A stretch of 63,247 nt of DNA, counting the filler, from Reticulomyxa filosa (taxonomy: Eukaryota; Protista; Foraminifera), in the NCBI GenBank assembly GCA_000512085.1. It is 9 parts of 9 records of this genome, joined end to end, with 100 filler letters (N's around TTAATTAATTAA, not from the genome) between each part and the next. Parts side by side here need not be neighbours in the genome. Positions count along the whole stretch, not along the records: positions 45,892 to 51,420 come from ASPP01011372.1; 8 more parts are not named here. One strand, given 5' to 3'. Made by a program: the position numbers and the translations under genes. Under the pieces are notes generated by a model that saw nothing but the letters and a program-made list of their open reading frames with translations, made no database searches and was not told where the DNA came from. Positions 1 to 63,247 of this stretch are shown piece after piece (position 1 is the first letter of the stretch; each line of letters begins with the position of its first letter).

Positions 1-2980
1 CAATAGCAATAACAATAGCAATAACAATAGCAATAACAATAGTAATAAAGAACATATAACAATAGAGAAAGGGGATGATGACATCAATGATACACCGGCG
101 TTGCGTCGCTCCACGGCAATGATAAAACGAAAGGTACATCATTTTGACGATCACAACCGAACAAAAAGTTGGAGTGTGTCGAATTTATCGACGTCACTGC
201 GAAGCATCACTTGTCATGCAAAAACTCGGAATTGGCAAATGAATTGGAATTATTAAATAACATGGACACGGAGGAAATCCGTATCGATTGTGAAAACAAT
301 CCACGATTTCATCCCAATTACTTTCTGAAGGTTATTGCATTTGATTTGGACAAAACCATGGTACGAACCATTTCATTACGTACCAATGAACAACCTCAGC
401 CCGAACAATTCGAAAACGGCTATTTTATGTTTTATGACGACACCACTGTCGAATTTCATCACGTTTACAAACGTCCCTATTTAACCGAGTTGTTGCACTT
501 TTTGCAAGTCGTTGTCAAAGAGCAGTTTCATACAAGATTGATTATGTGCACTCACGGTACTGAAAAATATGCACAGACGATTCTCAAGAAATGTGGAGCT
601 TCGGATTTATTCGAAGTTTACATACACTCTTTGTTACTTTGTCTGTTTTGTTACTTGTTGCCTTTTTTTTCATGTGAATGTAATATCGACAAACAAAGTT
701 CATTATGCCTCGCGAAGATTGGCAGCGTCGACGCTTTGACGACGATTACAAAACACGGCGCTTCAAAACGATTGCAAAGATGGCCCAGCGTTGTAATTGT
801 TCAACAGAAGATGTGTTAATGATTGATGACGATCCAGGTGTGTATGGACGAGCAGATCGCTGTCATGGGTCCTTGTTGCATATCAAGCCCTTTGAAGATC
901 CCGTCATCCAAAAAGACGACAAGGAAATGCATAAGCTGATTCAATGTCTGCATGACATCTTAAAGCATGGCAAAAATTATTATAATCTTTTGTTGTGCAA
1001 CAGTATTGCTTATACTGGTCTGGTCAATGAATATACCGTTGCAGGATCACGTCGACGGAGACAACAAGAGCAGGAACAAAAGAAAACAACTCAGATTAAT
1101 GAGACATTGCAATCACAATTGCAAAGTTTAAATCATTCTGATTATAAAAATCAACTCCCATCGTCCGATTTATCCACAGAAAATTCCCTTATTCTAGGAC
1201 ACAATGAGATCAAAAACAAAGATTCCTTATTGAAAGCTGTTTATTTACGAGATCGTCTTTTTCGTATGTTTTTTTTTTTTTTTTTTGGCCATTTTGAAAT
1301 GTTGATATGTCTGTTTGAATATTTGGGGGCCGAACAACAGTTCATCATTTGCGTTTACGATTGAAAGTGCTATGGTGTCTGCGCAAAGAATTTGCAATTG
1401 AAATAAGTCCAAAGGAATGGCTGGGAACATTGTATCTGTTTGATCGTTTTCACAGTGAAAAAAAAATTGATTGGAAAAAGGCAGAGCTAAATTTCAGCTT
1501 GCATGAGTTTATTATATTAATGTTTGGGTGCTTATTTATTGCTCGCCAATACCTGTTTCCAGACAACAAACGTCCCAAACAATTTCGACGAGATCCATAC
1601 ACCTGCAAGTTGTGGCTGTATCACGTCAAATTGTACCAAGAAATCATCACTCGACTAACAGAGGAACGAATTCATTTCTTAAAGAAGTTGCAATTGCAAT
1701 GGCAACAAATCCAACTCAAGAACCAACGTTCCTATGCTCCCAAATATGTCAATTTGGACGCTGATGTTGATATCGATGACGATGACAACTACAGCAACAA
1801 TAATGACAACGAGGACGACGATGGAAATGACAACCGAGCAAAGAAGCAGCACTGGGATGATCCAAGTAACAATACTTTATTGGATCAATATCAACAAGCA
1901 CTCAAGTCATTGCATTACCCTATCCCTTTGCGACACCAGCAATATGGTCACAATAGTTTAGCTTCTGCTGCTGACTATTCTACATTTTCCATTACTCAGG
2001 CATGTCTGTCTAAATCTTCGGATATTTCTCAGAGTGAATTGATGGACATTCAATCCACTTTACCAATTCCAATTCCTACTAGTAATAATGTTAATGACTA
2101 TTCCAATCACCATATCAGTTATCTGTTTGTTTGTCCATCTGTTTTTATTATAGCCATCGCATACACACATATATAATTGCAAACAAAAAACATAAGATCA
2201 TAACTCAAATTCAACAAAGCAAACATCTGTAATGGATGTTCGCGCCATTGAAAAAGAGGAAGCAGATGACAGTGGCAATCTCACTGCCGGAGAGGAAGAA
2301 GACGAAGACGATATGGATAAAAATGGACAAAAGGGCAATCCTCCTTTGTCGGTCAAAGATGTACCTGAAGACAATGGCATTTTGCCACATGACAAAATCC
2401 ATTCATCAATGCTCATTTGAAACATGAGCAAGAATTACTACAAACTCTACCCAACGACTGTGATTCTTCGTTGTCCATCCACCGCCCATCCCGTTCAAAA
2501 GAAAAACAGGGATTTGCATCTGCCACAGCAACACCAAAAACAGCGACAACAGATACCTCGTCCATGTATAATTATCAACACTTATCCTTTGCAAATGAAT
2601 TACTAATAGATCAAATTAGCAATATCCGCAGTTTTGTGACCGGGGAAATCATACAAACACGTGATCATGCCTACAATGGAGACATGGATAAAGACTACAA
2701 ACAAGAAATGCTCAGTGAAGAATATGGCCATCGACATGGACGTCGTCATAAACTTGATTTCATCAAAAAAGCATATTTCGAAGACCTCAATGAACTTTGC
2801 AAAATCATTCGAGATGGAATTGGATATCCCAAAATATTGCATGGATTATATTGTCGACCAACAGATGGATTTGATTCCACTTTCTTTGCCAAGTATCAAG
2901 AATTTGCTAATCAGATGTTCCTTTGTGTTGAAAAAATGGAAAATTTGGAACAAATTGATATGTTGAAATCGTTGTTCTGA
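1..2980 (+). CDS. FCP1/SCP (NIF)-type HAD phosphatase with C-terminal cyclin-like segment; 5'-partial, multi-exon
   Basis: VIAFDLDKTMV (DxDxT motif I), KRPYLTELL, MCTHGTEKYAQTIL and VLMIDDDP match FCP1/SCP motifs. GT-AG introns 616-698, 1264-1340 and 2118-2196 join ORFs in frame. Frameshifts are needed near A-runs 220-224 and 2394-2397. The Asn/Ser repeat at 1-47 is probably coding. Confidence 0.8.
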
Positions 2981-3426
2981 AAACATTTTTTTTTCCTCAT
3001 CAAAACAGTTTAAGTTTTTTTATTTTGTTTTTACCGCACCTTTTTTGTTTTTGTTTTAGTTTTTGTGAAAGCATTGAAAATTGATCAACATAACAGCATT
3101 TGCTACAGTCAGTTCTTTTGAGAGTTTATCTTAGTTTTGTATCGGTGCGTTGATTTTTTGTGTTGTATTTTTCTTCTCTGGCCCCAGCCTCTGCAAAAGT
3201 CATTTTTTGAAATCCTCTTTGGTGCAATATGTGGAAATAGCTCCACGAAAATATGCTTCAAAAATAACCAACAAATATCACAAAACATTTTCATCATCAA
3301 ACACTCGACAATCAAAAATTGACATTGTTGTCAAATTTCATTAATTTAAAACAATAAACTTTTTTAAAGAGAGTTGACTTATTCAAACTTGTTGAACACT
3401 CATTACTCCGTAGCTTATTTTTAAAA

Positions 3427-5759
3427 ATGGAACAACTACGTCATGTTGAAAAAGTTATGACTCAAATCCCAAAAAAAAATGGTTTATCGGTAAATTCAAA
3501 AATGTCACAATTAAATGTTGGAGAGCAGATATTTCCAATTGACTCTCTACTTGCTGTCCAAATAGAAAAAGATGGACTTATTGACTTATTAAAGGCTCTT
3601 ACAGGCAGATTGGAAAAAGTTGAAAACGAACACGAGAAACTATCCCAAACTATAATGAAATATATTTCCGACAACAAAGTGCAAGAGCAGGTGTTGGAAA
3701 CAAAACATGAACCACGGCAAAACATCAAGACTTCATCTCAAATATTAGATTCTACAGCATTAAACAACGATCTCCACGAAAAAATAACTCATATCTTGTC
3801 TCGCCTGGAGAACGTTGAAAAAGTTCAACCACTTGACCCGTGGGTTTTACACACTGAAGTTTTGTTTCTTGGACGTCCCTTTTAAACTTATTTTAAAAAT
3901 TGTTTTTATGAAATTCAGGAATTAGATAAAAAAATTGGAGAGCTCTCAAAAGTCGTTGAAGAGTGCAAATTAGAGCACTCTACACTTACAAATGAATGGA
4001 AGAGTAAAAGATTTACTGCCTTTACTTGTGAAAGTATTACTTTGTGTAATTTAGAAAAATCCCCAACATTTATTCCAGTAGGTGGCATTCAGATTTCAAA
4101 TAATGCAATTAATAACATTCAACAAGATCCCGAAAGTAAATCAGATATTGAATCTACTGAAAACAAAGAAGATCTACAATCTAATCAGGCCAATGCTACC
4201 CAATTTAATGAAGACAGAGTATTGTGAATTTTCATATTTGTAGCTTGTCTAACTCTTGATATATTAGAACGCAATGAAAAATAGGAGATACAAAATGGTC
4301 GTGACCATTTGGAAGCAAACGAATATGTGAAATTCTCAGAGCAACTTGAGCAATTACGGGCACAACTGCTGAGTGAAATAGATCAACTTAAGGATCAGGT
4401 TTTAATTTTTGTTTGTGCTGTTTGAGTATTAGTCAAATTGATATTTGTTTTGCAAACTTTGTAGATTCACTCAAATATGATGCAAAGCACTTATTTGAAA
4501 GGCAATAACGAGATAGTAGAAAAAACTGATCAGCATAAGGAAGAGCCCAATGAAGAAAAAAAGGCTGTTTCAGATTCAGTACAAGATAAGGTTTTTTTGG
4601 AACTTCAAAAACAATTGGAGCTTCATCAAGTACTTTTGGAATCACTATCAGAGAAAATTCGTTTGCTGCAGCTCGATCATCAAATTCTATTAGAAAATAA
4701 AAAGGATCAAAATTCAAAAACTGACCAATTACCTGATTCATCCAAAACACCAGATCTTGCGAATAACACCAGTGACAAAGCATTGCAAAAAGGCAGCAAA
4801 ACAAATAATCCTGATCCGCCAAAAGTTAACTATTGAAAGAATACTGTGTTTTATATTGCTATCTTCACCAATATACTTTATTCTGGCTAGGATTTATTGA
4901 CTGAAGTTCCTGTATCCGAATCTCGTAGTTTACAACAAATGAAGGAAGAAAATGATAAAATACAAAATTTAACTAGTGCCAAAGATTTACAAGAAGAAAG
5001 CAACTTGGTTAAGCGGTTTCTTCCCCAGGTTAAGACAAGTTCATTGAGCAACTTGACACCAGCAGAAGAAAAAGATTTCAAAAATACCTTACAAACTTAC
5101 AAAACATGGATTGTCAACAATACCAATGACATCTCGTTTTTAAAACAACAATTTTTGGAACTTTCACCAGGGACCGTTCCTCCTCTCAAGAGCAGTGATG
5201 AAAACATTCAAAAACCTGTAAAACGTCTATCAAATCATATCAGCACGAAGCAACCTGTTTTGGTATACTATTTGTGAGTAATTTTTAACATTGTGTATCT
5301 TTTTCTACATTGCAGTGTTTTTCTTTAAAATAGAATAAATTCGTGATTCATGAAAATGCTCTGAAAGATCTACAAAACAAAATTAATCAAAAAGCAGACC
5401 GCTCTTATGTAGATCAGTTGATGCGATCCGCTTATACATCAAGAGAAAATGCTCTATTAAGCGGTAAAATGTTAGAAGGTCAAAAATGTATTTCATGTGA
5501 CCGCCCTGCACAAGTGATCCCATGGGTGCAATCACAATACACCCCTCCAGCGTTTAATGCGCACATAAGACCCAAATCTTCTTGGAGCAAGTCGAATTCT
5601 ACTGGAACTTACTTTTTGCCGACGATAGTAAACAATGCTGAAAGCAAAGCGAGCACAATGCGAACGCCCGAAAAAGAAAGACTTTTATCTCCAGAGTTGA
5701 TTCTTTCTTCTCTTGGAGACAAAAATCACAAATCGAGTCATAACTTGGTTTCATCATAA
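3427..5759 (+). CDS. Multi-exon coiled-coil protein with DUF4795/QRICH2-like C-terminal CxxC motif
   Basis: Collinear + strand ORFs (3427, 4042, 4477, 4897, 5343) are separated by short intron-like gaps. The C-terminus INQKADRSYVDQLM...ALLSGKMLEGQKCISCDRP resembles the QRICH2/C16orf96 CISCDRP region. Confidence 0.6.
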
Positions 5760-6094
5760 TGTATTTGTTTTTAAAATATGAAAAATAAAGATACATTCTT
5801 TCCTTCTGTAAAAAAATTCATGATCGAAACTTTTTGTATTCACTCAACAATTTCCCATGAAAATGAGAGAAAAACTATACCAGTTTTAAACCGTTGTTTA
5901 TAAACAAAAAAAAAAGGCATATTTTGAATTCCCTTTTTTGGCTTCCTTTTTTTTGTATTAATCTCAAAGCTGACCTTTTTTTAGGGAGAATGCTAAATTA
6001 ATACTCTTTTTACAACTTTTGCCTTCTTCTTTTTTGTCGTTGTTAAAAAAAAAGTGACCGCAGTCTACTTAGAGTGTCGATGTAATTGAAGTGG

Positions 6095-7324
6095 CTAATT
6101 TCGGTCGAAAGTGAACATTGCTTCTTTATCAAAATGTCTTCTCACTTTTCGTTTGACAATTGAAACATAAAAGTTTTTGCAACTATAGTCACAGCACAAG
6201 CAGCATTGCTGGTACATAGCATCATTAAATCGGAATTGCAGATAAAAACACAAAATGCTCAAGGCACTATCCAAAGGTAGCGAATAAATCCATATCCAAG
6301 CGAACATTTGCAATTGTTCTTGTAAAATGAATATGAGAAGAAGTACAATGAAATACACCAACGTCGGTAGGCTTTGAATCATAGAGAGCACGGATATTTT
6401 ATTGATGGTTTCGATTAGACCTATCGTGTGAGAAGACAATTCTATATTTTCTTGTCCAACCACTATCTGCTCTTGAGTATACGTGCTACTGCTGGCTTGT
6501 ACCATATGTCCAATGGGGATTGAGGGTAAGTTGCTACGATTTGCGCTTGTGGACGAAATATCCTCGCTTCTCATTTTTTTAGTGGAAGGGGCAGCTGTTG
6601 TCAATTCGGTAGTGCTTTTTGTCGGAACAAAGTTTTGATTGAACGCGCTCAAGTTGATCGGATCTTGAATTGCTTGTGCAAGTGTTAATCGAAACAATTG
6701 ACGATTAAACAAATATGTGGATAAAAACGTTGTTAACAACATTGCCAGCACCCCAACGGTGATAATCATCGCCAATGCTGTTTGTATACGTGCGCAAAAC
6801 TATATACAGTTTTCTTCCGCCTCCCCCTTTTTTTTTGCTCGTTAAACAGATATACCGTCTGGAAAAAGATCGAATTCAAATAACACAATAATCACAAACA
6901 AGACAAATACAAGCAGTGGCAGTACTAAAATGAAAAATAGCAAGCGTGAAATATTTTGGGAATATCGGAAGATACTTTCTTCAAAGGATAACTTCAGTCG
7001 TTTTATTCCGAGTAATCCTTGTAAGAACACACCAAAAAATCTTAAAATTACTGCTAATACTAACAAAAAAAATGCTGCAACTGCACTCACATGCGCTGTT
7101 CCAAATATAAGGTATAAAACTATCGAATATGTGATCAATCCTTGACTCACAACTAATACTGTTGCCAGCGTTTTCACTGACTTGTTCATCATCGAGCTGT
7201 CGTCGTTTTGAGCAAGCCAATAAAAACGCCTGATAATATTGAATGGCAGAAATGTGCTGATAAATAAGGATGCAAGTAGCAAGAAGCCATAAAAAACAGC
7301 AGTGAAGACGTCTAACCACGACAT
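6095..7324 (-). CDS. Seven-transmembrane (GPCR-like) protein, two exons
   Basis: About 7 hydrophobic segments across ORFs 6842-7438 and 6095-6775, a long loop between TM5 and TM6, and a Cys-rich tail (YQQCCLCCDYSC). ATG at 7324; intron approx. 6780-6850. Confidence 0.7.
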
Positions 7325-7550
7325 TTCTTTTCTTTTCAATGGTCCTTGAAAGAACTTTCCTCGTAAAGTCCTTGAAAATATTCTAACTTCTTCTGTCAAA
7401 ATTGAGCAATTGTTTTCTTGTTTAAAATTTTGACACAAAGTGAATTTGTTAATACTGTTTTCATTTCATTTCAAGAAAAATGACGAAACTGAAAGTTGCC
7501 GAGAAAAAAAGAAATGGGTGGCTTTTTTAAAGAGTTCTTAGGATTATAAA

Positions 7551-8150
7551 ATGGCGTCTTCAGATAATAAAAATTTAGCAAAGCTTTGGCATGAATTACC
7601 AGATGATATGTTGCGACGGGCTGTCAGTTATGCAATCACCACACCTAAAGATTTGGCTCGTCTGAACAGAGTAAACGTTCAGTTTCGCAAAGCTCTACGA
7701 TACACCAGCCCCGGAGCCAGTTTGTTGTGGGAACAACTAGCCCGCTTCAAATGGCCCTATCTCTCGAAATCTTTGCATGTCCAGAGATGGGATAAATTTT
7801 TCCAAATTCGTTTGGGAAAGATAAAGAGATTTCATCAAAGTGATGAGGCTTTTGTTATCGAAAATTGTGGTCTGCAAGTTCTAGAAAAAGTGTTGAATGA
7901 CAATAACAAATACGTATGGGTTTTCAAGTGCCCTTTTGTGAGTAGTTTCAGCAGAGGGGAAACGTATCCAACGGTTTCAGGGGTTGAATTTTGTAAAACG
8001 TGCAAACGCAACGTATACGTTGTGAAGAACGAGGCCGAATTGGAAGAAAAAGTTGCAAATGACCAATGTGTTATCATCGACTTTAAGAAGCGGTATCCTT
8101 CCCCGATGCCGACTGGAGTTCGAGGGAAAATTGCCAGAAATATAGGCTAG
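7551..8150 (+). CDS. F-box protein with C-terminal Cys-rich domain; intronless
   Basis: WHELPDDMLRRAVSYAITTPKDLARLNRVNVQFR...LWEQLARFKWP is F-box-like. C-terminus has FKCP...FCKTCKRNVY...CV. Confidence 0.75.
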   Translation: MASSDNKNLAKLWHELPDDMLRRAVSYAITTPKDLARLNRVNVQFRKALRYTSPGASLLWEQLARFKWPYLSKSLHVQRWDKFFQIRLGKIKRFHQSDEAFVIENCGLQVLEKVLNDNNKYVWVFKCPFVSSFSRGETYPTVSGVEFCKTCKRNVYVVKNEAELEEKVANDQCVIIDFKKRYPSPMPTGVRGKIARNIG

Positions 8151-8459
8151 TCATTTTCTTTAGCAATTGTTTGTTTTGCTCTTTCGATTGTCTTCTACAT
8201 TGTATGATAAACTGATGTTTTTGTTTTTTGTGGACAACGTTCTTGTAACCTACACGTTGTTATCGATTTTTGAACATAACGCAAAACTAAATTTCAAGTT
8301 TAATTTACTTTTCGAAAAGACTTGATTAAAATATTGATTTCGATATTTTTAAATCTTTATGCAGAGTTTTTACAGAGTTCCTTAACTTCATAAATTTGGC
8401 CCAAGAAAAACTTTTCTTAAAGAAAAAAGAAAACAAAAAAACATATTTTATAAAAACCA

Positions 8460-10157
8460 TTACACATTTGTTCGCGACTCGTCTATACCCTCGTTGCAAT
8501 AATCAGAAATGAATGCATCTGACATTACAATATTATAATATTGACCAGAAGAGAAAGAGGCACGGCCCAAATTGCTAGTTTTCCCTTTGTTCATCTACGT
8601 TTGTCTTGAACGACAAAAACGTCTTTGTTCCTAAATATGAAATCTTCATCAAAAGCACCTTCTTTGAAAGCACATAATTTTACGCATTGAACCAAGGATA
8701 TGAATAAAGGATTCCAGAAAAACGCGGAGAGTATGAACACAATCGTGGTAGCAACAAGCCATCTTTCAACGGGTTCCAGATATTTATTAAATAGGTTAAG
8801 ATAGTGCTTCGTATATTGGTCATCCGTCAACTCAATAAAATATGGCTTGTTATTAAATTTCTCAACAAATGCCTGCGTTGCATCTGAGAAGAGAAAACAA
8901 ACATAATACTCGAAGAGTTATATGAATAAGTTTTGTTGGCGGGTATATTAGCGCACGCAATATGCGTGCTTCAAAAACAAAAACAAACTAAACTGTAGTC
9001 CTTATGAAGGGTGTAAGGAATGTCAATTGCGTCCGAGCATTGGGAGCTGATATTGATGTCGTTTTGTAAATACAAGATATTGAACTCCAAAGCACACACA
9101 AAAATGATGGCAAGACAAGCGATGGTCCAGAGCACACAAATGCACCAAGCGATATTCTTGCAATAACGTGGCAAAATAAATTTTTTTTTCAATAAGTATT
9201 GTCTCAATTCATTGGAGGCCAAGAAACGTCCCTGCATGTGTGGTAGTTCATCCAACAACAACAAAATATATTTACATATACACATATATAATATATATGA
9301 TGACAACAATAACAAAGATCAGTTAACGCAACAGCTTCGGTGTGACTTTCATCCAATGCTTTAGTTACCATTTTATTTCCTTCAAAGTCAGCGATTTGAT
9401 ATGCTTTCTGGCTATGACTGCGTCAAGTTGTAATTTTCTTTTTTGGATTATTTAGACCAGTGTGAAATCCACCTTCTTGAAAAGGTCTCATGGGATGAGG
9501 TGATTGCCAGCTCTGTTGACTTGGTTGATTGTCGCCTGACGCATGCAAAAACTTATCAAGATTGATATGAGCAACAACAGGACGCATTTCACTTGATTCC
9601 GTTGACTCGGCGTCGTTCGAGCTCTCTTCATCATATTCCACATCCATTCGTTGTCCGTGATTGATCATTGTATCGTTATTTTTATGAGCCACATTTTCCG
9701 GTTTGCCTTTCATTGTTTTTTCAAATCACCAATCAAGCAACAAACAAATGAAACAAAAGAAATGGAGCCATGACAATATGTTCAAAACAGCCCACCTTTT
9801 TTGTATCTTCGTTGAGAGTCTGCAGCTGATCCAGATTCGTGCTGGTGTGAGTGCTGGTGTTTTTTCTTGTGAAGCCGTTGCTTTATATTTTCTTCTCCTG
9901 TTAAAAGACTGTTGGTGAGATGCTGTGCTGGTAATGGTTTCGGCTATCAATTTCGGCAACACACACAAACAAATAAACGCAAAATGGTTCAGAGATCGCA
10001 GAAACGCATCAAACAAGCAAATGAAAAGAATAAAGCAATATTGTCACCAAACTGGGACAGGAGGATGGTTTGCAGATGAAGCAGTGACTTCGCTGCGATT
10101 GTCATTGTCTTCATCTCCATTATCCTCTTCTTCTTGCTCTTCTTCCCCTTCTTCTTC
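8460..10157 (-). CDS. Polycystin-1 (PKD1)-like multipass membrane protein, 3' part
   Basis: ILPRYCKNIAWCICVLW...ALEF and RWLVATTIVFILSAFFWNPL resemble PKD1-family TM segments. Several GT-AG introns; predicted stop at 8460-8462; truncated by the spacer at 10158. Confidence 0.5.
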
Positions 10158-10257
10158 NNNNNNNNNNNNNNNNNNNNNNNNNNNNNNNNNNNNNNNNNNN
10201 NTTAATTAATTAANNNNNNNNNNNNNNNNNNNNNNNNNNNNNNNNNNNNNNNNNNNN
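10158..10257. other. Artificial assembly spacer
   Basis: N44-TTAATTAATTAA-N44, giving stops in all six frames; eight identical copies in the window. Confidence 0.99.
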
Positions 10258-11556
<1,299 letters not shown>

Positions 11557-13060
11557 GGGTTTGTTTTTGCTGAGAGTACAAATAAGAGACAAATGCAGGG
11601 GGCAAAAATTACAATTACAAAAACGCAGCCTTTTAGTTAACGAAGTAAACCAATTAACAAAATGTTGTAACGCCAAAAAAAGAATCTTTACGAAAACCAA
11701 TATATGGCAACTCATCTTTACATTTAAATTTTGACGGAGAGCTTTAAAAAAATTGTTCAATCAATGAGCAAAAAAATTCCACACCAATTGACATTTTTTC
11801 CATAACAACACAGCAAATAAAATGGTGTGACTTTTGCTTTACAAAAATAACATCAATTGCGTTGTTTTCAAAAACAATTGTAAAATTTCTTGGAAGAATA
11901 TTCATGCTTTTGTTTGACACTGTCGATCTGGATAGTATCTTTTTCAAAATATAATTTTGTTTTTTCATCAACAGTGCATCGCAAGCAATTCATATGTTAT
12001 TTATTAAGCAAAAAAAACTAAATAAATGTTATTAACAAAAATTTTGTTGACACAAACGTTTTAATAATTTCTATTAACACAAATTAGTAATTAATATAAC
12101 ATTGATTGACATATTGCAACAACTAGAAAATGTGGATAGCAACACTTGTTTGTTGGTTGAATAGACAACACATTACAGAAAAGAAAAAAAAAAATGGAAC
12201 TGGACCCTTTTTCAAACTCTTCAACTTGGCCATTCCATGTTTTTTTATAACAATAGTACGGTTCTGAGATTTTTGCTTATTTTAATATTTTTTATTTAAG
12301 TTTTTAAAAATTTTGGCACGATATTGAAAGATAATTCAACCATTAAGTATCAATTAAAAAAAATCTATCAGTACTGCATTTATGTGAATCGTCAATAGAA
12401 TAGTAGACACTCCAAAAGTTGAAAAAAAAGTGTTAATAGTGTGCATCTGTCTAAGTTATGTGCTGAACCCTCTAAGTTGAACTCAGTTGTTGAAACTCCA
12501 ACATCGTTCTTGATAACTATCCAAAAATCTTTACTTAACTGCGAGGCTTTTTCTTTCGATCAAAAAGGAGGGAAAAGGAGGATGTTGATGTTGGGTATCC
12601 CAATGGATTGCTGCACTCTGTCAACATATAATCCTTCAGACAGTCATTTATGATTGACCTGACTCGATAATGTTTTTACTTTAGCTGCGCTCTGTCGCAG
12701 CTCCCAATATTTATTTAAGTAGTCATTATTTGTTATTAACTTTCTTTAAAAAAAAGAGTCTTATGTGGAACTAATAAAAAGTTTGGTAAAAGATGTTTAA
12801 AAAAAATTTGTGATGCGACCACTACATAAAAGTGTGCTTGTGTCATAGTCGCTTCGTTCTGAAAAGGAACATCTTTCTTACTACAAAAAAACCTTTCAAA
12901 GCATTTTTATTTTTCCACAAAGTACTTTGTGACCCCCAATTTCAATAGTCTACATTAACAAAAAGCACATCAAAGATTTAGTCTTTTTGTAATGTTTTTC
13001 AAATTTTAGCACATTTTGTATTAAAATAAATGAAATATTCCATTTAAGAGATTTTATTAT

Positions 13061-15607
13061 TCAACAATCCTGAAATAAAAGAAAAAAAGTTGCATAAGTT
13101 CCTGGTGAATTATTTTTTCTTTTTTTTTTTGTTGGCTCCTTTTTTTCGTTATCTTTGTTTTCATTTTGTTTTTCCATTAACATTTTGTCATTTTGCAAGA
13201 GTTGTTTTCTTCGGTTTACAATTAGAGGTTTGTTTTCGGTGATTTGTTGATTGATTTGTTGTAGATCAAACGCCACAAGTGAATGTTGGTATCCGTGCAC
13301 AACAACCGACTCATTATTAAGCAAAAAAATGGACTCGATTCCATTTTGGATGATGGAGTCTGTTTTTCCATCAATTTGCAATAATCGCCAAGCTTCAAGG
13401 TATTGAGGGCCATGTTGCTTATCTTCAACGGTCAATAGCAGACACTTTGGAGTTTCAAATTTTTTCTTTGATTTTGTCAATTGCAAGTGTACTTGTTCAT
13501 ACAAATACTTCAAATCCCATATTTTTATTATACCATCGTCACCGCAAGTCCAAAGATTTTCATTTTCTATATAAATGCGGTTGAAGATCTCTGTGCTGGA
13601 ATTAAAGCAAGTGATAACAGTGCCGACATGTGTCCATTGTGGAGTGTCTCCGGCGGTACTTAGAACTCGGATAGATTGTATTTGTGCACACACAAAACAT
13701 AAATTGTTTTTGCTATCAAAGCAAATATCTCGAATGGGGCCATAACCACAGCTAATGACTTGCACTGAAGCCTTCATGTTGAATGGCACAACAAATACAC
13801 TGCCACATTCACTTCCGACAATGACATGAGTCGGAGAGGGGACATCACTCGGTAATAACTTCATACAAGTCAATGCGTTATCTTGCGTGATTTGTAATTG
13901 AATCACAATATCTCCATTGCTATATAGATCACGCATAATGAGATACCCATCAAATCCAACACTTAATATACGATTATTGTTTATTATTTTTAAGCCACTT
14001 ATCTTACGTTCATGAGTCTTCCATTTTTGTAAACAATATGCTCTCTATATATTTTTTTTTTGGTGTTGTTATCGTTTGCTTGTACGTAGCAAAACAAGTA
14101 GTATACGTTTATTGGTTTGCACTGAAAACAATCCTACAATTAACTAAGCGAGGAAACTGCGAGTGCAAAGACCAGCAACTAATAACTCCATGCTCATCTC
14201 CAATCACAAGTTGATCGAATTTGTTGTTGTCAATGAAGTCCATCCACATAGGAGCCACTGGCTTTGCAGATTGATTGTCGCTTTCATAGTTGAGTTCAAA
14301 TTTGTGAAAGCACTCCTTCAATTGCAAATCCCAGACAAAAATCTTACCTTTTATTGTCCCTACATGGACAAATCGGACTTGTGTGGAGCTGGCAATGTGT
14401 ACGGAAGAAATGACCGCTTCGCATTGTAATAAAACCTTGCTTTCTTTGTTCGTATGGTTATCTGTTGAAGCAGCTGCAGTATTGCCACATGTATGGACAA
14501 CACAAAAATATTGCACCATTTTTTTAATGACATTTTTGACATCCAATGGAATCTCTGTCCATGTCTCCCAGTCTTGTTCACTTATATTCAATAGTTCTTC
14601 CACATGCTGTACTTTCACTGAGTTAAAATATTCTTCCATGTTCTTAAGTTCCTCGTTTGTATATTTAGAGTCCAATTTGCTACCTGCTAAATTCAATAAT
14701 TCTCCAATACTTGTCTGATTGTTCCATTTCTCACTTTCTTCAATTTCATCTTTAAAAAAAAATTACTCTGTTTTCTTGATCAGTGGCATTTCTAATGAGT
14801 CAAACAAAAACGTCCAAGCTCTAAACTTTGTAAACTGGAGTCAATTAGAAATTCAATAATAAATATTAATTGAAGCGGGATTTTTATGTCAATCGTCCAG
14901 TTTTCAAACTGGGGTAAACTTAATTGATCAATATTATCGATTCCTATTGCTGAGAAAGCGTCGTCCCATTCTTGAATTTTTTTGTTGATATCTTGTCCGC
15001 TGGCGTTGTGTTTAACAGCATCAGTTTGAGTTTCAACAAGGAGTTCCACAAAATGTTCGTTGATTTTTTGTAGAAGTTGTTTAACAGGCATACTTGAACT
15101 CATTTTTGATAATAAACATTTTATTTCAGCAGCAGTTTTGTCTTTTTGCTTGGACATTTTTGTTTTGAATGCTTGATATGCATTTACAAGTATTTTCATT
15201 TCATCAACACACTTTTTCATTTGCGCTTGCTCGTCACAATTTTCCAACATTTGATAGCACAGCTTATTTTCAATATTTTTCAGATTTGGGTTAGCATTTG
15301 CTTGCATTAGTAATCGAATAAATGCTTTACGTTTTTGAAAGCAAGCCAGATGTAAAGGTGTGTTATCTTGAAGATCAAACACGTTGGGTTGTGCACCTTC
15401 ATTAATTAACCATTTTCCGATGTTGATGTTATGTGAGGTGCACAAGTGTAAGAATGTTTGTCCTGCATGAGCGTTACTTTTTGGAAACCAATACTCGTTC
15501 AAAAACAACTCTTTTTTGATTTTATTGACCCCAAACAAGCACTGTCGTGCTTTTAATATATTGTCTTCTAAAATTGCGCTTTGCAGTGCCTCTGGAATAT
15601 TTGTCAT
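13061..15607 (-). CDS. Ankyrin-repeat, SAM-like and WD40-like multidomain protein, multi-exon
   Basis: GQTFLHL and DNTPLHLAC ankyrin motifs; VEELLNISEQDWETWTEIPL (SAM-like); GKIFVWDL, LWTCGDDGIIKIWDL (WD40). The 3' end is uncertain. Confidence 0.7.
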
Positions 15608-16294
15608 AATGATCCAATAGAAGAAGATAAAAAAGAATTAATTTTCTTGTTTAAAAAATTATGAGTTTCCTTTTCTTATTTAATAAAAATTCCTGTTTGT
15701 GTGGTGGCCAAAAAACATCAAAACAGGGGCACGTGAATTTTTTTCAGTCACGTCTGAACAAAGATTTTTCCAGATCAAGTTTGATGTTCAGTGGAGATGT
15801 CAGTTATAGATTGTAGATAGAATGAACTCAATAATTACTGTAAGAGTTTACTGGTTTTTTGACTTTTGCAGCGGTCTTGTGAAAGACGGAAAAATCTAAA
15901 ATTGAATTTGTACATAAAGTCTGCGTTTTGGATACAAAAGGGGTGTTATTTAACAATAATTTATAAACTAGTTTTCAAAATTTGAAACCAGATAGTGTTT
16001 AACTTGAACAAAGACTACAAGACATTGAAAACCAATAAAAATGAATATAAATGTATTTTTTTTTACCGCTTAAAGCAGGACCTTCCGATTGAAAAAGTGT
16101 TGCAAACAATGAGCAAGCGAGAGCAAGACCAAAACAAAAAAAAACAATGAAACAAAAAGAGAAACAAAAACAAAAACTCTAACAATTTGCAATTGAAGTC
16201 CCACAAGACATTCTTTGCAGGATGAACAATCATCGCACACATACGCATAACAGCACAAAAGGTAATGTGATCAAAAAAAAAATAAAAAAAGGGA

Positions 16295-16939
16295 TTAATG
16301 ACGAACTAATTTGAAATTGATATCAGGATACCATTGCTTTAAAGACCTCCAAAACATGGCAGATTTATTACTATTCATAACATAAATCCACTCTTCGTTG
16401 GCAGTAAATTTGAAAACGTTCCACGTGATCCGAACCAGATCAGTGGCCAAGTGTTGTCGTTGAAAGAGTGGAAAGACAACCAATGCAATCTCTCTTTTTT
16501 CGGTGATTGTTTGTTTTCCATTTTCGAGTGAACTTTTTTTGGCTGTCATGTTGGCAGCGTTTTGTTCAGCACAGGGAAATAGCGTGATTTGCGCTTTGAT
16601 CACTGTTCCTGTAGTGGCTCCATTCTGATCGTCATTAGTCTTAATATGATTGTCAGCCACTACAAATCCCAACAAACGTGCACTCAAATCTATTTTCACT
16701 CGTTGAGCAAAATCGGGTTGCCATCCGTATCTTTCATATGTCACCTTTGGACATGACTCCAATGCTTGATGATACATATTCACATAGTTCATTAGAGTCT
16801 CGTTTTTTGCGTTGATTTGTGGCCCAACAAAAAATACCATCTCGTTGTTGTGATACATAAATCTTACTTCATTACTTCCTGAAAATACATTCGGGTCTTT
16901 AATCGCAAACTCATTTATTGATTTTTCATCTAGTTTCAT
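16295..16939 (-). CDS. GNAT-like acetyltransferase; intronless
   Basis: IALVVFPLFQRQHLATDLV resembles GNAT motif A; NSNKSAMFWRSL resembles motif B. Confidence 0.55.
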   Translation of the reverse strand: MKLDEKSINEFAIKDPNVFSGSNEVRFMYHNNEMVFFVGPQINAKNETLMNYVNMYHQALESCPKVTYERYGWQPDFAQRVKIDLSARLLGFVVADNHIKTNDDQNGATTGTVIKAQITLFPCAEQNAANMTAKKSSLENGKQTITEKREIALVVFPLFQRQHLATDLVRITWNVFKFTANEEWIYVMNSNKSAMFWRSLKQWYPDINFKLVRH

Positions 16940-17877
16940 ACTCAAATGTGAACTCTTGTTTTCCTCTTTTTTTTCGACTTCTGTTTTTTTTTTTCTTCGC
17001 TACTATGACTGATTACGTTCCCTCCTAACGAGTTGAAAAGATATTTCTGCAACTCTGTTATGGAAAGAGAACGGGACAGAGGTGATGAATCAAATTTCAA
17101 ATTCATATTCTCTATTGCTGTCATTTGAGATTTTTTATTTGTAATCAAAAAGTTTATTATTGTGGAACGCAAATGGAACTTTTTCAAGTTCTGCTTTGAA
17201 TGTTTAGTTTTTATTGCAATATAGTTTGCTCGTCTTTCTCCTTTGTTTTCATTTTTGCCCAGGTTAAAATTAGAAAAGAATAATCCCTATCAGATTTCTT
17301 GAGAATAATATATCCAACAATTTACACAGATAACTTTCAGAAATTGTAAACTCAACAATTAAGTTTATGTTAGAAACAACTTTATCTGACGCGTGTAATT
17401 ATAGCTGTTTAAAACAAAATTTAAAAAAGTCCATTATTTTGGTTTATATGGACGACCTCTTCGATCCCAGATCAAAACACAACTTAGCTGAAGCCGTTCA
17501 AGTTTGATTTCAGACAAAAAATGACTCTATCTCTAATAAAAAAACTCCAACGATAGTGAAATATTTGTTGACAAAGTTAAGTAGATGAAAAGACTTTCTG
17601 TGGAAAATTGCCCACACGATATTTGTGCGAAGCAATTCATTAAATACTTTCGGCCATGGTCACGTGACCAGTAAAAGGAAGAGGGGGTTGGTTGTGCAAA
17701 AAAAAAAACGTGTGCCACACTTATCACACATCGACATTGAAAAAGAGGACACACGTTGAGCCAACAAAAAAAAAAAGGGTTTACAAAATTCGAACAAAAG
17801 TGCAACACAAGTCGGTTCTGGTTGTTTTTTTTTTCTCCCCCTTTGCCTATGCGTATTTTTTTGTTTTGTTGAAAGGA

Positions 17878-20172
17878 ATGAGTAATGACGGGAATATTGA
17901 AAACTGGAAAACGATGACTGCGCAATTTCATGAAGTAAGTGCCAATCAGTTGCGTTTGCGTTATTACAAAAATTTGAATATGATACCAAAGCCATCACCA
18001 TCCGAGCAAATGGTGATCGCAAAGCAATGGAAGCAATCACTTCCAATGTTGTCCGATGCTGGACTGCATTTGAAGGTAACAGAGAATAGCGAGTTATTCA
18101 CGGTGAACTTCTTACAGCAAAAATCGACGAACATTGGCGAAGCAAGTGACACAAATAAGCACATTGTAAGTCCAATCGAGACGACAAGCGAGAGTCCGTT
18201 GTTGTCTCCACTGCCAATGTCGTTCCATTTGGACCTGGACAGTCCACTGTCCAATCACGACACCAATCCGAGCTCCAATTCGCAAAAACGAGAACAAACC
18301 CCGCAAAGTGCGAGTGGTTACGTTTCCCCCTTTGGCGCGGCGCCTGCACCGACTCAAACAATGAGTATTCTCAACTCCATTTCCGCACAATGTCGTCCAT
18401 ACACCTGTCGCACTGTTGGAAGTGCCGAATTTAAACCCAACGTTTTTCATATGTTTTCGCTTACAAGTTCATTATTTTTATTTTATTTTTTTTTTATACA
18501 AAGCAAAAAAAAAAATGAGCATATCGTTAAATAAAATATGTAATACATATGTATATGTATGTACATATATATATATGTATATTAAATGATCCCCCCAACG
18601 ACAAACAAATACAAAGGAAAACGATCGATAAGTGAGGATGAAATTCGCAGTGGTGGTGTGGATGGAACGATACAACGGGCCAATTCGATGGATAACCCCA
18701 GATCGAACAGAGTAGGATTAACATTCGACACACACAAAGCCGGCAAAAGGTACGATGGCTCCACTTCTTCTGCGACGGCAATGAAGCCTCGCTTGTTGGA
18801 CAGCGCGAGTGCAGGCCAGCCACAACGATGCACGAAAAAGAAGAAGAAGAAACAAAAGGAAAAGAAGACGCTCAAAGTGATGACTAGCCACTCTCCTGTG
18901 TGCGCCGTCTATACCGCTGGAGCATTAGGTGTCAAATCGCCACTTGCGGGGTCATCGACACCATCATTGCTATCGACCTCCAAAAAACTTAAACAAGCCA
19001 AAAAGTCACATCAAAAACTCCGATCACACTTCCACCAAGTCAACGTGTATCCGCCACCGCTCGAGTTACATCGACACACGCGAAGTGATGGAAGACTCCC
19101 TCTTTTGCAGAGAAGGATGCACATTACAAATGGCTTTGGCGTCGATCTGCAAGAGAACTTGCAAGAAGAAGAAGAAGAAGACGAAAGTGATTTGGAAATT
19201 ACAACCGATAAAAAAAAGAAAGGACTGAACAATGAACACGAAACACAAGTCAGAGACAGTGAACATGAATTTGATGATGGCTTGCCTTTGTCGCCGTTAC
19301 TTTCTCAAACAAACCCGAAAAAGAAAAAATATTTTTCTCACAATTCAATTTCGTTCTCTAGCTCCTCACATTCTGAAGCGGGCCTAAGTTCAGGTCAAGT
19401 GCATATCTATCCTTCCATCGGCATGGATTCAAATGGAACCACGAACTCAAATGCCGGCACAAATAAGGGTATCCGTGAAGATCTACCTTTGGAAATGAAC
19501 ATGGCTTTCGAAACCGAAGAAGAAGAAGAAGAAGAAACAAAAATGCCTCGCGAAAGACCCAAGTTCCGAAGCTCACAGTCATTAGATACCTGTAAGCGTG
19601 CAAATGCAAATGCAACGTCTGTTGTTATAACACCAACAGAGACAACAGCGGCAAATGGAAGACTGACAAGTTTACTGGCACAAAGACAAGACTTAGGTCA
19701 AAACAACAAAAACTCAAAGCTCACTTGTCAATTTCCCAAAGTATCAAAGCAGTCCCCTTGGGACGATCACACAACCTCACAGTCACTATTTAACAATTTG
19801 CCAAACCATGACGAGCGGGCACACAAAAACACAAACGCCGTGGACTCAAAGTATCTGAAGCAGTCTTTCACTTCTACAACACCTCCCGATCACATTGCCG
19901 TGTTATCGCCTTTTCATTCTTCTCTGTTCCCCATTTCACCCACAGTTGCTCCTCATTCGCCCAACCCCACCCGATCCAAAGTCATTCCGATCCCAAATCA
20001 TAGCCGACAAAGATACGATATTGATTTCAAGCCGTCAATACAACAGGTCACTTTTTGCAAGTTTCCCAACTACTTGCAAATGTACGTATACATTGAAAAA
20101 AAATTTGCGGCCACTTTCCAAAAAAATAAAAAAATAATTGAAAATTGCTTGGTAATAGACCAACTTTTTTGA
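17878..20172 (+). CDS. Ser/Pro/Glu-rich low-complexity hypothetical protein, multi-exon
   Basis: Long ORFs 17692-18534 and 18586-20172 interrupted by poly-T/TA intron-like tracts. No family recognised; ends approximate. Confidence 0.65.
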
Positions 20173-22482
20173 AAAGAAATTGAGAGAACAACCGGCACAC
20201 TTTGAAGATGATTCACTTCAGATGGAACTTTGAAGAAAAACAAGCCAAATGAAGTAACAAGTGAAGTTGCAAAGAAAAAAGAGAAAAGAGAAAATACAAT
20301 ATGTTTCGCTTTTCTCTTTTTTTTTACTTGTACATGTTGCAACTAAACTTGACGTTACAATTGACCAACTTTTTCAGTTTTATAATCTTATTTTTTTTTA
20401 TATTTTCAAACATTTGTTTGCTTGTCAATAAAGTGGAATAGTTCATCCGTTTTGTGTTTTATTTTTGAACTCCCTTTTTAAAGTTTGAACTTTCATTGCA
20501 AACAGTGCTTGATTTTTATACTTCTTTTTCTTTTGTTTCCTTTTCTTTTCTCTTTTTTTTTGTTGTTGTCATAAACTTTGGTTGAGCTTTGATTATTAAG
20601 CGTGTTTTATGATTTTTTATTTGTTTGTGAAAAACAAACCAATAAAAAATATATTGGCCACAAAAACGGCCTCAAAGTGAAACACGATAAACATAAGAGT
20701 TCTATTTCCCCATTTAGCTTGGTAGTTGGAGGAAAATTTGATAGTGGTAATGCAGTGATTTAAATATGTTGAAGAAAAATAAGAATTTGTTATTATTTTT
20801 AGTTTTGTTGTTGTGTTTTGATAAGTCTCTATGTTGTTTGTAAGGTTATTAAATAGATGAATCTTGTTGTGGTTTTTTAAAAATCAAAGCAAGTTAATTT
20901 ACATGAGAATTTTTGGCTTTCTTTCACGTGAAGAATAAAAAATTTGTTATTAAAAGTTAGCCTTTTGTTGCAAGGTCTTTAAAAGACTATGCAATTTTCA
21001 GGATAATCAGAAACGAAAGGTAGTTTACCAAGCAAAAATTTTTTGACAAACGCGTTCCTTTTAAACTTGAACATATTTGTTCTTATTTAATTGATATATA
21101 GAATATAATTTTGTATAAACAATCATGCAAAGCAAAAGTAGTGGTCGCTGTCATGCAGTCACAAAGACAAGCATTTGACAAACGCTTGCTGTTTCTTTTT
21201 TGAGTAACCGAGATTGATTGTAATTATAACTGTTTTTTTGTTGTTGAAAAATTTTTTGGCTGAATAATATGGGTTTACATGTTCCGGGAATTGAAAGTTT
21301 CTTTTTTTGTTATGTGAGCCCAGTTTGGAAAAATCTAAAACTATATCTTTGTTTACTCGCGAAAGGAGTTTGCTAATTGATATTGTGGCACGAGCCAAAT
21401 AAAAAAAAATGTACGACGTGTGTTTGTACAATGCAGAATATTCTTTTTTTTTAGTGTTTCTATTTTCAAAAAACTCTTAATCTGTGATTTCACTTCTGAA
21501 AAAAGTTTGATGTAAGGAAAAAGATACATGAATGACAAATAGTCTTCGAAGAAGAGATGATGTCAAGACGGCTTTACATTGATAATGATGAGATCAAACG
21601 ATATGTTTTATTAATTAAGACACAACAGATGAAATTCGACATTTAGATACATTTTGAAGTGACTCAGCTTAGAAAATGACTTTCACATATATTCTCTTTG
21701 GCGAATCTCTTTCATACTTCCAATGGTAGCATGAAACTTTTTTCTGCACAAAAATTTCTTTTAGGTCAATAAGCAAAAAATTGAGCCGTTTAGTTCACTC
21801 AATCAAGAAGGGAGTGTTCGGTACAAGTTTTGAAAGTTTATTTATCATCTAAAAATTAAAACTGCAATTTGTTTCCAATGTCTCGCATTGATGCAGTGTT
21901 ATATGACGCAGAGGTAAGACCAGCCAAGAGACAAGTCTTTTGCTGCTACTTAAAAAAAAACAACTACAAAAACACAATAACAGAACAATCAAGGGAATAT
22001 ACAACAAAACCTAGTATAATCGCTGTAACAACAGCATTTGCATAAATACTTGCAAAATCTTTTTCTCTAAAGTCTTTTTTACGAGATACTTTTTTTTCAC
22101 GAATAAAAAAACAAATAACAGAAAACTAGTGGTGATTACCAACATAGTCAACAAGATGTAAGTTAAACAATTAAACATAAGCAAATAAAAAAAGATAATT
22201 TAAAATTTAAGTAGATTTTCTGTTTTGTTTTAAATAAAAAGTATTTGCAGACAAAGATATAAAAATCGCAGATTAGTAATAGCAGATAGAAGTGCATTTG
22301 ATGCATTAGACTAAAGTTTTGCAGTCACAGTATCGCAACGAACAAATATTTTACAATTTGTCTTTATATGTTTTTTTATTAATTAATTTGTAGGGAGTCT
22401 ACAGTGAAGAGCTTCACTAAATGTAATACGAAATAATTTTGTTGGAACCGAAAGGGTTTGAATTCTGGGTTTTTAAAAACCC

Positions 22483-22582
22483 NNNNNNNNNNNNNNNNNN
22501 NNNNNNNNNNNNNNNNNNNNNNNNNNTTAATTAATTAANNNNNNNNNNNNNNNNNNNNNNNNNNNNNNNNNNNNNNNNNNNN
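22483..22582. other. Artificial assembly spacer
   Basis: N44-TTAATTAATTAA-N44. Confidence 0.99.
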
Positions 22583-24111
22583 AGCTACTTCAACAACGGA
22601 AGTGGAGCCAAGACAAGATGACATTGTACAATTTCGATTGCGATTTGTAAATGATGAATGGCACCCAATAAACGTGAAGCTGGTGGCACAAACTCCATTG
22701 TTTGGTCTTTATTTCTGTGAAATCGTAATAAGCAATTGAATATGTTTTATTTTGTTTTGCTTTATTTTGGATTTGGATAGACGAAAAATGCAAACAATCC
22801 CACTTTCGGGAAGTGCAATGCAAGCACTAGAAGCTTTTAATGCTTTTAATCAAGCAACCAGTTACATATACTTTATTTCTTTGTTTATTGTAAAATGTGT
22901 GTGTTTTTTTTTTAAGTGCATTATTTTAAATGTATCATTGTTTGTTTTTTCTACTCTTTGTGTAGTCTTACCATGGTTCTTGAGCTATTCAACTGAAAAC
23001 GCATTCAATTGTGCGAAGAAAGTGATTGAGGCGTGCATAAAAACACGGTGTGGTATTCCATTAGGGGTTGTACAATTGTCGGAAGAAAAGTCATTCCAAC
23101 AAACTCCAGAAATGAAAAAGTGTTGGGAAATTGTGCAAACATTTCAAGAATTAACCGAAGATGCTGACATTACCAATCTAATGCAAGAGTATCAAAACAT
23201 TGTATACAAACGCCAGATTGAAAGGAATCTACGAATTTATGTTTGTGAACCAGAAACAAATGTCCCATTCATTTCATTAAGAGAAGATAAAGATGCGGGT
23301 ATGTTTTTTTTTTTTTTTTTTAAGTTGCATTTAATACTTTGAATTTATGATGTAATAATAATAATAATAATAATAATAAAAGAATGTGAGTTGCAACACA
23401 TTTCATCCACCGTCTTTTACAAAGACGTTACAACGGTGCAAGGAGAATTACTTCTTTGTGCACAGTACAAAGACAAAAAGAAAAATTTCTCTATAAAAGC
23501 TGATGTCTCTATTTTTATCATTCCAACTCAAACACACACACGAAATCAAATTGAGGCAGAAGGGATCATTTTAAATCATTTATTGGATGGTGTCAAGGAT
23601 GTGGACACATTGCAATTTGTACTGCATGCACAGAAAGATATAGAGCTAGTAATCTCAAGAGGATTAGCTTTGTCAAAACAAGAATTAGAAAAAAAGATAC
23701 AGCAATTTGATGCAACAGAGATGAACTTGTCATCAGTTTTGCAAACTATTTTTTTTTTTATATATAAAAAGAATTCTAATAACATAATATATAAAAAAAA
23801 ACAAGGCGTTGCAACATATACTATTGCGCAAATGGAAATCAGAACATTTAAAAAATAATGAAGACATTACCATATCTTTTGGACAATGGTCATACTGGAA
23901 ATGGTTTGAGGTAATCTCGTCCATCTTTGAACAATGTCATAACAAATTGCCTCCAATCGTTTGTGACGTGTTGATCAATGATATAAGGCCATATATCAAT
24001 GAAAAGCCCTCCAAATGGGATCTCTTTTTTCTCATTCCATGTTTGAACTATTTGTCATTATCCATCGCAAACAACACCTCTAGGATTAATATCTCGCAGC
24101 GTTTTAAACGC
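22583..24111 (+). CDS. Hypothetical protein, multi-exon, probably partial at both ends
   Basis: ORFs 22752, 23391 and 23809 with intron-like poly-T/(TAA)n tracts between coding-like stretches. Confidence 0.5.
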
Positions 24112-24211
24112 NNNNNNNNNNNNNNNNNNNNNNNNNNNNNNNNNNNNNNNNNNNNTTAATTAATTAANNNNNNNNNNNNNNNNNNNNNNNNNNNNNNNNN
24201 NNNNNNNNNNN
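24112..24211. other. Artificial assembly spacer
   Basis: N44-TTAATTAATTAA-N44. Confidence 0.99.
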
Positions 24212-24748
24212 AAAAAAAAAAAAAGGGATAAAAAATCACTCACTTTGCTTTTCTTGGGTTGCTTCTTTTTACTTTTCTTTGTTTTGTGACTGTGCTCTCC
24301 ATCTTTTTTTTTCTTTTTTTTATCTTTTCTATCTTTTTTGTGCTTTGTGCTGTCCAAGTTGTTCGCATATTTCGTTGGCTTGGATAATTTTTTTTCGCGC
24401 TCACGATCTAATTCTTCTCGGAACTTCTTGTTCTCTGTGTCGTCGTCTTTCCCGAACGCGGCCTCCATATTTCGCTTGTGTTTTTCTTTGTATTCGTCAA
24501 AATCCAGTCGTTTCTTTTGCTCATTCATTAACAGTATTTTAATGTGATGTTTGTCGTACGATAGAGAGGTCCTGTTTTTTTTTTCGAATGTTGATTGAAA
24601 TGTGTTGATGCAATAGCTGTGCTCTTGCTTTCACTAAGCAGCAATACATATATATATATGCAATTGTAATAACATACGTTGCTGGGCGATTATTTTTTTC
24701 ATCGTCTGACGACTCTTGTGCCATCATTGATTGAGCCAAGCCGATCAT
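24212..24748 (-). CDS. FAM133-like Lys-rich protein, 3'-truncated
   Basis: RLDFDEYKEK...KFREELDREREKKLS followed by poly-Lys resembles the FAM133 N-terminal helix; one intron near 24575-24677. Confidence 0.5.
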
Positions 24749-25122
24749 TTTTACACTTTATTCAATATCCAAATAATTTCTCCAATCACCCCTTTTGGAC
24801 GAGAAAACAAACAGTACTTTATCAAATGTTCGCACTTAATTAAAAAAGCAAAATGCTTTTTTGCTCTTATTTAATTGTAGATTTTAGCAACTTAATATTG
24901 GTGATTGATTTGGAATTAAACCAATCGAACTGTACATAAAAATAATTTGTCTTTTCTTGTTGCCTGAAGTAAAAGGCAGGAATACAGTGAATTTGTATTT
25001 GTTGAAGGATGCTTACCAAATATTTTCTATTTTAAATAATAAATACCCAAACAAGAGCAGTACTTTTTGTGTGGGGTTGCCTTTTGCATTAAGATACATT
25101 GTGGTGAAGCAGTTTTTTTGTA

Positions 25123-26297
25123 ATGGAGAGTGAAGTTTCGACAATCGATTTGACCGAATGTTTAAACAAAATAAAAAATTGTGAAAACGTGATATCGGCA
25201 ATATTGTTGTTGAGTGCGGTGTTGCCTCAACTAAAAATGCGAGGAGCAGTAGATTATCCGTTTGACATAAATCGGTTGAAAAATATTGCCACACACTCCT
25301 GTGACTCGCAAACATCGACTTACCTGTGGCATTTGTGGGCCCTAATTCAAGCTTCACGGGATTTGGCATCTTTAATTGACGCGCTGAATATAATCTTTGA
25401 AGTTAGCAAAAAAAAAACCAGTAAAATTTAATATAACAACTAAGACCCTCCATTTTTTTTACCCTCCACAGGGCGATAATCAAAACTAGAGAAAAAAACA
25501 ACGGACAATTTTTATTGAATATTTTTTAAAAAGTTAAAAATGAAAAACAATAGCACAATAGATCCGTGAAAACGGAACAGAGCCATTTGAATTAAAAATT
25601 GTTTGTTGTTCTCTATTTCAATCAATACATTCCCTTTTTTTTTTTTGTTATTGTTGATGTGTGTGCGTTGGGGGGGGGGGGGGAAAAAAAGCAACGAATT
25701 GTTTCAACAGTCATTGCAAAAGAAATGAGCGAGGAGGTAAACACAAATTTGGCAACCAAAAAAAGTGAGGGCTACATAACGACGGAGAACACTTGTGGAA
25801 GTGGTTATACGTACTTTGCAAACACCGATGGTAGCAACAGTGGCTGCGGAATTTTGAAGGAATTAGAACCGAATGCCTTGGGCCATCATTCACCAAACAG
25901 TCTGGTAAAAAACCTGTCTCGAGATATGAATGGCAATCCAATAAGAGAGTTTGGACATCTACACAGTCTTGTGACAGACGTGGAGACAGGTACGCATTCG
26001 AACGTCCTCCTTTCTTCGGTGACTCCAATAACGGATGAAGGACAGTGCAATCATGCGAGTCATGCAAACCACGACGGCTCGTTGCAGACATTTGAAACCG
26101 AGACCATTCATCCAACTTGTTGCTCTTCCCCATTGGCGAGGAAATTGAGAAACCAAAAGAGGGATGCCCAATTTCGTAGGTCTTTGATTGAGCAAGATCA
26201 GATTTTAACTCAAGGCTATTGCTTTAATTATAACAATGGCAACCAAAACACGCAATGTTTTGATGTGGAAGAGTTTGAAAGATTGACTTGCACATAA
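25123..26297 (+). CDS. Hypothetical protein, multi-exon
   Basis: ORFs 25123-25431 and 25599-26297 with coding-like composition; linkage into one gene is inferred. Confidence 0.45.
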
Positions 26298-26371
26298 AAC
26301 TTACTTTTTCTATTTCACTTTTTTTTTTTGCGCTTAAAAAATCTGATATTGTGATATAATTGTCTTATAAT

Positions 26372-26431
26372 CAATTTTTATTTATATGTTTTTCGTTTTA
26401 CAATTTTTATTTATATGTTTTTCGTTTTACA
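26372..26431. repeat. 29-bp tandem duplication
   Basis: CAATTTTTATTTATATGTTTTTCGTTTTA occurs twice in tandem. Confidence 0.85.
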
Positions 26432-26940
26432 GTTTTTATTTTTGTTTATTGATGCCTTCAATTCTATATAACAGGAATTCATATAAGCAAAAAAATTTTT
26501 GAGTTTTTTTAAAAGTGAGAAATCTCTAGTTATCATTCAAAATTTGTATATTACTCTTCAATTTAAAACTAACACTAATATAAACTCAGCTCAATATGAA
26601 AAAGTATTGTAAATTAAATTTTTTTAACAATAAGTGTTGTAGGTTCACACTTTGTTAAGTGTGAGGTCAAAGAACACGTCATAGTAGAAATCCTTAAAAA
26701 GATATAATTTAAACCTCTTTGTGAAACAATCAAACTTGAAAATACTAATTCTTCATACATAGTCCCTTGTTTTTATTTAGAAACAAGAACCTGAAAATAA
26801 CATCGATGAGCGTTTGTCCAAGAGCATAATGTTTATATTTTCGCAATATTACGATAATAATTCTTGAACAATATCTAAAGAATATCAATTACAAATCCTC
26901 AGCCGGAAGAAATGTCGGTTATTTGATAATTTGGAAAAGA

Positions 26941-27165
26941 TTATACGATTGTACAACATGCTTCTGTCTCTTTCTTTGTCCACTCATTTTCAGGGTTGTT
27001 GAAAGGGTCATCACGTTTTACAATGCACTCAATTAATTCCTTAGCTACAACTAGAGGGTTCGCAGATTTTTCGATCTGGGCAATATCTGCCTCCAAAAAT
27101 GTTTTTTCTTGCTTTAACATTTGGAGTTCAAAATTTACTTGATCTTCCTCTTGTTTCGAGCTCAT
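26941..27165 (-). CDS. Heterotrimeric G-protein gamma subunit (74 aa)
   Basis: N-terminal coiled coil, DDPF and NPENEW (GGL-type DPL/NPW motifs), and C-terminal CCTIV (CAAX with adjacent Cys, as in yeast Ste18 CCTLM). Confidence 0.85.
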   Translation of the reverse strand: MSSKQEEDQVNFELQMLKQEKTFLEADIAQIEKSANPLVVAKELIECIVKRDDPFNNPENEWTKKETEACCTIV

Positions 27166-40039: not shown

Positions 40040-40524
40040 ATTTTATTTTTTAAGTTGAGATTTTCACATTTAAATTAAAACGAAGTAAAAAATTTCTTTT
40101 ATCAAATTCTCATCCATATTTCTCAATCCAAAAACAAAAAACTTATCTAAAAGATTTTAAACAAAGTTAAACGCAATGTCTCAGTATTCCTCTTTTATTA
40201 ATCTTACGGGCCAAGAAAGAGATTTCTGTAGTAAGTTATATTTTTTTAAAAAGGTATCTTTACATTACATTTTTGTAATGCATACCATCTTTAAATGTAA
40301 AGTCAATGATATTCATTCATCTATTTTGTTTTCACTGCTGTGCTTGTTTTTCAAGAACGTTCATCTTTGCTGGGTTAACGCTACTCTTAAAAAAAAAAAT
40401 TGAGCTCATAAAAGTAAGAAACATTAATAATGCAATCTACAGCTGATGAGAAAAAAACACAACAAAATACTTCAGGTGTTTTTTAAGTTAAAAAAATGAT
40501 TATGTCTTTCAAAATCCTGTGGAT

Positions 40525-42542
40525 ATGAAACGAGAGGAGAAAAATATAGATGGTTACTGTCGAACACCCACCGCAACGAGCGTTCAAATGTCATTCACGA
40601 GGGAAGACTATGTAGATGCAAACGCAATAGAAAGAGATAAAAACTATAAGCCAAGTGCGCCGATCCAAATAAGTTGAGTTTTGTTTAGCTGTGACGGTCA
40701 GTGTCTGTTCCTCGGTGCATGTTTTCTCTCATTCCCTCCAAGTACTCAGTATTTCGAAATTTCGCCAAAAGTGAATTTTTGTTGGTTTTTTTTTAAAAAA
40801 TATTTGCTATGAACACGAAAAACTGACTGCGAACAAAAGACCATGACAGTCTATTGTTGTCTGTTTCCATCGATCGATATGGGTTTCCAATTGAAAATCC
40901 AAGTCAAATAGACGAAGTAGAGCATCGAGCAATGTTACGAAAGGAAAATTATCGTCTAACTAAATGGCAAAGGTTTTTTTTCTTTCTTTCTTTCTTTCAA
41001 AAAAAAAATGTTATATTGCAATCGTATTACACTTGTGAAAGTTGATTGGTTGACCGAATTTTTTTTTGGCATCGGATTTGGATGTCGTGTTTTCTAAAAA
41101 ATGTGAAAAGGATGCTGTTTTCAAACAAAGACGGACAAATGCTGACATTGTCTTCCAAAGATTCGTTGGAGGCGCAGCTAAAGCAATGGGAGCTCGTGAA
41201 GACACATCACAAACTAAAGTCGAGGATTCGAAAAGGGGTTCCACAGGCATTGCGAGGAACAGTCTGGCAAAACTTGTGTGGTTCCAAGGAGAGGCGCTTG
41301 GAGCATTATAAAAAAGGGAAAACGGTCGATTTGTATTTCGATTTGGTTCGCCATTCAGAATCGCCCCATCATGACCTCATTTGGAAAGATATCAATCGCA
41401 CTTATCGAAAGCAAGCCCGTTTTGGAATGGTTGGGTTGACACAAACATTGCGTTCACATTCACATTCGCATTCGCATTCGCATTCGTGTTCCCAATCTCA
41501 ATTGCAAACTCAAACTCAAACTCAAACTCAACTTCAAACTCAAAATCGAACTCAGTCCCAATCGCAATCTTCGACAGACAACTACAATAATAAACATGAT
41601 CATGATGGACACGGGACCACAAATGATGTATTGAAATCCTCCTCGTCATACGAGACGGAGAACCACAAAGCGATAAGCGAGTCCAAGGAAGAGGACCCAA
41701 CCGGAGAAATTACATTTCTGCATCGCGACATGATCCAAGATTCTGATCAAATTGTCTCGCACTTGGATTTAGAAAGCACCCCACGGACGCACAAAAGCAG
41801 TTGTATAACGTCCTAAAAGTTACATTTCCATGAGTACACCAAGTTATATAAAAAAGGGGCATATATTTAATGTGCACTATATAACTGTGACGTACCTGTG
41901 GTCTTGTGTGTGTGTGTATGTGTATCCTGTTCATTTGATAAACCACACCAAACAAAGGCGTTTTCATTGTATCGACCAGACGTTGGCTATTGTCAAGGAA
42001 TGCAATCGATAGCTGCTCTAATGCTAATGCACTTGACGGAAGAAGAGGCGTTCTGGGTGCTAGTGTCACTGGCCGATGATCCAAAGTATTCGATGGATGT
42101 CTTGTGGCAGTCGTCTATGCCCGGAATTGGATTGCGGTTTTATCAATTAGAGCGGCTTGTTCGCTTGAAAATGTCAAAATTGGCATCACATTTGGAAGAG
42201 GAAGGGGCTAATAATCCGGCCACTTATCAAGCGACTCAATGGTTCGTCACGGGATTTTTAGCCACTTCAATGCGATTTGATTGCTTAATGCGAATTTGGG
42301 ATATCTATTTAAGCGAGGGTTTGAAGACAATGTTTCGCTTTGGCTTGGGGTTGTTGAAATACTTTGAAAATGATCTTCTCAATTCCAACTTTGAAGAAAT
42401 GGCCGAGATTTTTCAAAATGGCCCTGCTTCACTGAATGTTGAGGAATACATTGGTTTGTGTTTGCACAAAATTAAAGTCACTCATGCCGAACTTAATGCA
42501 CTGGAGAGACAATACAATACCACAAGTAAATTGAAAAAATAA
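40525..42542 (+). CDS. TBC-domain Rab GTPase-activating protein, multi-exon
   Basis: DRYGF, RIRKGVPQALRGTVW, IWKDINRT (Arg finger), QLYNVLK|AFSLYRPDVGYCQGM (Gln finger), EEEAFW, RIWDIYLSEG. Start is approximate. Confidence 0.92.
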
Positions 42543-43085
42543 ATGTCAATGGTTTTTTTTGTTTCTGTCACCCTTCTCGTTTAAAAGTGACAACTTTTTT
42601 TGTCTTGTTTTTGTTCTCTTTAGTTTTTCATTTCATTCGCTCCAAAATGTACAAAAGGTCTCCAAAATGTTTTTCTTTACTTTGCTTTTTTGTGCTGGTG
42701 CCTTTCTTGACATTATTGTGAGACTTTAACATCGAGCATACGCATTAAGGTAGTTATACTCACTGTTGCTTTTGTATGGTTTTTGCGCTTTTAGCAAAAA
42801 AAAAAATTCTGATTGTTTGTCCAAGTTTCGGTGAAAATACTCTTATTTTATCCTTCTCTTCGACAGTCCGACAGTTACAAATATCCACTTTCAAAAAAAA
42901 TACTTTGTAGTTACTATGGAGTTTGAATGTTGAATAGATAAATTATGTTGCGGGACATGAAAACAACAAATTCCATGAGAAACGTCTTTGTAGAAGTTTT
43001 TTTGGATTTTGTTGTTTTGAACCGACTGTCCAACCTTGCAAAACTCGAGTTTTGCTCCCTTCATCAGACTCAAAAAATTTATGCA

Positions 43086-43638
43086 ATGGAATCAGATGTT
43101 AAAGAGATATCACAAGTAAACCTTGATACCGCTTCCAAATTATTATTACAAGGATGGACATTGACAGCAAGGAGCTGCCCTATTTGCTTACACCCACTTT
43201 TTAAGAAAGCTGAGATGGGATTGTTTTGTGCTGAATGTAATCTTCCCGTACGAACAGAGGAAGAACTACAAAAAACGAATCAATATTACACCATAACGAA
43301 TATTGACAAACACGATGACAAATGATGCATCTACTTTTGTTGAAAAAGAAACACCGAAATTAGATTTGACCGTTGACGAAAAAAAGATTCCCTCAGAACC
43401 AAAGCAGTACAAAAAACCCAGAAACACAAAAAAAAAACTTTGTAACAATGAGCTAACAAATGACATAATTGACACTGTGCTGAAGAGTAAACAGTGTTTA
43501 AGAAATCGTATGTCTCATGTTGACAAGAGAGAAACGCATCAAAACTGGAATGAATTTACGAACAAAGCTAGCCATACGCTGCAAAAAATGGATGCATTAA
43601 TTTCTTCACTTGAAGTGTATTGTTTGACTATGTCTTAA
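43086..43638 (+). CDS. ZNRD2: SSSCA1/ZNRD2 (autoantigen p27)-like zinc ribbon protein, one frameshift
   Basis: ASKLLLQGWTLTARSCPICLHPLF...FCAEC is the p27 autoantigen signature; a +1 shift near 43308-43325 joins it to ORF 43303-43638. Confidence 0.8.
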
Positions 43639-44028
43639 TTTCAAAAAGGCAATCGAAATTTTCCCATTGTATTTCAAAATAAATATGACCAACATATTTT
43701 TGTCTTCAGATTAAACAGTAAAACTACATTTTTTACTATTCACTCGTGACATTTATCTTTCATGCGGGTCAAATAACAAAAGAAAAAGGGTAGTAATTTG
43801 CAAGTCGACATCAAATAGACGAAAAAAAATAGCAAGAAATGTAAAATCAGAATTGAAAACAGTCGAAGAACAACTAACAGAACATAAGATAGTTTTTTTG
43901 AAGACTTGGGGATGCTCCCACAACACAAGTGGTTCTGAGTATATGACAGGTTTGTTAGCATAAAGCGGTTACGAAGTGGTAACGGAAGAAGGAAAAAAGA
44001 GTTTATGTGATCTTTGGCTCCTAAACTC

Positions 44029-44563
44029 ATGCACCGTGAAAGGTCCGTCTCAGGATCATTTCATGACTTTAACAAGGAGAGCAAAGGCTCTAGAAAAGCC
44101 CGTTCATCGTTTGTGGCTGTGTTCCTCAGGGACAAAAAACAGTTAAAGCAGTATAATCCTATTTTTAGCAAATGCGAATCTGCACACAAAGATGAATGTT
44201 ATCTTTTTTTGTTGATGGATATGAACATTATGTGAACTGGCAGTGGTACCCTCTTACCAGTCCCACTACTCACAACGGAGCACGGATTCACAGCTTCCTT
44301 TGAACCAGGTCGCGGAACGCTCCAAACCTTCAAGACCCATGGACAACAAAAGGAAAACTAGCAAATGGACAAAACTCGACACAAAAAGAGAGAAAGACAA
44401 ACAAATGTATTACAATATTCGTGATCTCAGAGGAATTGGACCCAGCTACACTGGATTCCAAAAAAAGGTGAGTCAAATATTGACTTTGACGACCATATTT
44501 GGATTATTGATCACATTTGAATTCTTTAACTCCCTCTTTTTTTTAATATGGCTTATAGTGTAA
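44029..44563 (+). CDS. Small basic hypothetical protein, spliced
   Basis: ATG 44029; intron approx. 44102-44243 joins two ORFs in frame; strong GTGAGT donor at ~44468. Confidence 0.45.
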
Positions 44564-44978
44564 TCAAATATTTATAATTGTTTGTTCTTCCTTTTTTTTA
44601 AAACAAAAAAGCAATTGTGTTGTTGTCTTTTTTTTTTGACCACATTACTGTGACAACACCTGATCAAGTACTTTTTTTGAGACTAATTGAAAAAGCAAAC
44701 TAAGTTAAATTTTTTAATAGAAAGTAGACGCTCGAACGTGCTAACAAAGTAAAAAGTAGATACAATTCAAAATTTTAAGTTTGTCGTTTTTCTGTTCTTT
44801 TTGTGGGCAGTTATTGTTTTCTTTTTTTATCAAATGAATCTACCAGCACGTTTTCATTTAAATCGCAAATCTTTATATAGCTTTTTCTGTAGCTTTGAAA
44901 ACGTGTCAAAGTTCACTGCAAGAGCAAGTTTTGTGGACATCGTCCTTTAATTTTTTTTTAAAAAGAAAGATCTGGAAA

Positions 44979-45125
44979 ATGTCTAAAGAAGATTTGATGG
45001 CACCAGCGTATGAAGTAGAAGATGATAATAAAGTTGAGGCAGTTGCACAAGTACCTTTGCGAAAAGAATTTAGCGGTTTATGTTTTAAGTTTGATGTGTA
45101 GAATAGCAATTTCTGGCAATCATAA
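44979..45125 (+). CDS. Candidate 31-aa spliced micropeptide
   Basis: MSKEDLMAPAYEVEDDNKVEAVAQ | GT-AG intron 45051-45101 | NSNFWQS*. Confidence 0.4.
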
Positions 45126-45791
45126 ATGCTCTTTTAAAAGGCATACTCAATCATCACGATTGTTATTTCGAAAATTTATTTGCTGTTGATTTTCTAAATT
45201 GCTTCAATAATTGTCTTGTCTATATTTTTTTTTGTTATTGATACTTTTTCTGATATATCATTATAGCTCTTGAAACTTCACAACGCAGCGCAAAAAAAAC
45301 TCATTTTCTTGTCTGAAAAATAGTTTGTTGATAATTATGGCACATTTGTTTTCCACTTCCGTTGATCTTAGGATATGTTAAAGTTCAAAAACTATTTTTT
45401 AATGGAACGTGAAAATTTCGAGCAAGTAGAAAAAAAATTATTGATTCATAAAATTCTGGAAGATTTGATATGGTTACAGAACAAATCATTTTAGTTCCCT
45501 ACTCCAAAAATTAGATTAAGATCGTCGTTTGACCGTTTGATAAACTGCACAAACGATAGACGAATATTTTAATTTTTTTTTGTATGATACTTTTAATTTA
45601 AATTTATTTTTGCAAAATGAAAAATTAAACAATTGTTTTTCATATGAAAATTCAGCCCGACTTGGCAAAAAAACATCAACACAGCACAATTTAATAAAAA
45701 ACACTTTTTTTTTCAGTGTCCCGGTTTTCGATATTAATCATATATAACACGATAACAATATCACAAAAATCATCAACATAATGGAACGCGT

Positions 45792-45891
45792 NNNNNNNNN
45801 NNNNNNNNNNNNNNNNNNNNNNNNNNNNNNNNNNNTTAATTAATTAANNNNNNNNNNNNNNNNNNNNNNNNNNNNNNNNNNNNNNNNNNNN
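45792..45891. other. Artificial assembly spacer
   Basis: N44-TTAATTAATTAA-N44. Confidence 0.99.
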
Positions 45892-46249
45892 AAAATTAAC
45901 GGAAGGGTATGAAAAAGTGATGGCGATGGAGCAACAAGAAACATCAAAAAAAAAGTCTATTCGTGTTGAAAGACATTTGGATGTTACGTGCCCACAAAAA
46001 AAAAATTTTGTTTATTATTTTCATCATCAACAATAACTTTTTTATTTTTATTTTATTTTTAATGTGCAAGGTAGAAATAATTTTTTTTTTTTTTTTTTTT
46101 TTATTATTAACTTTACATTTGAAGGCCAATATGATGGGCGCCCCCGTAATTTGTTGTTATTGTTGTGTTGACAAAGCTAAAAACGGCAATAGGAAAAAAA
46201 ATAACAACAAACAACAAACAACAAAAATATAACAATAAAAATAAAAAAA

Positions 46250-49200
46250 GAGTGACAAACCTACATTTACATTGGCTTATGGAACTGCCACTGGCAATGC
46301 CAAGGCGATAGCGCTTGAAATAGCTCAAATTGCATCTAATGGCGATCAACAGTGCCTCGTGCAAGGACCGATGGAACTAAACGCGTTGGCGACGAAAGCA
46401 GCGTTTACTCAATTGCCAGAACGACGTGTGCTTGTGATTGTGTGCTCCACAACCGGAGATGGGGAGGTGCCAGAATGTGCGGCACGTTTCTATCGCAAAT
46501 TGCGAATGAAACTTAGTGAATTTGAAGAAAATGAAAAACAAGAGGACAACGACGATAGAGCCAAATGGCTGGCATATACCCATTACGCCATTTTAGGATT
46601 GGGGGATTCCAACTATTCTCAATTCAACGCTGCAGCTAGAAAACTTGATGACGTCATCATAAAATTAGGTGCAAAGAAATTTTTATTATACTGGAATGGG
46701 TGATGATGGCACTGGGTTTGTTTCTTTTTATTGTTTTTCTTTGTTTGTTCTAAAGCATTGAACCTAATTTTTTTTTTTTAAAACGTTCCCCCCCTTTTTT
46801 TTGTTTTTTTTTTTTTTTTTTGGTGATAAGGCTCGAAGATGTTGTGGAACCGTGGAAACACGGAGTGGTGAAGGAAATCCGACGCATTTGGCCACAAATC
46901 GTAGAGGAATTCATTCGCACATCCCCATCTTTGGTCCCACAATGGAAAAGCCTTCGAAGCTCAATACTCAGCAGTCCCCAAGCGACTAGTTCGCAGCTTC
47001 GTAGTCATGTGTTTGGTGAGGACATTGGCGACGAACTGTCCTCCATTTCGGTTGAAGCGGCCTCGTTCAATCGCACCGACAGTACCTTCGACTTGGCTGC
47101 ATTGGCCGAGAGAAGGCAGGAGGAAAAAACGACAGAGGGAAAGGCAGCGGATCGAAGACAAGCTGCTTACTCATCCGTTGCAGAACCGTTATCGTCACAC
47201 AGACATCAAGCCGACGAGTCCACAGATTCGCTTCACGTTTTAATGAAAGAAGCCAAACAACGAGTCAATGAAAAAATATTGGAGGAATTGCCAACGACGA
47301 CTACAACCACAACCACAACCACAACCACAACCACGACTGCGATTACTTTGAATGACGTAACCGGCAGTGACAAACAAGAAACGAAACAAAATGAGATTCT
47401 TTTGGACTCACAGTCCACCCGAGCTGCTTTTTGGGAAAATGTCAATGTAATCATAATAATCCATTTACACATACATATATATCTTTATGTGTACACATGC
47501 ATATATACATATATATAAATATATGCGCATACATTATAAAAAAGGGCTCACGTCATTCGGATTCAACCATGCTTCCATCGCCTAGTCTCAGTGGCACCAA
47601 ACGATTTCGCATTCACTATTTCGAAGCAGACGAAGCAGACCGCATTCGCAAGTCGGAAGATGCCATCTTTTCGCAGAGATTCCATTGCGTGCAGGATTCA
47701 ATGGGGTCGCCGACAGGCATGGCACGCGATAGCGCAAAAATGAATCTGACACACACACGCGACGAAATCGATTTGAAGAATGGGCGCATTCCCTCGTCTT
47801 CATCGATGAAAAGTCATGTGATATCGTACGACAAAAATGCCCCTTTTTTGGCAACATTTTCCAAAGCCTATTTTTTGACCACATCTCAATCTTCAAAGAA
47901 TGTACTCCATTTGGAATTAAGGCTGCCCAATGGAGTATCGTATCAAACTGGAGACCTGCTGTGTGTGTATGTACCCAATCCGGATGATTTTGTTCATTCG
48001 CTATTGCGCCGTGTGAACATTGACAAATCCTATGTTATTGATGTCAAACCCATCAATGACACATTGACGACGAGGCCTCTGCCCCATATCTATTCTCCTG
48101 CGACTATCGAAAACATTTTCAGATATTGTTTGGAACTGAAAGCAGTTCCTCATAAGACGCTTATCCGGGCGTTATCGTGTTGTTGCTCGAACGTTGACGA
48201 TCAACGGGCATTGGAAGAGTTGGCAGCCTCAAGTTGAGACTATTCATTTTCATTGAACTTTTTTTTAAAAATCGCTCCCCCTTTTTTTTTTTTTAAATTA
48301 TTGGTATTGGGTATTGATCACGCAGAGCGAAGAGTGAAAAATGGCACCATCTTGGACTTATTGGAGCAGTTTCCGAGCTGTGAACCCTCGTTGGAACTTT
48401 TGTTGACACATATCCCGCCCCTGAAACCTCGACAGTATTCAATAACCAGTTGTCCGTATATTCATCCCGAACACGCCCACATCTGCTTTCGAGTGATGCG
48501 ATACAATGACACGCTCGTCTCTTCCAAAATTACAACGGACACGGAATTGGATACGCATATGCTCTCTTCTGCAACCAATGGCAAAGAGAAGCACAAACAT
48601 TTGGATGGCTTGTGTACCACGTGGTTGTTCAATTTATGCAAAGAGAGTGGTATGTTACCCAAAAGCAATCGTATTGGGCTTGGATTAACCTATTGCTCCA
48701 ATCCATCTAATATTCACAATTATAAAGGATTCCTCATGGATGAGTTTTCTCGTCGGCCAAAAATTCCTGTCTATTTCAAGGCTGCCTCGCATTTTACTTT
48801 GCCAAGAGACGATGTTGTGTATAGTAACTTAATTCTTGTTGGACCAGGTATTTACTTATGCCAAAAAAAAAACAAACTTTCTTTCTTCTTTTTCTTTTTC
48901 TTTTTCTTTTTAATTTGATTCGATAATTTACATATGAATTCGAACAATCTTTGCTTGCCTTGATTCACTTACTATAGGCACCGGAGTGGCACCATTTCGT
49001 GGGTTTTTGCAGGAACGAGAGTACTCGTCGCAGGTGATGAAAAAATCACACGGCTCTGCGTTGGCATGCATGGGCGCATGGCGTAACCTTGATATGACGT
49101 TAGAAGACGAAACGGGTATGGAAAACGTGATGGAAAACGAGGATGAAGATAACGAACTTCTTACCAATGGATGGGAAGAAAGCAAATTGACTAACACTGG

Positions 49201-49747
49201 AAAGGTTGTCTTATTCTTTGGCTGTCGCAATCCACAACAAGATTTTTTATATGAATCTGATTGGAGACATTTTCAACAGGTTTTTTTTTTTTTTCTATTT
49301 ATTAAAAGAGGGGGAAAAAAAAAGGGGAGGGGGGAACAGTTCTTTGATGATAATGAGTTTAGTTTGATGACTGTACAGAAAGGAGTGTTGACTGATTTCT
49401 TATGCGCATTTTCGCGATCCGAAAAAAATCGAAAAATTTATGTTCAAGACAAGATTCGAGAAAATGCACAAATGGTGGCGAACTTGATATTGAAGGAACA
49501 TGCCTACGTGTATGTATGTGGAGATGCCTCTGCAATGGCCAAAGACGTGGAAACAGCCATAATCGAGGTGTTGTCATTGCACTCTGACTTAGTAATAAAC
49601 GAAGCAAGAAAATATGTTAATCAAATGCAAACGAGTGGTCGCTACAAAGTGGACATTTGGAGTACTGTGGCTCCTTTTGTGACAAATGGCGAGTCCAGTG
49701 ATGGCAAACAACCTTATGAGAAAGAAAAGTCTCTTTTCTCCTCTTAG
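46250..49747 (+). CDS. MTRR: Methionine synthase reductase (diflavin reductase), multi-exon, probably 5'-partial
   Basis: Flavodoxin motifs YGTATGNAKAIA, STTGDGE, LGLGDSNY; TGMGDDGTG|LEDVVEPW after removing one T at 46680-46684 (MTRR-type); PRQYSI, GLCTTWL, GPGTGVAPFRGF, FFGCR, YVCGDA, DIWS. Confidence 0.85.
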
Positions 49748-50471
49748 CAAATTTTTCCATGCATTTAAGCTGGGCAGAGTGTTGCTCCTACCCAGGAAAG
49801 CACCTCTGTTGCTTGCCGAGTGTTTTGCACGAAAACTGAAATCTTAAAGCGAAGTTATTGAATGTTGGGGAGGGTGTCAAATGATATATCGTTTTTTCTA
49901 GTTCGATAAAAAAATGAATACACTGCAAGTTATTGTTTTTTTTTTTTTTTTTTTTAGGTTGTGATTTAAAAACCAATTTTTTATAAGCTCACTTTGAGAT
50001 AAGCATAGCATACCAAAACTTGTTTTAGTTTTTGTTCCTTGTATTTGTTTCCGCTTTGTCCCAAGGTTCTTGAGAAAAAGTTTGGTGTTGACATTTTTAT
50101 TTTATTATTTTTTCTTTCAAAACTATTACTTCTCACTTCATTTTTTATTGGATCATTTTGGTTAGTATCTCTTGATAACTGGATCAACAATTCCAAACAA
50201 GACTGTTAAACTCAGATTTGTGACATCTCTAAGAGCAAAACAAAGTATCTTCAATGTTTATATAAATTAGTAAAAAAACTCATCAAAAAAAAAAACAAAC
50301 TAATCAATGTTTGATAATATTTTTTTTGCAATATTCATATCGTGAGAAATAGCATGTGCAAATAACTATAATTTCTCTACAAATTTTTTTTCAAAATAAA
50401 AAGTGTGGTTCATGAAAACATAAAAAGGATAAGTAAAAGTATCGATTTATTGACATAGTATCTGCCTCAAG

Positions 50472-50619
50472 ATTATGTGTTGTCAATCCGGAGATGTGCA
50501 TGATTGTGAAAGCGATATGTGCAACGAGATGTTGCTTAAATACTAGGATTGCTTGACGCATAATTGGTGGACGGGAATGCGCTTAACCTATGGTTAAGCG
50601 ATTCTTCGTTCATTTTTTT
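50472..50619 (+). ncRNA. Unidentified structured RNA candidate with T7 terminator-like run
   Basis: Nested stems with G-U pairs, a GAAA tetraloop, a ~20-bp 3' hairpin and T7 at 50613-50619, in a GC-enriched intergenic island with no ORF. Confidence 0.65.
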
Positions 50620-50842
50620 AAAAATATGTTCAAAATTTGAAGAAATATGCTTATGTTTTTCAATCTAAAGAAATTTTTTATATATTCAAATCACAAAATT
50701 ATAACGCTTTGTAAAACAAAATTTTGATTATTTTTGGCTTTTCTTGTTTGTGTTGATCAAATCGTTAAAAAATTAATACTGTTTTTAATATTTACAAAAG
50801 GTTTAGTTAAGCAGACTTAAAAAAAACTCGTAAGGATAAAGA

Positions 50843-51420
50843 ATGTCGCAAGGCTTTGGACATTCCACAAGAGTGATAAAAAACATTTTATTGACTGGAA
50901 GCCCAGGAGTGGGGAAAACAACATGTATTAAGTATATAGTCAAAGCTCTTTTTTCAAAGTACAGTTCAAACGTGTCCGCAAAAGAATGTAAAATCCATGT
51001 AAGTGGATTTTATTCGCAAGAAAAGCGAGACCGAGAACGTAATAATCGAATTGGCTTTGACATTGTATCAGTACCAGACGAAAAAGTTTCAATATTGGCT
51101 CGTTGCGAGCCATATGTGCCGCAAGAATGCCGCGGTAAAAACAATCCAATGGTTAGCAAGTACGTCGTAGACTTAGTTGGCTTCGAGAAGGCAGTGCTGC
51201 CATTATTGGACGCAGCAATCCAACGTTCTCGAGAGCAAAGCAGTTACTCACAAACCAAATGCGAAGAAAAAGGGTAGGATGAGGAGAGGGGATAGACGTG
51301 TTAAGCAAAACTATTGCAAGGTAGTGTCATTAATTGTCATTGAAAAAGCATAAGCGAGCACGTATCATGTGCCCTTTTGTTTTAATCTCAGAACAAAATT
51401 TGTACAATACTAAAAAAAAA
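50843..51420 (+). CDS. NTPCR: NTPase_1 family (NTPCR/THEP1) P-loop NTPase, 3'-truncated
   Basis: ILLTGSPGVGKTT, GFYSQE.R, RIGFDIV, ILAR, VSKYVVDL..FE. The Walker B exon is not reached before the spacer. Confidence 0.88.
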
Positions 51421-51520
51421 NNNNNNNNNNNNNNNNNNNNNNNNNNNNNNNNNNNNNNNNNNNNTTAATTAATTAANNNNNNNNNNNNNNNNNNNNNNNN
51501 NNNNNNNNNNNNNNNNNNNN
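51421..51520. other. Artificial assembly spacer
   Basis: N44-TTAATTAATTAA-N44. Confidence 0.99.
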
Positions 51521-51797
51521 CTCATACATAGTTACTGTTCATTTGTGGTGCTTTTGTTTAATTGAAAAAAAAGAGCCGAAGTGACAACCAGTCAACTCTG
51601 TTTTCTTCACAAAGATACGATCCAAAAAATGTCAATACAAAGATTTTTTTTAGTTGGCTTTATGTAAGCTGAAGACCAAGTTGTCAAGTAATTACGACAG
51701 TCAAAATTTTTTTTGACTTTTTTTGCAAAGTGCTAAAAAAATCTTCACATCAACTCTCAAAAGTACTCCCAAAACTCTATTATATGTAAAAAAAAGT

Positions 51798-52269
51798 TTA
51801 TTTTTTTGTCTCATTGACGCTCTGGGTTTGATATTTTTGGGCAAGGGTTCTGACAAGAGGCTTCAAAGCAAAGTACAAAGCAATAGATGCAATTGGCACA
51901 AAGAAACTCCACGCAATAATGGCAGAGAACAAGATGCCACCGAAATCGTGGACGCCTTTCAAGAAATCTTGTTTGATTGCGTCAATGAGTTTGCCTACGT
52001 CCGGGATAGCACTTCCATCTTTGCCGTAGATGTAATTACCGCAGATGATGAACACGGGAATCATTGCTAATTCCAAAGGAGTTACTAACAAGTTCACTGA
52101 TGTCATCACTGGCACATTAACGTTCACAAATATTGCCGCCATCCAACATATTAAACTGGTAGTACCAGGCACTGGAAACATCCCCAACGTTATCCCCAAA
52201 ACAATGCTTAACGTCAAGCTTTCTACAGAAATGTTCTGAGTAAAAATGTTTTTCACTCGTTCTCTCATT
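51798..52269 (-). CDS. DUF2062-family membrane protein
   Basis: SVESLTLSIVLGITLGMFPVPGTTSLIC...N.PVM..VNLLVTPLELAMIPVFI..G matches the DUF2062 pattern; no intron within the ORF. Confidence 0.8.
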
Positions 52270-52565
52270 ATTATCGATTTGTGGATGTATTCAAACCAAA
52301 ACTGAATGTAGGGCAACGAATGTTGTGGTGACCCTGTTGCCAACGGATTTTAATATCACGCAGCGTGCTACTCGATCAATTATACAATTAACAAGCCTAA
52401 AAACTAAAACACCAAATTTTAGTTTTGCGGAGTGAGCCTTTCCATTGTATATTGTTTCAGTGATTCAATTCAAACATATTCCACAATCTCTTAAAATTTC
52501 GTTTAAAATTGAGTTCGTTAAAAAGGGTAGCGAGAGCTAAAAAAAATAATTAAGGAATAACAGTC

Positions 52566-63247: not shown

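Follow-up and report, generated by a model that had tools for sequence, protein, structure and literature searches.

A candidate small RNA gene of snRNA-like layout, perhaps derived from U1, in the foraminiferan Reticulomyxa filosa

The locus described here lies in a window of 63,247 nucleotides, filler included, that joins nine parts of the genome of Reticulomyxa filosa (assembly GCA_000512085.1); all positions count along this window. The part at positions 45,892-51,420 is the entire contig ASPP01011372.1 (5529 bp). An intron-containing gene for a diflavin reductase, whose domains are of the flavodoxin, FAD-binding and NAD-binding types, occupies the + strand and ends at 49747, and an ORF of the NTPase_1 family starts at 50843, 3' of a 1.1-kb AT-rich spacer. 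The structured RNA element is sited in this spacer, which measures 1095 nt from the reductase gene to the NTPase gene; 725 nt separate the reductase stop codon from the element and 224 nt separate the element from the NTPase ATG further downstream, all three being on the same strand. Its parts are collected in the table.

Table. Parts of the RNA element and of its immediate surroundings, in window coordinates
Feature	Position	Strand	Description and basis
TATA-like A/T block	50420..50427	+	~25-32 nt upstream of the GC-island start; sequence reading
Putative single-stranded 5' tail	50452..50471	+	GC 45%, like the body; contains UAGUAUCUG
Closed 5' domain	50472..50564	+	three-way junction inside outer and inner helices; minimum-energy and centroid folds
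Outer helix of the 5' domain	50472-82 with 50554-64	+	minimum-energy fold
Inner helix of the 5' domain	50484-89 with 50546-51	+	minimum-energy fold
Hairpin a	50496..50522	+	~11 bp, one bulged G, GAAA loop; predicted fold
Hairpin b	50521..50535	+	5-bp stem, 5-nt loop; predicted fold
Junction strand	50536..50545	+	mostly unpaired; base-pair probabilities
Sm-site-like linker GCAUAAUUGGUGG	50558..50570	+	between closing helix and terminal hairpin; 12/13 bases identical to the U1 string
Terminal hairpin	50566..50614	+	~22 bp, perfect 9-bp core, four G-U pairs in the lower stem; z -6.23
T7 run, candidate transcription stop	50613..50619	+	directly 3' of the terminal hairpin

The element stands out from the spacer by composition. 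A GC island of 161 nt (50452-50612) has a GC content of 0.42 against 0.24 in the flanks, with sharp steps at both edges. Its 5' edge, at a GC step near position 50450, lies 20 nt upstream of the start given by the original prediction, which had placed the element at 50472-50619. Across 50452-70 the predicted unpaired probability is 0.66-0.96, whereas G50471 pairs; since the 20 nt upstream of the previous start are predicted to be unpaired, the 5' end of the RNA is probably a free tail. The spacer as a whole carries 21 runs of T and 22 runs of A of at least four, and the longest runs inside the island are two T and three A. T runs are avoided in the island, unlike in the flanks: only 1.3% of island shuffles have runs as short (p ~0.013).

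The island is followed by the T7 run, and no T4 or longer run lies within it, a combination of the type expected for Pol III termination that is suggestive rather than specific. Approximately 11% of flank positions have a T5 run within a few bases, which sets the chance level for a terminator-like run, and because T runs are common in the spacer, T7 alone is weak evidence for Pol III. The A/T block upstream of the island may, on a reading of the sequence, be a promoter element, such motifs being common in an AT-rich spacer. The original suggestion, that this is a small RNA gene, either divergent or new, and possibly transcribed by Pol III, is partly supported by the GC island, the avoidance of T runs, the T7 run and the lack of an Rfam family. 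A 21-nt imperfect inverted repeat (50304-50324 with 50620-50640, 81% complementary) brackets the RNA locus and may be a chance product of AT-rich DNA; a target-site duplication was looked for at the locus and none was seen.

The minimum-energy fold of 50472-50619 on the + strand reaches -51.8 kcal/mol (z -5.49), and none of 200 dinucleotide shuffles folds as well. It reproduces all the helices, the tetraloop and the hairpins of the original prediction, whose coordinates, including those of the T7 run, all match the sequence. Most of the fold signal comes from the terminal hairpin, which by itself has a z of -6.23, while the domain with the three-way junction gives only a modest value when taken separately (z -2.66; 3 of 200 shuffles do as well). 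A preference for the + strand had been proposed on the grounds of G-U pairing. It holds for energy: in the fold with the upstream 20 nt added, 13 of the 59 pairs are G-U, which is why the + strand, at -51.8 kcal/mol, is favoured over the - strand at -34.5 kcal/mol. In z-score it does not hold to any great extent, the difference between the strands being small (-5.49 vs -4.60). In a sliding scan of the contig that covered both strands, z drops below -3 in three regions, the locus among them.

Searches for known families and for relatives were conducted at several levels. Rfam release 15 was run on the whole contig and then, with E values up to 10 admitted, on three sub-stretches of 241, 131 and 83 bases; neither the whole contig nor any of the sub-stretches gave a credible match, and only weak microRNA-type or truncated chance hits were returned. 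The Rfam scans yielded nothing for the spliceosomal, SRP, 5S, Y, vault, telomerase, snoRNA, ribozyme and riboswitch families, and U1, U11, U2, U4 and U5 were missing even from the 83-base scan, in which matches down to about 9 bits were listed. ARAGORN found no tRNA or tmRNA. A metagenome scan with a pattern joining the stem-loop-1-like and Sm-like blocks yielded nine matches, all of them chance occurrences in unrelated sequence; a scan of prokaryotic genomes gave one chance match, in a Bacteroidia MAG, and a viral scan gave no match to the element. For each flanking protein the closest relatives share just 44-47% identity with it, and no similar RNA was found on their contigs. A 56-aa ORF spanning the RNA had no relatives or further copies by exact look-up and similarity search, and a literature search found no description of foraminiferal small nuclear RNAs.

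Of the known RNAs, U1 offers the most extensive likeness. The comparison was made by eye against the human U1 sequence printed in PMC8833184, and all blocks other than the Sm probe taken from published U1 were chosen after seeing the sequence, so that the statistics of those motif blocks are optimistic. Three sequence blocks of the element are colinear with human U1, and the parts follow in the same order: a free 5' tail, a closing helix, internal stem-loops, the Sm-site context GCAUAAUU.GUGG and a terminal hairpin. The original prediction had pointed to a resemblance to the U1 Sm-site context, and this resemblance is real, as 12 of 13 bases are identical to the published human string and none would be expected in shuffles. 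In both RNAs GAC.GCAUAAUU.GUGG lies between the closing helix and the terminal hairpin and is followed by the 3' hairpin. The 5' tail aligned by eye with AUACUUACCUGGC matches in 9 of 13 columns, and it starts with AUA and ends with CUG, as at the U1 5' end. Hairpin a bears a string resembling U1 stem-loop 1 by pattern match to published U1, namely GGAGAU..CAUGAU...GAA, with U1 spacing except for one extra base. The part corresponding to the U1-70K-type loop (CAUGAU...GAA) differs in three loop bases, and its bases are predicted to be paired. As many alignments are possible, only the Sm-context match is clearly unlikely to have arisen by chance.

The differences from U1 are no less substantial. 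The sequence that defines U1, the 5' splice-site-binding ACUUACCU, is absent, the element tail reading AUAGUAUCUG; the absence of the U1 ACTTAC had also been recorded in the original prediction, together with that of U5 loop 1, a tRNA cloverleaf, a hammerhead core and a clear telomere template, and on all of these we agree. By duplex energy, the tail pairs no better with the contig's six 5' splice sites than with decoys, 23% of 273 GU decoys being as good, whereas a canonical U1 end separates the same sites better (7.7% of decoys as good), in each case with only six sites. The junction is predicted to be three-way, with two hairpins, as opposed to the four-way junction of U1 (stem-loops 1-3 and helix H), and the element has no U1A-type loop. 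The U1 Sm heptad is AAUUUGU (PMC4756616), and that of the element is AAUUGGU, with only two central U. The Sm-like AAUUGGUGG is located between two stems, one base off the U1 site, and has an unpaired probability of only 0.03-0.32; it is mostly paired in the ensemble, and opening the linker is predicted to cost 5-6 kcal/mol. The U1 covariance model (RF00003) finds no match at E up to 10 in the stretches of 83, 131 and 241 bases. Because ACUUACCU is missing, pairing with splice sites does not exceed that of decoys, the junction is three-way and the heptad is paired, the element was not filed as U1, nor as U2, U5 or U11.

Other families share less with the element. Nine bases of the tail, UAGUAUCUG, are identical to what we take to be nine bases of the U2 branch-site region, and this 9-mer occurs once against 0.03 expected; however, it is the only part of U2 present, as stem-loop I and the U2/U6 helix I sequence are lacking and the U2 model (RF00004) finds no match. 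The U1-like Sm context and the overall architecture are presumably common to the element and U11 snRNA, but the element contains nothing complementary to the minor-type 5' splice site and has no Rfam match to U11. A survey covering 263 species detected no snRNA of the minor spliceosome in Rhizaria (PMC11347168). U5 was rejected, as the conserved U-rich loop 1 on a long stem is missing, the loops being GAAA and a loop of 5 nt, and Rfam gives no match; U4 was rejected by eye for want of complementarity to U6. Likewise rejected by eye were the H/ACA and C/D snoRNA boxes, a hammerhead core, a telomerase template, 5S rRNA and group II domain V, and tRNA (ARAGORN), 5S rRNA, ribozymes and riboswitches (Rfam) have no family-model match.

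The layout of the element appears to be that of an Sm-class snRNA, with U1 as its apparent nearest relative. A functional RNA element of some kind, be it an RNA gene or a cis-acting structure, is likely to be present, and the locus is probably a genuine small RNA gene that belongs to no catalogued family, snRNA-like and perhaps U1-derived. More specifically, and tentatively, we prefer to see in it a very divergent snRNA-like scaffold from the U1 family, encoded by an independently transcribed small RNA gene. Beyond the observed fold, composition island, T-run avoidance and motif matches, this would mean that the + strand gives rise to an independently transcribed non-coding RNA of ~160 nt, roughly 50452-50615, with transcription ending within the T7 run. 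Its layout would be that of a small nuclear RNP RNA, in which ~20 nt of free 5' tail are followed by a closed body of several helices, an Sm-like linker of the U1/U11 type and a terminal hairpin; the body and the linker would bind protein, the free tail would pair with a target RNA, and the scaffold would descend from U1. In diplonemids, variant or alternative U1 genes with altered 5' ends are known (PMC12621601). It is unlikely that the element goes further and is the true U1 of foraminifera, a second or alternative U1 with a three-way junction and a changed 5' splice-site-binding end, or the founder of a new Sm-class snRNP. A remodelled foraminiferal U1 would explain why standard models miss the element.

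Several of the same features can be read without any relation to splicing. The element may be an orphan Pol III transcript, in the manner of the Y, vault, 7SK and ciliate telomerase RNAs, whose U1-like strings are a coincidence, and we consider this possible but doubtful. Such a transcript would account for a T7 run directly 3' of the terminal hairpin combined with T-run avoidance in the body, for a TATA-like block ~30 nt upstream, for the predicted pairing of the Sm-like heptad and for the lack of a match to any snRNA family. The element also resembles Y RNA, vault RNA and ciliate telomerase RNA in its size, in the long-range helix closing the core, in the terminal hairpin and in its would-be U-run end. 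However, a template repeat, a Ro-binding bulged stem and internal promoter boxes, which would mark these RNAs, were not seen, none of their families is matched, and neither A and B boxes nor a tRNA-like fold is visible. Coincidence must also contend with a U1 Sm context matched in 12 of 13 bases that falls exactly between the closing helix and the terminal hairpin.

It is distinctly unlikely that the locus is not a functional RNA gene and represents a hairpin-rich remnant of intergenic sequence, an snRNA pseudogene in decay or a small mobile element of the non-autonomous kind. One near-perfect palindrome supplies most of the statistical signal, the junction domain being only marginal; both strands are good in z, and the inverted repeat (50304-24 with 50620-40) surrounds the region. 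Yet only one strand allows the 13 G-U pairs, no target-site duplication turned up, and the GC island is sharp-edged and free of homopolymers, features that decaying sequence in the R. filosa genome would lose. The position of the element between its two neighbours and on their strand would also suit a cis-acting structure in a flanking mRNA, either the NTPase 5' leader or the 3' end of the reductase transcript. This we regard as very unlikely, as the T7 run and a very AT-rich spacer separate the element from the NTPase ATG, and no riboswitch or other cis-regulatory family scores meaningfully. Finally, GUAUCU in the tail could be the donor site of a spliced-leader RNA whose short upstream exon is trans-spliced. 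The donor-like GU, the Sm-like site between stems and the poly-T stop, which is in use by protist SL RNA genes, do resemble an SL layout (PMC6053224); nevertheless, judged from the GC island, the exon would comprise just a few bases, and a spliced leader is extremely unlikely.

Foraminifera are characterised by extreme divergence of the core cell machinery. If expressed and conserved, the element would be a spliceosomal RNA that had been missing and is heavily remodelled, or else an RNP RNA specific to the lineage, and either outcome, if true, would offer a way into the study of rhizarian RNA processing. Were it the foraminiferal U1, this would imply that the lineage recognises 5' splice sites in an altered manner. 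If it is not expressed, the locus would be an example of how strong folding, a GC island and resemblance to known motifs can still lead one astray.

Some further observations concern the neighbouring genes. In the public annotation, the single diflavin reductase gene is represented by two gene models (741 and 236 residues) at 46371-48918 and 49037-49747, or 480-3027 and 3146-3856 in contig coordinates, and the NTPase ORF (50843-51277) has no gene call. The flavodoxin exon contains a frame change within a T run at 46672-46716: the ORF stops at 46701-03, and the conserved GMGDDGTG motif lies in the next frame relative to it, which is probably a homopolymer error in the assembly. Within the linker region of the reductase, an ACN repeat at 47300-47340 encodes a run of ~14 threonines, and a TA/TG-rich low-complexity intron at 47448-47545 produces, on either strand, spurious hits to a number of microRNA families. 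In the NTPase coding region, a 150-nt stretch at 50932-51081 has an unusually good + strand fold (z -3.96, 30 shuffles).
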